The notes under the pieces were generated by a model, which made no database searches, had not been told where the DNA came from, and worked only from the letters and a program-made list of their open reading frames with translations. Shown here in pieces: positions 1-64,000 of a stretch of 64,000 nucleotides of DNA. The stretch comes from a bacterium (GTDB lineage: Bacteria; Patescibacteriota; Microgenomatia; UBA1400; UBA12108). The number at the start of each line of letters is the position of its first letter. The first letter of the stretch is position 1. The stretch covers positions 2,847 through 66,846 of the forward strand of contig JBDRPO010000004.1 of the NCBI GenBank assembly GCA_043827085.1, read 5' to 3'. A program made the position numbers and the translations under genes.

Positions 1-56
1 CACCCCCTCCAACTAAATCCTAACCTCTAGTATCTAGCTTCTCGCCTGACCAGCGG

Positions 57-1160
57 TCAAGCATTTATCGGCATCACCACATATCGCCCGCTCTCGCGAC
101 TTGTATCGCGAATCATTCCCGGGGCAAGCCTATTCCCCATTCCCACCCAAAGCACCTCGCCCGTCACGATCGATAAATAGTCAAGTACATATTTTGCATT
201 AAAGATAATCTCCAATCCCTCTCCTGTAAGCTTTATTAAAACCTCAACTTTGCACTCCCCTCTCTCTGGTGAACTAGACGAAAGAATAAGTTTATCCTTC
301 TCAATCTGCCACCTCATCATGTTTGAGTTGTCACGCGCAAAAATATGGACTGCCCTAATCGCCGACAGTAATTCATCCCTATTCACCTCCACCTCCGTCG
401 TGAATTCTTTTGGCAGTATCTTCTGATAATCCGGGAAGTTCCCAGACAATAGTTGCGACACTATCTGGGTATCCCCCACCAAAAAATATATTTGATTGGT
501 AGCAGACAGATGACCAATTCGAATTTGTTCTTCTCCAGCAAGTCTAATAACTTCAGATACCACTCGCGAAGGTACAAGTAGAGTCAGCTGTTCCACTTTA
601 GTCTCAACCGCAAGCTCCTCAACGGCAAGTCGAAACCCGTCTGTTGCGACCAGTTTCATTCTTTTCTTCCCAAACTCCAATAACACTCCAGTCAATACTG
701 GTCTTAGACTATCGCGCGCACTTGCGAACACCACCCGCTCAACCGTCGTGGTAAATAAACCAGCCTCAACAGTACAAATTCCCATCTCCTTCTCTATATC
801 TGGAATAGCCGGGAACTCGTCTATGTTAATCGTCTGGAACTTGCCACTGTACCCTGGTGCCGACAAAATTAAAGTTTCCTTTTCTAATCTCAACTCAATC
901 TTTCCTGGGTTTAATGAACTTAAAAACTCACCAAAAATCTTTGCAGGAACTGCCACAACCCCCACCCCTACTACTTTTGCCGTCACTTTGGTTTTAATCC
1001 CAATTTCAAGATCTGTCGCTGACAAAACCAACCCCTCACTCTTTGCCTCAATTAGGATGTGTGATAAGGCTGGAAGTTGTGCCCTTGTCGCAACCGCTCT
1101 TTCCACAATATTTAAACCCACTAAAAGCTGTTCCTGTAAAACCTCGACTTTCATAAACAT
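57..1160 (-). CDS. dnaN: DNA polymerase III beta subunit (sliding clamp)
   Basis: 367-aa ORF with the three-domain beta-clamp pattern. It lies directly downstream of dnaA on the same strand, the canonical dnaA-dnaN order. Confidence 0.93.
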   Translation of the reverse strand: MFMKVEVLQEQLLVGLNIVERAVATRAQLPALSHILIEAKSEGLVLSATDLEIGIKTKVTAKVVGVGVVAVPAKIFGEFLSSLNPGKIELRLEKETLILSAPGYSGKFQTINIDEFPAIPDIEKEMGICTVEAGLFTTTVERVVFASARDSLRPVLTGVLLEFGKKRMKLVATDGFRLAVEELAVETKVEQLTLLVPSRVVSEVIRLAGEEQIRIGHLSATNQIYFLVGDTQIVSQLLSGNFPDYQKILPKEFTTEVEVNRDELLSAIRAVHIFARDNSNMMRWQIEKDKLILSSSSPERGECKVEVLIKLTGEGLEIIFNAKYVLDYLSIVTGEVLWVGMGNRLAPGMIRDTSRESGRYVVMPINA

Positions 1161-1225
1161 CTTCCCCCCTTAGTGTTTATTACTAACACTAATTATTATA
1201 AATAACATTGTAGCAGTAGTAGAGC

Positions 1226-1290
1226 CGGTGGATTTTGGGATAACTGTCTGAAACCGCCGTGGAAAACCCTGTGGATAACTTTGTGGAAAA
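1226..1290. promoter_or_regulatory. DnaA-box cluster (candidate oriC segment) between dnaA and dnaN
   Basis: Perfect TGTGGATAA (reverse complement of TTATCCACA) at 1270-1278, TGTGGAAAA at 1282-1290 and GGATAAC-like sites at 1228-1245. An AT-rich stretch at 1180-1215 is a possible DUE. Further one-mismatch boxes (TTTTCCACA at 2748-2756) lie upstream of dnaA. Confidence 0.55.
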
Positions 1291-1382
1291 CTTTAACTTT
1301 ATGGGGACAACCCGGAATATTCCTCTTTTCCCCAAATATATTATTTCTTTTCCCGCTCTTTTCCCCATACTTATTCACCTAC

Positions 1383-2729
1383 TTATAAACCGTGTTTAAT
1401 ATCTGCAATTATTTTGGCCATCCCGGGGGCTGTCTTAATCTTCTCGGCTATCTTCTCCACGGCGTGAATTACCGTGGTGTGGTCGCGCCCCCCAAACAGC
1501 CTCCCCACCTGTTCATATGGTAAGCGAAGGTCATTATATAAAAGATACATCGCAGTATGTCTTGCCTCAGTGAGTGGTGCCTTGCGGCTCGCACTTATTA
1601 GCTCGGTTGGTTTAAACGAAAAATACTGAGCGGTCTTATTTATTACACTACTTGGCCTAATTCGTTGAGTTCTCCGCTCCGACTCTGCTCCAAAATACGC
1701 CCTGACTAAGTCGCTCGTGATCTCTCCTCCGCTTGGCAGCGCCTTTGTCAGAATTCCCTGCAAGGCGCCCTCAAGTTCACGAATGTTGGTCGTTGTCCGC
1801 TCGGCAATTAATGAAATTGCCTCGCTAGGGATGGTAATATTCAGGGACTCACACTTCTGGGTTAAGATCGCCACTCTCGTTTCAAAGTCTGGCGACTGGA
1901 TGTCAACCATCAGTCCCCCCATAAATCGCGATGAGAGCCTCTCTTCGAGCCGCGCAATTTCTTGTGGTGGTCGGTCAGACGTGAGGATCACCTGTCGCTG
2001 TGACATATAGAGCTCGTTAAAGGTGTGGAAAAACTCTTCCTGGATATATTCTTTGCCGGCGATAAACTGGATATCGTCAACCAGTAGTACGTTAGGGGCA
2101 CGATACTTCTTCTTAAACGCAGGCGTCTTTTTATTCTGTAAACTCGCAATTAAATCACTCCCAAACGTCTCCGCTGAGATGTACATAATGTTCCAGTCTG
2201 GGTGGTCGGCGTATATCGCATGCCCCACCGCCTGCATTAGGTGAGTTTTCCCCAAACCCACCCCGCCATAGATAAAGAGTGGGTTATAGCGTGTTCCTGG
2301 ACTTTTTGTTGCTCCTTGAGCTGCGGCGTATGCAAAATTATTCGATGGCCCAACCACATAAGTCTCAAATGTTAGTCTCGGATTTAGGTTGTGTGAACCA
2401 TCCCCCCTTACCGTAGTCTTAAGCTCGTCAAATAGTGGTGATGGTGGTTGTTTAGAACTAGTCGCAACATCCTTTCCTATTACGTAAGCCACCCCAACTT
2501 TCCCTCCGCAGATACGCTCTAAACTTCGCTTAATTTGTCCTTCATACCTCTGTCCCACCATTGTTTGGTGGTATGCAGACGGACAAACAATCGTGATCAG
2601 CTGCACTCCCCCCTCAAGCTTTTCGAGAGACTCAATTGAGAGTGGTTTAATCCAGGTTGGAAAATACACGGGTGATATCGCAAGCTCCAACTCTCCCAAA
2701 ACCGCCTTCCATATTGCTAAGATATCCAT
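1383..2729 (-). CDS. dnaA: Chromosomal replication initiator protein DnaA
   Basis: Walker A GVGLGKTHL, the AAA+ sensor motifs and a C-terminal DnaA-box-binding helix-turn-helix (RHTAMYLLYNDLRLPYEQVGRLFGGRDHTTVIHA). Confidence 0.97.
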   Translation of the reverse strand: MDILAIWKAVLGELELAISPVYFPTWIKPLSIESLEKLEGGVQLITIVCPSAYHQTMVGQRYEGQIKRSLERICGGKVGVAYVIGKDVATSSKQPPSPLFDELKTTVRGDGSHNLNPRLTFETYVVGPSNNFAYAAAQGATKSPGTRYNPLFIYGGVGLGKTHLMQAVGHAIYADHPDWNIMYISAETFGSDLIASLQNKKTPAFKKKYRAPNVLLVDDIQFIAGKEYIQEEFFHTFNELYMSQRQVILTSDRPPQEIARLEERLSSRFMGGLMVDIQSPDFETRVAILTQKCESLNITIPSEAISLIAERTTTNIRELEGALQGILTKALPSGGEITSDLVRAYFGAESERRTQRIRPSSVINKTAQYFSFKPTELISASRKAPLTEARHTAMYLLYNDLRLPYEQVGRLFGGRDHTTVIHAVEKIAEKIKTAPGMAKIIADIKHGL

Positions 2730-2824
2730 ACATTCATTATCCCCAAATTTTCCACATAGAACAATATAGCGAAACTATCTCCCACCGTGACAAATCCACT
2801 CGCTCCTGTTAAAATACATAAATC

Positions 2825-2959
2825 ATGAAACGCACTTACCAACCCAAAAAAATCAAGCGCAGAAACGTTCACGGTTTTATAAAGCGCATGAGTTCCCACA
2901 AGGGCAGGCTTGTTCTCTCCAGGCGTCGTCTCGCCGGTCGCGCCAAACTGACCGTATAA
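2825..2959 (+). CDS. rpmH: 50S ribosomal protein L34
   Basis: Hand-translated 44-aa [47 protein letters not shown]. This is the classic L34 sequence, divergent from dnaA and upstream of rnpA. It is below the ORF-track length cutoff. Confidence 0.9.
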
Positions 2960-2970
2960 CAGGTATTGGT

Positions 2971-3106
2971 TGGTCAGACTGCAACTCCCAAGTTAGTAAT
3001 CAACCTGTCGTCAGAAGGTCTGTCCTGCTCAGGAAACCCCGAGCTTGTCGAGGGGTGTTTAGTCGACTTCAATATACAAACAGGAGACTAGGACAGACCT
3101 TAAAGG
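2971..3106. repeat. MITE-like palindromic repeat, family A, full-length copy (~135 bp) between rpmH and rnpA
   Basis: Near-identical copy at 34613-34752 and an internally deleted copy at 17097-17160. Arms GGTCTGTCCTG and CAGGACAGACC form an inverted repeat. Confidence 0.8.
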
Positions 3107-3118
3107 TATAATACGAAT

Positions 3119-3439
3119 ATGATCTCCCGCTCTCACAAATTCCCTCTCCGCACCCAGTTTCTCTCTTTTCGTGCCGCGTCCTCTCAAACCGCCACTCCCC
3201 ATCTTCGCCTCCTCACATCACCCCATACTCCCAGTAGACTCTCTGTAATTGTTCCCCTTAAAGTTAACAAGCGCGCCGTGGTTCGTAATCACCTCAAGCG
3301 CCTAGTTTACGATGTGGTCTGGAAAATTCTTCTCGATAAAAATATCGACTGCGTGATCATGTCCAAACCTCTCGCTCTCACCAAAGGCGACCCCACCGAC
3401 AAATTAATCCTTTCGGAATTATCGAGCCTTCATGTATAA
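3119..3439 (+). CDS. rnpA: Ribonuclease P protein component
   Basis: RnpA RNR-type motif (KRAVVRNHLKRL), ~106 aa, positioned between rpmH and yidD. Confidence 0.85.
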   Translation: MISRSHKFPLRTQFLSFRAASSQTATPHLRLLTSPHTPSRLSVIVPLKVNKRAVVRNHLKRLVYDVVWKILLDKNIDCVIMSKPLALTKGDPTDKLILSELSSLHV

Positions 3440-3650
3440 AATCTACCGTCGCCTCTCCACTTTTCTAAAGTCGTTCACCCGCAATCTCGGTCTCTCAACG
3501 GGCCATTGTCGGTACGTTCCCACCTGTTCTCTTTATGCTAAACAAGCTTTTACCAAACATGGTTTGTGGAGGGGCGCTTGGTTATCTACCCAAAGACTGT
3601 TAAAATGTCACCCATGGTCTAAAGGTGGTTACGATGCACATCAGGAGTAA
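3432..3650 (+). CDS. yidD: Membrane protein insertion efficiency factor YidD
   Basis: 72-aa protein with the conserved CRYxPTCS..A and HPWSKGGYD motifs. It overlaps the rnpA stop. Confidence 0.85.
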   Translation: MYKIYRRLSTFLKSFTRNLGLSTGHCRYVPTCSLYAKQAFTKHGLWRGAWLSTQRLLKCHPWSKGGYDAHQE

Positions 3651-3700
3651 TAACTCCTGAGAAATGCCTCCAGATACGAAGTAATCTGAGAGGCCCCCGA
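3650..3700. repeat. Short hairpin repeat, family D (CTGAGAAATGYCTCCAGAYACGAAGTARTCTGRGAGGCC)
   Basis: Second copy at 6715-6765, which sits in frame inside the flippase-like gene. Confidence 0.7.
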
Positions 3701-3713
3701 CAACTAAACAATT

Positions 3714-4451
3714 ATGTACAACACTCTAATCTATCAACCCATCCTTAACTCTCTCCTTTGGCTCTACCAGGTCACAGGGCAGAATCTTGGCTTCGCCATC
3801 ATCTTCTTAACCCTGATAATCCGCGGTATTTTGATCCCGTTTACTCTCCCCCAACTCAAGTCCGCCAAAAAAATGGCTCAGTTAAAACCCGAGCTTGACG
3901 CGCTTAAAAAGAAATATGGCCACGACAATAAACTTTTCCAGCAAAAGCAAGTCGAGTTCTACAAAACTCACGGCGTCAATCCCGCTGCCGGTTGCTTACC
4001 CTTTATTGCTCAGTTCATTGTCTTAATTGCCCTCTACCAAGTGTTTATGCACACACTGGGAGGCAACGGTATGGGGGAAATCAACACCTCCTTTTTTCTT
4101 TGGGATCTTAAAGTTAAAGACACGACCTTTATTCTCCCCGTCCTAGCCGGTATTCTCCAGCTTGTGACCTCTCTTGCCATTCTTCCTGCCGTGGAAAACG
4201 AACCCGAAAAGCGGCAGGGATCTGTCGAAGACAAAAAAGATGTAGCTGACATGGCAACCTCATTGCAACAACAGATGGTTTTTATGATGCCCATCATGAC
4301 CGTCATCTTTTCTCTTCAGTTCCCCTCAGGGCTCGCTCTGTACTGGGTGGTGACAACCGCCTTCTCCCTCGTTCAACAACTCATCGTCTCTGGCCCTGGG
4401 GCGATCCTTACCTATGCTTACAAATTTAAATTACTCAAGAAGGGGAAATAA
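3714..4451 (+). CDS. yidC: Membrane protein insertase YidC (short Gram-positive/Oxa1-like form)
   Basis: Five-TM core with the conserved GCLPFIAQFIVLIALYQVF region, following rnpA-yidD. Confidence 0.85.
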   Translation: MYNTLIYQPILNSLLWLYQVTGQNLGFAIIFLTLIIRGILIPFTLPQLKSAKKMAQLKPELDALKKKYGHDNKLFQQKQVEFYKTHGVNPAAGCLPFIAQFIVLIALYQVFMHTLGGNGMGEINTSFFLWDLKVKDTTFILPVLAGILQLVTSLAILPAVENEPEKRQGSVEDKKDVADMATSLQQQMVFMMPIMTVIFSLQFPSGLALYWVVTTAFSLVQQLIVSGPGAILTYAYKFKLLKKGK

Positions 4452-4452
4452 T

Positions 4453-4905
4453 ATGTTAGCCACCGATATTAAAAAGATTGAAGAGCTTCTTCAGCTTTTT
4501 GACATTACGCCCGACCAAATCAAGATTGACGAAACTGATGAAGCAGTCACCATCACCGTTGATCAAAGCGAACTCGAAGCCGGCCGCCTAATTGGTCGCT
4601 TTGCCTCTACCCTCGACTCTCTTCAGTTGATTATCTCGCTTATGCTCAATAAAGGCGATGTTCACCGCCACATTCTTTTAGATGTTGCCGGCTACCGCGC
4701 TCGTCGCTTGACCACCCTCGAGACTATGGTTGAAAACGCCAAACAACAAGTGAGAAATATTGGTGGTGCCTGCGCCCTCCCGCCCCTTTCCGCAACCGAA
4801 CGCCGCCAAGTTCATTTTATGCTTCAAGATGATGCAGAATTCACTAGTTACTCCGAAGGCTACGGGCAAGATAGGCGCCTATTTATCGCTCCCAAAACTA
4901 TCTAG
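4453..4905 (+). CDS. jag: Jag/KhpB-like RNA-binding protein (KH + R3H domains)
   Basis: Jag N-terminal domain, KH and a C-terminal R3H-like region, following yidC. The start is set to MLATD at 4453, because the ORF-track start at 4414 overlaps yidC. Confidence 0.75.
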   Translation: MLATDIKKIEELLQLFDITPDQIKIDETDEAVTITVDQSELEAGRLIGRFASTLDSLQLIISLMLNKGDVHRHILLDVAGYRARRLTTLETMVENAKQQVRNIGGACALPPLSATERRQVHFMLQDDAEFTSYSEGYGQDRRLFIAPKTI

Positions 4906-6148
4906 TCTCCTAGTCGGTCTGATTATTTTTTTCTCTGCTACCCAATTTGGTTTGCATTTCTGGCCGCTCTCAACTCTTGTTTATGGCATCCGTATTGACT
5001 ATCTCTCCCCCGCCACCTACTTCCTCGACATCCTAATCATTTTTTATTTATCTCTCTCTTCACGCCTACCATCCACACTCTCTCGCTTGCATTCTATTTT
5101 CCCCATTCTCCTTGTCAATCTCATCTTTTCTCAAAACCCCGCCAGCACCCTCTCCTGGTCTCTCCACCTTGTTCTATATTTGTTGTTTATCTCATCTCTA
5201 CCCCTCAGCAGAATACGCAATACTCTATACAAAATATTGCCCATAGCAATCCTCTTCCAAGTCACGCTCGCGCTCACCCAAGTCACCATTGGTCATTCTG
5301 TTGGTGGGCTCATGTACTACCTTGGTGAACGAACCGTGGCTGTGGGTGCGCCTACGATCGCCCTTGCCATGTTTATGGATCATGTTGTACTACGTGCCTA
5401 TGGTACTTTCGGACACCCCAACGTGCTTGCTGGATGGTTAGTAATCGCTTTATTGATTACCATCCAACTTTGGAGACAACGCCAATCGTCAGTGGGGCTG
5501 ACCTTAAAGGACTCGAGCGCGATTAGTGTCCGAAAAGATCCTAGAAGGTCAGACCCAATGGGTACTAAAACCATTTGGGTACCCCTCATCCTCACCACCC
5601 TCGGCATTTTTCTCACTCAGTCTCGCGCCGCCGCCCTCACCCTCTTTGTTTTCATCATTCCTTTCTATCTACTTAAATCCCTCAAATCTCGAGTGATTTA
5701 TTTTGTACTTATTCTAGCTTCTAGCTTCTATCTTCTATCTTCTGGCACACTATTACGTGCGTTCGATCTCTCCTCTTCCGAGCGCCTTACTTTGCAGGGA
5801 GTCTCCCTTAAAGCAATTCAAGCATTTCCGCTTTTCGGCACCGGGGCGCAGGCTAGCATTTCTACCTACCCTACCGTCTCTCCCAATACTCGCCTCCTCC
5901 AACCCGACCACAATTCTCTTACCCTCTTCCTCTCCTGGTTCGGTATTTTTGGTCTCCTAGCCATTTTATACTCTCTGAGATTTCAATTTAAGAATTTGAG
6001 AATTTATGATTTTCGATTTGTCCTCCCACTCCTCCCACTTCTTCTCCTCGACCACTATCTCTTCACTTCCCCCCAAGGTTTATTTGTATTACTTCTATAC
6101 CCTGCCGTTGCGGTAAACTACTCTCATGCTCAAAAAAATCGCGAGTAA
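4760..6148 (+). CDS. O-antigen ligase (Wzy_C)-like polytopic membrane protein; true start uncertain, probably ~4830-4950
   Basis: 10-12 TM helices and an FLTQSRAAALTLFVF segment typical of O-antigen ligase domains. The N-terminal part of the track ORF overlaps jag and is probably not translated. A 75-bp palindromic repeat is inserted in frame at 5500-5578. Confidence 0.45.
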   Translation: MVVPAPSRPFPQPNAAKFILCFKMMQNSLVTPKATGKIGAYLSLPKLSSLLVGLIIFFSATQFGLHFWPLSTLVYGIRIDYLSPATYFLDILIIFYLSLSSRLPSTLSRLHSIFPILLVNLIFSQNPASTLSWSLHLVLYLLFISSLPLSRIRNTLYKILPIAILFQVTLALTQVTIGHSVGGLMYYLGERTVAVGAPTIALAMFMDHVVLRAYGTFGHPNVLAGWLVIALLITIQLWRQRQSSVGLTLKDSSAISVRKDPRRSDPMGTKTIWVPLILTTLGIFLTQSRAAALTLFVFIIPFYLLKSLKSRVIYFVLILASSFYLLSSGTLLRAFDLSSSERLTLQGVSLKAIQAFPLFGTGAQASISTYPTVSPNTRLLQPDHNSLTLFLSWFGIFGLLAILYSLRFQFKNLRIYDFRFVLPLLPLLLLDHYLFTSPQGLFVLLLYPAVAVNYSHAQKNRE

Positions 6149-7343
6149 TACCCTGGCACAACTTGTCGCCAAATTTTTTGGTGCTGGACTCACCCTCTTC
6201 ACCACCTACTATACGATCCGTCTTACCGGTCTCGAACTTTATGGTGATTTAACTAAAATTCTCGTCCTCGTCGCCATAGGTTTTACCGCCATCGATTTTG
6301 GTTTGAACGCCGAAGCAATTCGCTTTGGTACGAGTGAAAGCAAAATGCGTCAAGTTCTAGGTCAAGTTATCCTCGTTCGCCTAGTTCTTTCCGCACTCGT
6401 CATCCTTGCCCTCAATCTCCTTATTTTCTTTTTACCCGGCGGCTATTCGAGTGAAGTTAAATCCATTTTCTGGCTTGGTAGCCTGGCAATCATTTTTCAA
6501 GGCATCTATACCTCAGGCAATGCTTGGTTTCAATCCAATTTGTCATACTGGCGTCCTACCATCTCGGTCGTTGTCGGGTCACTGACCGGCACGGGTCTCA
6601 CCCTCTATTTTCTTGCGACCTCCCCCACCCTCTCTCATCTGGTTCTTGCCAACACTATTGGATACTCCGTCATGGCCCTCTGCTCTGTTTTCATGCTCTG
6701 CACATCAGGCGCGTTAGCGCCTGAGAAATGTCTCCAGACACGAAGTAGTCTGGGAGGCCTTCTCCGTCGCTCCCTAATTCTCGGGCTGATCTTAATTGCG
6801 AGCGTCTTTGCCTCAAAACTGGATACTATCATCCTCGGCATCTTCCGCCTCTCTAGCGAGGTTGGAGAATATGGTTTTGCCTACCGCATTTTTGACGTCA
6901 TTCTCGTCCTCCCAGTATTTGTCATGAATGCCGTCTATCCTCTCTTAATCAAAGATAGTGGAAACTCTTCAAAACTAATCAGTCATACCACAAAAAACAT
7001 GGCCTTCATTGGCGTCGCTACCGCCATTTTTCTCTGGTTTGCCGCCCCCTACGTCAATCTTGTCAAACCCGGCCTCACACTCACAGTAAGCGTCCTTCGT
7101 CTCCTCTCCCTCTCCCTTCCCCTCTTCTATGTGACCGCACCCCTTATGTGGTCTTTGATTGGGGCTCGTCGCGACAAAATAGTACTCAGCGTGTATGTTG
7201 TTGCTGCCCTGGGCAACGGTCTTTTAAACCTACTTTTTATACCCTCTTTTGGCGCCCCCGCCGCCGCCGCGATGACTGGTATTACCGAGTTATTTATTTT
7301 TTGCGCTCTGTTATACTTCTCTCGCAATGATTTGAGAACTTAA
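6126..7343 (+). CDS. Polysaccharide biosynthesis protein / Wzx-like flippase (MOP superfamily)
   Basis: 12-14 TM helices. The N-terminal ASNTLAQLVAKFFGAG..YG motif is typical of Wzx/MurJ-like flippases. A family D hairpin repeat is in frame at 6715-6765. Confidence 0.55.
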   Translation: MLKKIASNTLAQLVAKFFGAGLTLFTTYYTIRLTGLELYGDLTKILVLVAIGFTAIDFGLNAEAIRFGTSESKMRQVLGQVILVRLVLSALVILALNLLIFFLPGGYSSEVKSIFWLGSLAIIFQGIYTSGNAWFQSNLSYWRPTISVVVGSLTGTGLTLYFLATSPTLSHLVLANTIGYSVMALCSVFMLCTSGALAPEKCLQTRSSLGGLLRRSLILGLILIASVFASKLDTIILGIFRLSSEVGEYGFAYRIFDVILVLPVFVMNAVYPLLIKDSGNSSKLISHTTKNMAFIGVATAIFLWFAAPYVNLVKPGLTLTVSVLRLLSLSLPLFYVTAPLMWSLIGARRDKIVLSVYVVAALGNGLLNLLFIPSFGAPAAAAMTGITELFIFCALLYFSRNDLRT

Positions 7344-7348
7344 GACTT

Positions 7349-7795
7349 ATGATTACAAAACTATTATTGAATACAGACGGTGGTTCGCGCGGCAATCCCG
7401 GCCCTGCCGCCTACGGCTACGTTATCCGCGACATCTCTGGCCTGCCCGCCGAAGCCTCGGCGAAGGAGGGTACGGGAATCATTCTGGAAAAATGCGGTAA
7501 TTATATAGGCACTGCCACCAACAACACTGCGGAATACGAAGGCCTAATTGCGGGGATCAAATGGGTGCTCACCCACCACCCGCGCGCCATGCTCACAATT
7601 AAAATGGACTCACTCCTTATTGTCAATCAAATCAAGGGCCTATTTAAAGTGAAAAATCCCGGTCTCATTCCAAAATATCAAGAAGTGAGGGGACTATTAT
7701 CTCAACTCCCCAAGTGGTCTATCGAACACACCTACCGTGAAGGCAACTCCCTAGCAGATGAACTAGTCAATCTAACGCTTGATGCACGTACTTAA
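7349..7795 (+). CDS. rnhA: Ribonuclease HI-like (type 1 RNase H fold)
   Basis: DGGSRGNPGPAAYGYV...TNNTAEYEGL...D..L...REGNSLAD pattern (DEDD carboxylates). A family C repeat (GCCGAAGCCTCGGCGAAGGAGG) sits in frame at 7446-7470. Confidence 0.7.
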   Translation: MITKLLLNTDGGSRGNPGPAAYGYVIRDISGLPAEASAKEGTGIILEKCGNYIGTATNNTAEYEGLIAGIKWVLTHHPRAMLTIKMDSLLIVNQIKGLFKVKNPGLIPKYQEVRGLLSQLPKWSIEHTYREGNSLADELVNLTLDART

Positions 7796-8054
7796 CTTTT
7801 CTTATAAGCTATAGGTCTTCAATAGTCTAGTCAAAATTTTGTATTCACTAGTGGTCTTTTCAGACTAATGAAAAACGTGGAAAAAGTGTAACAACGAAAA
7901 AGGGTAGAAAAGTATACATACAAACCAAGACACGAAACAAAAATAAATCGTAGTAACAAAGAAGTTAGTAGGGGAGTAATTTGTATAGGTCTGAATATAT
8001 ATAAGGTATTTAAACATTCCGAGTTATCCGAGTTTTCTGATAAACTGAAATCGT

Positions 8055-10862
8055 ATGTCTGCTCGTACTTTTGCCGTCGAAACTCAAGCTCAAGCCGTGG
8101 CCATTTTCGGTGGTCCTACTGAACTCACCACCAAACTTACTCAGGAGCTAGAGGTAAACGGTCTTCATGCCGAAAGGGTAGCATCTTCAACCCAGCTCGA
8201 AAAACTACAAGCTACTCACGACCCCGATTATCTTGTGATCTTCTCTGACTTTAAAGACGGCGATCTCCTCCCAACTCTCCAAACTCTGGTTGAATCAGGC
8301 CAATCTCACCTTATTCTCATCTCTCCCCTTAACTCGCCCGCCTCGAATCTTCCCCTCCCTCCCGCCACCCTAAATCTTATTTATTCTGATTATGTAGGGG
8401 ATGACGAGTTATTCTCTCCCACTCTCGAGTCTTGGCTCACTAATATCCAAAGCAGCCGCGCCCTCGAACTTGCCGGTGATGGACTTTCCGAACTAAGCCT
8501 CTTGGGGATTAACGATCTAGCTAGCCTTCTCAGTCTCGCCATTTTCCATAGCGGGGGAGGGTCCGGCGTCACTCTCTACTTGGGTAATCCCACTCCAATT
8601 TCATTTCTTAATCTCGCTTACCTTATCCGCACCAACTTGCCCTTTAAAATAAACTTATCGTTTACGGCAGGGGAGGAGTCCACTCAGCTTGAACTGGACA
8701 ATTTTGCCGCCGCTCTCGAGAAACTAAACTATCATCTCCTCGATTCATTTGAAGACTTGCTTAAAATCTACCTCAAGACGCACGTGAAAGTCGAAGAAAA
8801 ACCCACCCCTCGTAGCGAAGCGGAGACCCCTCCATTAAACCCGAATGCCAATACGGCTGAACAAGCAGTCAGTGGCAAATCGAGCATTAATGGCGGGGCC
8901 AAAAAACTTACCCCTCTTAAAACCTCAATCCCCGCTTTTATTCCTCTCCAGTCCAAAAAGCGCCCCTTTAGCTTCTCAAATCTTATCCCCAAATTTCATC
9001 TAAAACGTCACCATATTCTCCAGCCCTCTCCCACCCATCCACACCTTCGTACCATCGTGGGTAGGGGACTCATTATTGGTCTTGCCCTCTACCTTGGGAC
9101 TGTCGCCTTCTCCGGCACCATCGTCGGCTTATCCGTCAATAGCAACATAAAAACCATTCGCCAAGAAGAGCTCCCTAAAAGTAATCGGCTAAGTAGCTTT
9201 TCGCTCACCTACCTCCAAGCCAACTGGATCGCGCTCACTTCCGTCCCCGGTCTCTCCACCAAACAATCCATGATCGACTTAACCCTACTTCTGGACGCCT
9301 ATCACCAGGCTCTCTCCGCCCTAGACACGGCGAGTCTCTTAAATAAATCAACTCAAAATCTCCTTGGTTACATTTTTGGCTCCGGCAACGCCGACGTTGC
9401 TCAAGTTATCAGTCTCTCTCGTCTTCAAGCCGAGGAGTTGTATCAAAAACTCTCACTCCTCGATGGTTCACTTCCAAAGGATCCGCCCCTCATCGTCCCA
9501 ACTAAATATCACTTATCCTACGAGCGAGCTAAAGCTAAATTGGGGGTAGTCAAAAGGGGAGTCACCACCACCAAGGCCGTCCTCGCAGTCACCCCCGACT
9601 TTATCGGCCTTGGCGGCAGACGAAAATACGCCGTTCTCTTCCAAAATAATCTTGAGCTCCGCGCAACCGGCGGGTTTATTGGCTCTTTTGCCATTCTCAG
9701 TTTTGAAAACGGCAAGCTTTATGACATGCCGATCTACGATGTATACGACTCTGACGGTCAGCTCAAGGGCCACGTTGAGCCCCCATCTCCCATCAAAACT
9801 ATCCTCGGCGAAGGGAATTGGTATCTCCGCGACTCAAACTTCGATCCAGATTTCCCCACAAGTGCCAGGCGGGCCGAGTGGTTTATCAACAAATCACTCA
9901 ATTTTAACCTTGATGGTACGATCGCCATGACGATTCCCTCGCTCTCCGCGCTTCTGGAAGCTACCGGTCCCCTCGAAATTCCCGATTATAACGAGACCAT
10001 AACCGGGGGGAATCTCTCCGAACGGGTCCAACTTCACGCCGAAGTCAATTTTTTCCCCGGCAGCACCAAAAAGAAAGAATTTTTAAGTACCGTCGCAAGT
10101 GCTCTCTTTGCCAAGCTTCCTAGCCAGGGAGGACTAGTTAGCCTCAAGTTGGGGACAGCCCTCGCCGACTCAGTCGCGAGAAAAGATACTCTTATCTCGC
10201 TCACAAATACTACTACCAACCACGTTTTTCAGACTCTTGGCTGGAACGGCAGTTTGGTTGATTTTCCCTGTCCCACCACACTTAACTGCCACAAAGACTA
10301 CGCCATGGTCGTCGATAGTAATTTTGGTGTCAACAAAGCCAATTACTTTATCAAAAGAAATATCGAAGAGGTTATAACCCTTGATCAAAATCTGGCCGTG
10401 AATCACGTCCTACGTTTACGTTACCAGAACACTGCCACCTCCGACGCTTGGCCTGCCGGCACCTACAAGAATTATCAGCGACTCTATCTCCCGATCGGCA
10501 CCACCATCGGGAAAATCAGAGTAGGGGACAAGGAGCTCGCGACCAAAGACTATACTGTCTACTCCGAGCACAATCGCGCTGTTCTCAGCTATCTCGTTTC
10601 TGTCCCCATCAAAGAAACAGTCATCGTTCAAATAGAATACACAACTCCCCAACTCCCTCAGGAAAATGAACTTCTCTACACCTGGTACTGGCAAAAACAA
10701 CCCGGTACTTCCAGTGATGACAGTCTCACGGTTTATCTCAACCACCCCGCGTACTTGAGCCCCACGACCATCTCTCCCGCGGCCGACCTTGGTCCCCAAC
10801 AACTCAAGTTTGACATGCAAAACGACACCGATCGTCGCATCACCGTCAAATTCACCAAGTAA
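8055..10862 (+). CDS. Large membrane-anchored protein; C-terminal extracytoplasmic part resembles the DUF4012 family
   Basis: 935 aa. An ~300-aa N-terminal cytoplasmic region precedes one TM helix near residue 335 (LIIGLALYLGTVAFSGTIVGL). A GGFIGSFAIL.. block follows, as recalled for DUF4012 cell-envelope proteins of Actinobacteria and Saccharibacteria. Confidence 0.4.
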   Translation: MSARTFAVETQAQAVAIFGGPTELTTKLTQELEVNGLHAERVASSTQLEKLQATHDPDYLVIFSDFKDGDLLPTLQTLVESGQSHLILISPLNSPASNLPLPPATLNLIYSDYVGDDELFSPTLESWLTNIQSSRALELAGDGLSELSLLGINDLASLLSLAIFHSGGGSGVTLYLGNPTPISFLNLAYLIRTNLPFKINLSFTAGEESTQLELDNFAAALEKLNYHLLDSFEDLLKIYLKTHVKVEEKPTPRSEAETPPLNPNANTAEQAVSGKSSINGGAKKLTPLKTSIPAFIPLQSKKRPFSFSNLIPKFHLKRHHILQPSPTHPHLRTIVGRGLIIGLALYLGTVAFSGTIVGLSVNSNIKTIRQEELPKSNRLSSFSLTYLQANWIALTSVPGLSTKQSMIDLTLLLDAYHQALSALDTASLLNKSTQNLLGYIFGSGNADVAQVISLSRLQAEELYQKLSLLDGSLPKDPPLIVPTKYHLSYERAKAKLGVVKRGVTTTKAVLAVTPDFIGLGGRRKYAVLFQNNLELRATGGFIGSFAILSFENGKLYDMPIYDVYDSDGQLKGHVEPPSPIKTILGEGNWYLRDSNFDPDFPTSARRAEWFINKSLNFNLDGTIAMTIPSLSALLEATGPLEIPDYNETITGGNLSERVQLHAEVNFFPGSTKKKEFLSTVASALFAKLPSQGGLVSLKLGTALADSVARKDTLISLTNTTTNHVFQTLGWNGSLVDFPCPTTLNCHKDYAMVVDSNFGVNKANYFIKRNIEEVITLDQNLAVNHVLRLRYQNTATSDAWPAGTYKNYQRLYLPIGTTIGKIRVGDKELATKDYTVYSEHNRAVLSYLVSVPIKETVIVQIEYTTPQLPQENELLYTWYWQKQPGTSSDDSLTVYLNHPAYLSPTTISPAADLGPQQLKFDMQNDTDRRITVKFTK

Positions 10863-10908
10863 TCCTGATCTGCTATAATACCTTCACCATTAGCTATATG
10901 GAGGATCT

Positions 10909-11640
10909 ATGACTATTTTTGAACTCGCCGCTTCTACTCGCACGCTCTTTGGCCGGAAAACCAAACAGCTCAGGAAAAAGGGAATCGTCCCAGCGAACAT
11001 CTTTGGCAAAAAAATCAAATCCCTCGGCATAGAGATCGAAAAAGGGATTCTTCTAGACACCATGCGTAAAGCCGGCGAGACAGGCTTGATCCATCTCAAG
11101 ATCAAGGGTGACGATAAAACCCACCCCGTCCTCGTTTCTGGCTACGCTCAAGATCCAGTAACCGGCGACATGCTCCACGTCGATTTCCACGAAGTTGATC
11201 TTAAACAAAAAACCAAAGCCATGGTTCCTGTCAAAACCGTGGGCGTTTCTCCCGCAGTCGACACAGGCAACATCTTGGTTATGTTCAAAAATGAAATTGA
11301 AGTTGAAGCCCTTCCCACCGACCTCCCCGATGTCATTGAAGTTGATATTTCGGGGCTTGCCGAAGTTGGAGCCCATATTTTAGCGAAAGATCTCAAAGTT
11401 GACCGCTCCAAAGTTACGCTCGATATCGAGGGAGATGCACAAATAGTTGCCATCCAAGAGCCAACCAAAGAAGAAGTTGTTGTCCCCGCTGCTCCAGCCG
11501 AGGGCGAGGAAGCCGCTCCAACCGAGGGTGAGGAAAGCAAACCAGCCGAGGGCGAAACTAAACCGGAGGCTAAAGAAACCAAGAAAGAAGACTTGTCCGC
11601 CGAAGCCAAGGCTAAGGCGGGACCTAAGGCTGAAAAATAG
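10909..11640 (+). CDS. rplY: 50S ribosomal protein L25 / general stress protein Ctc
   Basis: N-terminal L25 beta-barrel (LFGRKTKQLRKKGIVPANIFG) plus a low-complexity E/K/A-rich C-terminal tail. GGAGG ribosome-binding site 8 bp upstream. Confidence 0.85.
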   Translation: MTIFELAASTRTLFGRKTKQLRKKGIVPANIFGKKIKSLGIEIEKGILLDTMRKAGETGLIHLKIKGDDKTHPVLVSGYAQDPVTGDMLHVDFHEVDLKQKTKAMVPVKTVGVSPAVDTGNILVMFKNEIEVEALPTDLPDVIEVDISGLAEVGAHILAKDLKVDRSKVTLDIEGDAQIVAIQEPTKEEVVVPAAPAEGEEAAPTEGEESKPAEGETKPEAKETKKEDLSAEAKAKAGPKAEK

Positions 11641-12097
11641 GATCGTTAGGATCCAAAATCCTGGCTTGTTCTTGGTATTCTTGCGCTTTTTCTATGTTCC
11701 CTGTCTCGCCATATAAGCGCGCTATCTCGAGTAGTATTTCTTTATCTCCTGGGTATTTCTCTAACTTCTGCTCCAGTTCTGTGGTCCTTTTCTCAACCAC
11801 ACGCTCAGGATAAACTTTCTCTTCTAACTCACTCTCTGTTCCAAGTACATTTTCTGCCGCTTCCGAATAAAGTCTCTCCGCCGCCTGATAATCTCCAACT
11901 TGTACTGCTTTCTCTATTACTTCTCGCTCGCTCCGCGCCGAGACTACACTATTTTTCACGTTTTGCGCCGACATCACCAAGATGATCCCCACAACCCCCA
12001 CTCCTATCCATGTCCAGTATCGGGGTAGGGGAGATCTCACAACCACTCTCCAGCTATATTGTTCTAAACTCCGCCAAAATCCTTCACTCTTTTTCAT
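11624..12097 (-). CDS. Hypothetical membrane-anchored protein with TPR-like C-terminus
   Basis: One N-terminal TM helix and a coiled/TPR-like tail. No recognisable catalytic motif. Confidence 0.3.
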   Translation of the reverse strand: MKKSEGFWRSLEQYSWRVVVRSPLPRYWTWIGVGVVGIILVMSAQNVKNSVVSARSEREVIEKAVQVGDYQAAERLYSEAAENVLGTESELEEKVYPERVVEKRTTELEQKLEKYPGDKEILLEIARLYGETGNIEKAQEYQEQARILDPNDPIFQP

Positions 12098-12100
12098 TTC

Positions 12101-12508
12101 TTGAGTATACAGCGTAGAATATTTCTTATGCTATCTCTTACTCCCGAACTACTCGTTGAAGACATTCAAAAAACTCTTGATTGGTACCAAACCACTCTCG
12201 GATTTGAGGTTATGTTTGTCTCTCCCGAAACTGGCACCCCCACCTTCACCCGGATCAAAAAAGAGGGGACAAAAATCATGTTTTTCCGCCGTGCCGAGTT
12301 CTCAAGTGAAATCCTCACCTTTTCTTTCGCTCCCATGGGCGGTAGTTTTGTCCTCTATCTCGAAGTTAAAGACATCAAAAAAATATGGCTAGAAATACAA
12401 GACAAAGTAACCATTGTCCAACCCCCCCAGATTAAAGACTATGGTTCCCAGGAATTCACTATTCAAGACTTTAATGGTTATCACCTTATGTTTGGTCAGA
12501 GGAGTTAA
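12101..12508 (+). CDS. VOC-family (glyoxalase / bleomycin-resistance fold) protein
   Basis: ~130-aa beta-alpha-beta-beta-beta module (TLDWYQTTLGFEV....YGSQEFTIQDFNGYHLMF). Confidence 0.6.
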   Translation: MSIQRRIFLMLSLTPELLVEDIQKTLDWYQTTLGFEVMFVSPETGTPTFTRIKKEGTKIMFFRRAEFSSEILTFSFAPMGGSFVLYLEVKDIKKIWLEIQDKVTIVQPPQIKDYGSQEFTIQDFNGYHLMFGQRS

Positions 12509-12725
12509 TCTATGTTCTCTAAATGAGATCTTTGTCACCCAACTATTTATACTTAAAAACTTCTTTTCTCTGGTTATCAGCTGGGTATTCTATGGCGAAG
12601 AGGTTGGAATTCTTACCCTAGCAGGAGCTGGAGTCGTCATCACGAGCGTCTATCTCATGAATAAACTAGAAGTTACACCGTGCTCGCCCCCATCAGTCCT
12701 GTCATAATCGTCATGCTCGCGAGGC

Positions 12726-13322
12726 ATGCGCTTTGTTGCGACATCACCCGATCAACTGAGCTTTCTCCTCTCCGACCGCGAGCACGAACTCGAGAAACTG
12801 CGCGCGTCTCTCCCAATCCTCGAGTCCCAACTATCCGAACTCAAAGGATCCACTTCGAAATCCCAGGTTCTCTACTACCACGGCAAGGACGGTCTCAAAC
12901 AAGTGACCTACAACTCTCTAAAAGCTAAAGGAGAGCTCCTAACTTACGAGCTCTCCACCATGAACGCCTTCATGTCTCACGATGAAGCCGAAAAGCTTCA
13001 TGCTCGTTTTGTAGAAAACAAAATTCATATTTGTACTCTCACCAACGCTACCAGACTCGAATCATGGACAAATGTATCCGCAATGGTTGAAAAGTACTGG
13101 GAGACCCGCCAGCTAGTACCCAAGGGAAATCCCTTCAAGTTCGAAATCTTGATCTACAACGACGTCTACTGCACGTATCGCTACATAGGCGAGGACATCT
13201 TCTGTATCGAGATCCACAACCAGGAACTCGCCGACATGCAACGCCAACTTCTTGAGCATCTCTGGTCTGGAGCCCACAAATTCAAGGTTCTCGATGGCCG
13301 CGGCTCCGCCAAACTAACTTGA
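12726..13322 (+). CDS. Hypothetical protein
   Basis: 198-aa ORF with coding-like composition and no recognised motif. Confidence 0.3.
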   Translation: MRFVATSPDQLSFLLSDREHELEKLRASLPILESQLSELKGSTSKSQVLYYHGKDGLKQVTYNSLKAKGELLTYELSTMNAFMSHDEAEKLHARFVENKIHICTLTNATRLESWTNVSAMVEKYWETRQLVPKGNPFKFEILIYNDVYCTYRYIGEDIFCIEIHNQELADMQRQLLEHLWSGAHKFKVLDGRGSAKLT

Positions 13323-13323
13323 T

Positions 13324-13587
13324 CTATCTATAAATATCTTGTCTGTGCCCCACCGCCAGTATGAGCACCACCCCATCTCCGTCATACACGTCATATAACA
13401 CTCGGTAGTCACCGACCCGTAGGCGATAATCCGCAGTCTTATGTTTGGTTAAATGTTTAAATTGATTAGGAAACCGTTCTTTCGCAAGCTTTTGTATCTC
13501 TGGAATAATCACATTTCTTACTTGCGGGTTTAGTTTTTTTAGTTGTTTTCTTGCCTTTAAACTTAACTGGATCTCGTATGGCCTCAT
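13324..13587 (-). CDS. RelE/ParE-family type II toxin
   Basis: 87 aa with the YRLRVGDYRVLYDV... motif characteristic of RelE/StbE toxins. Its start overlaps the stop of the upstream antitoxin ORF (ATGA). Confidence 0.7.
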   Translation of the reverse strand: MRPYEIQLSLKARKQLKKLNPQVRNVIIPEIQKLAKERFPNQFKHLTKHKTADYRLRVGDYRVLYDVYDGDGVVLILAVGHRQDIYR

Positions 13588-13838
13588 ACCACTTCAGCTA
13601 GAAAATCATCAAGCTTAGTAGTTTTCCCACGCAAGTACTCACTTCTCCCATCTGCAATGTCCTTCTGTAACGCAGGAGAATTCATCTCAAGTAAAATATC
13701 CTCCACCGCCTGGTAATCCGCAAAGGGGATTGCCACCATCGCTGGTTCATTGCGGTTAGTCACCAGATAATGTCCCCCCATGGCTTTGATATTGCGCGCC
13801 ACCATAGGCAGTTGTGTCTGGAATTGTTTGATTCCCAT
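13584..13838 (-). CDS. Phd/YefM-like antitoxin (partner of the RelE toxin)
   Basis: ~84 aa immediately upstream of and overlapping the toxin; PAMVAIPFADYQAVEDILLE resembles Phd/YefM antitoxins. The start is uncertain; the track ORF extends to 13892. Confidence 0.55.
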   Translation of the reverse strand: MGIKQFQTQLPMVARNIKAMGGHYLVTNRNEPAMVAIPFADYQAVEDILLEMNSPALQKDIADGRSEYLRGKTTKLDDFLAEVV

Positions 13839-14244
13839 TACATTACTCAACATAGTACCATTAGGATACCTTAGTCGCAGTACCACTGTCAAGTCGTTGG
13901 TGGTTTCCCAAACTCCTCGCTCGCTCCTAGCTTCTTCACCATCTCCCCTTTGAACTAAAAGATATGTCAGTCTGGATTCATATCAAAGGTGACCGCACTA
14001 GGATAGTCTCCGTCAGGGGCGATGAAGTCTGGGGTCTCAGAATTCGGTCTCAAAACTTGGCAGACTCCCTCATCGGCATCCACGAGTCCCTCTGGAAGCT
14101 TGCCACCCCCATCACCAAAGATATGATTACCGCCTGGGGCCCCAACGAATACCTCCAAGCTGAAAAACGCACAACTAACCAAAAAACAAATGATTAAATG
14201 ATTTAAATCATTATATCGACAATCATTCAAGCTATATCAAATTT

Positions 14245-14772
14245 ATGTTACAAACTACTGACGAACAACTAGACACTATCAATGAAAAGAACGTTGTCAT
14301 TAGCTCAACCAGCAAGTCTATAGCCCACCGTGCCGGTCTCCTGCACAGGATCGTCATCGGTGAAATCGTAAACTCCAAAAGAGAATACTGTTTCGTCAAA
14401 CAAGCGGGTGATCGCCAAGATCCTGGTCAGTACATCTCTCCGATTGGTGGGCATGTCCAGGCAGGGGAGCGGATCGAAGACGCACTCTGTCGCAAGTGCC
14501 ATGAAGAAGTTGGCTTTACCCCGGTCGAACTAAAATATGTTGGTGGAACGATCTACAATCGCGAAGTTATCGGCCGTCGCGAAAACCACTTCTTTCTCGT
14601 TTACATGATTCGTCACAATGGCCCAGTCATCCTCAACCATGAATCAGTCGATTACCAGTGGTTCTCAGTGGAGAAGATTCAACAAACTCTGCAAAGTAGT
14701 CCTCAAACCTTCGATGCCGCCTGGCACCACGTGTTTAAAAACATCTTCCTTAAAATCTACCAAACTACTTAA
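14245..14772 (+). CDS. NUDIX hydrolase
   Basis: Nudix box GGHVQAGERIEDALCRKCHEEVGF (GX5EX7REUXEEXGU). Confidence 0.7.
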   Translation: MLQTTDEQLDTINEKNVVISSTSKSIAHRAGLLHRIVIGEIVNSKREYCFVKQAGDRQDPGQYISPIGGHVQAGERIEDALCRKCHEEVGFTPVELKYVGGTIYNREVIGRRENHFFLVYMIRHNGPVILNHESVDYQWFSVEKIQQTLQSSPQTFDAAWHHVFKNIFLKIYQTT

Positions 14773-17077
14773 TTTCCGGTTTACCCGCCGAAGCCCCGCG
14801 CCCTTCCGAAGCCTTTGGCGAAGGAGGGTTGGCGTAGGTGGGCCACTTCGACAAAATGAGCATGCCATCCTTCATTCTTGGCATTTCCTTCCAAATCGCC
14901 TCCGTCACAAACGGCATAAACGGATGCAGCAACTTCAATCCATTTAGTAACACGTGTCGCAAGACGGACAGTGCGACATCTTGATCTTTCCTCACCTTCA
15001 CTTTCTCGATATACACGTCGGCTACGCTATGCCACATAAACTCGTAGATTGTGTCCGCCGCTTCCGCAAAACGATATTTCTCGAGTAGGGTAGTTATTTT
15101 TGTAATTTTCTCGTTTAACTCTTTGATCATCACCTCATCTTCCGCCGCTAACCCCTTTATCTTGGGTCCATACCACGGGATTTTCCCCTCACACTTTTCC
15201 GTCATCATCAGATAAAACCGACTCATATTCCAAATCTTATTGGCAAAGTTCCGCATCGCCCGCACCTTGTCTTCTGATAAAGGCACTTTTCCTCCCTCCC
15301 CGTTCCCAAACAGGAGTGACATCCGGAAAGCATCAGCCCCGTATTTATCCACGAGTTCGATCGGGTTGATCACATTACCCTTGCTCTTACTCATCTTCTG
15401 TCCCCGGGCGTCAGTCACCGTCGACCACAAGTACACATTTTTAAAAGGCACCTCTTTCTTTGCGTAAAGTCCAAACATCATCATCCGTGACACCCACATC
15501 CGGAGAATGTCCGACATTGTTGCCATCACGTCAGTGGGGTAATGGCTCGCATACTCATTCTCTTTTAGGGTGACTAGGGGCCACTGTCCAGAAGAAAACC
15601 AAGTATCAAACGTATCCGTTTCCTGTAAATATTCGCCAGCAGGCCTAGTCTCATTTACCACATATTTTGCCTCTTTTGGTGCCGACAATGTTTGGAGTCC
15701 ACTCTCAATGTCTTCAAAACGATATGTCCTTAAAAGTTCTCCAATCTTCCCGCTCACCGGTTTTTTCTCTTTATCCAAAAACGTCACGTGTATTTTTTGA
15801 TTAATACTAGAGTCTGGAGTCTTACTACTGGCGTCTATTAAGTACCACGCCGGAATCCGGATTCCCCACGCCACTTGTCTGCTGATTGGCCAGTCATGCA
15901 TGACCGCCATCCAGTCGAGGATTTGTTTCTCAAACTTCTTGGGATAAAACTGTGTCTTTTTCTTTTTGATCGCCTCGACTACCGGCGGCTTCAAAGATTC
16001 CACCTTGATGTACCAGTTGGGCACCGTCATGGGTTCCATATCGCGACCACACTTGTAACAAACAGTAACAGCATGAAGATAATGCTCATCAATTTTTTTG
16101 ATTATTCCAATCTTCTGGAGTTCCTCAACTGTCTTTTCTCTCGCCACTTTTACTTTAAGTCCGTTTAGTTCTTTAACCTTTGCATCACTCGGAATTGTCA
16201 TCCTCCCCATCTGGTCGATCACCGAAATAGTCGCGAGCTTGTGGCGTTTCCCCGCCTCAAAATCATTGGGGTTATGAGCAGGGGTAATCTTTACGACTCC
16301 CGTCCCAAACTTCATGTCTACCATCGAATCCGCAATAACTGGGATTTTTCTGGTCGTTAAGGGGAGCTCCACTTCCATCCCCACAAACTTCGCGTATCGC
16401 TTGTCTTTTGGATGTACCGCGAGAGCCGTATCCCCAAACATCGTCTCTGGCCTGACTGTCGCCACGGTAAGCAGTCCGTATTTTATGTAGTAAAGCTTAT
16501 CTTCTCTCTCGTCATGTAATATCTCTAATTCAGCCAGGGACGTCCCACAATATGTGCAGTAGTTTACAAGGTAATCACTGCGGTATACTAAATCTTCCTT
16601 AACCATTCTCTGGAAAGTCTCAAACACAGTCGAGAGTACCCGGGAGTCTAGTGTGAACACACTTCGCTCCCAATCAGCGGAGAAGCCGAGTCGACGGAAC
16701 TGCTCAAAAATAAGTCCTGAATTATCTTCTACAAACTTGGCGATATTATCGTACAAAGTTTGTCGGTCGAAGTCCAGCCGGCTTTTACCCTCTTTTGATA
16801 GTTGTTTCTCGTACACAAACTGGGTCTCTAACCCCGCGTGGTCTCGCCCCGGTATCCACTCTGTCACGTAGCCTTGCATCCTTTTCCACCGGATCAAAAC
16901 ATCATCGATCGTGTACATCCCATGTCCCGCGTGCAAGCTAGCATTTGCATTCGGTGGCGGCATTAAAATCGTGAACGGTTTACCATGAGCGGAGTCGAAG
17001 GGTCTAAACGCACCGCTTACTTCCCACTCCTTATAAATCTCGCTCTCTACCTTGCTGTGTTCAAACCTCGATTCCAT
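14765..17077 (-). CDS. valS: Valine--tRNA ligase
   Basis: Class I aminoacyl-tRNA synthetase: HIGH-type PPPNANASLHAGHG (ValRS-type PPPN.TG.LH.GH), KMSKS (GQKMSKSKGNV) and an editing CP1 region. The C-terminal 20 aa are encoded by a family C palindromic repeat. Confidence 0.9.
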   Translation of the reverse strand: MESRFEHSKVESEIYKEWEVSGAFRPFDSAHGKPFTILMPPPNANASLHAGHGMYTIDDVLIRWKRMQGYVTEWIPGRDHAGLETQFVYEKQLSKEGKSRLDFDRQTLYDNIAKFVEDNSGLIFEQFRRLGFSADWERSVFTLDSRVLSTVFETFQRMVKEDLVYRSDYLVNYCTYCGTSLAELEILHDEREDKLYYIKYGLLTVATVRPETMFGDTALAVHPKDKRYAKFVGMEVELPLTTRKIPVIADSMVDMKFGTGVVKITPAHNPNDFEAGKRHKLATISVIDQMGRMTIPSDAKVKELNGLKVKVAREKTVEELQKIGIIKKIDEHYLHAVTVCYKCGRDMEPMTVPNWYIKVESLKPPVVEAIKKKKTQFYPKKFEKQILDWMAVMHDWPISRQVAWGIRIPAWYLIDASSKTPDSSINQKIHVTFLDKEKKPVSGKIGELLRTYRFEDIESGLQTLSAPKEAKYVVNETRPAGEYLQETDTFDTWFSSGQWPLVTLKENEYASHYPTDVMATMSDILRMWVSRMMMFGLYAKKEVPFKNVYLWSTVTDARGQKMSKSKGNVINPIELVDKYGADAFRMSLLFGNGEGGKVPLSEDKVRAMRNFANKIWNMSRFYLMMTEKCEGKIPWYGPKIKGLAAEDEVMIKELNEKITKITTLLEKYRFAEAADTIYEFMWHSVADVYIEKVKVRKDQDVALSVLRHVLLNGLKLLHPFMPFVTEAIWKEMPRMKDGMLILSKWPTYANPPSPKASEGRGASAGKPEIK

Positions 17078-17096
17078 ATGGATATTGTACCAGAGG

Positions 17097-17160
17097 TTGT
17101 TCGGACCGCAGTTCCCAGGCTAGTAAACAACAAGCCGTCAGAAGGTCAGACCTTATTGGA
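17097..17160. repeat. MITE-like repeat family A, internally deleted copy, abutting the VanW-like stop codon
   Basis: Matches the left arm and right end of the 2971-3106 and 34613-34752 copies (CCGTCAGAAGGTCAGACCTTATTGGAATT). Confidence 0.7.
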
Positions 17161-17161
17161 A

Positions 17162-18934
17162 TTATTGTGCTCCCGTTCCTCGCAAAAACACGCTTGCCCA
17201 AGGTCTGTACGTCGTCGAGAACGTTTTGTCCTGAATAGTTTCCCCATCTCGCACTACCTTGTACTCAAAACTAGCCTTCGCTCCCGCTGCCGCCCAGTCT
17301 ATTTGTTTCGTCGTCCCTGCAGGAAGTGAAGGATCATCTTGGTAAATTGTTGGGAGGGGAGGGGTAATTCCCCAAACTTTATGGTTCTCAATCGTTGCCA
17401 CTCGCCCGTCGCTCGTTCCATAAATCTCGATCACTAAATGTAATGCCTTGGGATCATTAATTGTCTGAATCAGAATATGCCCCGGCGTATCGTTTTTAAA
17501 CCGGAAATCTTTAGATGGTGCAATCACCGTCGCGTCGACCCCTGGCTTACTATCGAGTTCATAATAAGACACTCGGTACGCGTGTCCCCAGCGCTCGATT
17601 ATCGGCAGTCCTGCGCTTATTACAGCTCGAAACATAGTGGTCGATACTTGGCAAAGTCCCCCGCCATCCCCCAGGACCGTCCGGCCAGCCGAAATAATAT
17701 ATGCTGGTCGATACCCCGTTGCCGAGGACACCTCTCCCACCATTTTATTAAAACTAACTTCCTCTCCAGGCGCAAACAAAGTGCTATTGATGCGCGACGA
17801 GGCAAGTGCCACATTATAAATCCGATTCGGGATGGAATGTTGGTAATACGACTCGCCCCGCCCGATCCGCTCACGTATCCCTAGTTCATTCACTTTTTCT
17901 GTCGTCACCTTGGGTGGTGTCCTAGTGGCTGCAACCTCTATTGTCTCACTTTTACTCTTTCCCTCAAGTAAATTCTTAATTCCAGTTTGAATCCTCACTG
18001 CCGTCTCCTGATCACCAACAGTTATCCCGTCCCTCCCCGGTGCAAACTCTTTTACCTTTCCCCCAATAAACTCAAATTTTGCGTCCTGAGACTCCTTATT
18101 TAAGCTATCACCAAGTCCCACCACATAACCATTTACTATCGCCATATCCACCTCTTCTATCCCTCCTTCAGTCGAGAGAAAAGGTATTAGTTCTTTCCCA
18201 CCGAGAGAAATTTTTTCATCATCAAGCGTCATCACCATGCTTACTTGTGCCAAAGTCTCCGCTCTTGCCGTCAGCTCGGAGAGCTTCTCACTGGTGAGCC
18301 TCCTCTCTGCAATTTTTGTTGGGACAGCGATATCTTCGCTTCCTAGTTTGCTATAAACACTCCGTATTTCCTGGTCAAACATCTCGCTGTCCAAGACTAC
18401 TCCGTCGCTCCCATTGGTTACCCTTACCTTCTGCCCCACTATCTCAATCGTTGGTTCAACCGGCACGATCTCAATCGCCAAGCTTATTTCATTGATAAGC
18501 CCTTCCATTTTTTCTGTCTTCCCCTCCGCAATTTTGAGTGGGTAGCTTGTTTTCTTATTAATGAGTAAAAGTAAATAGTCTTCAATCTGTACTCGTCGTC
18601 CATAGTGGTAAGCCTCATTTAGTGTGTCATCGACTTCAAAATTAACCGATTCTTTTGGTGTTTCCCAACTGCTCCCATTAAAAACCAACTTCGCTTGATA
18701 ATTTTGAGTAGCCTCCAATATCCTTACTCGTGCCTGCTCTCTGGTCAGTCCAGCAACAGAGACCCCCGCCACCTCGATTCTCGGGTAAAACTTAGTGTGG
18801 TAGGTAAGTCTGGCAACCGCCACAAGTGTCATTATCCCAACAAGCATCCCCAATAAAAAATACCCAACAATCTTCCCGTGCCCCCAACGAAGCCCAAAAA
18901 GCGAAGTAGGGTTAGCTTGTTTCGTTTTCTTCAT
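17162..18934 (-). CDS. VanW-family protein (peptidoglycan-associated, N-terminal TM anchor)
   Basis: C-terminal VanW domain (PGEEVSFNKMVGEVSSATGYRPAYIISAGRTVLGDGGGLCQVSTTMFRAV) and one N-terminal TM helix. Confidence 0.8.
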   Translation of the reverse strand: MKKTKQANPTSLFGLRWGHGKIVGYFLLGMLVGIMTLVAVARLTYHTKFYPRIEVAGVSVAGLTREQARVRILEATQNYQAKLVFNGSSWETPKESVNFEVDDTLNEAYHYGRRVQIEDYLLLLINKKTSYPLKIAEGKTEKMEGLINEISLAIEIVPVEPTIEIVGQKVRVTNGSDGVVLDSEMFDQEIRSVYSKLGSEDIAVPTKIAERRLTSEKLSELTARAETLAQVSMVMTLDDEKISLGGKELIPFLSTEGGIEEVDMAIVNGYVVGLGDSLNKESQDAKFEFIGGKVKEFAPGRDGITVGDQETAVRIQTGIKNLLEGKSKSETIEVAATRTPPKVTTEKVNELGIRERIGRGESYYQHSIPNRIYNVALASSRINSTLFAPGEEVSFNKMVGEVSSATGYRPAYIISAGRTVLGDGGGLCQVSTTMFRAVISAGLPIIERWGHAYRVSYYELDSKPGVDATVIAPSKDFRFKNDTPGHILIQTINDPKALHLVIEIYGTSDGRVATIENHKVWGITPPLPTIYQDDPSLPAGTTKQIDWAAAGAKASFEYKVVRDGETIQDKTFSTTYRPWASVFLRGTGAQ

Positions 18935-18952
18935 CTCTGCTATTATGGTATC

Positions 18953-20461
18953 ATGCCAAAATTTCCTGATCCTACCAAAGACTACGGTGGCACACCCATG
19001 ACTGGCTCTATCGACTTATCTGCCGAAGCATCGGCGAAGGAGGCGGACATCCCCCCCACCCCGCTCTATCAAGCTCCAGAACCGACCGCCGCTCCCACTC
19101 CCGAACCGGCCCCCACACCTGGCAACCAAAGCGCCGGAACACCAGAAAATCAAACTCCCAAATCGTCGATTTCCAGTTCTCCGTTCCGCAATATGATGCC
19201 GATCTTAATCGGAGGTGGTGCCCTCATCCTTTTACTAGTCCTAGGGTTTACCATCGTTCCCAAATTCTTTAAAAAAGCCGAACCCATCACTCTCAACTAT
19301 TGGGGCCTTTGGGAATCAAGCTCCGTTATGCAAACCGTCATTGCCGACTACGAGAGTCAGAATCCAACCGTCAAAATCAACTACACCATGCAGAATATCA
19401 AAAACTATCGCTCGCGCTTTCTCACCGCCGGCACCCAGGGGAGTTCACCCGATATTGTTCGCATTCACAATACCTGGCTTCCCATGCTCAAAAAAAATCT
19501 CGCCCCCGCTCCCGATACAGTACTCACAACCAGTGATCTAAGTAGCTACTACCCCATCGTCCAAAAAAACTTCGTCAGTGGCGGCAAAATCTACGCCCTC
19601 CCGCTTGAAATTGACGGGCTAGCTCTCCTTTATAACGAAGATATCTTTAATGAAGCGGGTGCGACTCCTCCCTCCGACTGGAACACGCTGAGGAAACTTG
19701 CCTTTGACTTGACCAAAATCAACGCCGAAACCAAAATTATCGAACGCGCAGGGGTAGCGCTCGGTACCACCAACAATGTCGAACACTGGTCCGACATCTT
19801 GGGTCTCCTGATCCTCCAAAACTCCGGCAATCCAGGGAAACCCACCGACACTGCCGTTCAAGACGCTCTCACTTTCTACACCATCGTTTCCACCCAAGAC
19901 AAATCATGGGACTCTAGCCAACCCAACTCTGTCTATGCCTTTGCGACCGGTACCGTTGCCATGATCTTGGCTCCGTCCTGGCAAGTCTCCGAAATCAAAG
20001 CTATTAATCCTGATCTCCACTTTAAAGTCGCTCCCGCTCCCGTTTTGCCTTCTGCTAACTATGCCTGGGCTTCATATTGGGGTGAGGCAGTGCCACTCAC
20101 TAGTAAAAATCCTGAAGCTGCCTGGAAATTTATCAAATACCTAAGTACCCCCGAAGTCCTCCAAAAAATGTACGCCGGCGCCAGCCAAATCCGCGCTCTT
20201 GGCGAGCCTTACCCACTCACGAGTCTCAGCAGTACTTTAGCTAGCGACCCACTAGCAGGAGCATATGTTACTCAGGGTCCAAACTATGTGTCCTGGTATC
20301 TTGCCGACCGCACCTACGACGATGGGGTCAATACCGAATTTAGTAAGTACTACGAAGACGCCGTAAACGCCATCAATGATGGTTCGACTGTCGGGAGCAT
20401 CCTCAAAACTCTCGACGAAGGCATAGCCCAAGTTTCCGCCAAGTACCCCGAGGCAAAATGA
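18953..20461 (+). CDS. Extracellular solute-binding protein (ABC transporter substrate-binding protein, family 1-like), orphan
   Basis: N-terminal TM/signal anchor followed by an SBP fold (LNYWGLWESS...DIVRIHNTWLPMLKKNL). A family C repeat is in frame near the N-terminus (SAEASAKEA). No adjacent permease or ATPase gene. Confidence 0.65.
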   Translation: MPKFPDPTKDYGGTPMTGSIDLSAEASAKEADIPPTPLYQAPEPTAAPTPEPAPTPGNQSAGTPENQTPKSSISSSPFRNMMPILIGGGALILLLVLGFTIVPKFFKKAEPITLNYWGLWESSSVMQTVIADYESQNPTVKINYTMQNIKNYRSRFLTAGTQGSSPDIVRIHNTWLPMLKKNLAPAPDTVLTTSDLSSYYPIVQKNFVSGGKIYALPLEIDGLALLYNEDIFNEAGATPPSDWNTLRKLAFDLTKINAETKIIERAGVALGTTNNVEHWSDILGLLILQNSGNPGKPTDTAVQDALTFYTIVSTQDKSWDSSQPNSVYAFATGTVAMILAPSWQVSEIKAINPDLHFKVAPAPVLPSANYAWASYWGEAVPLTSKNPEAAWKFIKYLSTPEVLQKMYAGASQIRALGEPYPLTSLSSTLASDPLAGAYVTQGPNYVSWYLADRTYDDGVNTEFSKYYEDAVNAINDGSTVGSILKTLDEGIAQVSAKYPEAK

Positions 20462-21411
20462 AGTCCGTATCCAAGGGGACCGTCCTTAAAAGGAATTCCC
20501 GGCTGCAAGCCGAGAAGGGCTCGTCGGCGGACGGAAGGACAGTCCCCAATGTAACCCTTTCGATTCTCCAAACACTAAAGTATAGCGATCACTTTGACTT
20601 TCCCCTGACCGCTAGTGAAATCTACACTCGCCTTATTGAGATTAAAGCCTCGCGTTCCCAAATCGAGGCTACTCTTTCCGAGCTTTGCCGCTCAAAGAAA
20701 ATTGGCAAAACCAAAAACTCCTACCATCTCCCCCATCGTGAAACTCTTGTTTCCCGCCGTCTCAAATGCGCCAAACTATCCAAGCCTCTGCTTGCCCGTG
20801 CACGAAAACTATCATCTAAAATCTCACATCTAAAATCTATTCTTGCCATCTACTTGACGGGCTCTCTCGCCGTAGGCAACACTGACAGAGACTCCGATAT
20901 AGATTTGATGATTATTACCAAACCAGGTCGTCTATGGACCACCCGCCTCCTCCTCACTCTCTATACCACTCTACTTAATCTTCGCCGCACTCCACATTCC
21001 CTCAATAATTCAGGCAAGCTCTGTCTCAACCTCTACTTAACTCCAAATGCCTATCTGCTCCCTCCTGATCGAAGGTCACTCTATACAGCCTACGAACTCA
21101 TCCAAGCCGTCCCGCTCCACGATCCTATGGATACTCACTCCGCTCTCCTGTCCGCCAACTCTTGGATTCACAATTACCTGCCCAATGCGATCACAGGGTC
21201 TGACCTTGAAGGAAGTGCCCAACCCCGCCCTTACAGCGAGCGGGGAAGGTCAGACCCTATCGGAAACTTACTTGAATCTCTCGTCTATCATCTGCAATTT
21301 CTCTACATGCGCCCCCGCATCACTCGCGAATATGTGACCAAAGACTCTGCCTTCTTCCACCCCCACAATCCAGGCGAAATTGTAATAAATAAGCTTTCTA
21401 GGCTAATTTGA
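20458..21411 (+). CDS. Nucleotidyltransferase-domain protein (winged helix + Pol-beta-type NTase)
   Basis: GSLAVGNTDRDSDIDLMII is the G[SG]x9-13Dh[DE] NTase motif. The N-terminus carries an in-frame 84-bp family B repeat (20470-20553) and a second repeat at 21205-21250. Confidence 0.5.
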   Translation: MKSVSKGTVLKRNSRLQAEKGSSADGRTVPNVTLSILQTLKYSDHFDFPLTASEIYTRLIEIKASRSQIEATLSELCRSKKIGKTKNSYHLPHRETLVSRRLKCAKLSKPLLARARKLSSKISHLKSILAIYLTGSLAVGNTDRDSDIDLMIITKPGRLWTTRLLLTLYTTLLNLRRTPHSLNNSGKLCLNLYLTPNAYLLPPDRRSLYTAYELIQAVPLHDPMDTHSALLSANSWIHNYLPNAITGSDLEGSAQPRPYSERGRSDPIGNLLESLVYHLQFLYMRPRITREYVTKDSAFFHPHNPGEIVINKLSRLI

Positions 21412-21456
21412 CAAAAATAGTACAATCAACTCATAACAAATTATTGGAGGACAAAT

Positions 21457-21717
21457 ATGACATTATTACCCGAATTGATTAAGCTTAGTTTAGCAGCAGC
21501 GCATTTGTTCGGTGGAGGAGATGTCAACACCAATGCACAAAGTAAAATTGATACCCATGCCCAAGAAGCTACTATCAATGAAGTTGTTACTACAGCTCCT
21601 TTTCAAATTGGGCTCGATAGGGAGCTTGTCATTTCTGGATACTATTATCACAATGGGAAATATTATCGAATCCAAGTTGAAGAACCACGTCATCACAGGG
21701 ATGACGACAATCATTAA
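21457..21717 (+). CDS. Small hypothetical protein (possible GG-leader peptide)
   Basis: Strong ribosome-binding site (GGAGGAcaaatATG), AT-rich context, and an N-terminal ...HLFGGG motif. Confidence 0.3.
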   Translation: MTLLPELIKLSLAAAHLFGGGDVNTNAQSKIDTHAQEATINEVVTTAPFQIGLDRELVISGYYYHNGKYYRIQVEEPRHHRDDDNH

Positions 21718-21756
21718 CTCTCAGAGTTAACCTTCAAACGCTGCTAAAATACTCTC

Positions 21757-22326
21757 ATGTTCTACACCATTTCTTCCATTGGTCCCGTCTGCCGTAAGCT
21801 GCATGCCGCAGGCTGTAAGCTGGTCCTCGCGACCGGCTTCTTTGACCTCCTCCACGCCGAGCACATTAAGTTTTTAGCGAAAGCCAAAGCCGCCGGCGAT
21901 ATCTTAATTGTCGCCGTCGAATCCGACGAACGAGCTCGGGTACTAAAAGGGGAGGGACGCCCCATCGAGCCCCAACCAGTTCGTTGTCAACATCTCCTTG
22001 ATCTCCGTAGCCCAGGGTCCGACCTGCTAAGGAGACGACCAATGGGAGTGTTTAGTCGAGCCCGCTCAGCGGGTGAGACCAGGTCGGACCCTCAAAGCAC
22101 ATTAGTTGATTATGTAATTTCTCTCCCCCCCGATTTCAACAACTTCGCCTCCTACGACTCCCTTATGTCTGCCGTTCGCCCACAAGTCTACGCCGTCTCG
22201 GCCCACACTTCTCACCAGAAAAGTAAAGATTTTCTCGTCGAAAAATATGGAGGTAAACTCCTTGTCGTCCATGACTTCAATCCTGCTATCTCCACCACCC
22301 AAATTATTCAAAACACTAGAATCTAA
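21757..22326 (+). CDS. Cytidylyltransferase-like nucleotidyltransferase (RfaE domain II / glycerol-3-phosphate cytidylyltransferase-like)
   Basis: N-terminal GFFDLLHAEHIKFL (HxGH nucleotidyltransferase motif). An ~85-bp palindromic insert (GGGTCCGACCTG...CAGGTCGGACCC) is in frame at 22013-22100. Confidence 0.55.
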   Translation: MFYTISSIGPVCRKLHAAGCKLVLATGFFDLLHAEHIKFLAKAKAAGDILIVAVESDERARVLKGEGRPIEPQPVRCQHLLDLRSPGSDLLRRRPMGVFSRARSAGETRSDPQSTLVDYVISLPPDFNNFASYDSLMSAVRPQVYAVSAHTSHQKSKDFLVEKYGGKLLVVHDFNPAISTTQIIQNTRI

Positions 22327-22349
22327 CATCTATCGTCTATAATCTATTT

Positions 22350-23156
22350 ATGTTTGAAACCTATATCTACGCTCCTTTCTTCAATATTCTCGTCGGTCTC
22401 TATGAGATCTTGGGTGGAATCTCTCCAGACCTGGCCGACATGGGTATTGCGGTCATTATTTTCTCGATAGTTGTTCGTATTATCATGTTCCCACTTACCA
22501 TCATGGGTGAACGCTCCGAAGAAGAAAAGCGGAAGATCACCACAAAAATTGAAGAACTAAAACGCACTTACTCTCACGAACCAGTAAAACTCCGCGCCGA
22601 GATCAAACTCGTCATGCGCGACAACTTTAAACGAGTTTTCGCGACCACTTTTGAGCTCTTTGTGGGTCTCGCCATCATTCTCATGCTTTATCGCATCTTC
22701 ACGACCGGCCTTGAGGGTGCCGACTTCTATCTCCTCTACGACTTTATCCCTCGTCCAGACCACATTAACTTGATGTTTCTCGGCAAATACGATCTTAGCC
22801 ACACCAACAACACCCTCAACCTCATCCAGTCCATCATGATCTGTGTGGTTGAGGTTTTGTCCGCTCTCCGCTCTCCCTTTCCCGTTTCCCGGAAAGAAAA
22901 AATCCTTCTTCAACTTGTTCTCCCCGTCGGCTCCTATATTATCTTTATGTTTCTCCCCGCCGGTAAAAAAATCTTTCTGATTACTTCCCTCGCCTGGTCT
23001 GCCGTCTACCAATCAATCAGACTCATCCAAGATTGGGGTAATAAACTCTTAACTCGCTTCACACCAACTATTCAGACTGCAATTCCCACACCAGTTAACA
23101 ACGCGCCGTCAGAGGGTCAGACCTTGACGGAAGCGCCCACCCCGACCTCAAAATAA
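22350..23156 (+). CDS. Second YidC/Oxa1-family membrane insertase paralogue
   Basis: APFFNILVGLYEILG...GIAVIIFSIVVRIIMFPLT is the hallmark YidC TM1-2 region. The C-terminal ~20 aa come from a palindromic repeat (23093-23156). Confidence 0.7.
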   Translation: MFETYIYAPFFNILVGLYEILGGISPDLADMGIAVIIFSIVVRIIMFPLTIMGERSEEEKRKITTKIEELKRTYSHEPVKLRAEIKLVMRDNFKRVFATTFELFVGLAIILMLYRIFTTGLEGADFYLLYDFIPRPDHINLMFLGKYDLSHTNNTLNLIQSIMICVVEVLSALRSPFPVSRKEKILLQLVLPVGSYIIFMFLPAGKKIFLITSLAWSAVYQSIRLIQDWGNKLLTRFTPTIQTAIPTPVNNAPSEGQTLTEAPTPTSK

Positions 23157-23237
23157 ATCAGGAGGGAGGGTCTGACCCTATGGGTACTAGAGACCATCGA
23201 GCTTGCAATCCATCATTCGTGTTAGAATATCTATGCT

Positions 23238-23789
23238 ATGTTTGACAATCTAGTAGTCTCGTTTCTGGCTGATGAGGTGGTTGGCGGGTTTTTTATCTCC
23301 GTCCCCCCTGGCCATATTGCTTGTATCTATGACCGCGGCCGCGGCGTCCTCAAGCAAGTTTATGGCCCAGGCCTCCACCTGAAGATTCCTTTCTGGCAAG
23401 TCGCTAAACTCTTTAACGCCCAGGTCCTCGAGTATACGATCCACAAGGGCTTTGACTTGAGCAATAAAGAAATCTTGGGTGACGAGCCCATCAAATCCAC
23501 CACCAAAGACGGGGTAGGAGTTGTTGTTGAAGGCTCCATCCTCTTTAAAATCGACAAAGCTAATGCCCCCGAACTCTGGGAAAACATCGGCGAGCACTTT
23601 GTTAGTAAAGTCATCCGCCCCTTTAGTCGGAGCAAAATCTCTGCCATTTTTGCGACCGTCGATGCAAACGTCGTCAAAAACTCCCGCGCTAGCCTGGAAA
23701 AGACACTTAAAGATGAGCTGAACTCCGAGTTCGAGAACCGCGGCTTGATTTGCGAAGGCGTCCTCTTGTCCGAAGTGACCGTCGGTTAA
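23238..23789 (+). CDS. SPFH/band-7 domain protein (HflC/K-like, short)
   Basis: LKIPFWQ..V....Q..E and downstream SPFH-like segments. Only 183 aa, so it may be truncated. Confidence 0.55.
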
Positions 23790-24937
23790 ATTATCCCGAG
23801 CTTTTTCCCCACTTTAATAAACGCTGCAATTCCCGTATCCAGATCTTCCTTTGAGTGTGCCGAGGAGGGCATTACGCGAATTCTCGCCTTCCCCATCGCG
23901 ACCATGGGGAATTTAATGGGTGTTGCAAATACTCCTTCATTAAATAGCTCGCGCGAAAAATCGATCGATTTTTGCTCGTCCCCAATCATGACGGGTGTGA
24001 TTGGCGTCTCAGACACTCCGGTATTAAATCCTGCATTTTTAAACTGAGCCTTAAGATAGTCTCCATTTTCCCATAGTTTCTTTACGAGCTCATCCGACGA
24101 CTCTAGTATCTCCACGCCGGCAATCAGTGCCGCCGCGTCCGGGATCGAGATCCCAGTAGAGAACAAAAACTGCCTGGCTTTTGTGCGCAAGTAATCAATG
24201 AGTTGTTTCTTCCCTGCAATCACTCCTCCCACTACCCCAAAAGCTTTGGATAGTGTTCCGACCTCCACATCCACTTGTCCATGGAGTTTAAAATGTTCGA
24301 CGATCCCTCGTCCGTTTCCAAGTACTCCCTCCCCATGCGCATCGTCCACCACCGTGATCGCATTGTATTTTTTGGCAAGCTCCACGATTTTCGGTAAGGG
24401 GGCAATATCTCCATCCATCGAAAACACTCCATCGGTAACAATCATCACTTGTTTGTCTGTAGTTCCGATCTCCTGAAGCTTCTTTTCCAAATCTTTCATA
24501 TCGTTGTGTTTATAAATAAACTTGTTCTTAATCCCCGCGAGCCGTATCGCATCAATAATCGAAGCGTGATTTAGTTCGTCCGACACTATATAGTCCTCTT
24601 TGGTCATGAGTGTTTGCACGGCCACCAAATTGGCAATATATCCACCTTGCAAAACAAGCGCCGCCTCGACATTTTTGAACTTAGCGAGTTTGGTCTCTAG
24701 TTCCTCATGTAGCTTCGTATTTCCCGATAGTGCCCGCACCGCCCCCGGTCCTACTCCATATTTTTCAATCGCGAGAGTCGCCGCCTTACCAACTCGCGCA
24801 TCCCCCGCGAGTCCCAAATAGTTATTTGAACATAGGTTTAATACTTTTTTCCCATTCACCACTATCCAGGCCCCCTGTGGGGACTCAACCACTCTTTTAT
24901 CTGGCACTACTAGCGTAGGATCTTCCCATGGTCTCAT
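23786..24937 (-). CDS. kbl: Glycine C-acetyltransferase (2-amino-3-ketobutyrate CoA ligase)
   Basis: PLP-dependent class II aminotransferase: VFSMDGD...DDAHG...GTLSKAFG (Lys-PLP). Assigned Kbl rather than BioF because it sits immediately downstream of tdh. Confidence 0.8.
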
Positions 24938-24986
24938 TGTTCTGTCCTCCGATATCCTATATTACTAACTCCTATATTACTATTTC

Positions 24987-26012
24987 TCATGGCGTCAGCA
25001 CGATCTTGCCACTTTGTCCCGACTTCATAATTTTCATCGCCTCTTCAAACTCTGCAAGCTTAAAACGGTGTGTGATAATTGGATCTAAATTTATCTTACC
25101 CGACTTTAGCAACCTAGTCGTTTCTTCCCACGTCTCCCAAATATGTCGCCCAAAAGCCGAAAGAATTGTCAGCTCCTTATTTATCATATACTTCCCCCAA
25201 TCAACGGAGATTGGAGTTTTGGGGATCCCAAAAGCCATTAAAGTCCCCGCAATTCGCACCACATCAAATGCGCGCGCGATTGCCGCTGGATATCCTGACA
25301 TATCGATTACTACATCTATAGCATTGTCATATTCTTTTGGTAACTCAGCATAAACTTTGTCACACCCCATTTTTAATCCCAAATTTCGTCGGTACTCTAC
25401 TGGATCTACTCCTACTATCTCCGCTGCCCCGTTCGCCTTTGCAACTCCAGAAGCCGCCAGCCCCGTCGGCCCCATCCCAAATATCACCACGCGTTTCCCC
25501 TTTACCCTCGCCATCGTAATTACGTGTACTGCGTTTCCAAATGGCTCCTGCACACTCATCCAGTCAAGTTTAATTGCTGGATCATTTTTCCAGCTTGTCC
25601 GAATTGGCACCGTCGCATACTCAGCAAACCCACCATTTCTCCCGATCCCAAATAATTGCATTTTCTCGCATATATGTCGCCGGTTATTCTGGCACTGATA
25701 GCACTTGCCGCAAAAAATATGCGTTTCTGACGACACTAAGTCTCCAACTTTCAATTGACCATTGACCATTGACCATTGACCATTAATTTCCAGGACCTCT
25801 CCCAAAACTTCGTGTCCGATCACGACTGGCGGCTTGATGTGGTCGGCCGCCCACGGCGTCCAGTCATAGATCCCAATATCCGTCCCACAAATCGACGCTG
25901 CCCTTACCTTTATCAATAACTCGCCGGGTTCAGGGGAGGGGATCGGTATCTGCTTCAGCACGACACCTGGCTCTGCTTTCTCCTTCACGACCGCGAGCAT
26001 CATCTTTTTCAT
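24987..26012 (-). CDS. tdh: L-threonine 3-dehydrogenase (Zn-dependent MDR family)
   Basis: Zn-ADH motifs (CGTD.G, GHEVLGEV, CGKCYQCQ, GMGPTGL Rossmann) upstream of kbl. Contains a perfect (ATTGACC)x4 tandem repeat at 25754-25781. Confidence 0.85.
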   Translation of the reverse strand: MKKMMLAVVKEKAEPGVVLKQIPIPSPEPGELLIKVRAASICGTDIGIYDWTPWAADHIKPPVVIGHEVLGEVLEINGQWSMVNGQLKVGDLVSSETHIFCGKCYQCQNNRRHICEKMQLFGIGRNGGFAEYATVPIRTSWKNDPAIKLDWMSVQEPFGNAVHVITMARVKGKRVVIFGMGPTGLAASGVAKANGAAEIVGVDPVEYRRNLGLKMGCDKVYAELPKEYDNAIDVVIDMSGYPAAIARAFDVVRIAGTLMAFGIPKTPISVDWGKYMINKELTILSAFGRHIWETWEETTRLLKSGKINLDPIITHRFKLAEFEEAMKIMKSGQSGKIVLTP

Positions 26013-26090
26013 ACCTCGCTATTGTAGCAAAGTTATCTATTCTTAGTATTGACACTCAACTATGACTATGGTACTATGACCATAGTCATT

Positions 26091-26330
26091 ATGTTAAAAA
26101 CAACAATTTCTAAATCAGAATTCAAAGCCAAAGCCCTCGAATACATGCGCTTTGTCGAGCAAAACAATCAACCCATTATCGTTACTGACATGGGAACTCC
26201 CGTTATTCAGGTTCAAGTTTTTCAACCAAAATCCAAGAGTGATCCATACGATTATTACCGCGGCAGCGTTCTCAAGTATGTCGGACCCAACAAACCCCTC
26301 GATTTGGAGGATTGGGGAAGATTAAAGTGA
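26091..26330 (+). CDS. Phd/YefM-type antitoxin (partner of the downstream PIN toxin)
   Basis: ~79 aa starting MLKTTISKSEFKAKALEYMRFVEQNNQPIIVT. A 24-bp perfect palindrome (GACTATGGTACTATGACCATAGTC, 26061-26084) just upstream is a likely autoregulatory operator. Confidence 0.5.
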   Translation: MLKTTISKSEFKAKALEYMRFVEQNNQPIIVTDMGTPVIQVQVFQPKSKSDPYDYYRGSVLKYVGPNKPLDLEDWGRLK

Positions 26331-26722
26331 TTCTACTAGACACCAATGCTTTTATTTGGTGGCTGTCTGATCGTGATAAACTCTCAAGTCGCGCACTATC
26401 CTCTATAAATTCACATGCTGTCGACAACAAAATACTCATTTCATCTATGAGTATTTGGGAGATTTGTTTATTAGTCCAAAAAAAACGTATCGACATTCAC
26501 GATTCACTTGAAAACTGGGTAAGCGGTTTAAAGAAACTACCCGATCTGGAATTTATTCCCATTGACAACGATATTGCCTATCAGGCAACTAATTTACCAG
26601 GTATTTTCCATAAAGATCCTGCCGATCGTATTATCGTGGCAACAGCTCGTTTTCTTGGTGCTACCCTCATCACTAGCGATAAACTAATTTTCAGATACAA
26701 ACACGTCAAAACCATTTGGTAG
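26312..26722 (+). CDS. vapC: PIN-domain toxin (VapC family)
   Basis: ILLDTNAFIWW...D.....TAR.......TSD pattern of acidic PIN residues. Overlaps the antitoxin stop. Confidence 0.75.
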   Translation: MGKIKVILLDTNAFIWWLSDRDKLSSRALSSINSHAVDNKILISSMSIWEICLLVQKKRIDIHDSLENWVSGLKKLPDLEFIPIDNDIAYQATNLPGIFHKDPADRIIVATARFLGATLITSDKLIFRYKHVKTIW

Positions 26723-26740
26723 TTATTCGCTTTGATCCAG

Positions 26741-26794
26741 TTGACACGCCGACCTCATTTTCTTACAATAGCACTCGCACAGTACGAGTGATAA
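26741..26794 (+). promoter_or_regulatory. groES promoter (TTGACA-17-TACAAT) overlapping a CIRCE operator (ATAGCACTC-N9-GAGTGATAA)
   Basis: TTGACA 26741-26746, TACAAT 26764-26769, CIRCE 26768-26794 (consensus TTAGCACTC-N9-GAGTGCTAA). Ribosome-binding site AGGAGG at 26810. Confidence 0.75.
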
Positions 26795-26818
26795 TTAATT
26801 ACTTAAACAGGAGGAACT

Positions 26819-28755
<1,937 letters not shown>

Positions 28756-28764
28756 CTTACTAAA

Positions 28765-28845
28765 GGACTGTCCTTAAAAGGAATTCCCGACCGCAAGTCA
28801 AGAAGGGCTCGCCAGCAGGCGAAAGGACAGTCCTCATTGGATAAC
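28765..28845. repeat. Palindromic repeat family B (GGACTGTCCTTAAAAGGAATTCCCG...CGAAAGGACAGTCC) immediately after the groEL stop
   Basis: Near-identical copy at 20470-20553. Shorter derivatives at 35440-35478 and 44290-44330. Confidence 0.75.
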
Positions 28846-28919
28846 GGTCAGACCCCACAGGTTACGATTTCTAAGTTGTTCTACTTGCACTCCCATTCTA
28901 TTCATGTCATAAATAGATT

Positions 28920-29297
28920 ATGTCTAAATCGCGCTTTCGTCGTGGCTCCCGCAAATCCATTTACCTCATCCTCGGTTTCTCCTTTATCCTCGCTCTCGGT
29001 TACGTCTATTTCCGCGCGCTCCTCTCACCTGCTCCCGCTCAAATCTTCCCCATCACCCCCACAGTGCTCGAATACGGCAATACCACCGTCGAAGGCACGC
29101 TCCGCAAAGATGCTCCCGCAGGCAGTCCCGGCAACTTCATTCTCGTCCTGTCAGACTCCCGCCCCATCCTCTTAGATGTCCAGGGTCTCGACCATCTCCT
29201 CAATCAAACAGTTACTGTTTCCGGCCTTCTCTCTCCCGCTGCAGAAACTAGTGCTCCTATGACTATGGTTGTCTCTCAACTTACCGTCGCTCAATAA
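28920..29297 (+). CDS. Hypothetical membrane-anchored small protein
   Basis: N-terminal TM helix (IYLILGFSFILALGYVYF), 125 aa, immediately upstream of the giant surface protein. Confidence 0.35.
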   Translation: MSKSRFRRGSRKSIYLILGFSFILALGYVYFRALLSPAPAQIFPITPTVLEYGNTTVEGTLRKDAPAGSPGNFILVLSDSRPILLDVQGLDHLLNQTVTVSGLLSPAAETSAPMTMVVSQLTVAQ

Positions 29298-29304
29298 ATT
29301 CATT

Positions 29305-32300
29305 ATGAAAAAATCCAAACTCAAAAAATCTCACCAGCCCAAATTTTACCCCTTCAAATACCTCAAATTCATCGCTCTCGCCACCATTATCTTTTTCGCC
29401 GGCTCTCTATATCTCGCCTTCCGTTACACCACCGGTCCCTTTGCTACTTTTGTCTTCCTCCATCCTCTCTCCGTCAATCTAATCAAATCTGACGTCCCCG
29501 AGCTAAATGCCAAAAATGCCGCCAAACAGGCCGCCGCTATCCATCTCAAACAAAAACCCGGTGATACAAAAGGAGCCGAAAAAGTTGCCGCCTCTGCCGC
29601 TAAGCAAGCCGTCAAGCAAACCATCCAAACCTTTGCTCCCCAGACAAAAGTGAAACCAGAAAATGCAATTGATAGTCAATCATCCACAGAACAAAAAATC
29701 ATGCAATTTGTTGAAGACACCACTGGCAAATCGCTTGATTTAAATGCTAGCATCTCTGACGCCATCAAAAAAGCTCAAGAATCAGTTGTTACAGATGACT
29801 TTGTTAGTAAAGCCGTTAATGATGCTAAATCAAACATTCCTGCAAGCTCTGGTACTAAATGTGGTAGTAGTAGCAAATCTTGCGGTGGTGGTAACGTCCC
29901 CGTCAAAGTTGGTTGCTGGGCCGCCACTGGTGGCGCACCAACCGATGAAGAGGGAAAAACTCTTCCTCAACGCTCCTGCGTCCGCTGCGGTCTCGATGCC
30001 TCCGGCGAGCCAACCTGGAATCGTGACGACAGTGGTGGTTCAGTATCCGGGAAAAACTGTAGTGATCTCTATAAACAAGATCCTTCCCAGGTCATCCTCC
30101 CCCCCAATCCTCCCACAGAATACACTCTCGGCATTTCTCAACCCAAGGGCGGGTGGGAAGGCACTAGGGTACTTGAGGATGGTACTATCATCACTTGTTC
30201 TGCCAAATTCGGTTGTTGGGATGGTGGCGCCAAAGCCAACTGCTACGATTCTGACGGTGGTGTCGTTGTGACCGGTGGCTCTGGCTCCGGTGGCAAGGGT
30301 AGATGTTTCAACGGTGGTTGGTACGAGACCGACTCTGCCTATCAAGAAGTATCAACTAATTTCGATAACACCATGAAAGCAAAATGTGAAGAGTTTGGTA
30401 AATCATTTAGCGGTGGCAAATGCGGCGGCAGCCAGGAACCTATACCCGAATCAGACTTAGGCATTCAACTTTCAGATGCACAAAAACAAGAGGAACTAAA
30501 GAAAGTCCAAGAAGCTCAAAGACTCGCCGAAGCCGCCGAAGCAAAACGCCTCGCCACTCAATATTCTGATAGTTCATGTGGCAGAAAATTGTATACTGGC
30601 GAAAAATGTTTCCCCGTCAATGTTAAAACATCTAGTGGCGAAAACCAAACCAAATACATGATCGTTCCCAATGACTTAAAAGCTACCATTACAACCCAGG
30701 GTGGTAACAACAGTATGGAGCGACAGTATTTTGCATATAAATTCGGCTCCAATTCCGGTGAAGCCAACATTCCCACCACCCCTAAACTCTCTCAAGATGG
30801 TGGTCAATTTGTCGTAAAAGCTTCAGATTGTGCAGGGGATGGCGCAAAGGGTGCTAAAGTTACTCGTTCCGGTAATCAAATGGGATATGCCTGTGGTAAC
30901 TCCAACGGTACTCCATTCGATTATGTTAAACAGCTCAACGAAATCACTGCCATGCAAAAAGCTGCAGAAGCCAAAGCTGTTTCTTCGAAAGATGACACTA
31001 TCGCGCTCCAAAATCAATCTGACAATACGCAAAGAGATAAATTGATCTTAGCCTACAATGCTCTCAAGCAAAACGGAATATCAATCAAAACAATCAAAAC
31101 TGACAATTGTAGTACCTCAGCCGATTGTCTTGACTACAATCAATATATCGATCTAATCGATCTAAATGATTTAAAACATCAAATAGACATTCATCACGAC
31201 ATCGTAAATTACGTCAATACGTATGAGCAAATTATCGATAATAACAAAAATGCGTTTTATGATAGATCATTCAAAAATTTTTGGACAGGTGAATACCACA
31301 CGAAAGTATATTGCGACCAAAACAAACTGAAGTGCATAAAAGTAGCCAATGGTATTGCCTATAATTATCTAACGGTAGATCAAATCAATACTAAAGCGGC
31401 AAGTTTACCAATCGAAAACTTTACACTCGCCCCCACCACAATTGTTTCTCCCACCAAGGAAGAATCAATCCTTACTTCTTCCGAAGAACTCCTTGCCAAA
31501 TACAACCAACTCGAAAAGGATGGGTATACAAAAACATTCAATGAAAATAATCAATACAAGATAGGGATTCTATGCGGAGACGATTGTATCAAGATTCCTG
31601 GACGTTGGTTATTTAACTACCTACCAGCCTCCACCATCGAGGAAATTTATAATAAATATTATCCAACCACTCAATCAGTCACAACTCCAACTACACCCAC
31701 CCCTCCTAACACTACTACCAACCCCGTCGCCGTTTATCCCGCCCCAGTCACTCAACCAGCCCCCACCCAACCAGGCGGCAATAGTTCAAATGGAATTAGT
31801 TTAGATTTTACCGTTGCCAAACAAAATGGCGTTACCACTCCAATGCCAGGTACCTACAGTAAAGCCACTCCAAATGGAATTCAAGTACTAGAACGCGGTT
31901 GTGGACCTCTCACCGTTTATAACGTCAAAAAATATCTCGGGCAAAATATTACCGTAGGCCAAGCCTATCAAGAATACAACTGGACTTGCACAGACAAAGG
32001 TTGTTCAACTAACGTTGATCAAACCCTCGCCGAATTAGGAGCTCGCGAAAGTTTCAAAAAGCCTATTATCGACGCTACAACTATTAAAAGTAAAGACGGC
32101 GTTTATCTTTATGGTGGTCAAGTTTCCGGAAACGAAGGCAGTAAAATTAACCACATATCAGCCTTTATTGTAGACAATGGTGTAGTCTACAAACTAGACT
32201 CCAATTTTGGCAGCAATAAGCCAGAGAAATGTTCCGACATCGCAAGTGGGAGTATTAAGTGTGGAGCTACCAGTTACCGCATAGCCCCAGCCGACCAATC

Positions 32301-32352
32301 TGACGGAATCGCCGATGCACTCTATTATCTCCCCGGCTCAGATACACAATAA
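29305..32352 (+). CDS. Large Cys-rich, Thr/Pro-linker-containing cell-surface protein (hypothetical)
   Basis: ~1015 aa. N-terminal signal anchor, K/A-rich segment, multiple Cys-rich modules, a TTPTTPTPPNTTTNP linker and a C-terminal globular domain. Confidence 0.4.
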   Translation: MKKSKLKKSHQPKFYPFKYLKFIALATIIFFAGSLYLAFRYTTGPFATFVFLHPLSVNLIKSDVPELNAKNAAKQAAAIHLKQKPGDTKGAEKVAASAAKQAVKQTIQTFAPQTKVKPENAIDSQSSTEQKIMQFVEDTTGKSLDLNASISDAIKKAQESVVTDDFVSKAVNDAKSNIPASSGTKCGSSSKSCGGGNVPVKVGCWAATGGAPTDEEGKTLPQRSCVRCGLDASGEPTWNRDDSGGSVSGKNCSDLYKQDPSQVILPPNPPTEYTLGISQPKGGWEGTRVLEDGTIITCSAKFGCWDGGAKANCYDSDGGVVVTGGSGSGGKGRCFNGGWYETDSAYQEVSTNFDNTMKAKCEEFGKSFSGGKCGGSQEPIPESDLGIQLSDAQKQEELKKVQEAQRLAEAAEAKRLATQYSDSSCGRKLYTGEKCFPVNVKTSSGENQTKYMIVPNDLKATITTQGGNNSMERQYFAYKFGSNSGEANIPTTPKLSQDGGQFVVKASDCAGDGAKGAKVTRSGNQMGYACGNSNGTPFDYVKQLNEITAMQKAAEAKAVSSKDDTIALQNQSDNTQRDKLILAYNALKQNGISIKTIKTDNCSTSADCLDYNQYIDLIDLNDLKHQIDIHHDIVNYVNTYEQIIDNNKNAFYDRSFKNFWTGEYHTKVYCDQNKLKCIKVANGIAYNYLTVDQINTKAASLPIENFTLAPTTIVSPTKEESILTSSEELLAKYNQLEKDGYTKTFNENNQYKIGILCGDDCIKIPGRWLFNYLPASTIEEIYNKYYPTTQSVTTPTTPTPPNTTTNPVAVYPAPVTQPAPTQPGGNSSNGISLDFTVAKQNGVTTPMPGTYSKATPNGIQVLERGCGPLTVYNVKKYLGQNITVGQAYQEYNWTCTDKGCSTNVDQTLAELGARESFKKPIIDATTIKSKDGVYLYGGQVSGNEGSKINHISAFIVDNGVVYKLDSNFGSNKPEKCSDIASGSIKCGATSYRIAPADQSDGIADALYYLPGSDTQ

Positions 32353-32483
32353 TCTTGTCTGATATTTCCATCAAGCCTGAAGGTATGCTATCCTACTTTC
32401 TGGCATTATTCCACCCCGGTATTCCACCCCGGGTGTGTTAGCCTTGTAGTTTAGAGTTTTTTCATTATTGGTATACTCGAATC

Positions 32484-33161
32484 ATGCCAATCAGGAAAGC
32501 CCCACTCGTTACAGGAGAGTATTACCATATATATAATCGTGGCATCAATCGGCGCCGGACTTTCACTGCCGAGAATAATTATCGAGATTATAATCGCGCC
32601 ATTCAAACCCTTGTCTACTATCGCCCCACAACCAATAAATTGAGATACTCCCATTTCCTAGCTAGGCCCAAGGACGAACAAAAAGACATTCTAACCAAAC
32701 TAGCAGAATCACCCCATAGAGTTACAATCATTGCCTACTGTCTCATGCCAAATCATTTTCACCTTCTCTTAAAACAAGAGGAAGATGGGGGGATCTCCCA
32801 GTATTTAGCCGACTTTCAAAACAGTTACACCAAATACTTCGACTCCAAACATAAACGTTCAGGCGCTCTTTTTGACCGCCAGTTTAAAGCAGTACTCATG
32901 GAATCTGAAAATCAATTGCTCCACTTGACTCGCTATATTCATCTCAATCCCTATTCATCCAATCTAGTTACAAATGATCAAATCGCTTCTTATCCATATT
33001 CATCACTACCTGAGTACTTATCAGGCAACTATCATCTCGCCAATCCAGGGGTAGTGTTGGATATCAATCCTCGCCGCTACGAGTCATTCGTCCTAGACAA
33101 TGCTGACTACCAACAGCAATTAGAACGTCTCAAACACGTCAGTCTCGATCTAGAAGTATGA
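32484..33161 (+). CDS. IS200/IS605-like HuH Y1 tyrosine transposase (REP-associated tyrosine transposase / RAYT-like)
   Basis: N-terminal YHIYNRGINRR, HuH motif HFHLLL and a catalytic Tyr in RYIHLNP. 225 aa, larger than IS200 TnpA, as in RAYT-type proteins. Confidence 0.7.
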   Translation: MPIRKAPLVTGEYYHIYNRGINRRRTFTAENNYRDYNRAIQTLVYYRPTTNKLRYSHFLARPKDEQKDILTKLAESPHRVTIIAYCLMPNHFHLLLKQEEDGGISQYLADFQNSYTKYFDSKHKRSGALFDRQFKAVLMESENQLLHLTRYIHLNPYSSNLVTNDQIASYPYSSLPEYLSGNYHLANPGVVLDINPRRYESFVLDNADYQQQLERLKHVSLDLEV

Positions 33162-33200
33162 GTTGGCGGGACGGATTGACAATACCATTCATACCATGGT

Positions 33201-33491
33201 ATGTTTAGTATTATGAAACAAAAAATCGTCGTTAGCAATGTCAGGTTCCCTTATCAAGATTGGATTATGGTAAAATCCGGGGCAGCTAACATGGGAATGA
33301 GCATAAATGAATACTTTCAGTACTTAGCCAATACCGACACCATAAAACAAGTAACCGGCACTAAAAAAATCATTCCACATACCAATCGTGAGAAAGCCTT
33401 CTCCGAATTATTTAAATTCGCGAGCCGTAAAGTAAAAGGCAAACCCATGGGGGCAAATGAAGACGATAAAATAATTTATGGCATCAAATAA
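33201..33491 (+). CDS. Ribbon-helix-helix (CopG/Arc-like) antitoxin
   Basis: VRFPYQDWIMVKSGAANMGMSINEYF matches the RHH beta-strand/helix pattern. A 14-bp perfect palindrome CATACCATGGTATG (33192-33205) overlaps the start. Overlaps the downstream PIN gene. Confidence 0.5.
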   Translation: MFSIMKQKIVVSNVRFPYQDWIMVKSGAANMGMSINEYFQYLANTDTIKQVTGTKKIIPHTNREKAFSELFKFASRKVKGKPMGANEDDKIIYGIK

Positions 33492-33888
33492 TATATTTAT
33501 CGATACAAGTTGGTTCAAGGCATTAGCTGATCCACAAGATAACTTTCACGCAAAAGCCTTAACTCAACTACAAAACTTTTCCCAATCAACCAATTTTATA
33601 ACCACCAATTTTATTTTAGATGAAACCCACACCTTAATTCGAGTCAAAACTGATCTAGAGTCTGCTCTCAATTTTCGTACTCTTCTGACCAAATTAGGAA
33701 TTATTCTCAAAGTTGTTCGAGTACTGGCCCAAGACGAATTCAAAGCTTGGGATTGGTTCCCTAAGCAGTGGAAGCGCTTATCATTTACGGACTGTACCTC
33801 TTTTGCTGTCATGCAAAGACTCGATCTAAAAGATGTCGCTACTTTTGACGATCACTTCTCCCGTGCTGGCTTTAATATGTTATCCTAA
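33478..33888 (+). CDS. vapC: PIN-domain toxin (VapC family)
   Basis: IFIDTSWFKAL...LDETHTL...FTDCTSFAVM PIN acidic-residue pattern. Confidence 0.7.
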   Translation: MASNNIFIDTSWFKALADPQDNFHAKALTQLQNFSQSTNFITTNFILDETHTLIRVKTDLESALNFRTLLTKLGIILKVVRVLAQDEFKAWDWFPKQWKRLSFTDCTSFAVMQRLDLKDVATFDDHFSRAGFNMLS

Positions 33889-33892
33889 TCAT

Positions 33893-34606
33893 ATGGCAAC
33901 TCCCCACTACAAACGTGTACTCTTAAAACTTGGTGGTGAAAGCTTGCTTGGCAACCGAGAATTCGGCATTGACCCCAAAGCCGCGACCAGCGTCGCCCAA
34001 GAAATCAAATCCATCAGCGAAACTGGCACTCAGGTAGCCGTCAGTATCGGCGCCGGCAATCTCTTCCGTGGTATTTCAGGAGCCGCAAACGGCATAGACA
34101 GGGCCACTGCCGATTATATGGGCATGCTTGCAACGGTAATGAATGCTCTCGCCCTCCAAGATGCCGTAGAGAAACTAGGCGTCCCCAGTAGAGTTCTCTC
34201 GGGTCTTGAGATGCCCGCCGTCGCCGAGCCCTACATCCGCCGCCGTGCGATCCGCCACATGGAAAAGGGGAGGGTGGTTATCCTTGCGGGTGGCTCAGGA
34301 GCCCCTTATTTTACGACTGACACCAGCGCCGCCCTCCGTGCCCTCGAACTAAACTGCGAAATCATTATGAAAGCCACCAAAGTTGATGGCGTCTACAACA
34401 AAGATCCCAATAAATTCCCCAGTGCCAAAAAATATCAAGAATTAGGTTATATGGATGCCCTCAAGGGACGTCTTGAAGTGATGGATACCTCCGCTTTTGC
34501 TCTTTGCATGGACAATCATTTGCCGATCATGGTTTTTAACTTCTTTGAAAAAGGTAACTCCCGCCGCGCCGTCCTCGGCGAAAAAATCGGGACAGTTGTA
34601 AAGTAA
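33893..34606 (+). CDS. pyrH: Uridylate kinase
   Basis: KRVLLKLGGESL...GAGNLFRG...ILAGGSGAPYFTTDTSAALRA amino-acid-kinase family motifs. Start at MATPHYKR. Confidence 0.9.
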   Translation: MATPHYKRVLLKLGGESLLGNREFGIDPKAATSVAQEIKSISETGTQVAVSIGAGNLFRGISGAANGIDRATADYMGMLATVMNALALQDAVEKLGVPSRVLSGLEMPAVAEPYIRRRAIRHMEKGRVVILAGGSGAPYFTTDTSAALRALELNCEIIMKATKVDGVYNKDPNKFPSAKKYQELGYMDALKGRLEVMDTSAFALCMDNHLPIMVFNFFEKGNSRRAVLGEKIGTVVK

Positions 34607-34612
34607 AGAAGC

Positions 34613-34752
34613 TGGTCGGACTGCCACTCCCAAATTAGTAATTAACCTACCGTCAGAAGGTCTGTTCTGCTCAGGAGATCCTGGCCGAAGGCCAAGACCT
34701 TTAGTCGACTTTAACATACAAGCGAGAGACCAGGACAGACCTTATTGGAATT
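34613..34752. repeat. MITE-like palindromic repeat family A, full-length copy after pyrH
   Basis: Aligns along its whole length with 2971-3106. Confidence 0.8.
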
Positions 34753-35299
34753 TTCCCGAGATATACCCCATCGGGTTCATCATTTTATTTCCCTGCAGCA
34801 CCTCAAAATGTAGGTGTGGTCCAGTGGTCCACCCGGTCATTCCGACTGTCCCTATCTCTTCTCCTCGGCTAACCTTATCCCCTGGTTTTACCCTCACTTT
34901 GTTCAAGTGTGCATACAAACTAGACATCGTACCATTGTGCGCAATCCGGGCGTAGTGTCCATATCCCACTCTCATTTCCTCGACCTCAATGACGATTCCC
35001 GCGTCCATCGCCAGTACCGCCGTCCCTATGGGTGCACGCAAATCCACTCCTGGGTGGAGTAGGTGATATCCTTGCGACATTCCGAGTGTAACCACCAGGG
35101 GGAATTGATACTGAGTTTGGGTGGTGATGACAATAGCTTCGTTAGCTCCATTTTGAGCTGATTGTGCCATAGCGTAGTCAAACGCATGAGTAGGGGAGAT
35201 CGCGATAGACAAAGCCATCGCCACCCCAGCCATCTGGACTCCGACCGCGCGGTGTGCTGAGTTTTTCTTGAATATCTGCCATTTATGTACTGACTTCAT
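34742..35299 (-). CDS. M23-family metallopeptidase (LytM-like), secreted
   Basis: HPGVDLRAPIGTAVLAMDAG..V.......GYGHYARIAH....SLYAHL and HLHFEV motifs (HxxxD / HxH). Signal peptide after MKSVHKWQIF. Confidence 0.8.
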   Translation of the reverse strand: MKSVHKWQIFKKNSAHRAVGVQMAGVAMALSIAISPTHAFDYAMAQSAQNGANEAIVITTQTQYQFPLVVTLGMSQGYHLLHPGVDLRAPIGTAVLAMDAGIVIEVEEMRVGYGHYARIAHNGTMSSLYAHLNKVRVKPGDKVSRGEEIGTVGMTGWTTGPHLHFEVLQGNKMMNPMGYISGKFQ

Positions 35300-35493
35300 A
35301 TTTGGGGTTAATCTAGCCCCTGAAGTGCGTGATCCTAGCAAAGAATGTCGATTTGTCAATCAAATTTTGTTTTTTTCCCAGGCAGAAACCAAGTAATCCC
35401 AGAGGTAAATACATAAATATATCAAAGTATATCAAAATGTCTTAGAGGACCGTCCTTAAGACGAAAGGACAGTCCTCGTGGTACATTAGAGGT

Positions 35494-36567
35494 ATGCAAT
35501 CTTTCGCCATCAATGGTTTTGGCCGCATCGGCCGCCTAGCCACCCGGGTTTGGTGGCAATATCATCGTGAAGAACTCAAACTCTCAGCCATCAACACTTC
35601 AGGTTCTATGGATATCACCGGTTGGGCACATCTCCTCAAGTACGACACCACCTATGGCCTTTTCCCTGGAGAAATTGCTTTCGAGTCATACCAATCCGCC
35701 AAAGATGCCACCGACACAGATCCCCTCATCGGATACCTAATATTTGATACACAATACAAGGTACCTGTCTTCGCCCAGCGAGATCCTGCTAAAATCCCCT
35801 GGGGAAAGTATGAAATCGAGGTCGTTATCGAATCAACTGGCGCCTTCACGAGTGGTGAGAAAGCCAAGGCCCACCTCACAGGTGGTGCAAAACAAGTTGT
35901 CATCTCAGCCCCAGCCAAGGGGGGTAATGTCCCGACTAGCGTTATTGGTGTCAACGAAGAAAAAATCGTCAGCGCCGACCACCAGAACACAATCGCTGTT
36001 CTCAATAACGCCAGTTGTACTACCAACTGTGTCGCCCCCGTCGCCCTCGTCATACAAGAGCGCCTAGGGATCGCCAAAGCCGCCATGACCACCATCCATA
36101 GTTATACTGACGATCAAAACCTCCAAGATGCCTCCCACAAGGACTTGCGCCGCGCTCGGGCAGCCGCCCAGAATATTGTCCCTACTACGACTGGGGCTGC
36201 CATTGCGACTACCGAAACGATACCCGAACTCAAAGGTTTATTTGATGGGATTGCCCTCCGCGTCCCCACAATTACCGGCTCTCTCACTGACTTTAGCTTT
36301 GTCGTGAAGAGAAAAACCACGGTCGATGAGGTAAATAACTTCTTCCGCCAGGCCACGCTCATGGATAACCTATCCGGCATTCTCGCGGTCACCGACGAGC
36401 CAATCGTCTCCTCCGACATCATTGGCCACCGCGAATCCGCCATTGTTGACCTCGCCCTCACTCAAGTCATTGACGGTGATCTAGTTAAAGTTTTTGCCTG
36501 GTATGACAACGAATGGGGCTATTCAAACCGTCTTGTTGAAACTGTGATCGACATCGCCAACGCCTAA
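35494..36567 (+). CDS. gap: Glyceraldehyde-3-phosphate dehydrogenase (type I)
   Basis: INGFGRIGR N-terminus and the active-site ASCTTNC motif. Confidence 0.95.
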   Translation: MQSFAINGFGRIGRLATRVWWQYHREELKLSAINTSGSMDITGWAHLLKYDTTYGLFPGEIAFESYQSAKDATDTDPLIGYLIFDTQYKVPVFAQRDPAKIPWGKYEIEVVIESTGAFTSGEKAKAHLTGGAKQVVISAPAKGGNVPTSVIGVNEEKIVSADHQNTIAVLNNASCTTNCVAPVALVIQERLGIAKAAMTTIHSYTDDQNLQDASHKDLRRARAAAQNIVPTTTGAAIATTETIPELKGLFDGIALRVPTITGSLTDFSFVVKRKTTVDEVNNFFRQATLMDNLSGILAVTDEPIVSSDIIGHRESAIVDLALTQVIDGDLVKVFAWYDNEWGYSNRLVETVIDIANA

Positions 36568-37325
36568 ATAAGCCCAAGAGCTTTTTTCACCCTCGGCCCC
36601 ATTAAGTGATCTTTATACTCCAGATATTTCTGATATTTATACTTAAGATATGGTGCCTTATCCAAATCATGATACATGTAGTCCAAGATATTTACAGCCT
36701 CTACACTATGGCTAATTAAATTGAAATCCCCGCACGATTTATACATTCGCGGTGATTTGATATTCAATAAACTACTAATTTCATCAGCAAGTTCATTTAA
36801 AAAAGCAATGCTACCACTGGAATATATTACACTTAAACGATTTGTCATTCTTCCCTTAGCCAAATATAAATTAATACACCCATCGCCGTCGAAATAACCC
36901 CTCAGAAAATATGAAAAATACTCGATAGGAATAGTAGGTAAATGCATAGTATTTGATTTACGGTGAGTCATTCCCAAATTAATCAAATCTTGATACATAA
37001 CCTTGTTCCCCATTTTTAGTACATAGCCCTCGCGTGAGGTATATTTTCCATGCCTGTGCTGCATCAGTCGGGGTGGCCTAACATAAATTGCATGTTCAGA
37101 GTTTAGACAAAGCTTAATTTTACTTAGTAATTCAAAATCATTATTACTGAATAACAGATAATACGTTCGACTAGATTTATTAGTATCGAGCAAAGATCCA
37201 TCAGCAAACATAAATCCAAGGACATATGCCATGTTCGGAGTCCACGTTTTGAAAAAAACTTCATTTACTTTTTTACGATTATGCCCACCTCTAGGATCTC
37301 GTACCATACTTCTAGTATTACCCAA
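36564..37325 (-). CDS. LAGLIDADG-family homing endonuclease (double-motif, free-standing)
   Basis: Two LAGLIDADG motifs (LGFMFADGSL and LRGYFDGDGCI), 253 aa. Markedly AT-rich relative to its neighbours. Its stop overlaps the gap stop. Confidence 0.85.
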   Translation of the reverse strand: MGNTRSMVRDPRGGHNRKKVNEVFFKTWTPNMAYVLGFMFADGSLLDTNKSSRTYYLLFSNNDFELLSKIKLCLNSEHAIYVRPPRLMQHRHGKYTSREGYVLKMGNKVMYQDLINLGMTHRKSNTMHLPTIPIEYFSYFLRGYFDGDGCINLYLAKGRMTNRLSVIYSSGSIAFLNELADEISSLLNIKSPRMYKSCGDFNLISHSVEAVNILDYMYHDLDKAPYLKYKYQKYLEYKDHLMGPRVKKALGLI

Positions 37326-37353
37326 ACACTACCCGAAGTCAACATCAAAAATG

Positions 37354-37426
37354 AGGCCCGAGGGAGATTCGAACTCCCGCATAAGAGTTTTGCAGACTCT
37401 CGACTTGACCTCTTGTCTATCGGGCC
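37354..37426 (-). tRNA. tRNA-Cys (anticodon GCA)
   Basis: Manually folded: acceptor GGCCCGA/TCGGGCC, D arm with GG, anticodon stem AGAGT/ACTCT with loop CTGCAAA, T arm GGGAG-TTCGAAT-CTCCC, discriminator U73. 73 nt, no encoded CCA. Confidence 0.9.
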
Positions 37427-37447
37427 ACAGCAGGTATTATAACCCAA

Positions 37448-37474
37448 ACAGAGCCCTGCCTTGTAAGCAGGGCT
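37448..37474 (-). terminator. Stem-loop (GAGCCCTGC-N-GCAGGGCTC) downstream of hsp20, likely intrinsic terminator
   Basis: 9-bp perfect stem followed by a U-rich run on the minus strand (TGTTTGGGTT). Confidence 0.5.
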
Positions 37475-37500
37475 CCATTCCTCAATTACTATCTCCAATC

Positions 37501-37899
37501 CTACTTTTTTATCGCAATTTTTTTCGGTTTAGCTTCTTCTGCCTTTTTGAAAGTGACGCTGATCACTCCATGCTTCACCTTGGCTTCAGGCTCAGTTGAA
37601 AGATCGATGTTGCCAGGCACCGCCACACGGTATGCGTAAGAACGGCTCGATTTTCGATAAAACTTCTTGTCTTCCTTCTCTTCCGTTTCCTCGGCTCCAG
37701 TAATCGTAAGCACTCCCTTCTCAAAAGTAATATCAACTTTATCAGGGTCAACCCCGGCCACAGCCGCTCTCACTACCACCTCATCTTTGGTTTCATAAAC
37801 ATCGAGATTATCTCCCACCTCGGACGTGAAATCTTCATCATCCCAAATATTTGGCCAGCGCAGTAGCGCTCGGGTAGGATCCCAGCGAATAATTGCCAT
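37501..37899 (-). CDS. Hsp20/alpha-crystallin small heat-shock protein
   Basis: Alpha-crystallin domain (DVYETKDEVVVRAAVAGVDPDKVDITFEKGVLTITG). Confidence 0.9.
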   Translation of the reverse strand: MAIIRWDPTRALLRWPNIWDDEDFTSEVGDNLDVYETKDEVVVRAAVAGVDPDKVDITFEKGVLTITGAEETEEKEDKKFYRKSSRSYAYRVAVPGNIDLSTEPEAKVKHGVISVTFKKAEEAKPKKIAIKK

Positions 37900-37958
37900 A
37901 TATACCTCCTTTGGTCTTCCGTAGCTTCAGCACAGGAGACCTCTAAACATTTTATTAA

Positions 37959-37985
37959 CTGGCAGTCCCAGGGATAGACTGCTAA
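37959..37985. promoter_or_regulatory. CIRCE-like inverted repeat (CTGGCAGTC-N9-GACTGCTAA) upstream of hsp20
   Basis: 9-N9-9 architecture. Right half matches CIRCE GAGTGCTAA with one mismatch; the left half is degenerate. Confidence 0.35.
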
Positions 37986-38053
37986 ATGAAATATAAAACA
38001 GGGTAGGGGGTTTGTCAACACCCCACTTTCATCCTGTGGTAACATAAGTTCGT

Positions 38054-38929
38054 ATGCAAAAACTCTTTCTTGTTCTAATTTCAGCCATCCTTCTCGCTGG
38101 TTGTACCCCCAAAGATCTTTTTGTAAAACCCCCTGCCGGACTTGAGATTGCTACCATTCCAGCTTCCACTGTCTTTCTCAACGGTGTAAGCAAAGGCGAA
38201 ACCCCTTACTCCGACAAAAATCTCAAACCTGGCACCTACACCCTCAAACTAATTCCAACTGGCACTCCTCTTCCTGCCCATGAAATCAATCTAACTCTGA
38301 CCTCCAAAGCCTCGACCATTATTTCTCGCACTTTCGCAGAGTCCGATCTGGATTCATCAGGATACACCCTTGAACTAAAAGAAGAGGCCTCAGGTGGCAC
38401 CTACCTCTCGGTCATTTCTGATCCCGATACCGTCAATGTAACAATCGACGATAAACCGAGCGGCTTCACTCCTCTCTCTAAACTTCCAGCTAGTCCCGGT
38501 ACTCACTCGATTACAGTCAACTCGCCAGGCTATACAGAACAAATCCTCTCCGTAAATACCGTCAAAGGCTATAATCTAGTAGTCAACTTCAAACTAGCCG
38601 GAGTCAATATCACCCTCGCTCCCTCCGAACCAGCCACACCCTCCGCCTCACTGAGTCCTTCCCCCTCACCTTCATTATTATCCTCCCCCACACCATCAGA
38701 TGAATCTTCAGTCAGCTTCCCAAAACCCTACGCCCTAATCGGTGAGACCGGTACTGGTTGGCTCCGGGTCAGAAAAGAGTCTTCTGGTACATCCGAGGAA
38801 TTAGGCAAAGTTGATACCGGCGAGAAACTCAAATATCTGGGTGAAAGTACCGATCTCGGTTGGCACAAAATCGAGTTCGAAGGCTCTGTCGGCTGGGTTT
38901 CCGGCAAATATGTAACTTTAGTTAAGTAA
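38054..38929 (+). CDS. Lipoprotein with PEGA-like repeats and C-terminal SH3b domain
   Basis: Lipobox LLAGC, two to three VxLNGVSKGETP-type PEGA segments, a Ser/Pro linker and a C-terminal SH3b-like WLRVRKESSGTSEELGKVDTGEKLKYLGE..GWHKIEF. Confidence 0.5.
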   Translation: MQKLFLVLISAILLAGCTPKDLFVKPPAGLEIATIPASTVFLNGVSKGETPYSDKNLKPGTYTLKLIPTGTPLPAHEINLTLTSKASTIISRTFAESDLDSSGYTLELKEEASGGTYLSVISDPDTVNVTIDDKPSGFTPLSKLPASPGTHSITVNSPGYTEQILSVNTVKGYNLVVNFKLAGVNITLAPSEPATPSASLSPSPSPSLLSSPTPSDESSVSFPKPYALIGETGTGWLRVRKESSGTSEELGKVDTGEKLKYLGESTDLGWHKIEFEGSVGWVSGKYVTLVK

Positions 38930-39854
38930 AGTATAAAATTGCAACTACCATCACTCCCCACAGCCCCACTACAAACAGAAGTGGTTTATCCGACATAATC
39001 ACCTTGTGTGGACTCTCCCCTTCGTTCTTTTCGTAAATTAACTGCATATAACGCATCACCCCAAAAATCACAACTGGTATCGTCGCCATTAGCCACTTAT
39101 CCATTATCAAAGTTCTCGGCAACAAAGAAAATAATTTGAGCACCTTTCCCTCTGCCGTAAATGGTGGGTGGAGGAATGTGAAAAACGCATACGTAAGCCA
39201 AGTAGTATTGGCAAACATTGAGGTATACGCGTCAAGTAATACTGGTGTGTAATGTATTAGGGTAGCTCTCAATTGTTTTGCCTCAATCTTTGACCCAGAC
39301 AGAAGCGTCATCTCGCTCCTTCTTTTCCCGACTGCCAAAAATAAAGATGCGGACACGACGGTGAGGAGGAACCATACATCCATGTGTACATTAATCACAA
39401 AACTGCCCGCATATATTCTCAGCACAAACCCAGCAGCTATCACAAACACGTCCAGTATTGGCACCTTCTTCCACCAAAGTGTATATAAAATATTCAACAA
39501 AAAGTATGTCCCCATCGCAGCAAAGAAAAACGTTGATGTCATAAGTGCCAACCAAAGAGATATCCCTCCAAGGAAAATAAACAAGAATATTGCTAAATCT
39601 ATCGGCATCTTTCCGCTAGCAATTGGTCTATTTTTCTTAAAAGGATGTTGTCGGTCGCTAGGTATATCGACGATGTCATTAAAAACATATATTGAAGATG
39701 ATAGTAGACAAAACAATATGAATGCCCAGACAACTTTAGGAAAATATCCCGGTACGAACAAAAATCCCGAAAAAATAATTGGTGCAAAAACCACGATGTT
39801 TTTGATCCACTGAGTCACTCGGATTGATTTGAAGACAAGAATAAGTTTATCCAC
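38922..39854 (-). CDS. UbiA-family prenyltransferase (decaprenyl-phosphate phosphoribosyltransferase-like)
   Basis: NDIVDIPSDRQHPFKKNRPIASG (NDxxDxxxD ... KxxRPxxSG) and 8-9 TM helices. Confidence 0.65.
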   Translation of the reverse strand: MDKLILVFKSIRVTQWIKNIVVFAPIIFSGFLFVPGYFPKVVWAFILFCLLSSSIYVFNDIVDIPSDRQHPFKKNRPIASGKMPIDLAIFLFIFLGGISLWLALMTSTFFFAAMGTYFLLNILYTLWWKKVPILDVFVIAAGFVLRIYAGSFVINVHMDVWFLLTVVSASLFLAVGKRRSEMTLLSGSKIEAKQLRATLIHYTPVLLDAYTSMFANTTWLTYAFFTFLHPPFTAEGKVLKLFSLLPRTLIMDKWLMATIPVVIFGVMRYMQLIYEKNEGESPHKVIMSDKPLLFVVGLWGVMVVAILYFT

Positions 39855-40822
39855 AACAATGCGCCTCCCACGCTAACTGCGATTAACAAGATTGTATAGA
39901 TTTTCATCTGGCTATTCAATTGCAGAGCTACTGTCCCTAAGATAGCAGTCACAAGCCAATAAAAACTGGCGACTTTCCGTTTACTCCAACCTATCTTCAG
40001 TAGTTGATGGTGTAAATGGCTAGTATCCCCCCACACTGGCGACTTACCAGACGCTATTCTCCTTCCTATCACATAAACAACATCCATAAATGGTACCCCT
40101 AGCACTATCATCGCCGTTGCGACCTTGGCTCCCGACAAAATCGACAGCACCGCCAAAAAATAACCAGCCAGCGCCCCTCCTCCCCATCCAGGCATAATTT
40201 TTTGTGGATACATATTAAAAATTAGTAGCCCCCCATAAGCTCCAGCTAGGGCAAATGACAAATACGCACTCGGCCAAGAAGTTATGTCGTTTACAAATCT
40301 AAAAGACAATATCCCCATAACCACTGCCGCGATGAGCGTAACCCCGGGCAATTGCCCGTCTAGACCCTTTGCTCCCATATTTACAAAATTCATCCCCCAC
40401 ACGATCCAAATGACAGTCAAGGCACTGGTCAAAAAATGCATATTCAACTGAACTACCCCTGAGCCTATGGGATTGCTAATATATGTAATTCCAATTCCTG
40501 ATAAAACAACAATTAATGCCGCAACAACTCCCAATAAAATCCGGAAATATGGCGAAATATCTAGCACGTCGTCCAGAATCCCCGCTACTGTTATGACCAC
40601 TGCCCCCGCGAATATTCCTGCAATTTGTGGGTCGATTTTTACAAAAATTAATGTTGTAAAGACCATTGCAGCAAATATCGGGATTCCACCGCCTCTTGGT
40701 ACAGGAATAGTGTGAATATTTTTTGGGTGTTGTTTCCTCGTTGATTTGTCTACAAGTCCAAGCAACTTATATCCCTGTATGGTGAGATATGTTATTGCCA
40801 AGGATACTACGAATGCTAAAAC
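39815..40822 (-). CDS. Glycosyltransferase family 4 (WecA/MraY-type polyprenyl-phosphate N-acetylhexosamine-1-phosphate transferase)
   Basis: Polytopic, with a C-terminal VGVPFMDVVYVIGRRIASGKSPVWGDTSHLHHQLL motif. Start set at MIVQLAIL; the longer track ORF to 41056 has a non-coding-looking N-terminus. Confidence 0.7.
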   Translation of the reverse strand, partial: VLAFVVSLAITYLTIQGYKLLGLVDKSTRKQHPKNIHTIPVPRGGGIPIFAAMVFTTLIFVKIDPQIAGIFAGAVVITVAGILDDVLDISPYFRILLGVVAALIVVLSGIGITYISNPIGSGVVQLNMHFLTSALTVIWIVWGMNFVNMGAKGLDGQLPGVTLIAAVVMGILSFRFVNDITSWPSAYLSFALAGAYGGLLIFNMYPQKIMPGWGGGALAGYFLAVLSILSGAKVATAMIVLGVPFMDVVYVIGRRIASGKSPVWGDTSHLHHQLLKIGWSKRKVASFYWLVTAILGTVALQLNSQMKIYTILLIAVSVGGALLWINLFLSSNQSE

Positions 40823-40848
40823 GAATGGAAGGATAGCTAGTTGTACAA

Positions 40849-41232
40849 TCATAAAACTAGTGACTGCACGATGCCTAGTAATGAAACCATCATCATGGCA
40901 GCGATAATCGCTGTTGATACAGCAAGGACTCTTGGCAGTAAGGGAGATAATTTTGTCGCAACCCTCCCTAGTCCCAAATTCAAGATCAAAAATACTAAAG
41001 CAATCCCAGGGATCGTATACAGCATGAGTTTTGTCGCAAGCCGTGCCTCGCCCCACGGCAACGTAAAATATATAGGCACTATAAGAGGTAATTTACTATA
41101 GAGCAGAGTAATAAAAACCATCATCAGCACTATTAGTCCAAAACCAATAACATAACTACTCCTCCCCAAGCTATCCGGAACTAGTATCTCTGCCGTCTCA
41201 CGAATGCTAAAAATTTGTTTATTCTTTATCAT
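40849..41232 (-). CDS. Hypothetical small membrane protein
   Basis: Three predicted TM helices; no recognised motif. Confidence 0.3.
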   Translation of the reverse strand: MIKNKQIFSIRETAEILVPDSLGRSSYVIGFGLIVLMMVFITLLYSKLPLIVPIYFTLPWGEARLATKLMLYTIPGIALVFLILNLGLGRVATKLSPLLPRVLAVSTAIIAAMMMVSLLGIVQSLVL

Positions 41233-41233
41233 G

Positions 41234-42721
41234 CTAAAGGTGAATGTATATCTGGATATCACCTATCGTCTTGACCAAAATATATTTGTGATCCAAAAGC
41301 GTTGTTAACGCCGGGAAATCACCCGCTCCAGGTTGCACCAAAATATACCCTGGCTGATTATTTTGCAAATTCTCTGCCGTGTAATCATACTTTTTGAGAT
41401 CCCTGACATGGAAACTCACAATATACTTCCCCCCAGAAGGCAACCGTTTTGTCAGGTTATATATTGTCGAATCAGTCCCCCAAATATATATCTTGTCTTC
41501 ATCAGTCAAATGTTCGTTTAAGTATTTTACAGTTTCATAATTCTGCGCACCATTATCAAATCTCGCCAAATATTCAGGCCACGTAATCCTCTTGGTAACG
41601 TATTCCCAATAACTTTTATATACGCTTACGGTTGGATATCCCCAGAATCCGATTCTCCACTGCACCACCCCTCCAATCCCCACGAGTACTCCAATTACTA
41701 GCCAGGTGACAACATTTTCCGCAGTAAATACGAAAGGAATTAAAAGTGCAGCGGCCGGCACCACCTCTTGTAGATAATGTGGATACGGACGAGCCGAGAG
41801 TAGTGCTCCAAATAGCGCAAACCCCACCCACAAAGAGGTAAACACAAATGATTTATTCAGCTTATTCCGAAGTAGATATAATCCAAGGGCATATACCGCG
41901 AGGATCGTCCCCCTCACTACAAGCCCGCTCTTAAACGGATTAAACGTATACGTACTCGTTGACCAAGAAGACACATATCCCAAGTTCATCGTCAAAACTG
42001 TATCCAAATAATCTGATCCAGTACCTTTAAGGTAATAGTAAACAAAAGTCGTCAGGAGTGGAGTAACAAACGCCAGTAAGTAGGCCAGGAACGACCACGA
42101 GAATATAGCTGCCAAACCTTCGCGAAACGTCTTTCTCTTATACACCAAAAAATAAAGACCCAGTGCAATCATGTCAAAAGCCACGGGAATTTTAAATAAC
42201 CAACCGATACCCCCGAGTAGTCCCGCGATCAAGAACTTCTTCCACTCTGCTAGTTTCGCGCGCCAGAGAATTACTGCTGCTGCCGTGACTGGAATCATCA
42301 TGAGTAGTTCGGCGTTTACAGTGAGTCCCTCTAGAGTGGGTAGGGTAGTCAGAAGTACGAACAAGAAAGAGCTGATATATGCCAATTTTGGCCTAGTTCT
42401 AGCCCATATGAGCTGTGACAATTTCCAGAACAAGATTGTGTGCAAGACCATAAAGCCTGCAAGCAGTCCTCGGAAAGCTAACATTGTCGGTGCCACTCCC
42501 GCCATTATGTAGATGAGAGGCGGTTTATGGTCAAACATGGCCTTATAAAGTGGTTCCCCCATTCTCCAGGCACGTCCCATTACAAAGTATATTTCTTCGT
42601 CGCCATAATAATGGGGCATCACTAAACTAGGGAGTCTCAGTACCACGACCAACATAACTAGAAATATCACCCACTCGTGCTTATTACACCAAGCCTGAAC
42701 AGCCTTCATTCCTTTGAGCAT
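41234..42721 (-). CDS. GT-C-fold membrane glycosyltransferase (GT39/GT83, PMT/ArnT-like)
   Basis: N-terminal YGDEEIYF...DHKPPL loop motif and >=10 TM helices. Confidence 0.6.
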   Translation of the reverse strand: MLKGMKAVQAWCNKHEWVIFLVMLVVVLRLPSLVMPHYYGDEEIYFVMGRAWRMGEPLYKAMFDHKPPLIYIMAGVAPTMLAFRGLLAGFMVLHTILFWKLSQLIWARTRPKLAYISSFLFVLLTTLPTLEGLTVNAELLMMIPVTAAAVILWRAKLAEWKKFLIAGLLGGIGWLFKIPVAFDMIALGLYFLVYKRKTFREGLAAIFSWSFLAYLLAFVTPLLTTFVYYYLKGTGSDYLDTVLTMNLGYVSSWSTSTYTFNPFKSGLVVRGTILAVYALGLYLLRNKLNKSFVFTSLWVGFALFGALLSARPYPHYLQEVVPAAALLIPFVFTAENVVTWLVIGVLVGIGGVVQWRIGFWGYPTVSVYKSYWEYVTKRITWPEYLARFDNGAQNYETVKYLNEHLTDEDKIYIWGTDSTIYNLTKRLPSGGKYIVSFHVRDLKKYDYTAENLQNNQPGYILVQPGAGDFPALTTLLDHKYILVKTIGDIQIYIHL

Positions 42722-42730
42722 AACACCATT

Positions 42731-44248
42731 CTACAATATTTTTGTTGGTGTTACCTTCTCTGTTACTTTGTATTCGATATACTTACCGAGCATTAACCGT
42801 GTATGGGCATCAATCCCTGGTACTGCAGTAAAAAAGAACCCTACGACTGGTATCGTCACAAACTCCAGTGCTCCCAAAATAAAGCTCACAACGGGGATTT
42901 GCCTACCCTCTCGTTTCGGACGTAGTTTATCATTTAAAATGATCATGATCACAAGCGCCACCAAACACATCGTCAGTATCCCCGATGTTACTTGCGGTAA
43001 AGTTTTTCCAATAATTGTCCGTGAAAAGTCTTTATTCAAGAATGGTGGTATCAGCGCCCCAATGGTAATCGCAAACCAATTCACCGGCCACAAAAAATGA
43101 TCCTCCATGACCCGTAATACTCTGATAGTCTTCTCCCAAAAAGGCACCGTCTCAGCCATAATCCATCGTGAAATTACGTATGGTGTATCAGACACTCCCC
43201 AGGCCCATCGCTTCACTTGTTCGTACTGGCTCGTGTACGTCTTCCACACACTCTCCGCTTCCGCCGCATCAGCCATGATCGGTAAAAACAATGGTTCCAC
43301 GCTAACCCTGCCCTCGAGCGCAAAAAAAGCCTTGAAAAATAGCCGCCAATCCTCCGGGATGACATCAGTATCCCAGTACCCAATCGCATCAATCATCTTC
43401 AAGCTCGCCGAGTACGTCGAGAAATTGATAAGACGGTCTTTTCTTGCGACCATCGAAAGTGACATTATCGTTGCCGAGGAAGAGAATACTCGCACGAGCA
43501 TGGGAACTTTCCAAATGTTATTATAAAACATGAGGATCGCCTGCCAAATAGTCGTATAACGGGCTGGGTTATCTAAAAAATGGTACGACAGGCAAGCAAA
43601 GTAGGCTGGGTGTAAGAGCGAATCGGCATCTTCACTTGTAATTGTAATGTAATCGATGTCAGCTCCTTCCTGGTCTACTAGCAGACGCTTGGCCTCCTTT
43701 GCCCCCCACGAGGTGTTAGATGATTTCCCCTTCACTTCCCCTGGTAAATCGGGATGGTAGGTGACCCACAAATGGCCAAACACTCCCCTATACTGCTCAA
43801 GTAGTTCCCCCGCCTTTTTTCTCGCCAGTTCTCCCTCCCTATCTTCAAGCGAAAGCATAATATGGATTCTCTTCAAGGGAAACGTTTGTTCTTTTAGTTT
43901 TTCAAGCGTTCTTCGGAGCGTGGCTTGCGGTTCTTTGTAAGTAGGGATCACGATGATATGGTGTACCTTTTTCCAATCTGGGAAACTTCTCACATCACCC
44001 ATCCAGTCATAAACCTGAAAAGTTTTTAACTTTAGATATCCCAATACAGCCATCAATGCCGTCGTAATTGAACGGTAGAACCAATAGACAGAGAAAGCGA
44101 TAATGTAATAGGCTACCACTTCAGGGATGACAAAAGACCCCCACACCGGGAACAGGATCAGAAACCACGAGACGAATCCTGGCAATATCTCCAGTGCCCG
44201 CTTAGTCCGCACCGGATGTCTGCGCATCCATTTTTGTAAATATTTCAT
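42731..44248 (-). CDS. Membrane-embedded family-2 glycosyltransferase (processive, cellulose/chitin-synthase-like)
   Basis: VIPTYKE, the DAD-type SEDAD motif and Q..RW (QYEQVKRWAWG), with flanking TM helices. Confidence 0.75.
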   Translation of the reverse strand: MKYLQKWMRRHPVRTKRALEILPGFVSWFLILFPVWGSFVIPEVVAYYIIAFSVYWFYRSITTALMAVLGYLKLKTFQVYDWMGDVRSFPDWKKVHHIIVIPTYKEPQATLRRTLEKLKEQTFPLKRIHIMLSLEDREGELARKKAGELLEQYRGVFGHLWVTYHPDLPGEVKGKSSNTSWGAKEAKRLLVDQEGADIDYITITSEDADSLLHPAYFACLSYHFLDNPARYTTIWQAILMFYNNIWKVPMLVRVFSSSATIMSLSMVARKDRLINFSTYSASLKMIDAIGYWDTDVIPEDWRLFFKAFFALEGRVSVEPLFLPIMADAAEAESVWKTYTSQYEQVKRWAWGVSDTPYVISRWIMAETVPFWEKTIRVLRVMEDHFLWPVNWFAITIGALIPPFLNKDFSRTIIGKTLPQVTSGILTMCLVALVIMIILNDKLRPKREGRQIPVVSFILGALEFVTIPVVGFFFTAVPGIDAHTRLMLGKYIEYKVTEKVTPTKIL

Positions 44249-45015
44249 ATCTTAAATAATCTTATTGCATTTTCTGTCGTTTGTTCTCCTAAGGCCTGCA
44301 AGGACTGTCCTCGTAGGTCAGCCATTATCTGGCCAGTTATTCTAACATTACAGGGTTCATTTCGCTCTCCTCGCTTACCAATAGGGGGTAAATATGGTGA
44401 ATCCGTCTCGAGTAACAACCTATTGCTAGGAACCAACTTCACGAGCTCCCTCAGCTCTCGATTTGATTTATACGTGACATTGCCGTCAAACCCTACGTAA
44501 AAACCCCTTGAGAGCACCCAGTCCAAAAAATCCACGTTGCCACTAAAACAATGAAACTGTCCTCTCGGCAACACTGTCATCTGCTCAATTATTTTCCTAA
44601 TTAACTCATGGCTCAACCGGTTGTGTATCACCACTGGCTTGTCTAGCCGCACGGCCATTTCAAGTTGAGCCTTAAACATTTCCGTTTCAAGCGTTTCATT
44701 TTTCTCATTCCAATGACTATCCAAACCTATCTCTCCGATACCCACAACCTTCTCATTACTTTTCACCATCTTTTCAATTTTGTCTAAATCATCCCGCCAA
44801 TGTTGGTGCTTTTGGCCATCGCCAGGATAAAGACCGGCACACCCATACACTTGAGTGTATTTCCTAGTTAACTCCAACATCATCTTTGTAGTTTTCAAAT
44901 TTACCGATGGACAAATTATTTTCCCTATCCCAGCCTCACCAGCTCTTTGTATTACGCGATCAATTTCATTAGTAGATCCCAAATACATCAAATGTGCGTG
45001 CGTATCAACAAACAT
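44245..45015 (-). CDS. tatD: TatD-family metal-dependent deoxyribonuclease
   Basis: FVDTHAHL, GEIGLD and conserved His/Asp/Glu ligands. Confidence 0.85.
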   Translation of the reverse strand: MFVDTHAHLMYLGSTNEIDRVIQRAGEAGIGKIICPSVNLKTTKMMLELTRKYTQVYGCAGLYPGDGQKHQHWRDDLDKIEKMVKSNEKVVGIGEIGLDSHWNEKNETLETEMFKAQLEMAVRLDKPVVIHNRLSHELIRKIIEQMTVLPRGQFHCFSGNVDFLDWVLSRGFYVGFDGNVTYKSNRELRELVKLVPSNRLLLETDSPYLPPIGKRGERNEPCNVRITGQIMADLRGQSLQALGEQTTENAIRLFKI

Positions 45016-45033
45016 GAGTTCATTCTACATTAG

Positions 45034-45222
45034 CTAACCCGTTCCCATCACAAACCCGCGACTATTCCCATACTGCACAAAACCCTGATAATCCAATTCG
45101 GTGTGATCTACTATAGATCCTTCAAAATTAGTGCCAGCCAAGTCCGCTCCCACAAACTTCGCCTTAGTGAGTTTACATCGATCAAACACCGCCACCGCTA
45201 GTTTTGCCTGGTCGAAATCCAC
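45034..45222 (-). CDS. Pentapeptide-repeat protein (C-terminal portion; possibly the 3' part of an interrupted gene)
   Basis: A(D/N)LxG-type pentapeptide repeats. Only 17 nt separate it from the upstream pentapeptide ORF. Confidence 0.45.
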   Translation of the reverse strand: MDFDQAKLAVAVFDRCKLTKAKFVGADLAGTNFEGSIVDHTELDYQGFVQYGNSRGFVMGTG

Positions 45223-45239
45223 TCCTTATAGGTCACACT

Positions 45240-45614
45240 TTAAAACACAGTATTAAGCAAACTCGCTCCCCGAAATATGCATTCCCGTAGTGCGTACCAC
45301 ACTACTTCATCTTTCGTCCCCGTCTTTACGTGGCGGAAGATACTATTCTCCATTACTGTTCCGCGGAAATCGCACTTAATAAGCGTCGTCGGGGTCAAAT
45401 CCAAATTACTCAGCTTACTCCCCGGGAAGCTGCATTCTTCAAAAGAAGTTCCCTCAAATATTACTCCCGTGAAATCACAATTTTCAAACATACACTTGGT
45501 AAATGAACTAAACTTTAATTTTACTCCCGCAAACCAGCACCCCACAAACTTTGAGTCTCTTATCTGCTCTCCCTTTAACTCTGTTTCAGTGAACACTTTA
45601 TCCCGATAATTCAT
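45240..45614 (-). CDS. Pentapeptide-repeat protein
   Basis: Tandem pentapeptide repeats throughout (FxGxxFxxCxF...). Confidence 0.6.
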   Translation of the reverse strand: MNYRDKVFTETELKGEQIRDSKFVGCWFAGVKLKFSSFTKCMFENCDFTGVIFEGTSFEECSFPGSKLSNLDLTPTTLIKCDFRGTVMENSIFRHVKTGTKDEVVWYALRECIFRGASLLNTVF

Positions 45615-45625
45615 TATTCTTAACG

Positions 45626-45650
45626 ATATAATGATTTAAATTCATTATAT
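45626..45650. promoter_or_regulatory. Palindromic operator-like motif ATATAATGA-TTTAAAT-TCATTATAT upstream of the pentapeptide gene
   Basis: 9-bp perfect arms. A related 16-bp perfect palindrome AATGATTTAAATCATT lies at 14197-14212 upstream of the NUDIX gene. Confidence 0.4.
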
Positions 45651-45661
45651 CAATTCCATAA

Positions 45662-47089
45662 TTAAGTTAATCGGGGGAAAAGGGGAGCCGACTTTACAAT
45701 TTTCTCTCCCCCAAACTGCTTAGATATTTTCTCGGCCGTCTCCGGCATAAAAGGCGAGAGATCGACCGCGATCTGTCGGACATCCCCAACCAACTTCACG
45801 AGCGCGCCTTCTTTTTCTTTACCTTTGAGCTCCCATACTTTTTGCTCCGACACAAACTGATCGGCCTTCTTGATCTTGTCCCAAATCCTCCCCATCGCTA
45901 TATCAAATCGATATAACTTAATTGCTACACCTACGTCCAAAGTAATCTCACGTTGTCTGTTGCTTTCGGCAATACTCATTCCACTAGCCATCGCTGCTAC
46001 TCGGGAAACCAGGTTTCCCAGCCCATTCTGCAAATCAGCCACATAGACCGTATTCATCCTCCCTTCAGTTAAATCTCCGTCATCCTGTGTTGGGATTTGT
46101 GATAGTAAATAGTATCTAAACGCCTCTACCCCAAACTTTTTGATTATTGCGTACGGGTCAACTACGTTACCGATTGATTTGGACATTTTCTTTCCGCCCG
46201 AGGTAATAAATCCATGAACAAGAAGTGATTTAGGTAATTGCAACTTTGCAGACATGAGCATTGCCGGCCAATACACGGCGTGGAAACGAATAATATCTTT
46301 ACCAATGACGTGGAGATCAGCGGGCCACCATTTTTTGTACAATTTTTGGTCGTATCCCCATCCAACTGCTGTTTGATAGATATTGAGCGCATCAAACCAC
46401 ACGTACATTTTCTGGCTATCATCGCCTGGGACTGGTACTCCAATTCCTCGCGCCCTTTGATTGCTGCGCGAAATACTAAAATCTTCCAAGCCCAATATTA
46501 TAAAACTCAATACTTCTCTTTTACATTTTTCCGGCTCTATCTTCAAAGTGTCTGATTCGATCAATTTGATTAGTTTATCTTGATATTTAGACAATCTAAA
46601 GAAATAATTTTCTTCCTCTACAACTTCTGGTTCTTTGTTGTGATCGGGGCATTTACCATCCACCAAGTCATCTTTAGTTTTAAATGATTCGCACCCCACA
46701 CAATAAAGACCCTTATACTTTTTCTTATAAATATCTCCATTTTTATCGGTCAGTTTCCACAATTCCTGCACGCCCGGCCAATGTTGTACTTGGTCGGTGC
46801 CACGCCGGAATTCGTCTAGATCTGCTTCGAGTAATTTATAAAAATCCTGAAAAACCTTGGCGTATTTATCCAAGAATACGTCCGGCTCCATCCCAACTTT
46901 CTCCGCCGCCTGCACATTTTTCAGTGCATTTTCATCCGCTCCAGACACAAAAAAGACTTCATCTCCGACCGTCTCATGATACCGATGTATTACGTCTGCC
47001 ATTACGTATTCGAGTGCATGGCCGCAGTGAGGATTAGCATTAACATAAGGAATCGCAGTAGTTAAGAAGAATTTCTTGCTCATCCCCAA
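45662..47089 (-). CDS. metG: Methionine--tRNA ligase (compact form)
   Basis: PYVNANPHCGH (HIGH-type), KMSKS (GGKKMSKSIGNV) and a Zn knuckle CVGCESF...CPDH. Confidence 0.9.
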   Translation of the reverse strand: MGMSKKFFLTTAIPYVNANPHCGHALEYVMADVIHRYHETVGDEVFFVSGADENALKNVQAAEKVGMEPDVFLDKYAKVFQDFYKLLEADLDEFRRGTDQVQHWPGVQELWKLTDKNGDIYKKKYKGLYCVGCESFKTKDDLVDGKCPDHNKEPEVVEEENYFFRLSKYQDKLIKLIESDTLKIEPEKCKREVLSFIILGLEDFSISRSNQRARGIGVPVPGDDSQKMYVWFDALNIYQTAVGWGYDQKLYKKWWPADLHVIGKDIIRFHAVYWPAMLMSAKLQLPKSLLVHGFITSGGKKMSKSIGNVVDPYAIIKKFGVEAFRYYLLSQIPTQDDGDLTEGRMNTVYVADLQNGLGNLVSRVAAMASGMSIAESNRQREITLDVGVAIKLYRFDIAMGRIWDKIKKADQFVSEQKVWELKGKEKEGALVKLVGDVRQIAVDLSPFMPETAEKISKQFGGEKIVKSAPLFPRLT

Positions 47090-47101
47090 ATTATACCAGA
47101 C

Positions 47102-47464
47102 CTATTTCATCAGCTTCTCAAGTGCGCGGGACAGTCGGATACTCCACACATCCGCCCATTCTTCCGCCTTCACTTTTGTCAACGCCATCTGCAAACCCTT
47201 GTTATTCATATTCTCCGCAACCGACGCAATAGTTGCGGTCGACACTTTAAGTACGTCCTTTATGTGCTCGTACGACTGGCGCTTGTCCAGAAATACCGCG
47301 ATCGCCAACCGCTTGGCGATAGCCGACAACTCATTTTCCGACATGAGTGCTTTCAGGGTTAGTTCCACCTCCACTTCATTCTTAGCATCCGCCAAAACCT
47401 GGTATAGGATTTTATATACCTGCGCTTCTATTTTATTGTTCATTGACTGGGTGGATTTTTTCAT
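47102..47464 (-). CDS. TrpR/YerC-YecD-like helix-turn-helix protein
   Basis: ~120 aa with a C-terminal helix-turn-helix (KRLAIAVFLDKRQSYEHIKDVLKVSTATIASV) typical of the YerC/YecD Trp-repressor-like family. Confidence 0.45.
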   Translation of the reverse strand: MKKSTQSMNNKIEAQVYKILYQVLADAKNEVEVELTLKALMSENELSAIAKRLAIAVFLDKRQSYEHIKDVLKVSTATIASVAENMNNKGLQMALTKVKAEEWADVWSIRLSRALEKLMK

Positions 47465-47777
47465 GCCTACGGTACATATACCAACTTTCAATGACTAAAG
47501 TCAAGAGGAGAGCTGCAGCTAGCCCGAAGTGCATGATCCTTATCACGGTCAAAATCAAGGCAGCAATAATCGTCAGCGTATACACGAAGCTTCTCCCCAT
47601 CGATCGGAGGATCAAGCTGAGTGTATACCAAATTGTCACAAACAGTAGCACAAAAAACGGCAAGTATAATCCTGGGATTAGAACATCTTTGAGTAGCTCC
47701 GGCTCGACATATAATATGACCGCTGTCAGCGCCCCATACAACGACAGCAAACTTAGTATTTTTGGTATCCACTTCAT
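47433..47777 (-). CDS. Hypothetical membrane protein
   Basis: Three TM helices, 114 aa. Confidence 0.3.
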   Translation of the reverse strand: MKWIPKILSLLSLYGALTAVILYVEPELLKDVLIPGLYLPFFVLLFVTIWYTLSLILRSMGRSFVYTLTIIAALILTVIRIMHFGLAAALLLTLVIESWYMYRRHEKIHPVNEQ

Positions 47778-47797
47778 CTTATGACTATAATAGCAGT

Positions 47798-48751
47798 ATG
47801 GAGCTCACTACCCTTACTCTAGTTATCGTCTTTTTCCTCCTGGGATTCATGCTCCTCATCCTCAAATTTTTCCGCGACGACCTCCACTCCCTTCGCTCCT
47901 CCATGGACTCGACCAAAGACACCATCAACTCTAGTCTGGCGGTCAATACCAAAGACATTAACGATCGCCTACTTCGTGCCACCGAGGTAATCGGCGATCT
48001 AAAAAAGGAAGCAGGGGCTTTTTCTGAGGTCAGCCGTAGCATGAAAGATCTCCACGACTATCTTCGCTCCCCAAAGTTGCGGGGAAATATCGGCGAAATG
48101 GTCCTCAAAGACCTGATCAGCCAGATCTTCCCCAAGAGCTCGTATCGTCTCCAACACGCTTTCAAATCCGGGGACAAAGTCGACGCCGTGATCACGACCG
48201 ATGCGGGCCTCCTCCCCATCGACTCCAAGTTTCCCATGGAAAACTTTCAGAAAATGATGTCCACCGTAGCTCCTGCCGAGCAAGACCCACTCCGCAACAC
48301 CTTTGCCCGCGACATTCGTGCTCACGTGACCGCAATCAGCAAAAAATACATTCTGCCAGAGGAGAACACGCTCGACTTTGCCCTCATGTATATCCCTTCC
48401 GAGTCTGTTTTCTACGAGGTCGCCAGCTCCGAAGATCTAATGGAGTTTGCGCGGGGCAGTCGTGTCTACCCCGTCTCTCCCAATACCTTGTACGCCGCCC
48501 TCCAAACCATCCTCTTGTCCTTCGAAGGCAAAAAGATCGAATCGCAAGCCAAAGAAGTTTTTAAACTCATGCGCGGCATCACCAAAGACTTCGGCAAAAC
48601 CACTGATAGTTTGACCACCTTGGGTGGACACCTCACCAACGCCTACAATAAATTTTCTGATGTCCAATCTCACTTCAACCAAATCACCCAAAAGCTCAGT
48701 TCCACTCGCGAATTGACTGGTGGCGACGACAAAAAATTACTCGACGAATAG
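47798..48751 (+). CDS. rmuC: DNA recombination protein RmuC
   Basis: N-terminal TM/coiled-coil and a C-terminal RmuC nuclease-like core (GNIGEMVLKDLISQIF...DAVITTDAGLLPIDSKFP). Confidence 0.8.
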   Translation: MELTTLTLVIVFFLLGFMLLILKFFRDDLHSLRSSMDSTKDTINSSLAVNTKDINDRLLRATEVIGDLKKEAGAFSEVSRSMKDLHDYLRSPKLRGNIGEMVLKDLISQIFPKSSYRLQHAFKSGDKVDAVITTDAGLLPIDSKFPMENFQKMMSTVAPAEQDPLRNTFARDIRAHVTAISKKYILPEENTLDFALMYIPSESVFYEVASSEDLMEFARGSRVYPVSPNTLYAALQTILLSFEGKKIESQAKEVFKLMRGITKDFGKTTDSLTTLGGHLTNAYNKFSDVQSHFNQITQKLSSTRELTGGDDKKLLDE

Positions 48752-48787
48752 TCATTACTCTAATTATTCGAATAATCGAAGTATTGA

Positions 48788-51700
48788 ATGAAAAAACCAA
48801 CTAAAAACCTCGCATTTAAAAAAGCCTACAAAGCACTCAATGCCGAGCAGAAAAAAGCCGTGGACACAATCGACGGCCCAGTCATGCTCATCGCCGGCCC
48901 CGGCACCGGCAAGACCCAAACTCTCGCGCTCCGCATCGCCAACATTCTCAAGAACACCGACACTCCCGCCTCCAGTATTCTCGCTCTCACTTTTACCGAG
49001 TCCGGCGCCCGCGCTATGCACGCGAGGCTAATCAACATGATTGGTGCGGAGGCCTACTACGCCCACATCTCCACTTTCCACGCTTTCTGTATAGAAATCA
49101 TCAAAGACAACCCCGATCACTTCACCCTGAACCCCAATCTCGAACCTCTTTCGGATCTAGAGAAACTCAAAATTATCTATGAGCTAATCGACACTACGCC
49201 ACTCAAATATTTGCGCCCCGTGGGTGCCCCCCGTCTCTACGTCAAAGCTATCCTAGGAGCGATCAGCGATCTAAAGCGTGAAAGTGTTTCGGTCGACGAG
49301 TTTGAAGAATTGCTCAGAGCTGAAGAAATACTACTAAATTCGGATGATGCCAAAGATCTCAAGAAAGTTGAACTGACTAAGCGGCTTCACAATCTCGCCA
49401 AAAATAAAGAGTTGAATATCCTCTATGGCAAATACCAGGCTCAGCTCAAAAAACTTGAAACATTTGATTTTGAAGATATGATCTCCACGGTCGTAGCGGC
49501 ATTCAAGACAGATGGTGATCTGCTTCGTTCCTGTCAGGAAAAATATCTCTATATTTTAGTTGACGAATATCAGGACACCAACTCCGCTCAAAACGAACTC
49601 ATCCTTGCCCTGTCGAGTTACTGGGGAGATAACGCAAATATTTTTGTCACCGGCGATCCAGACCAGTCCATCATGCGTTTCCAAGGCGCCTCAATCGAAA
49701 ATCAACTTTCTTTCATTAAAGTGTATCCCAAAGCTACCGTGATCACGCTTCATGCTAACTATCGTAGCTCCCAAACAATATTGGATGTCGCAGACTCCCT
49801 CATCTCTCACAACAATCTCAGGATTAGCGACGTGGTCCCAAGTGTCGATACCCACTTAATTTCGCAATGTGGCAAAGGGGAGTCAATCGGACTAGCCGAG
49901 CTCTCTGGCAGTACCGCCGAAACGGTTTTCATTGCAGAAGATATCAAGCGCAAAATAAAAGGCAGAGTTAGTCCCACAGATATCGCGGTCATCTACCACA
50001 CCAACAAAGAGTCCATGATTATCGCCGACACCCTAGTCAAATACGGTCTCGACTACACCGTGCAAGGTGGAGCCAATATTCTCGCCGACCCGACCGTACG
50101 CAATTTTATTAAAATCTTAAAAGTCATTTATAAAATGCGCGATAGCGACGACGACGAAGATCTCTTTACCATTCTCCATTATGATATTTTTCATATCGAC
50201 CCCCTCGACGTTTTAAAAATCTCACGCTTGGCCGGGGTCAAGCGACTGAGTTTGTTTGATGTCATCGCAAGTCCAGAATTATTAAATTCACTTGACCTCG
50301 CAACTAGAGCCCAAATCAACACGACTATTACCTCGCTCGGTGTCTGGCAAGCACTGGACGCCAGTACTACCTTCAGCGAGTTTTTTGAAAAAGTCTTAAA
50401 CGAGTCAGGCTACCTCACCTGGGTTTTGGGACAGTCAGATGCACACCACCGCCTCGCTCGCCTCAATACTTTGTTCGACGAAGTCAAACGGATGAATCGC
50501 TCCGATCACGCCCTTGATCTCAAAGGTTTTATCGAGAATCTGCATATTATGGAAGACAACAATTTACGGCTCGAAGAATCGACTTATGGTGTTAGTCGTG
50601 ATGCTATCACGCTCACGACCGCGCACAAGAGCAAAGGTCTCGAATGGGAGCATGTCTATATCTATCGTGCGATCGACAAAGGGTGGGGCAACAACAAAAA
50701 GCCGGAGAAAATCACCCTCCCCGATGGCGTCTTAAAACACGTCAAGTTATCCGACAAAGAAAAAAATGAAGATGAGCGGAGGCTTTTCTACGTGGCTGCT
50801 ACCCGCGCCAAGTCAGAGCTCACGATCACCTATGCCGATTCTTATTCTAGCTATGGCACCTCCCGTGAAGCCGTCCCCACCATGTTTATTTCTGAGTTAG
50901 GCCTGCCCACCACAGCTTCTCGCGACAGCGGGATGCGGGCGGGAGACAGTCCTTTAAAAAAGCTCGACGTGCAAGCCGTCGAAAATGAAGCACACAAACA
51001 TATCGAAACTCTCCTTACCTCTCCAACAAGTAGCAATTATTCGCAAGCTGAAGAGGCTTTTCTCCAGGACATCGCCGACAATTACAAACTCTCCGCCACT
51101 TCGCTCAACTCTTATCTCTTTTGTGCTTACAAATTTAAGCTCGACAAATTGCTGAGAGTCCCGCACGCGAAAAAGTCTCACCTCGCCTTTGGTACTGCCG
51201 TCCACTCTGCTCTCGAGAATTTTTACACAAAGTTCAAAGATGAAGGTGTTGCTCCCGGCAAAGAGTATTTACTCTCCGAGTTTGCACGCGCGCTAAGTTC
51301 AGCCGTCATTACCAAGGCCGATTTATCTATCTTCCAGGCCAAGGGTAGGGAAGTCCTCTCCGCCTACTTCGATTTAAACGCCACTAGTTTTACCCTTCCC
51401 CTAGCGACAGAAAAAAATATTTCCGCGCATCTCGGGGATATCGAGATCTCCGGCAAACTCGATCGCCTCGAGTGGTCAAACAAAGAGGTTAAACTCGTCC
51501 GCGTCATCGACTACAAAACTGGCAGTCCCAAAACGATGGGGAAGATAGAGGGCACCACCAAGAATAGCGATGGTGATTTACAGCGCCAACTAGAGTTTTA
51601 CAAACTTCTCATCGATTCGGGTCCTGGGTTAAATTACAAATTTGGCGAGGCCATGTTCGATTTTGTGGAAGAACCACTCGACAAGGGTAAGGACGGCAAA

Positions 51701-51871
51701 CGCCATATCCTCGTCACTGACAAACAAGTCAACGATCTAAGATCTATGATCTATCAAACTATGAAAGATATCCGCTCGCTCCACTTCCCCCGCACGACTA
51801 ACTACAAAGCCTGCGCCAAATGCGCCTTCGCCGACCACTGCTACCCAGACGGTATTCTTACCAACCTCTAG
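48788..51871 (+). CDS. AddA-like single-chain helicase-nuclease: UvrD/PcrA superfamily-1 helicase fused to a C-terminal PD-(D/E)xK nuclease with a Cas4/AddB-type Cys cluster
   Basis: Walker A GPGTGKTQT, helicase motifs through motif VI, then a nuclease core (IDYKTGSPK; D...E.K) with C...CAKCAFADHC (C-x2-C-x5-C plus one upstream Cys). Confidence 0.8.
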   Translation: MKKPTKNLAFKKAYKALNAEQKKAVDTIDGPVMLIAGPGTGKTQTLALRIANILKNTDTPASSILALTFTESGARAMHARLINMIGAEAYYAHISTFHAFCIEIIKDNPDHFTLNPNLEPLSDLEKLKIIYELIDTTPLKYLRPVGAPRLYVKAILGAISDLKRESVSVDEFEELLRAEEILLNSDDAKDLKKVELTKRLHNLAKNKELNILYGKYQAQLKKLETFDFEDMISTVVAAFKTDGDLLRSCQEKYLYILVDEYQDTNSAQNELILALSSYWGDNANIFVTGDPDQSIMRFQGASIENQLSFIKVYPKATVITLHANYRSSQTILDVADSLISHNNLRISDVVPSVDTHLISQCGKGESIGLAELSGSTAETVFIAEDIKRKIKGRVSPTDIAVIYHTNKESMIIADTLVKYGLDYTVQGGANILADPTVRNFIKILKVIYKMRDSDDDEDLFTILHYDIFHIDPLDVLKISRLAGVKRLSLFDVIASPELLNSLDLATRAQINTTITSLGVWQALDASTTFSEFFEKVLNESGYLTWVLGQSDAHHRLARLNTLFDEVKRMNRSDHALDLKGFIENLHIMEDNNLRLEESTYGVSRDAITLTTAHKSKGLEWEHVYIYRAIDKGWGNNKKPEKITLPDGVLKHVKLSDKEKNEDERRLFYVAATRAKSELTITYADSYSSYGTSREAVPTMFISELGLPTTASRDSGMRAGDSPLKKLDVQAVENEAHKHIETLLTSPTSSNYSQAEEAFLQDIADNYKLSATSLNSYLFCAYKFKLDKLLRVPHAKKSHLAFGTAVHSALENFYTKFKDEGVAPGKEYLLSEFARALSSAVITKADLSIFQAKGREVLSAYFDLNATSFTLPLATEKNISAHLGDIEISGKLDRLEWSNKEVKLVRVIDYKTGSPKTMGKIEGTTKNSDGDLQRQLEFYKLLIDSGPGLNYKFGEAMFDFVEEPLDKGKDGKRHILVTDKQVNDLRSMIYQTMKDIRSLHFPRTTNYKACAKCAFADHCYPDGILTNL

Positions 51872-51934
51872 TATAATAACAGGAGTTACGCACTCTCCCC
51901 TCAATTAGTTTGATTTGACAATTCATTACAGGAG

Positions 51935-52582
51935 TTACGCACCCGCCATTAGTATCCCTTCATAATGTTTGATTCGGTTGTATCCCCAGCTCTGGTTGAA
52001 GATAAACTTTTCTTTGAGGGAATAGAGGGTTTCTGTGGTGTGTCTCTCCTTCTGCAAAATCAGGTAGCTCACACAGATACATAAGAGGTGCTTTTCTTGT
52101 GCCCTGGTTGATCTCGCCTGACATTCGGCAAAGTGGAGTTCTTGCTTGAGAAAACGGAAGACATCCTCAATGCACCACCGCTTTAGATACTCTTTGGGAA
52201 TATCTTCTTTTGTGAGGGATAAATCGTTGGTGCCCAGATACCGATGGTCGTACTTAACCACCTTGATCTTGCACTGCTCGCCGATATATCCAGTTGTTTG
52301 ATCACCTTCCTCAGTTAAGTCCTCATCCAGTCGACACCCGTTCACAACTCGATTCTTTTTGATTCTCCCCACCCAAGTCCAGCCATATGAGTCAAGGAGA
52401 TTGACGACCTCATCAGCCACATAAAAGGCATCCATCAGAACTCGCTGGGGATGAATACACCAGACCACTTTCACTTCCCGAAGCAGGGACTTGGCAAACT
52501 CAATCTTGGTTTTGTAGTGCTTGCGGTACCACCGCCAACACAGGGGAATCGTGACTTTCCCATTGCTCCACACGACCATCAC
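51935..52582 (-). CDS. IS transposase, C-terminal ORF (orfB) with DDE/RW..IE..F..LK signature
   Basis: LKRWCIEDVFRFLKQEL is the C-terminal signature of IS4/IS5/IS701-type DDE transposases. Confidence 0.65.
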   Translation of the reverse strand: MMVVWSNGKVTIPLCWRWYRKHYKTKIEFAKSLLREVKVVWCIHPQRVLMDAFYVADEVVNLLDSYGWTWVGRIKKNRVVNGCRLDEDLTEEGDQTTGYIGEQCKIKVVKYDHRYLGTNDLSLTKEDIPKEYLKRWCIEDVFRFLKQELHFAECQARSTRAQEKHLLCICVSYLILQKERHTTETLYSLKEKFIFNQSWGYNRIKHYEGILMAGA

Positions 52583-52917
52583 TAGGTTGTATCCAAAGAC
52601 ATGGAACTTTTGACATGAGTCATAAACCCAGCAGGCTTGGGAAATACTTTTCCAAATGGCTTAGCCAGTACCGTATCATCAATCGCTATCCACCCCGATC
52701 CCCCGAGCATGCCAAATAGGTGCACCACGACAAAACGATACCAACTCCTCCAGGAGAAGGACGAGGTCAAAAACCTAGTCAAGGCGTCATGGGAATAGCC
52801 AAACTGACGAAACAAGGAAGTAGTAGTGACCTTCTTCCCTTGCAATAATCCGCGAATGTAGCATACTAATGGGGCAGGCATAGTGATCCTTTCTGATATT
52901 CTAAGTACCAGAAACAC
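52582..52917 (-). CDS. IS transposase, N-terminal ORF (orfA)
   Basis: Contains IAIDDT (first catalytic Asp region). Ends one nucleotide into the start of orfB in another frame, indicating a programmed frameshift or an inactivating mutation. Confidence 0.65.
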   Translation of the reverse strand: MFLVLRISERITMPAPLVCYIRGLLQGKKVTTTSLFRQFGYSHDALTRFLTSSFSWRSWYRFVVVHLFGMLGGSGWIAIDDTVLAKPFGKVFPKPAGFMTHVKSSMSLDTT

Positions 52918-53187
52918 TATGCCTGCTTCACTAATGAATTGTCAAATCAAACTAATTGAGGGGAGAGTGCGTAACTCCTGAAAAAAAGAACTAGAAAATA
53001 AGCTAAAAGAGATAAGATGGAATCCAAAAAATAGTCATTAAATTCCACCCCAGGTGTATTTCCACTTCGCCTGCGGCTTCGGGCGGACTCAGCAGCTTTG
53101 TATTTTCAACACTTCGATTATTCGAATAATTAGAGTATCTCCTTTTTTTACATCTTGACTCTGTCTTGAAATAGTATATTACTACCC

Positions 53188-53460
53188 TTGTCATTTATTA
53201 TCGGACTAAACAATATGTGTCATACCGCAGATCAAATTACTTGGGTAGCAAAACAACTAGGTTTCAAGGACTTTCAATGTCAGAGGGAAAATGAATGTAA
53301 TGAAGAAAGTTGTCTCCTATGCGCCGATTTGGGTTTTACCCATGAAGAAATCATTACAATTACCAATTATCTTCAAGGACAACGGCAGATAGTCAGATTT
53401 GACGATATCGCAGTTCAAGCCAACTCGGTTGATTACACCCCGGGTGTGTCAGCCTTTTAG
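53188..53460 (+). CDS. Hypothetical Cys-rich small protein
   Basis: 90-aa ORF; no recognised motif. Confidence 0.25.
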   Translation: MSFIIGLNNMCHTADQITWVAKQLGFKDFQCQRENECNEESCLLCADLGFTHEEIITITNYLQGQRQIVRFDDIAVQANSVDYTPGVSAF

Positions 53461-53501
53461 TTTAGTCAAGGTCTGACCTTGCAGGGTGATAAACTACAAA
53501 T

Positions 53502-54212
53502 ATGCCCCTGCAAAAACTCCTCACCCATTTAGACAAGCAAAAAGACCCAGAGCGGGCAGCCAATCTCGCGCGATTTTTCAAAACGGGGGCAGGGCAGTAC
53601 GGCGAAGGCGACAAGTTTGTAGGACTCAAAGTGCCCGAGCTCCGTGAGGCCGTAAAGCTATATTGGCAAAACCTCACCCTCCTCGATCTTAAGGAATTGC
53701 TTCGCAGTCCCTACCACGAATATCGCCTCGCCGGTCTCTTGGTTTTAGTCAAAAAATACGAGAAGGGGAGACCCGCCGAGCAGAAAAAGATCTATGATTT
53801 CTACCTCGCTCACCTGGACCGTATCAACAACTGGGATTTGGTCGATCTCTCCGCCCCCAACATTGTGGGCGACTATCTCTTCACCCATCCCCGCAAACTA
53901 CTATACAAATATGTTTGGTCAAGTAATCTTTGGCACCGCCGGATCGCAGTTTTGTCCACTTTTACCTTTATTCGCGAGCACGACTTCACCGACTCACTAA
54001 AACTTGCCGAGCTTCTCCTCGCCGACCCTCATGACCTCATCCACAAAGCCGTCGGGTGGATGCTCCGGGAAATCGGCAAGCGCGATCTACCCACCCTGAT
54101 CTCATTTCTCGATGCTCACGCCACTGTCATGCCCCGCACCATGCTCCGCTACGCTATCGAAAAATTGTCTCCCGCTGCGCGGCAGAACTATCTGATACTA
54201 AAGAAACATTAA
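53502..54212 (+). CDS. DNA alkylation repair protein (AlkD/AlkC HEAT-like repeat glycosylase family)
   Basis: N-terminal LAREL...DPERAANLARFFKTG...GLKVPELR and an all-alpha repeat architecture typical of the PF08713 DNA_alkylation family. Confidence 0.7.
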   Translation: MPLQKLLTHLDKQKDPERAANLARFFKTGAGQYGEGDKFVGLKVPELREAVKLYWQNLTLLDLKELLRSPYHEYRLAGLLVLVKKYEKGRPAEQKKIYDFYLAHLDRINNWDLVDLSAPNIVGDYLFTHPRKLLYKYVWSSNLWHRRIAVLSTFTFIREHDFTDSLKLAELLLADPHDLIHKAVGWMLREIGKRDLPTLISFLDAHATVMPRTMLRYAIEKLSPAARQNYLILKKH

Positions 54213-54237
54213 CCTGCAAGACCAGGCCTTGCAGGTA
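54213..54237. repeat. Hairpin repeat family E (CCTGCAAG-N-CTTGCAGG) immediately after the alkD-like stop
   Basis: Perfect 23-bp version CCTGCAAGGCCTGGCCTTGCAGG at 55821-55845. Half-copies at 53470-53490 and 44290-44300. Confidence 0.65.
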
Positions 54238-54254
54238 ACTGTATAATTACTCTC

Positions 54255-54458
54255 ATGACATACGCAAAATTTTGTGGACTAGCCAGTACCCCACTTACAC
54301 CAAAAGAATGGGCCTCAACCGACGGAACTCCTGCCACACCCGAAGAATTACAATGGCGCTTAGGTTACCAAGTCCTTCGTGCAATTAGACATAAGCGAGC
54401 CGGCATCCCCACACGCCAAGACCTCGAACTAATTGAAGAAAAACGAAAATTGTCGTAA
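54255..54458 (+). CDS. Hypothetical small protein
   Basis: 67-aa ORF only. Confidence 0.2.
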   Translation: MTYAKFCGLASTPLTPKEWASTDGTPATPEELQWRLGYQVLRAIRHKRAGIPTRQDLELIEEKRKLS

Positions 54459-54597
54459 CCAGAGATAATTACTGTCTAGCAAGATCCAAAGAACTAGCCG
54501 CAGATCGCACCAACGCTGACAAATACTTTCCCCTATAATCCCACATGATTATCGTCGAGCTACCAGCTCGCCAACTACTGGGGAGTATAATCAGCCC

Positions 54598-55035
54598 ATG
54601 TCCATTCCACGCCTCGCCCCTGACTTTACCCTCCTCGACCAAAATGGTCAGCCTCACTCCCTCCACGACTACCTCGGCAAATGGGTCGTCCTCTACTTTT
54701 ATCCCAAAGATGACACTCCCGGCTGCACCACCGAAGCCTGCAACTTCCGCGACTCATTTCGTGAGCTACAAAAACTAGGCATCGTAATCCTCGGTGTCTC
54801 CAAAGATTCTGTTGTAAGCCACGGTGAGTTCGCGAGTAAATACCAGCTCAACTTCCCGATATTATCCGACCCCGATCACAAAGTGATCGAGCAGTACGAC
54901 GCCCACTCCCTTCTCGGCACTCTCCGCATGACATATCTAATCAATTCCAAAGGCGAGATCGCGAAAGTCTACCCCCACGTCAACCCAACCGTTCATGCTG
55001 CTGAAATCCTGGCCGATCTTCCGACTCTAAAATAA
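54598..55035 (+). CDS. bcp: Thiol peroxidase Bcp (1-Cys/atypical 2-Cys peroxiredoxin)
   Basis: FYPKDDTPGCTTEAC peroxidatic Cys motif. Confidence 0.85.
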   Translation: MSIPRLAPDFTLLDQNGQPHSLHDYLGKWVVLYFYPKDDTPGCTTEACNFRDSFRELQKLGIVILGVSKDSVVSHGEFASKYQLNFPILSDPDHKVIEQYDAHSLLGTLRMTYLINSKGEIAKVYPHVNPTVHAAEILADLPTLK

Positions 55036-55103
55036 TATTTTACTAGTATATTGCTACACTTTGACCTCTTGGAATATTAGGCGATTACCTCATAATAATT
55101 ACT

Positions 55104-55421
55104 ATGGGTAGATTGCCTCCTCCAGATAGAAGAACATATACACCATTTTTAGATGGGGCTAGAAACGGTGATCCGCTTCAAGAACGTTTGTTTCGCATCG
55201 CAGTTTCTCACGGATATATTGACGTGTCTCAGACTACAAATTGTGACCCAGCCATGTTAACCGAACAAATAGGAAAATCATTATCACCAGCACAAATTAA
55301 TGCAATCATGGCTGAGCTTGCGGGAGAGGAAGAGTCAACAGTTCTACAAATAATCACTAATCCTAGAGTTTCGCAGTGGCTACCAGGTGGAAACAAATCT
55401 CGGGTAGCTAAGCATAAATGA
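55104..55421 (+). CDS. Hypothetical protein (AT-rich islet)
   Basis: ORF only. Confidence 0.25.
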   Translation: MGRLPPPDRRTYTPFLDGARNGDPLQERLFRIAVSHGYIDVSQTTNCDPAMLTEQIGKSLSPAQINAIMAELAGEEESTVLQIITNPRVSQWLPGGNKSRVAKHK

Positions 55422-55434
55422 ATTTCACTTCAAT

Positions 55435-55773
55435 TTAATCAGTAGGGAATTTCCATCCGCGCCGATACGCAGCAATAGTTCTCAGTTTTGCGATTTCGGA
55501 TAGTTCTGCTGCCCACTGAATTTTTTGATCTACAGTCGCGCCATTGTGCAACTTTCCCCAGTGAGCCCCTTTTTGGCATACAGAAATAATATTCTCTGGT
55601 ATATCCTCCTTGTCCTCAATATGGTGCACAGACATTTTGCCCCCACAAACATGCTCACCTGGGAATTTACACTCATGACCATCTCGGTCAAGAATGGCTC
55701 TTACTTGCTGAATCGTAATCAGCACAATGGGCAATATTAGAGACATCTCCGGCCCGGACATTATTTCGATCAT
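55435..55773 (-). CDS. HNH endonuclease
   Basis: RDGHECKFPGEHVCGGKMSVHHIE...NIISVCQKCH: an HNH beta-beta-alpha metal finger with paired Cys/His. Confidence 0.7.
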   Translation of the reverse strand: MIEIMSGPEMSLILPIVLITIQQVRAILDRDGHECKFPGEHVCGGKMSVHHIEDKEDIPENIISVCQKGAHWGKLHNGATVDQKIQWAAELSEIAKLRTIAAYRRGWKFPTD

Positions 55774-55846
55774 ATAAATATCTCAGGCAGAGCTATCTAA
55801 TCTTTATGCATTATACCAACCTGCAAGGCCTGGCCTTGCAGGCTAA

Positions 55847-56068
55847 TTATCCCTCCGCATTTCTATACAACAACTCCATGATAATCTCCAAAACTGGCCA
55901 TTCACCATTCTCGCTCTTATACATCACCACCCGCTCTCTAATTTTTGCCGCTTGAGCTACCTCTTTCCCTGCCTCTTTCACAGTAACCGGACCAGAAATA
56001 ATTATTCCACCACCCACTTCTTTACCCAAATAAATTCCCGGATTCTCGGCCCACAAAGAATAATCCAT
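55847..56068 (-). CDS. Hypothetical small protein
   Basis: ORF followed by the perfect family E hairpin, a likely terminator. Confidence 0.25.
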   Translation of the reverse strand: MDYSLWAENPGIYLGKEVGGGIIISGPVTVKEAGKEVAQAAKIRERVVMYKSENGEWPVLEIIMELLYRNAEG

Positions 56069-56217
56069 ATATACAATATATTACTCTTCCACTACGAGAC
56101 TTAGTTCTTGAAGATATCATGGGGGTAATATTGCTCTTATAAGATATGGTTTGTGGTCTTGCTACATCGTTCAGCATTTAGTTTAATTACCCTCGTTAGT
56201 TCTCTCTGCCCCAAGGA

Positions 56218-56454
56218 GTGTGTATGTATGAGTTCTTAAAAGCAGTCAAGGCTGAAGCAAAGAGAAAAGGTCTTGATCCTCATCTTGTAATGTGTCTGCT
56301 CCAAGGGATAGGTGGAATCTGCGATGGTACAAACTGTGTAGCTTTAGAAGTGACAGAACCAATGGATCCTGATACTCGTAAACAAACGGGTCAGGCAAAC
56401 TTAGATAAGTTTTACAATAAACTCGAAACTCGTCAAAATCTCCTTCAACGGTAG
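56218..56454 (+). CDS. Hypothetical small protein
   Basis: ORF only. Confidence 0.2.
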   Translation: MCMYEFLKAVKAEAKRKGLDPHLVMCLLQGIGGICDGTNCVALEVTEPMDPDTRKQTGQANLDKFYNKLETRQNLLQR

Positions 56455-56487
56455 TCCTCCTCTTGCCTCGACTAATAAAATATCCCT

Positions 56488-56721
56488 ATGGGAGCAAATG
56501 GGTTAGAATATTTCACAACGTATAGTCGAAGTGATAAGTGGTATCAATTATTTGACAGTAAACTACTTGTCAATAATGGAAGAGTTAGAGTAGATGGAGA
56601 TGGAGTCGTGCTGTGCGCGAAAGACCACATTAGGATGATTTATGACTTGGCTACGGGTGTGTATAAATGTCCATCTTGCTCAGCCAGCGCCGTTCGTATT
56701 CTAGTAGATGCTTTAGGGTAG
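56488..56721 (+). CDS. Hypothetical small protein with a possible C-x2-C zinc-ribbon element
   Basis: ORF only; CPSC motif. Confidence 0.2.
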   Translation: MGANGLEYFTTYSRSDKWYQLFDSKLLVNNGRVRVDGDGVVLCAKDHIRMIYDLATGVYKCPSCSASAVRILVDALG

Positions 56722-56735
56722 AGTAAACTTAAGCA

Positions 56736-57575
56736 ATGTTTACCCACTACCTCCCCCTCGCCATTCTTGCCGGTCTCGGCACGATTGGTTTTAACACTTT
56801 CAACAGGAAAACTCTCCAAAAAGGCCACGACTCCACCGTCTATGCTTGGCTCTTTGAAGTATTGCGTGTTCTCATTTTCCTTCCCTTCCTCCTCTTTGAC
56901 TACCAAGTGGTCTGGTCCTGGGCCAGTGCCAGAGCCTTCATTATCATGGGTTTCACCGAATTAGTCTCAGTCTATCTCTTCATGAAAATGCATTCCCATT
57001 CCGATCTCTCCATTTCCTCTATTTTTTCTCGTCTACGCATCATCTGGACTCCAATTGTTGGTTTTCTCATCCTCGGTGAAATCTTGACTCCTATGCAATA
57101 TCTAGGCATTCTTGTCATCTTTGCCGGTTGCTTATTTGTCTATTTCGCCAATAGGAATGGTTCCCTCCGAGGCCTCATTTATGCCTTCCTTTTTTCTTTG
57201 GTGAATGCATGTTCCAATGTTTTTGTAAAACAAGCCTCGGTCTATGCTTCCTCGAGTATGATTACCATCTTGTTTTCCCTTCCTGCCGCACTCTTTATCC
57301 CCATCATTATGCGTAGTGCTCGCACTCGGATCTCTCACAATCTAATTCCTGTTATACGCCCACTATTTACTGCCTCCCTTTTTAACGCTCTCACGATGTT
57401 TACCCTCATTTCTGCCCTCCGCCTCGCCCCCGCAGGCCAAGTTACAGGAATCTATCAGGGTATTGCCACCCTCACCATTTTTTCCGGTATATTTATCTTG
57501 GGAGAACACGATCATAAATGGGTTAAACTCATAGCCGGTCTCGCTACCACAGTCGGAATTATACTGCTTGTATAA
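56736..57575 (+). CDS. EamA/DMT-family transporter
   Basis: 10 TM helices in two EamA-like halves. Confidence 0.7.
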   Translation: MFTHYLPLAILAGLGTIGFNTFNRKTLQKGHDSTVYAWLFEVLRVLIFLPFLLFDYQVVWSWASARAFIIMGFTELVSVYLFMKMHSHSDLSISSIFSRLRIIWTPIVGFLILGEILTPMQYLGILVIFAGCLFVYFANRNGSLRGLIYAFLFSLVNACSNVFVKQASVYASSSMITILFSLPAALFIPIIMRSARTRISHNLIPVIRPLFTASLFNALTMFTLISALRLAPAGQVTGIYQGIATLTIFSGIFILGEHDHKWVKLIAGLATTVGIILLV

Positions 57576-57583
57576 TCCTATCT

Positions 57584-58444
57584 ATGCAGTTATGGCTTGT
57601 GTATTCCCTACTATCTGTTTTATCACTGGCTGGATCAGAGATATCGCAAAAAATATCTCTAACTCAAAAAGTTGATATCTCCGCCATCACCAATAATTTC
57701 TTTGTTTGGACTTTTCAAGGAATCATTGGGCTAGTACTGGCCTTATTACTGGGTCAGTTCTCATTAAGCTTACCAACCACAATGATTTGGAAATTAGTAA
57801 TGATTAGTTTCATTTACTTCGCAGGGGGAACTGCCTTCTATACCAGTTACAAAGGCAACAGCCCAAGCATTTCCATTATTTTCGGGACAATATCCGTAGT
57901 TATTAGTAGCTTACTTGGAGCAATTTTCCTCAACGATTTATACACTGGTCTCAAAGTTGTAGGGATAATGCTCATTCTCTCTGCGATAATTTTCCTCAAC
58001 TACAAGAGAACTGAGAAACTTAGTAAATATAATCTCTACGCCGTTATAGGTGGCATCTGTTTTGGTGTCGCCTTTACCCTCGACAAGTCGATGGCCACCA
58101 CCATATCACCCTTTATGTATTTGGGGTTGATGTGTTTGGGTGTTGCAGTAGTCAGCGCCATCACCAGCTTCAAACTGATTAGACAAGAAACAAGCAAGTT
58201 AACAAGCAAAAATTTCATCCCCATGTTATCCTCAGCCAGCTTCGGTTCTTCATTTAACCTCTTAACTTTTTTTGCCTACAGAAATGGTGCCAATGTGGGA
58301 GTGGCTGATGCTATCAACAATACAACTGTCTTTTTCGTGATCCTCCTCGAGATAATACTTTTAAAAGATAAAGAAAATCTTACGAAAAAAATTCTTGCTG
58401 CCATTATTGCAATTTTGGGTGTAATCCTAATAGGAGCAAGTTAG
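57584..58444 (+). CDS. EamA/DMT-family transporter (tandem paralogue)
   Basis: 10 TM helices, tandem to the preceding DMT gene. Confidence 0.7.
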   Translation: MQLWLVYSLLSVLSLAGSEISQKISLTQKVDISAITNNFFVWTFQGIIGLVLALLLGQFSLSLPTTMIWKLVMISFIYFAGGTAFYTSYKGNSPSISIIFGTISVVISSLLGAIFLNDLYTGLKVVGIMLILSAIIFLNYKRTEKLSKYNLYAVIGGICFGVAFTLDKSMATTISPFMYLGLMCLGVAVVSAITSFKLIRQETSKLTSKNFIPMLSSASFGSSFNLLTFFAYRNGANVGVADAINNTTVFFVILLEIILLKDKENLTKKILAAIIAILGVILIGAS

Positions 58445-58605
58445 ACTTGGTGAGCAAGACGTGAGAAATATTCACATTTTCTGAATGCAATTGTATCAAC
58501 AATCCCCATTCTGTGATTTAATTAATGTATTAATTAATTTAATAACAACAACTAGTTTGGAATTTGGTTATTGTTATTTGGAATTTACTCCTGAAAGGAG
58601 TTTAT

Positions 58606-58884
58606 ATGCCCGCCACAAAGAAAGCCAAGAAACCCTTAGTTAGCAAGAAAACCCAAGAAGAATTCAAGGTCGAAGGTAAAAAAGTCCTCAGCAAAGTCAA
58701 AGCGTTGATCAAAGAGGGGAACGTGAGGAAAATCACCGTCAAAGACAATAAGAGCAAAACTATTCTCTCTCTCCCCGTCACCGCCGGCGTAATTGGCGCT
58801 CTTATCCTCCCCCCACTCGTCGTGGTCGGTGCGATCGCAGCCCTCATCACCGAGTGCACGATCACAGTTCAAAGAGAAAAATAA
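58606..58884 (+). CDS. DUF4342-like small protein
   Basis: Start at MPATKK with an AAAGGAG ribosome-binding site. KVEGKKVLSKVKALIKEGNVRKITVKD...PVTAGVIGALILPPLVVVGAIAALITECTITVQRE matches the recalled DUF4342 pattern. Confidence 0.45.
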   Translation: MPATKKAKKPLVSKKTQEEFKVEGKKVLSKVKALIKEGNVRKITVKDNKSKTILSLPVTAGVIGALILPPLVVVGAIAALITECTITVQREK

Positions 58885-58886
58885 CT

Positions 58887-59843
58887 CTACTTCAGGAGTC
58901 GGAGCAACTTCCACCTCAGATTTTCAACTAACCGGTAAATCTGGTACAACATCGGTCTCGCCACGTAGTCCCAAGTCCCAATGTATTCCACATGCCTTGC
59001 TCCGTAGCCCGATTTGAAGGTGTGGAACCCAAACCACGGGTCATTTGGGTCAGGCTCTGGTCCAAGCGCTCCCCACATATCCAGGTACTTCAATTTCCAT
59101 TTCTTGGCGAGGCGGATTGCCTCCCACATCACAAGGTTATTTGCCATTACTTCCCGGTGTTCTCGAGTTGAGGCTCCGTATGGGTAATACAATGTATCTC
59201 CAAACTTAAATACCACCCAGGTAGTAATAATTTGCCCCTCATACTTGGCCACGAGTAAATGTGCAATTCCTGCTGGATGCAAGGTCTCCCACATCTTCCG
59301 GTGATACTCTCGCGAATGCGCATAAAATCCCTGTCTCTTGGTTGTCTCCTTCGTCAATTCTAGATATTTTTCAAATGCCTCGTTACTATCATCCAATTCT
59401 ACCGTCACTCCCTTCTTCTCCGCCACTTTTATGTTGTACCTAGTCTTCTGTTTAAAGTTGGCTAGGAGCTCTTCTTCGGTCGGTTGCACGTCAAGCACAA
59501 AATTATATTTAGTAAATAGTGGTCTCCCCGCCACAAGCCCCCATTTACTAAAATCTAGAGTCTGGAATCTGGCATCTGATACTTCGACCTTCGGCTCTAC
59601 CTTAATCAGAATACAATTATTCTCGCGAGCTATTTTCTTCAATGTTTCAGTCATCTTTCTATCAGGCATTCTAGCTTTCGGGCAATACCCCACGCTCCAT
59701 GGTGTATGGGTAATTCTGTGGATCGTGACCTGCAACTGGTCTTCCCGTACCACCTTGACACCAGTTTTCTCGCGGAACTCCCCCCACTCCCAGCTTTGTA
59801 GTGGATGCGCTACCTGTTTATTCCATTCTTCTCTTGTTTCCAT
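58887..59843 (-). CDS. FemAB-family peptidoglycan interpeptide-bridge aminoacyltransferase
   Basis: Two GNAT-like halves (KTRYNIKVAEKKGV... and ...TWVVFKFGDTLYYPYGAS), as in FemX/FemAB. Confidence 0.75.
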   Translation of the reverse strand: METREEWNKQVAHPLQSWEWGEFREKTGVKVVREDQLQVTIHRITHTPWSVGYCPKARMPDRKMTETLKKIARENNCILIKVEPKVEVSDARFQTLDFSKWGLVAGRPLFTKYNFVLDVQPTEEELLANFKQKTRYNIKVAEKKGVTVELDDSNEAFEKYLELTKETTKRQGFYAHSREYHRKMWETLHPAGIAHLLVAKYEGQIITTWVVFKFGDTLYYPYGASTREHREVMANNLVMWEAIRLAKKWKLKYLDMWGALGPEPDPNDPWFGFHTFKSGYGARHVEYIGTWDYVARPMLYQIYRLVENLRWKLLRLLK

Positions 59844-59857
59844 ACCTTAATTGTACC

Positions 59858-61840
59858 CTACCTATTTAAGAGTTCCTCGACCGACATATTCCCCGACAGA
59901 AAGTCATCGAGCGTTGAATCATCCAAACTATCGATCCTGATTCCAGTTTTTTTGGTATTTAACTTGGCTCCATGCTCCCGCCAAAACTTCTCATTTTCTT
60001 TATCACTGAACTTGATCCGGTTATCAACCGGCGTATTGTTCAGGGGGTTAGTCGTCAAACTGAGTTCAAACAGCTTCTGGTCGATCTCGTCCACAAATCG
60101 ACTTCTGACCTGGTACCCAGTGCTGCCCCAGATATTTCTTTGCTTTGCCCACGATATATACAACTTCTCCTTCGCTCGGGTGATCCCCACATACGCGAGC
60201 CTCCGCTCCTCCTCCATTTCTTCACTCGACATGAGTGACCGCGAGTGGGGGAATAGCCCCTCCTCCATCCCAATGAGGAATACGATTGGGAATTCTAGTC
60301 CCTTGGCCGCATGTAGTGTCATCAAAGTTACCGCGTCTCGCTTCTCTCCTCTCCCTAACTTTTCCCCCTCATAATACTCCGCTTGTACAAGCGCTACGTT
60401 TTCCAAAAACTCACTCATTTGACTAAACTCAGTCGCAACCGCCTGCAGTTCTTTTACGTTCTCGATTCTCGCCAAATCCTCCTCCACTTCTTCTTCAAAT
60501 TGATCTAGATATTTCGAAGCTTCTAGTATCATCCCCAAGGTCTCAGCGGGTGGGATTATCTTGACGTCCAGCTTCTCACCCAGGGCTAGCACCATCGCCA
60601 GCCGCCTCTTCCCCAGTTTTTCTGTTCGGCGCATACTCACTCCATCTTTAGGATTGAGCAGTATCCGCAAATAAGCCAGTAAATCTTTAATTTCTTTTCG
60701 CTCGTAAAACTTAGTGCCGCCTATTAGGACATAAGGAATGCCAGCTCGGATAAAGGATTCCTCGATTGCCCGCGACTGTGCATTGGTCCGGTATAGAAGA
60801 GCGATATCATGCCAGTCGTGTTTCTCGTGCAATTTTGTGATCTCAGCCGTGATCCGCATCGCCTCGTCTAGGCCACTATATGCTTCAATCAAAGTTATCT
60901 TCTCCCCAGCTCCAGTCTCGGTCCAAAGCGACAGAATGGGGTGATTTTTATTGTGTTCAATTACGTTCGTAGCCGCGTCCAGTATGTTCTGCGTCGAGCG
61001 ATAATTCCGCGACAACTGGATCTCAGTCAAGTCGGTATACTCCCGCTTGAGCTTAGCCATGTTCCGGTAGTCCGCTCCCCGCCACCGATAAATCGACTGC
61101 GACGCGTCCCCGACGACCGTTAGTTGTTTATATTTATTGGCGAGTAAGGTAGTAAACAGGTACTGCGCCGTATTAGTATCTTGGTACTCGTCTACAAAGA
61201 TGTAGCGGAACTGATCCTGGTATCGCGCTAAAATGCTTTGATTCTCTCTCATTAACTTGATGACCAAGTTCAGGAGATCATCAAAATCTACCGCTCCATA
61301 ATTCTTCAGTTGTTTCTGGTACTTGCTATAAACTTGGGCTACTACTTCCTGAAATGGGCCTCGCGCCATCTCGTTGTAACTTTCTGGAATTACCATCTCT
61401 TGCTTAGCTGAGGAAATCGCTCCCATCAAAGCGCGAACGCGGAAGCGTTTAGGATCGAGCTGCAAACTTGCTGAGATTTCCTTTACAAGATCTTCCTGGT
61501 CACCATCATCATAAATAACAAAGTCAGGTGAGAGCCCAAGAGCTACGGCATCTCTTCTAAGGATCCTCGCTGCCATCGAGTGGAAAGTCCCTACGTTTGG
61601 CACTCTTACCCCCACAATTTTAGCAAGTCTCTCTCTCATCTCTCCCGCCGCTTTATTGGTAAACGTTACCATCAGTAGTTGATCTGGGAGAATTGTTTTG
61701 GTATTGATCAGGTGGGCTGCTTTATATGTCAATGTTTTAGTCTTCCCCGACCCAGCTCCAGCGAGTATTAGTAGAGGACTCCCCGTGTGTTCAACCGCTT
61801 CTCTCTGTTTATCGTTCAATTCGTCGAGATATTCATTCAT
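59858..61840 (-). CDS. pcrA: ATP-dependent DNA helicase PcrA/UvrD
   Basis: LNDKQREAV, Walker A AGAGSGKT and helicase motifs II-VI (VDEYQDTN, LSRNYRST). ATG at 61840; the track ORF begins with TTG at 61849. Confidence 0.9.
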   Translation of the reverse strand: MNEYLDELNDKQREAVEHTGSPLLILAGAGSGKTKTLTYKAAHLINTKTILPDQLLMVTFTNKAAGEMRERLAKIVGVRVPNVGTFHSMAARILRRDAVALGLSPDFVIYDDGDQEDLVKEISASLQLDPKRFRVRALMGAISSAKQEMVIPESYNEMARGPFQEVVAQVYSKYQKQLKNYGAVDFDDLLNLVIKLMRENQSILARYQDQFRYIFVDEYQDTNTAQYLFTTLLANKYKQLTVVGDASQSIYRWRGADYRNMAKLKREYTDLTEIQLSRNYRSTQNILDAATNVIEHNKNHPILSLWTETGAGEKITLIEAYSGLDEAMRITAEITKLHEKHDWHDIALLYRTNAQSRAIEESFIRAGIPYVLIGGTKFYERKEIKDLLAYLRILLNPKDGVSMRRTEKLGKRRLAMVLALGEKLDVKIIPPAETLGMILEASKYLDQFEEEVEEDLARIENVKELQAVATEFSQMSEFLENVALVQAEYYEGEKLGRGEKRDAVTLMTLHAAKGLEFPIVFLIGMEEGLFPHSRSLMSSEEMEEERRLAYVGITRAKEKLYISWAKQRNIWGSTGYQVRSRFVDEIDQKLFELSLTTNPLNNTPVDNRIKFSDKENEKFWREHGAKLNTKKTGIRIDSLDDSTLDDFLSGNMSVEELLNR

Positions 61841-61860
61841 AAGGTACAATAGTACTACAT

Positions 61861-62517
61861 ATGACCTTCCTAGTCGTGGCCAATTTCAAATCCAACAAGA
61901 ATTTAGCCGAGGTCGAATCCTGGATAACTTCAGTTGCTCCCACTCCCGGCATGGTTATTGCTCCCACTTCTTCTCACCTCAATCTATTTGCTGACAAGTC
62001 ATTTGTCCTGGCTGGACAAGACGTCTCGCAGTTCCCTCCAGGAAGCTACACCGGGGCGGTAAACTCTCGCCAGCTCAAGGACCTTGGTGTCTCCTATTGT
62101 ATCGTCGGCCACTCCGAACGCAGGCGCTACTTCCACGAAACACCAGCTGACGTGGCAGGCAAAGTCCGCGAACTACTTGCCGTCGGTATCACCCCCATCC
62201 TCTGTATGGAAGAAGGGGATATCGCGCCCCAATTTGCCGCTCTCGACGATGAGTATTACTCTCAGTGTATCTATTGTTTCGAACCCGCCGCCGACATAGG
62301 AGGTGTCACAACCGCCCCCTCCGATCTAATAGTTAGTGTCAAAGATAAAATCGTTAGCTTTGTCCCCGGTGCCAAATTTATGTACGGTGGCTCCGTGACA
62401 GGAGACAATATTACTTCTCTTCTTCCCCTTAATCTCACCGGGGTCTTAGTCGCAACTGCTAGCCTGAATCCTCAAAGTTTTTTATCAATCATAGACAAAA
62501 TTCCTCATGCTAGCTAA
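61861..62517 (+). CDS. tpiA: Triosephosphate isomerase
   Basis: ANFK, GHSERR and the catalytic loop region. Confidence 0.88.
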   Translation: MTFLVVANFKSNKNLAEVESWITSVAPTPGMVIAPTSSHLNLFADKSFVLAGQDVSQFPPGSYTGAVNSRQLKDLGVSYCIVGHSERRRYFHETPADVAGKVRELLAVGITPILCMEEGDIAPQFAALDDEYYSQCIYCFEPAADIGGVTTAPSDLIVSVKDKIVSFVPGAKFMYGGSVTGDNITSLLPLNLTGVLVATASLNPQSFLSIIDKIPHAS

Positions 62518-63478
62518 AAAGATTATCCTCGCAGTTGTCCTGTCAGTTGCCGTCTTGGCGGGTTCTTGGTACTACCACAATAGAACAGCTCAAAACATCG
62601 TGAGCGGCGTGATTGGCAATCCAGCCTCGAACCTCAAATCCACCGACAGTCGTACCAATGTCCTCTTGCTCGGCATCGGTGGTGACGGCCACGAGGGGGG
62701 AGACCTAACCGACAGCATGCTCCTGGCCTCTTTTGATTTGACCGGGAACAAAGTCAAGCTGATCCCCATCCCCCGCGACGTCTGGATCCCCTCTCTCCAA
62801 GCCAAAGTAAATACTGCCTATCACTACGGAAATGTTCAAAGAGAAAGCGGGGGTCGCGATCTCGCCAAATCAGCCGTCGCCGAGGTACTGGGTATCCCCG
62901 TCCACTACGCCTTTGTCTTAGATTTTCAAGGTTTTGTCCGCGCGATCGACATCGTTGGTGGTATAGACGTAAATGTCGACAGGTCGTTTGACGATTACAA
63001 ATACCCAATCCCTGGGATGGAAAATGCCGAACCCGAAAGCGCCCGCTACGAACACATTCACTTCGACGCTGGGGCCGCTCACATGGATGGCACGACCGCC
63101 TTAAAATTCGCTCGTTCTCGCCATGCCGAGGGAGACGAGGGTACCGATTTTGCTCGCGCCGCTCGTCAAGAAAAAATCATTCTTGCCTTCCGCAACAAAT
63201 TCTTCTCGACGGGAACTCTGTTTGACTCGTCCATCTTGGGTGAACTAAAAGACAGCGTGGTGGGTTCAATCGACACCGACATCGAGGGGAGCGAGCAGGG
63301 GAGTTTCCTCAAAGTTTTTCTGGGACTAGGCAACAAAGACAATATCAAAAGCTTATCGCTCACCGATCTTTTCGAGAACCCCAAAAGTACCAGAGTCTAT
63401 GGTGGTCAATGGGTATTAATCCCCAATACTTCATGGGAAGAAATTCACGCCTATGTGGCAGAAAATCTGGCAAAGTAA
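62507..63478 (+). CDS. LytR-CpsA-Psr (LCP) family cell-wall glycopolymer transferase
   Basis: N-terminal TM helix, then the LCP core (TNVLLLGIGGDG..D..DSMLLASFD...IPRD). Confidence 0.85.
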   Translation: MLAKKIILAVVLSVAVLAGSWYYHNRTAQNIVSGVIGNPASNLKSTDSRTNVLLLGIGGDGHEGGDLTDSMLLASFDLTGNKVKLIPIPRDVWIPSLQAKVNTAYHYGNVQRESGGRDLAKSAVAEVLGIPVHYAFVLDFQGFVRAIDIVGGIDVNVDRSFDDYKYPIPGMENAEPESARYEHIHFDAGAAHMDGTTALKFARSRHAEGDEGTDFARAARQEKIILAFRNKFFSTGTLFDSSILGELKDSVVGSIDTDIEGSEQGSFLKVFLGLGNKDNIKSLSLTDLFENPKSTRVYGGQWVLIPNTSWEEIHAYVAENLAK

Positions 63479-64000
63479 ATACTTCTTCTGGACTATTTTT
63501 CTCCTCGCGATGGGGATCAGGGTATATGGTGCCTCGACCGAAGCTCAGTCATACGACATCGGTACCTATCACGCTTGGGGCAATCACTTGCTCGAGGTTG
63601 GTCCTCGCCATTTTTTTGACAATATTTGGTCAGATTATCTCCCTCTCCCCATTTTGACTTTCGCTGTCCCCGCTTGGATCTCTCAAATTCTCCACCTCAA
63701 TTTTTCGCTCGTTTTCAAACTCTTTCACAGTCTGATCGAAGTCATCCTCATCCTCGTGCTCGGCCAGACCCTCGGTAAGTCTTTTCGCTGGATAGTATTC
63801 CTCCTTTTGTTGTCTCCGGTTTTGATTGGCGATACTTCTTTTTGGGGACAAGTCGATAGTCTTCCCTCACTCCTTGCCCTGTTGTCTCTCTCGCGCCTAC
63901 TCACGCCCGGTGTGAAGGGTGCCCACACACCGGGCGTGTTTATTTTCGCAATCCTTTACGGGTTATCTGTAGCCTACAAACCTATCATGATTTTAATCGC
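63452..64000 (+). CDS. Polytopic membrane protein, probable GT-C-type glycosyltransferase (5' partial; continues beyond the window)
   Basis: Open frame from ATG 63452 to the window end, with several TM helices. Contains an in-frame 36-bp perfect palindrome at 63903-63938. Confidence 0.4.

What the first reader, a model, noticed from the sequence alone, without database searches (positions are those of the whole stretch)
36564..37426. Free-standing double-motif LAGLIDADG homing endonuclease between tRNA-Cys and gap in an AT-rich patch
A 253-aa ORF with two LAGLIDADG motifs starts 28 bp downstream of an intact tRNA-Cys(GCA) and ends overlapping the gap stop codon. Its composition is far more AT-rich than the surrounding housekeeping genes. 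There is no room on either side for group I intron structure, and no extein context for an intein. Free-standing LAGLIDADG genes are rare in bacteria. Placement beside a tRNA, a common integration hotspot, suggests recent horizontal arrival.
Basis: partly seen in the sequence, partly recalled or inferred. Interest (0 to 1): 0.65.

Follow-up and report, generated by a model that had tools for sequence, protein, structure and literature searches.

The report
Optional tRNA-flanking LAGLIDADG homing endonuclease gene
This is an intact stand-alone LAGLIDADG DNA-cutting gene wedged between tRNA-Cys and gap; it belongs to a large, apparently undescribed family of such genes in candidate-phyla-radiation bacteria that almost always sit beside a tRNA-Cys or tRNA-Asp gene, and most of this organism's closest relatives lack it.

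Summary
A two-motif LAGLIDADG ORF (36564-37307, minus strand; 247 aa from the likely ATG) lies 45 nt after tRNA-Cys(GCA). Its stop overlaps the gap stop, and it is AT-rich (GC3 0.32 against 0.41-0.56). No intron or intein context exists.

"Recent arrival at a tRNA integration hotspot" is not supported.
- The gene belongs to a Patescibacteria-wide family: at least 499 species-representative loci and 960 clusters at E<=1e-30.
- Both catalytic Asp are kept in 76-77 of 77 members.
- The family has its own conserved promoter directly before the start codon.
- 76 of 78 informative loci have a tRNA within 120 bp. The two exceptions carry an intron-split tRNA-Asp.
- Cys-linked and Asp-linked proteins form two deep clades. 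Phage relatives are next to a tRNA in 1 of 80 loci.
- Low GC3 is a family trait (95% of 81 loci).
- Divergence tracks the neighbouring genes.

The gene is nevertheless optional. Of seven close relatives sampled without reference to it, six have tRNA-Cys abutting gap directly.

Best reading: a long-resident, frequently lost, probably active free-standing homing endonuclease whose niche is tRNA gene flanks. The closest analogue is phage T4 SegB. Cleavage and target site are untested.

The parts
36564..37307 (-). LAGLIDADG endonuclease ORF, 247 aa from ATG 37307 to TAG 36564-36566. The maximal ORF from TTG 37325 is 253 aa.
   Evidence: (P0001 100% identical, 247 aa)
37194..37220 (-). LAGLIDADG motif 1 (LGFMFADGS). 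The acidic residue is D36 in 247-aa numbering.
   Evidence: D in 76 of 77 family members
36879..36905 (-). LAGLIDADG motif 2 (LRGYFDGDG). The acidic residue is D142.
   Evidence: D in 77 of 77; RGYFDGDG essentially invariant
37314..37342 (-). The gene's own promoter-like element: TTGACT, 17 nt, AATACT. It ends 6 nt before the ATG, which implies a leaderless or near-leaderless mRNA.
   Evidence: scan; conserved in 17 Microgenomates loci whatever the tRNA orientation
37353..37426 (-). tRNA-Cys(GCA), intact. It has no encoded CCA and a canonical T-loop.
37436..37441 (-). TATAAT -10-like hexamer of the tRNA-Cys promoter, 9 nt before the tRNA 5' end.
   Evidence: read; the same arrangement appears in relatives; inference
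37451..37476 (-). GC-rich hairpin after the hsp20 stop (gagccctgc-ttacaa-ggcagggctc), a likely hsp20 terminator.
   Evidence: read; also present in L001 and L291; inference
36568..37352 (-). The segment that is present here and absent in relatives: promoter plus ORF, filling all the space between the tRNA-Cys 3' end and the gap stop codon.
   Evidence: empty sites in L288, L289, L290, L294, L295 and the P0342 contig
35494..36567 (+). gap (GAPDH), convergent with the ORF; the two stop codons overlap.
37501..37899 (-). hsp20, the conserved upstream neighbour of tRNA-Cys.

Best explanation
The ORF encodes an intact, probably active, single-chain LAGLIDADG endonuclease carried on a minimal cassette of its own promoter plus a leaderless ORF. 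The cassette fills the space between the 3' end of the single tRNA-Cys gene and the stop codon of gap.

It belongs to a Patescibacteria-wide family with two deep clades. One clade is tied to tRNA-Cys and the other to tRNA-Asp. In Microgenomates the cassette lies on the 3' side of tRNA-Cys, or divergent from it. In other lineages the ORF runs into the 5' end of the tRNA.

Shown:
- family membership and fold;
- conservation of the catalytic residues;
- the strict tRNA linkage;
- conserved synteny and divergence in step with the host;
- presence/absence polymorphism among close relatives.

Inferred: the enzyme makes a double-strand break in cassette-free alleles, either at the tRNA-Cys/gap junction that the cassette splits or inside the tRNA gene. 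Repair from a cassette-bearing allele, taken up by these competent cells, then copies the cassette in. This is intron-less homing. Such homing among close relatives would maintain nuclease function, while deletion repeatedly regenerates empty sites. tRNA flanks suit such a gene for two reasons: the tRNA offers a conserved target, and RNase P/Z processing makes flank insertions harmless. The gene is an old resident of this lineage, not a recent arrival.
For: - Family and fold: Pfam hits above cut-off; AF2 pLDDT 90.9; Foldseek matches to I-Tsp061I, I-AniI, I-HjeMI and E-DreI at probability 1.00; phrog_4645 'endonuclease' at 3e-40.
- Active site: motif 1 Asp in 76 of 77 members and motif 2 Asp in 77 of 77 across the phylum.
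- Family size: at least 499 GTDB species loci and 960 clusters at E<=1e-30.
- tRNA linkage: 76 of 78 informative loci have a tRNA within 120 bp (51 Cys, 23 Asp). The two exceptions, plus L058, have an intron-split tRNA-Asp directly downstream. The Cys and Asp groups are separate clades.
- Control: phage relatives are next to a tRNA in 1 of 80 loci.
- Optional gene: 6 empty sites against 1 filled among relatives chosen through UbiA (80-86% identical to the window's UbiA). Carriers and non-carriers are intermixed on the flank tree.
- Own conserved promoter and start spacing.
- Precedents: T4 SegB is a free-standing homing endonuclease in a tRNA cluster whose site includes the tRNA T-arm (PMC2330249). 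Intron-less homing in general is described in PMC6083498 and PMC2790892.
Against: - No cleavage assay has been done and no target site is identified.
- The protein tree mirrors the host tree, and the protein diverges at a steady rate relative to its neighbours. There is thus no direct sign of horizontal movement. Vertical descent with at least three losses explains the pattern without any homing.
- Empty sites show no recognisable remnant of the cassette, so gain and loss cannot be told apart.
- The tRNA-Cys gene is no more divergent than the neighbouring tRNA-Leu, so it shows no mark of selection to escape cleavage.
- Loci L001-L087 were found through the gene itself and say nothing about its prevalence.
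Confidence: 0.6

Rival explanations
1. Domesticated host protein. The LAGLIDADG nuclease has been recruited for a cellular role connected with tRNA genes, such as regulation, recombination or repair at tRNA loci, or defence against phage DNA. It is kept by ordinary selection and inherited vertically.
For: - Phylum-wide distribution with invariant catalytic and structural residues.
- Divergence in step with the neighbours and a tree congruent with the host.
- A conserved dedicated promoter.
- A strict link between clade and tRNA identity.
- In Parcubacteria-type loci the ORF overlaps the tRNA 5' end and contains promoter-like hexamers for the tRNA.
Against: - Six of seven closest relatives lack the gene cleanly, with no replacement. 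It is therefore dispensable in this lineage.
- Known domesticated LAGLIDADG proteins (WhiA, maturases) have lost the catalytic acids; this family keeps them.
- Persistently aberrant GC3 is more typical of selfish genes than of core genes.
- No NCBIfam family matches, and PADLOC gives only a weak generic homing-endonuclease hit.
Confidence: 0.17
2. One reading: a recently acquired foreign gene that landed beside tRNA-Cys because tRNA genes are integration hotspots.
For: - AT-rich composition relative to the flanks.
- Absent from most close relatives.
- Phage relatives exist.
Against: - No near-identical donor exists. The best homologues are 68-72% identical and lie in the same slot in related genomes.
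- The protein tree matches the flank tree.
- Low GC3 is shared by 95% of family members whatever their host.
- There is no integrase and no duplicated tRNA 3' end.
- Phage relatives are only 27-40% identical.
Confidence: 0.06
3. A decaying relic. The gene was once a homing endonuclease, is no longer functional, and awaits deletion.
For: - Frequent absence in relatives.
- A few family members look frame-broken (L024, L084).
Against: - The ORF is full-length with both catalytic Asp and all conserved family positions.
- The promoter is conserved.
- The model is confident.
- Conservation across the phylum implies continuing purifying selection.
Confidence: 0.1
4. An intron- or intein-encoded endonuclease that only appears to be free-standing.
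For: LAGLIDADG enzymes of this phylum are known mainly from rRNA introns (PMC11270868). Some Asp-clade relatives lie beside an intron-containing tRNA-Asp.
Against: - No group I intron match in 35000-39000.
- Only 45 nt of non-coding DNA flank the ORF.
- tRNA-Cys is intact and uninterrupted.
- The ORF has its own promoter, start and stop, and no Hint domain.
- Empty sites show that the insertion is exactly promoter plus ORF.
- In L046, L052 and L058 the ORF lies outside the intron.
Confidence: 0.01

Closest known systems
Phage T4 SegB (free-standing GIY-YIG homing endonuclease in the tRNA gene cluster; PMC2330249)
   Same: A stand-alone endonuclease gene sits among or beside tRNA genes and is optional among relatives. 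SegB's recognition site includes the conserved tRNA T-arm, and homing drags the flanking tRNA region along. This is the best functional analogue.
   Different: SegB has a different catalytic fold (GIY-YIG, not LAGLIDADG) and lives in a phage, not a bacterial chromosome. Here the linkage is to one specific tRNA per protein clade across a whole phylum. Cleavage is not shown.
Single-chain LAGLIDADG homing endonucleases of introns (I-Tsp061I, I-AniI, I-HjeMI, I-DmoI, I-OnuI group)
   Same: Two-domain monomer fold with both motifs and both catalytic Asp.
   Different: Sequence identity is only 12-21%. The gene is not inside an intron. It has a conserved basic N-terminal segment (RDPRGGHNRK).
LAGLIDADG genes in rRNA insertions of candidate-phyla-radiation bacteria (PMC11270868; PMC7143001; PMC11809585)
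   Same: Same phylum and same enzyme superfamily.
   Different: Those genes lie within 16S or 23S rRNA introns or insertions. This family is free-standing in tRNA flanks. The held papers do not mention it.
Collaborative homing: F-CphI beside the intron-containing psbA of cyanophage S-PM2 (PMC6083498), and T4 mobE with I-TevIII (PMC2790892)
   Same: A free-standing endonuclease gene sits next to a gene that carries an ORF-less group I intron. This layout is seen for Asp-clade relatives L046, L052 and L058.
   Different: It does not apply to this window, where tRNA-Cys has no intron. No cleavage at the intron insertion site has been tested.
Phage endonuclease family phrog_4645
   Same: The closest profile match (3e-40). 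More than 560 viral-contig relatives exist.
   Different: Identity is 27-40%. The phage proteins carry an extra N-terminal part of about 90 aa. They are next to a tRNA in only 1 of 80 loci.

Membership tests
LAGLIDADG endonuclease, single-chain two-motif type | Two LAGLIDADG motifs, each ending in a catalytic acidic residue | tested here: met
   Motifs LGFMFADGS and LRGYFDGDG. Asp conserved in 76/77 and 77/77 family members.
LAGLIDADG endonuclease, single-chain two-motif type | Profile match above the curated threshold | tested here: met
   PF14528 31.5 bits (cut-off 22.5); PF00961 24.0 bits (cut-off 23.1).
LAGLIDADG endonuclease, single-chain two-motif type | Pseudo-dimeric fold of two alpha-beta-beta-alpha-beta-beta-alpha domains | tested here: met
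   AF2 pLDDT 90.9, pTM 0.88. Foldseek top hits 2dch, 1p8k, 2ab5, 3uvf and 1mow, all at probability 1.00 with TM 0.5-0.68.
LAGLIDADG endonuclease, single-chain two-motif type | Site-specific double-strand cleavage leaving 4-nt 3' overhangs | not testable with these tools
   Needs recombinant protein and substrates.
Free-standing homing endonuclease gene (intron-less homing) | A stand-alone gene between conserved host genes, with its own expression signals | tested here: met
   Lies between tRNA-Cys and gap; has a conserved promoter and start.
Free-standing homing endonuclease gene (intron-less homing) | Optional: clean presence/absence at the same site among relatives | tested here: met
   6 empty against 1 filled in a sample taken independently of the gene. 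In L288 tRNA-Cys and gap overlap by 2 nt.
Free-standing homing endonuclease gene (intron-less homing) | Enzyme cuts the empty allele; the carrier's own allele is immune | not testable with these tools
   Inference only: the cassette splits the tRNA-Cys/gap junction.
Free-standing homing endonuclease gene (intron-less homing) | Evidence of horizontal movement (protein tree conflicts with host tree) | tested here: not met
   The protein tree mirrors the flank trees, and identity scales with that of the neighbours. The sample is small and the trees are neighbour-joining only.
Group I intron-encoded endonuclease | ORF embedded in or flanked by ribozyme structure that interrupts a host gene | tested here: not met
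   No Rfam RF00028 hit at E<=1 in 35000-39000. tRNA-Cys is uninterrupted. Only 45 nt are non-coding.
Intein-encoded endonuclease | Hint splicing blocks in frame within a host protein | tested here: not met
   No Hint domain in Pfam. The ORF has its own start and stop, and empty sites show no host ORF.
Integrase-mediated island at a tRNA gene | Integrase gene and a direct repeat of the tRNA 3' end at the far boundary | tested here: not met
   There is a single copy of the tRNA 3' end in the window. No flanking repeat and no integrase lie within the 785-bp segment.
Domesticated LAGLIDADG proteins (WhiA, organellar maturases) | Loss of catalytic acids, with added HTH or RNA-binding role | tested here: not met
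   Catalytic Asp are retained throughout the family, and no extra domain is present.
Collaborative homing pair (free-standing endonuclease plus ORF-less intron) | The adjacent target gene carries an ORF-less group I intron at the presumed cleavage site | tested here: not met
   Not met for this window (tRNA-Cys is intron-less). The layout is present in Asp-clade loci L046, L052 and L058.

The most novel reading that the evidence does not exclude
Patescibacteria harbour an ancient family of LAGLIDADG homing endonucleases that uses tRNA gene flanks as a third kind of harmless insertion site, alongside self-splicing introns and inteins. Insertion there is neutral because RNase P/Z processing frees the tRNA. 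Each protein clade recognises its own tRNA gene (Cys or Asp). Where the ORF has absorbed the tRNA promoter, the gene becomes hard to delete. The Asp clade acts in trans as the mobility engine for the ORF-less group I introns at position 35/36 of tRNA-Asp. That would explain how introns reported to lack endonuclease genes (PMC13011429) can still spread.
Probability: 0.3. Interest if true: 0.8.

Novelty: new variant of a known kind. Interest (0 to 1): 0.6.

Why it matters
Homing endonucleases are thought to persist by hiding in introns or inteins, or, in phages, between conserved genes. This locus points to a phylum-wide bacterial chromosomal lineage that instead lives in the flanks of single-copy tRNA genes, keeps its active site, and is gained or lost cleanly among close relatives.

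If the enzymes cut tRNA genes or their junctions, four things follow:
- They would be a recombination driver in organisms with tiny genomes and natural competence.
- They would give a concrete, testable candidate for the missing mobility function of ORF-less tRNA introns in Patescibacteria.
- They would add a natural set of hundreds of diverged single-chain LAGLIDADG scaffolds with predictable, tRNA-derived targets.
- They would explain some contig breaks and annotation errors, such as ORFs called across tRNA genes, in genomes assembled from metagenomes.

Tried and rejected
1. First impression that the gene is fixed in all relatives. This was ascertainment bias, because those loci were found through the gene. 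Sampling through UbiA instead gave 6 empty sites against 1 filled.
2. Metagenome scan with a tRNA-Cys pattern, meant to estimate prevalence. The pattern is not specific to the phylum. Only 2 of about 110 tRNA-Cys loci had the gene.
3. Hypothesis that tRNA-Cys evolves unusually fast to escape cleavage. Across 435 genome pairs, tRNA-Cys and the adjacent tRNA-Leu(TAA) are equally divergent (0.718 against 0.717). Rejected.
4. Search for a cassette or promoter remnant in the 45-nt spacer of empty site L289. Local alignments score no better than shuffles. My by-eye resemblance was not significant.
5. att-like duplication of the tRNA 3' end, or flanking repeats. None found. The 13-nt inverted repeat I2 is no longer than the other chance pairs.
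6. Conserved promoter spacer (TTTGGGT) as an operator for self-repression. The tRNA-Cys promoter in the window has the same TGTTTGGGT-WATAMT string (repeat D4), so it is probably generic promoter architecture. Not pursued.
7. G at position 55 of the T-loop as a resistance allele specific to the endonuclease-linked tRNA. It also occurs in tRNA-Met and tRNA-Leu, and it does not track presence of the gene.
8. Enrichment of intron-bearing tRNA-Asp next to the Asp clade. The counts are 3 of 26 here against 3 of 95 complete genomes in PMC13011429. They are too few to claim enrichment.
9. NCBIfam gave no family. PADLOC gave only a weak generic homing-endonuclease hit at 4.7e-4.
Full report
OBSERVATION

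The sequence is as described. A 253-aa ORF lies at 36564-37325 on the minus strand. tRNA-Cys(GCA) lies at 37353-37426 on the same strand and is the only tRNA in the window. gap lies at 35494-36567 on the plus strand, convergent with the ORF and with overlapping stop codons.

The protein has two LAGLIDADG motifs and passes both Pfam thresholds. Its weak PDB sequence hits are I-HjeMI and I-Tsp061I. An AlphaFold2 model built on 30 homologues has pLDDT 90.9. Its best Foldseek matches are single-chain LAGLIDADG enzymes and one maturase: I-Tsp061I, I-AniI, bI3, I-HjeMI and E-DreI.

GC is 0.35 and GC3 is 0.32, against GC3 0.41-0.56 for the seven neighbouring genes. No intron model matches at E<=1 between 35000 and 39000.

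The true start is almost certainly ATG 37307, giving 247 aa beginning MVRDPRGG. That is where the homologues and the NCBI model start. The upstream TTG lies inside a promoter-like element.

WHO CARRIES IT

The neighbours are GT4, UbiA, PEGA/SH3, hsp20, tRNA-Cys, the ORF, gap, M23 peptidase and pyrH. These genes and their named homologues place the window in Microgenomates (Woesebacteria-like), within the candidate phyla radiation.

The protein is not an orphan.
- A word-indexed search gave 301 relatives.
- A profile search of 1.84 billion representatives gave 960 clusters at E<=1e-30.
These span Woese-, Davies-, Shapiro-, Collier-, Moran-, Kaiser-, Wolfe-, Yanofsky-, Doudna-, Berkel- and Andersenbacteria and others.
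- Across 77 full-length members, the motif 1 Asp is kept in 76 and the motif 2 Asp in 77. RGYFDGDG is essentially invariant.

THE tRNA LINK

Every relative examined first had tRNA-Cys directly upstream. Across 82 non-redundant loci, 76 of the 78 informative ones have a tRNA within 120 bp.

Three layouts occur.
1. Microgenomates. tRNA-Cys lies 37-61 nt upstream on the same strand, as here. In one sub-clade it lies 80-104 nt upstream on the other strand.
2. Most other lineages. The ORF runs into tRNA-Cys, with its stop codon between -23 and +14 of the tRNA 5' end, and tRNA-Leu(TAA) follows.
3. A second protein clade. It has the same geometry, but in front of tRNA-Asp(GTC) and usually behind tRNA-Met.

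The two apparent exceptions (L046, L052) and L058 have a group I intron match directly after the ORF. Reading the sequence shows tRNA-Asp(GUC) split at position 35/36 by an ORF-less intron. Nakagawa et al. described exactly this kind of intron (PMC13011429). They report that such introns lack endonuclease genes and do not mention the flanking gene.

A neighbour-joining tree separates Asp-linked and Cys-linked proteins into two deep clades. The Microgenomates layout forms one clade nested among the others.

As a control, more than 560 phage-contig relatives exist at 27-40% identity. Only 1 of 80 lies beside a tRNA. The linkage is therefore a property of this chromosomal family.

EXPRESSION SIGNALS

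All 17 Microgenomates loci share TTGAC-17/18 nt-(G)GTAATAMT. Six to seven nt further on comes ATG or GTG, whatever the orientation of the tRNA. The scan finds this element in the window at 37342-37314. The spacing implies a leaderless or near-leaderless mRNA; this is an inference.

Parcubacteria-type loci have an analogous TTGCAG...TATAAT-N6-start. They also carry promoter-like hexamers for the tRNA inside the last 60 nt or so of the ORF. If these hexamers are real promoters, deleting the gene there would remove the promoter of a single-copy tRNA. This too is an inference.

OLD OR NEW?

Identity to the window falls in step with the neighbours:

| Locus | This protein | gap | UbiA | Other neighbours |
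|---|---|---|---|---|
| L001 | 68% | 82% | - | hsp20 70%, M23 58% |
| L002 | 57% | 71% | 72% | PEGA 52% |
| L011 | 44% | 62% | 55% | PEGA 36% |

The protein tree matches the flank trees. No near-identical copy exists anywhere.

The gene is below its neighbours in GC3 in 95% of 81 loci, by 0.13 on average. AT-richness is therefore a family trait and not a mark of recent entry here. No integrase or duplicated tRNA end is present. Recent arrival is not supported.

BUT NOT FIXED

The loci above were all found through the gene itself. I therefore sampled relatives through UbiA instead and looked up nine contigs.
- Six are empty: L288, L289, L290, L294, L295 and the P0342 contig. In these, hsp20 and tRNA-Cys are followed directly by gap.
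- In L288 the gap stop codon overlaps the tRNA 3' end by 2 nt, and the tRNA 3' half is nearly identical to the window's.
- One contig (L291, the same species as L001) carries the gene.
- Two contigs end at the junction and are uninformative.

On the flank trees, carriers and non-carriers are intermixed. Either at least three clean losses or several gains are needed to explain this. Empty sites hold no detectable remnant of the cassette.

INTERPRETATION

The gene is a member of the single-chain LAGLIDADG family. It is free-standing, intact, self-expressed, long resident and optional.

The reading that best combines three facts is a homing endonuclease maintained by intron-less homing among close relatives. 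The three facts are:
- an active site conserved across a phylum;
- dispensability in the nearest relatives;
- a strict link between protein clade and tRNA identity.

The likely target is the tRNA gene or the junction that the cassette splits. T4 SegB is the closest precedent: a free-standing endonuclease in a tRNA cluster whose site includes the tRNA T-arm (PMC2330249). The Asp-clade loci beside ORF-less introns resemble collaborative homing (PMC6083498).

Against this reading, no horizontal transfer is visible and no cleavage data exist. A domesticated function or a slowly dying relic therefore cannot be excluded.

NOVELTY

The held literature describes LAGLIDADG genes of this phylum only within rRNA insertions. 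A tRNA-flank family was not found in it. I rate this a new variant of a known kind, namely the free-standing homing endonuclease. The family-level pattern is of more interest than this single gene.

Noticed in passing
L046 4692-4960; L052 4655-4935; L058 4669-4998: tRNA-Asp(GUC) genes are split at position 35/36 by ORF-less group I introns and lie directly downstream of Asp-clade LAGLIDADG genes. ARAGORN misses these tRNAs. Rfam RF00028 scores are 50.6, 29.4 and 35.5 bits. This layout resembles a collaborative-homing pair.
   Followed up: partly
tRNA-Cys genes in L001-L087 and L288-L294 (for example L027 3581-3654): 21 of 51 tRNA-Cys genes have a T-loop starting TGC, so G replaces the near-universal U at position 55, and their D-loop has AG in place of G18G19. 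The same T-loop occurs in 6 of 26 tRNA-Met and 3 of 30 tRNA-Leu(TAA) genes, but in none of 26 tRNA-Asp genes. Close relatives of the window differ in class. The window's own tRNA is canonical.
   Followed up: partly
window 32484-33161 (+): An IS200-like Y1 transposase ORF (PF01797, 6.8e-10) lies just beyond pyrH. Relatives carry different small accessory genes at this spot.
   Followed up: partly
window 33201-33491 and 33478-33888 (+): A small ORF overlaps a PIN-domain protein (PF01850, 7.8e-10); this is probably an antitoxin/VapC toxin pair. L295 has PIN, CopG and nucleotidyltransferase/HEPN genes at the equivalent place.
   Followed up: no
L017-L087, last ~60 nt of the LAGLIDADG ORFs upstream of tRNA-Cys: Promoter-like hexamers (for example TTGATA-N16-18-TACAAT or TATAAG) are conserved inside the 3' coding end. 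The ORF often stops at a TAG in the tRNA D-loop. Gene callers therefore extend ORFs across tRNAs, as in P0026 (304 aa).
   Followed up: partly
L291 (ends inside the LAGLIDADG ORF), L292 (ends inside tRNA-Cys), L293: Three of nine UbiA-anchored contigs end at or next to the tRNA-Cys junction. This may reflect assembly breaks at a site that is polymorphic within populations.
   Followed up: no
window 37313-37328 and 37435-37450: The -10 regions of the endonuclease promoter and the tRNA-Cys promoter share a 16-nt string (TGTTTGGGT-WATAMT on the minus strand; 88% identical).
   Followed up: no
P0156, P0159, P0161, P0178 and others; L035, L040, L054, L073, L086: Some Asp-clade members and the phage family phrog_4645 carry an extra N-terminal region of about 90-100 aa that the window protein lacks. 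It may be an added DNA-binding module.
   Followed up: no

What the first reader, a model, noticed from the sequence alone, without database searches (positions are those of the whole stretch)
48757..53136. A 32-bp element with a 14-bp perfect palindromic core (ATTATTCGAATAAT) present in inverted copies flanking the helicase-nuclease + IS segment
ACTCTAATTATTCGAATAATCGAAGTATTGAA at 48757-48788 abuts the start codon of the AddA-like gene. Its reverse complement, with one mismatch, lies at 53105-53136. In addition, AATAGTCATTA occurs as a direct repeat at 48747-48757 and 53029-53040. Either the 4.3-kb block (helicase-nuclease plus IS) is bounded by remnants of a larger mobile unit, or the palindrome is a shared operator. 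In the second case it would be a repressor site controlling DNA-repair genes, possibly an SOS-box analogue in a lineage where LexA boxes are uncharacterised.
Basis: seen in the sequence. Interest (0 to 1): 0.55.

Follow-up and report, generated by a model that had tools for sequence, protein, structure and literature searches.

The report
Shared regulator-binding palindrome, not transposon ends
The two inverted 33-base repeats are real, but they are two copies of a conserved 32-base promoter/operator palindrome found across a group of tiny uncultured bacteria, most often beside a Trp-repressor-like regulator gene, and they do not mark the ends of a mobile element.

Summary
A 33-nt inverted repeat lies at 48756-48788 and 53105-53137, with one mismatch and a 14-bp perfect palindrome in each copy. 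None is expected by chance.

The mobile-unit reading fails. The order TrpR-like / RmuC / AddA-like is conserved in all relatives examined. The IS has its own perfect 49-bp ends. The repeat has no target-site duplication.

The element belongs to a family of about 32-bp dyad sites, consensus aatACTnnnATTATTCGAATAATnnnAGTatt, found in CPR/Microgenomates genomes. These sites are almost always intergenic, and most end within a few bases of a start codon. They lie before AddA in five relatives. They bracket a 147-152-aa Trp-repressor-family gene in every locus where that gene was found, including one probably from this same genome. They also precede glycosyltransferase genes.

Genes in this genome look mostly leaderless, so a site abutting the ATG covers the core promoter.

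Best reading (about 0.7): an operator overlapping promoters, probably bound by the TrpR-like regulator. It is not an SOS box. It matches no LexA motif, and its main neighbours are envelope-glycosylation genes. Copy 2 has no adjacent start codon, and its role is open.

This is a new, undescribed member of a known kind. Interest is moderate.

The parts
48754..48785 (.). Element copy 1, a 32-bp near-palindrome: ATTACTCTAATTATTCGAATAATCGAAGTATT.
   Evidence: It scores 45.8 bits against a matrix built only from sites in other genomes. The next best non-element hit in the window scores 9.2, which is shuffle level.
48763..48776 (.). 14-bp perfect palindrome core of copy 1 (ATTATTCGAATAAT). Its right half, AATAAT, is -10-like.
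48749..48776 (+). Promoter-like site TAGTCA-16-AATAAT, ending 11 nt before the AddA ATG. There is no Shine-Dalgarno sequence in between.
48788..51871 (+). AddA-like UvrD-helicase plus PD-(D/E)XK nuclease gene, 1027 aa. This is the gene served by copy 1.
   Evidence: Pfam. The exact protein is in an NCBI MAG and in Logan sample SRR26275510.
53108..53139 (.). Element copy 2: AACACTTCGATTATTCGAATAATTAGAGTATC on the + strand. No start codon follows within about 75 nt on either strand.
   Evidence: Matrix score 41.2 bits. Sequence.
53117..53130 (.). 14-bp perfect palindrome core of copy 2.
53103..53130 (+). Promoter-like site TTTTCA-16-AATAAT, facing ORF81 and alkD. A second promoter-like site, TTTACA-17-AATAGT, lies at 53147-53175.
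51880..52980 (-). Insertion sequence with perfect 49-bp terminal inverted repeats and a DDE transposase split into two ORFs (52917-52582 and 52582-51935). It is an unrelated insertion, 8 nt after the AddA stop, into the AddA-alkD spacer. It is not part of the element system.
   Evidence: It is absent from all relatives. The Logan contig L001 ends inside its left repeat.
47102..47443 (-). 113-aa Trp-repressor-family gene, syntenic with rmuC-addA in all relatives. It is a second-choice candidate binder. It is also present in relatives that lack the element.
   Evidence: Pfam PF01371, 48 bits. It is 75-92% identical across loci and is aligned with the 147/152-aa regulators.
47798..48751 (+). RmuC-family gene. 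Its stop codon lies 2 nt before element copy 1.
53215..53460 (+). Orphan 81-aa ORF, 84 nt downstream of the copy 2 AATAAT. It has no family hit and no homologue in the relatives. Whether it is a real gene is doubtful.
53502..54212 (+). DNA-alkylation-repair (AlkD-like) gene. It has its own leaderless-type box, TAAACT, 6 nt before the ATG, so it does not need copy 2.
48747..48757 (+). 11-mer AATAGTCATTA, with a second copy at 53030-53040. The repeat is probably chance. At copy 1 it contains the rmuC stop codon and the -35-like TAGTCA.

Best explanation
Each copy is one instance of a conserved 32-bp dyad-symmetric protein-binding site. The site has a 14-bp core, AT(T/G)ATTCGAAT(A/C)AT, an unconstrained 3-bp spacer on each side, and outer ACT/AGT triplets. 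Genes in this lineage appear mostly leaderless, so a site that abuts a start codon also covers the core promoter. Occupancy of the site would then control transcription initiation, most simply by repression. The likely binder is a 147-152-aa Trp-repressor-family protein whose own gene is bracketed by such sites, which implies autoregulation.

In the window, copy 1 is the operator/promoter of the AddA-like gene. Copy 2 is a second site in the spacer after AddA. That spacer is now split by an unrelated IS. Copy 2 has no adjacent start codon and may be an auxiliary or relic site.

- **Shown:** the repeat, its conservation, its positions relative to genes, its motif architecture, and its adjacency to the regulator gene.
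- **Inferred:** protein binding, the identity of the binder, repression, and the transcription start points.
For: 1. **Conservation.** Scans seeded only with DNA patterns found the same extended element in CPR/Microgenomates loci. It lies directly before AddA in L031 and L037, where the junction GAAGTATTGAATGAAAAAACCAAC is identical to the window's. L006 has a degenerate form before AddA. In L010 and L021 it lies before GNAT-AddA.
2. **Location.** All but 4 of 40 ATTCGAAT-core sites lie outside ORF interiors, although 87% of the sequence is ORF-covered. By eye, 3 of the 4 fall in spurious over-extended ORFs, and the fourth (window 517) is the only non-palindromic site. Of 32 gene-proximal sites, 22 end between -3 and +6 nt of an ATG.
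3. **Link to the regulator.** A PF01371 gene of 146-152 aa is directly flanked by family sites in 9 pattern-seeded loci. In an independent test, three loci seeded by the protein rather than the pattern (L047-L049) all carry sites 1-3 nt before its ATG and a second site beside a neighbouring gene.
4. **Same genome.** L047 comes from the same sequencing run as the window's organism. Its regulator's NCBI accession (MFH2085963.1) is 689 numbers from that of the window's AddA (MFH2085274.1). They are probably from the same MAG, which would then hold at least 4 copies.
5. **Motif architecture.** Over 39 distinct sites, positions -13 to -11 are complementary in 33-37, positions -10 to -8 in only 11-18, and positions -7 to -5 in 37-38; the ATTC core positions -4 to -1 were fixed by the search pattern. 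This is a bipartite dyad motif with a free spacer, as expected for a dimeric protein.
6. **Promoter overlap.** The four 152-aa regulator genes have TTGACA, then 17-18 nt, then AATAAT (the right half of the core), then 8-11 nt, then ATG. The window has TAGTCA-16-AATAAT before AddA.
7. **Leaderless context.** In the window, -10-like boxes peak 6 nt before the ATG, and only 8 of 52 genes have a Shine-Dalgarno-like sequence.
8. **Family precedent.** TrpR/HisR-family operators are palindromes at promoters, and autoregulation is frequent (PMC9413887).
Against: - No binding or transcription data exist. The binder is inferred only from adjacency.
- Copy 2, and several sites elsewhere, have no adjacent start codon: the sites after the regulator's stop between convergent genes in L013 and L025, and the three sites in L027.
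- The outer ACT/AGT triplets are 20 bp apart, against 8 bp in the E. coli trp operator, so a single TrpR-like dimer could not contact them in the classical way.
- The regulators score below NCBIfam's TrpR and YerC/YecD cut-offs.
- The -10 assignment is ambiguous. For AddA, AATAAT is 11 nt from the ATG, against the genome's usual 6 nt.
- Most loci were found with patterns that contain the core, so core conservation is partly by construction.
- Close relatives L002, L003, L005 and L007 lack the element before AddA.
Confidence: 0.7

Rival explanations
1. The palindromes act as nucleic-acid hairpins rather than as a protein-binding site. They could be RNA terminators or attenuators, or REP-like DNA structures.
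For: Some family members are perfect 28-32-bp palindromes that fold strongly (-16 to -17 kcal/mol, z -5.6 to -7.5). Several lie just after a stop codon between convergent genes (L013, L025). The outer triplets switch as complementary pairs, ACT/AGT versus GTA/TAC.
Against: - The window's own copies fold weakly (-5.7 to -7.3 kcal/mol, z -1.2 to -1.6).
- No terminator-like site was found at either copy.
- Three consecutive positions in each arm are non-complementary in most sites, and that asymmetry (CTA versus TCG) is conserved across genomes.
- Half-site sequence, and not only pairing, is conserved.
- With TTGACA-17-AATAAT promoters, the upstream copies lie ahead of the transcription start.
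Confidence: 0.1
2. The element is a special promoter that RNA polymerase, or an alternative sigma factor, reads directly. It could be bidirectional. No dedicated repressor would be involved.
For: Both strands carry AATAAT. Sites abut start codons in a genome that looks leaderless. Promoter-like matches overlap both copies.
Against: - Only 2 sites occur in 64 kb, while ordinary genes use plain TAnAAT boxes.
- The 32-bp dyad symmetry and the outer triplets are not needed for a promoter.
- The tight adjacency to a DNA-binding regulator gene in 12 loci would be left unexplained.
Confidence: 0.1
3. The two copies are recombination sites. Either they flank an invertible segment, or the palindromes are cassette junctions at which genes are inserted.
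For: The repeats are inverted and 4.3 kb apart. Different genes sit next to family palindromes in different genomes: GNAT, an HD hydrolase, an alpha/beta hydrolase and KNTase_C. The region after AddA varies among relatives.
Against: - No recombinase gene was seen next to the two copies in the window, among the neighbours scanned between 45.6 and 55 kb.
- All assemblies show rmuC followed by addA in one orientation, including an independent Logan contig.
- Identity between the copies is only 27 nt.
- Most sites sit at a fixed distance from start codons, which fits a regulatory role.
Confidence: 0.05
4. The repeats are remnant terminal inverted repeats of a larger mobile unit that carried the helicase-nuclease gene and the IS.
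For: Inverted 33-nt repeats bracket a block that contains an IS.
Against: - RmuC-AddA synteny is conserved in all relatives, without the IS.
- The element occupies the same position before AddA in genomes with 52-86% identical AddA.
- There is no target-site duplication.
- The IS has its own unrelated 49-bp ends.
- Identity between the copies stops exactly at the limits of the conserved 32-bp element.
Confidence: 0.02
5. The palindrome is a LexA-type SOS box, or an analogue of one, that controls DNA-repair genes.
For: Copy 1 precedes a helicase-nuclease gene. Copy 2 lies upstream of an alkylation-repair gene.
Against: - The motif has a contiguous TTCGAA centre. It does not have the GAAC-N4-GTTC layout of Gram-positive LexA boxes (own knowledge; the Corynebacterium operator is unrelated).
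- The family's main neighbours are the TrpR-like gene and glycosyltransferase genes.
- The other UvrD-like helicase in the window has no site.
- alkD has its own promoter box.
- A LexA-like S24 protein with a DinB-like ORF is present in locus L038.
Confidence: 0.03

Closest known systems
TrpR and HisR (YerC) operators of the Trp-repressor family
   Same: They are dyad-symmetric DNA sites at promoters of regulated genes, often also before the regulator's own gene (PMC9413887). The candidate binder passes Pfam's PF01371 threshold. The outer half-site (A/T)TACT resembles the E. coli GNACT half-site.
   Different: - The site is 32 bp, with a 14-bp inner core that has no counterpart in the 20-bp TrpR/HisR motifs.
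- The ACT/AGT triplets are 20 bp apart, against 8 bp.
- The proteins are 147-152 aa, with an extra C-terminal part, and fall below NCBIfam's TrpR and YerC/YecD cut-offs.
- The neighbouring genes are for glycosylation and a helicase-nuclease, with no amino-acid biosynthesis genes among them.
LexA SOS boxes, such as the Gram-positive CGAAC-N4-GTTCG box
   Same: A palindrome upstream of a DNA-repair gene, overlapping the promoter.
   Different: The sequence layout is different. The gene set is not repair-centred. No lexA, recA or uvrA association was seen, and a LexA-like protein exists separately in a related locus.
Terminal inverted repeats of IS elements and composite transposons
   Same: Inverted repeats of about 30 nt bracket a few kilobases that include a transposase.
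   Different: There is no target-site duplication. The bracketed AddA gene is in conserved synteny. The element is itself a palindrome, and single copies occur before many genes in other genomes. The real IS has separate 49-bp ends.
Invertible-segment crossover sites, such as hix or the fim switch repeats
   Same: Inverted repeats, each with internal dyad symmetry around a 2-bp centre.
   Different: No recombinase is nearby, only one orientation is seen, and the segment holds a whole conserved gene. In known switches the segment holds a promoter.
REP-type palindromic elements and intrinsic terminators
   Same: Intergenic palindromes in multiple copies per genome. Some lie after stop codons.
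   Different: They are AT-rich and weak as hairpins in this window. There is no T-tract. An unpaired 3-bp spacer is conserved, and the distance to start codons is fixed.

Membership tests
Operator of a Trp-repressor-family regulator | Dyad-symmetric DNA site conserved in sequence across genomes | tested here: met
   The consensus is aatACTncgATTATTCGAATAATcgnAGTatt, from 35 sites outside the window. The complementarity profile over 39 sites is.
Operator of a Trp-repressor-family regulator | Site lies at or over the promoter of the regulated gene | tested here: inconclusive
   Sites abut start codons (22 of 32). They overlap -10-like and -35-like matches. The genome looks leaderless. No transcription start has been measured.
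Operator of a Trp-repressor-family regulator | Site occurs before the regulator's own gene (autoregulation, which is frequent in this family) | tested here: met
   This holds in 9 pattern-seeded loci and 3 protein-seeded loci.
Operator of a Trp-repressor-family regulator | About 20-bp palindrome with half-sites 8 bp apart, as in TrpR/HisR | tested here: not met
   The site is 32 bp, the outer triplets are 20 bp apart, and there is an extra 14-bp core. TrpR/HisR motifs are taken from PMC9413887.
Operator of a Trp-repressor-family regulator | Specific binding by the regulator protein | not testable with these tools
   This needs EMSA, footprinting or DAP-seq with MFH2085963.1.
Trp-repressor protein family (the candidate binder) | Significant match to the family profile | tested here: met
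   PF01371 scores 28.8-50.9 bits, against a cut-off of 27. The proteins fall below the NCBIfam TrpR (67 bits) and YerC/YecD (42 bits) equivalog cut-offs. The nearest solved structure, 3kor, reaches only E = 0.8. They are therefore distant members and are not orthologues of TrpR or HisR.
Transposon or IS terminal inverted repeats | Target-site duplication outside the repeats | tested here: not met
   The flanks are ...GTCAT|TACTCT and AGAGTA|TCTCC, with no direct repeat.
Transposon or IS terminal inverted repeats | The bracketed block is present or absent as a unit among relatives | tested here: not met
   AddA follows RmuC in all relatives. Only the IS is absent from them.
LexA SOS box | Match to a known LexA motif, and location before lexA, recA or uvr genes | tested here: not met
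   The motif layout differs (from own knowledge of LexA boxes). Only two sites occur in the window, and there is none at the second UvrD-like gene. The neighbours are mostly glycosylation genes. Genes for recA, uvrA and lexA of this genome were not available to test.
Invertible DNA switch | Nearby site-specific recombinase, and both orientations observed | tested here: not met
   No recombinase domain was found in the neighbouring ORFs scanned. Independent contigs show one orientation. Read-level data were not available.
Intrinsic terminator or structured hairpin element | Stable stem-loop, with a T-tract in the case of terminators | tested here: not met
   Fold z-scores are -1.2 to -1.6. There are no terminator-like sites. 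The arm positions -10 to -8 are mostly non-complementary.

The most novel reading that the evidence does not exclude
The palindromes might serve a second role as recombination or cassette junctions, loosely like integron attC sites. Single genes would be inserted or swapped at these sites together with their own site. Examples are the GNAT, HD hydrolase, alpha/beta hydrolase and nucleotidyltransferase-like genes. This would explain why different genes sit against family palindromes between rmuC and addA and in the glycosylation cluster, and why the region after AddA is so variable. My evidence does not exclude this, but nothing directly supports it.
Probability: 0.05. Interest if true: 0.75.

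Novelty: new member of a known kind. Interest (0 to 1): 0.4.

Why it matters
Gene regulation in the Candidate Phyla Radiation is almost unexplored, because these bacteria are mostly uncultured. This analysis yields a concrete, testable pairing:
- an uncharacterised 147-152-aa Trp-repressor-like protein;
- a conserved 32-bp bipartite palindrome;
- a candidate target set: the regulator's own gene, envelope glycosyltransferase genes and, in some Microgenomates, a helicase-nuclease gene.

It also shows that in a genome that appears mostly leaderless, an operator has to sit against the start codon. That is useful to know when reading other CPR intergenic regions. Full-text searches for the motif sequence and for CPR regulon/operator terms found no paper describing it.

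For genome annotation, the practical lesson is that short inverted repeats bracketing a gene plus an IS need not be mobile-element ends.

Tried and rejected
- **RNA genes.** tRNA and Rfam scans of the window found only one unrelated tRNA-Cys.
- **Second 1027-aa ORF.** I compared AddA with the other 1027-aa ORF at 29269-32352. They are unrelated, so the equal length is a coincidence.
- **Exact palindrome in close relatives.** It is absent from L002-L007. At first this suggested a lineage-specific oddity. Wider scans, and a degenerate copy in L006, overturned that.
- **The 124 nt between the IS and copy 2.** I searched for homology to any fetched locus, and for a remnant ORF (GNAT- or AddA-like) on the minus strand after copy 2. 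Only the element itself matched.
- **IS transposase look-up.** I tried to find other IS copies through the exact transposase ORF. It is not on record.
- **Weaker sites in the window.** A degenerate pattern and a position weight matrix found none above shuffle level.
- **Literature.** Searches for the motif and for CPR regulons found nothing relevant. The one paper containing TTATTCGAATAA concerns a Corynebacterium LexA-operator oligonucleotide, which is unrelated.
- **The 113-aa TrpR-like gene beside rmuC as the binder.** I ranked it second, because it is equally conserved in relatives that lack the element.
- **Not run.** Structure prediction and fold search would not have decided between the explanations.

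Full report
**1. The observation**

Its reverse complement is at 53105-53136 with a single mismatch, and 100 shuffles of the window gave no match. The repeat finder extends it to 33 nt, 48756-48788 / 53105-53137, at 97% complementarity. The 14-bp perfect palindrome ATTATTCGAATAAT occurs only at 48763-48776 and 53117-53130, even with two mismatches allowed. The last base of copy 1 is the A of the ATG of the 1027-aa ORF.

The 11-mer AATAGTCATTA is present at 48747-48757 and at 53030-53040. A shared 11-mer between the two flanks arose in 89 of 5000 shuffles. I treat it as probably chance.

**2. Local anatomy**

Pfam gives the following order:
- MetRS (-);
- a 113-aa Trp-repressor-family gene, 47102-47443 (-);
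- a small membrane-like ORF (-);
- RmuC, 47798-48751 (+);
- copy 1;
- a UvrD-helicase + PD-(D/E)XK protein, 48788-51871 (+);
- an IS, 51880-52980, with perfect 49-bp ends of its own and a split DDE transposase;
- 124 nt of unassigned sequence;
- copy 2;
- an orphan 81-aa ORF;
- an AlkD-like gene, 53502-54212;
- AhpC.

The window is 46% G+C. The AddA protein's best hits are named Woesebacteria or Microgenomates, so the organism belongs to the Candidate Phyla Radiation.

**3. It is not a mobile block**

I fetched loci encoding AddA homologues of 76-80% identity (L002-L007). All have TrpR-like / RmuC / AddA in the same order, and none has the IS. What follows AddA differs in every one: a trypsin-like protease, Bro-N, RadC plus a type I restriction system, or a methylase plus a restriction enzyme.

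The 33-nt repeats have no target-site duplication. Their identity stops at the limits of what turns out to be a conserved 32-bp unit.

**4. The element is a family**

- A scan of 185,579 species genomes with TAATTATTCGAATAATCG gave 25 hits. That is about my own estimate of what chance would give for an 18-mer in a collection of this size. Twelve of the hits have extended dyad symmetry of at least 12 of 16 positions, and nine clearly lie in CPR gene contexts.
- A metagenome scan with ACTCTAATTATTCGAATAAT gave 13 more loci.
- The same extended sequence, AATACTCTAATTATTCGAATAATCGAAGTATT, lies directly before AddA in L031 (AddA about 52% identical) and in L037, where the junction to the ATG is identical to the window's.
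- It lies before a GNAT gene that overlaps AddA in L010 and L021.
- A degenerate copy, ACTACCATTATTAGAATAATAGTAGT, lies before AddA in L006.
- L002, L003, L005 and L007 lack it.

The site is therefore old at this position, and it has been lost repeatedly.

**5. Other recurrent contexts**

Family sites lie on both sides of a 146-152-aa gene that passes Pfam's Trp_repressor threshold. Its products begin MGRVSKRRIDPE... or MSQVSKHKL.... Family sites also lie directly before GT4-type glycosyltransferase genes (MKKALIVSPYLDHLGGGERYML...), other glycosyltransferase genes and an alpha/beta hydrolase gene.

The loci were seeded with the DNA pattern alone, so the adjacency to a DNA-binding regulator is an independent observation.

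**6. Independent test through the protein**

I searched with the 147-aa protein and fetched three homologues chosen without regard to DNA. All three loci carry family palindromes that end 1-3 nt before the regulator's ATG, plus a second one beside a neighbouring gene. In these loci the regulator sits inside a large glycosylation cluster containing PMT_2, GT2, a polysaccharide-synthesis protein (Pfam Polysacc_synt) and GT4 genes.

One of the three, L047, comes from Logan sample SRR26275510, the sample that also holds the window's AddA and AlkD contigs. The two proteins' NCBI accessions, MFH2085963.1 and MFH2085274.1, are 689 apart. They are probably from the same MAG. That genome would then have at least four copies: two in the window, one before the regulator (AATACTACGATTATTCGAATAATTAGAGTATTgtATG), and one just after its stop codon.

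**7. Architecture of the motif**

A matrix built from 35 sites outside the window gives the consensus aatACTncgATTATTCGAATAATcgnAGTatt. It scores the two window copies at 45.8 and 41.2 bits. The next best non-element hit scores 9.2, which equals the shuffle maximum.

Complementarity over 39 distinct sites is as follows:

| Positions | Complementary sites (of 39) | Note |
|---|---|---|
| -13 to -11 | 33-37 | mostly ACT/AGT, a minority GTA/TAC |
| -10 to -8 | 11-18 | free spacer |
| -7 to -5 | 37-38 | inner core |

Positions -4 to -1, the ATTC of the core, are fixed by the ATTCGAAT search pattern and were not informative. This is a bipartite dyad motif with a free 3-bp spacer, which is what a symmetric protein would impose. 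A helix under selection would not keep three unpaired positions in each arm.

The window copies also fold weakly as RNA, at -5.7 to -7.3 kcal/mol with z of -1.2 to -1.6. No terminator-like site is present.

One caveat applies. The core is partly fixed by the search patterns. The unbiased evidence comes from the secondary sites in each locus and from the protein-seeded loci.

**8. Why it abuts the start codon**

In the window, only 8 of 52 long ATG-started ORFs have a Shine-Dalgarno-like sequence. TAnWWT boxes peak sharply 6 nt before the ATG, in 11 genes. This is the signature of leaderless transcription. It is an inference from sequence, because no transcription start has been measured.

In such a genome the whole promoter lies within about 40 nt upstream of the ATG. 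Of 32 gene-proximal family sites, 22 end between -3 and +6 nt of the ATG. The four 152-aa regulator genes have a perfect TTGACA, then 17-18 nt, then AATAAT (the right half of the core), then 8-11 nt, then ATG. Before AddA the scan finds TAGTCA-16-AATAAT, 11 nt from the ATG.

Where the site lies 20-34 nt from the ATG, a separate TATAAT-like box sits at the usual distance from the ATG, and the site lies just upstream of it, over or near the -35 region. A protein bound at any of these sites would therefore meet RNA polymerase. Repression is the simplest outcome, and it is the norm for the TrpR family. Activation is not excluded.

**9. Copy 2**

On the + strand, copy 2 has the commoner orientation, with the TAGAGT arm pointing downstream, as before the regulator and GT4 genes. 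However, the nearest ATG (ORF81) is 84 nt away. ORF81 has no homologues. AlkD has its own TAAACT box 6 nt before its ATG. On the minus strand nothing longer than 7 codons follows copy 2.

Without the IS, copy 2 would lie 132 nt (8 + 124) after the AddA stop, in a spacer of about 530 nt. It may be an auxiliary site, like the sites after the regulator's stop between convergent genes in L013 and L025. It may instead be a relic of a gene lost from this variable region. I cannot decide between these.

**10. Comparison with known systems**

The closest known kind is an operator of the TrpR/HisR family. Those operators are palindromic, lie at promoters, and are often autoregulatory (PMC9413887). The differences are real:
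- the site is 32 bp, against 20 bp;
- the outer triplets are 20 bp apart, against 8 bp;
- there is an extra 14-bp core;
- the proteins are longer and score below the TrpR and YerC/YecD equivalog cut-offs.

I therefore call it a distant, undescribed member of that kind and do not identify it as a TrpR or HisR site.

The SOS-box idea fails on three counts: motif layout, gene set, and the presence of a LexA-like S24 protein next to a DinB-like ORF in locus L038. The transposon-end and invertible-switch ideas fail the tests listed in the membership table.

**11. Verdict**

The repeat is real and is not due to chance. Its best explanation, at about 0.7 confidence, is a pair of regulator-binding sites from a conserved CPR family.

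- **Shown:** sequence, conservation, position, motif architecture, and adjacency to the regulator gene.
- **Inferred:** protein binding, the identity of the binder (about 0.5-0.6 for the 147-aa protein), repression, and leaderless starts.

Interest is moderate. The element is ordinary in kind, but it offers a rare, directly testable regulator-operator pair in a group whose regulation is essentially unknown.

Noticed in passing
whole window (for example 47783-47797, 45084-45100, 53487-53501): Most genes lack a Shine-Dalgarno sequence (8 of 52 have one). Many carry a TAnAAT-like box exactly 6 nt before the ATG, which suggests a largely leaderless transcriptome in this CPR genome.
   Followed up: partly
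window 51880-52980: A 1.1-kb IS has perfect 49-bp terminal inverted repeats and an internal near-copy of the end (51925-51947). Its DDE transposase is split into two frames at 52582. It is inserted 8 nt after the AddA stop, with no clear target duplication. The independent Logan contig L001 ends inside its left repeat, which suggests the IS is multi-copy or polymorphic.
   Followed up: partly
window 53109 (start of L008); L047 10443-10472: Short-read (Logan) contigs of the same sample break at these palindromes. L047 ends 30 nt into what appears to be a perfect 32-bp palindrome. My guess (not tested) is that this reflects de Bruijn-graph assembly folding back on a long perfect palindrome. L008 starts at 53109, inside copy 2 and 129 nt short of the IS. 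No repeat I could find explains that. Another near-identical copy, or a strain variant, may exist.
   Followed up: partly
L002, L003, L005, L007 downstream of AddA; window 51872-53501: The region just after AddA differs in every relative: a trypsin-like protease, Bro-N, RadC plus a type I restriction-modification system, or a DNA methylase plus an NgoBV-type restriction enzyme. It looks like an insertion hotspot or defence islet.
   Followed up: no
proteins P0010, P0028, P0029, P0042, P0045 (AddA homologues): Several AddA homologues are about 1370-1390 aa and carry Hint/intein-splicing Pfam domains (PF01079, PF14890). Some Microgenomates AddA genes therefore appear to contain an intein.
   Followed up: no
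L005 9555-12586: In this relative the AddA gene is called as two ORFs, 149 aa and 861 aa, that overlap at 10001-10004. This is either a frameshift or pseudogene, or an assembly error.
   Followed up: no
L010 3512-3967, L021 3661-4116, L031 453-908, L037 173-847: Different small genes are inserted between rmuC and addA in different genomes: a GNAT acetyltransferase, on either side of the element, or an HD-domain hydrolase. Each lies against a family palindrome.
   Followed up: partly
L038 1587-3496: A LexA-like Peptidase_S24 protein is followed by an ORF that I recognise by its N-terminal sequence as DinB-like (DNA polymerase IV); it was not scanned against Pfam. The pair lies immediately upstream of a 146-aa TrpR-like gene and its palindromes. 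At least some CPR relatives therefore appear to have a conventional SOS regulator.
   Followed up: no
L021, L025, L027, L031 (record titles): These loci have typical CPR/Microgenomates gene content, including the same MetRS / TrpR-like / RmuC / AddA block. Their record titles nevertheless read 'uncultured Pseudomonadales' or 'Gammaproteobacteria'. The taxonomy labels of these third-party assemblies look wrong.
   Followed up: no
window 29269-32352: A second ORF of exactly 1027 aa has no Pfam hit and no similarity to AddA. It is a large uncharacterised protein.
   Followed up: no
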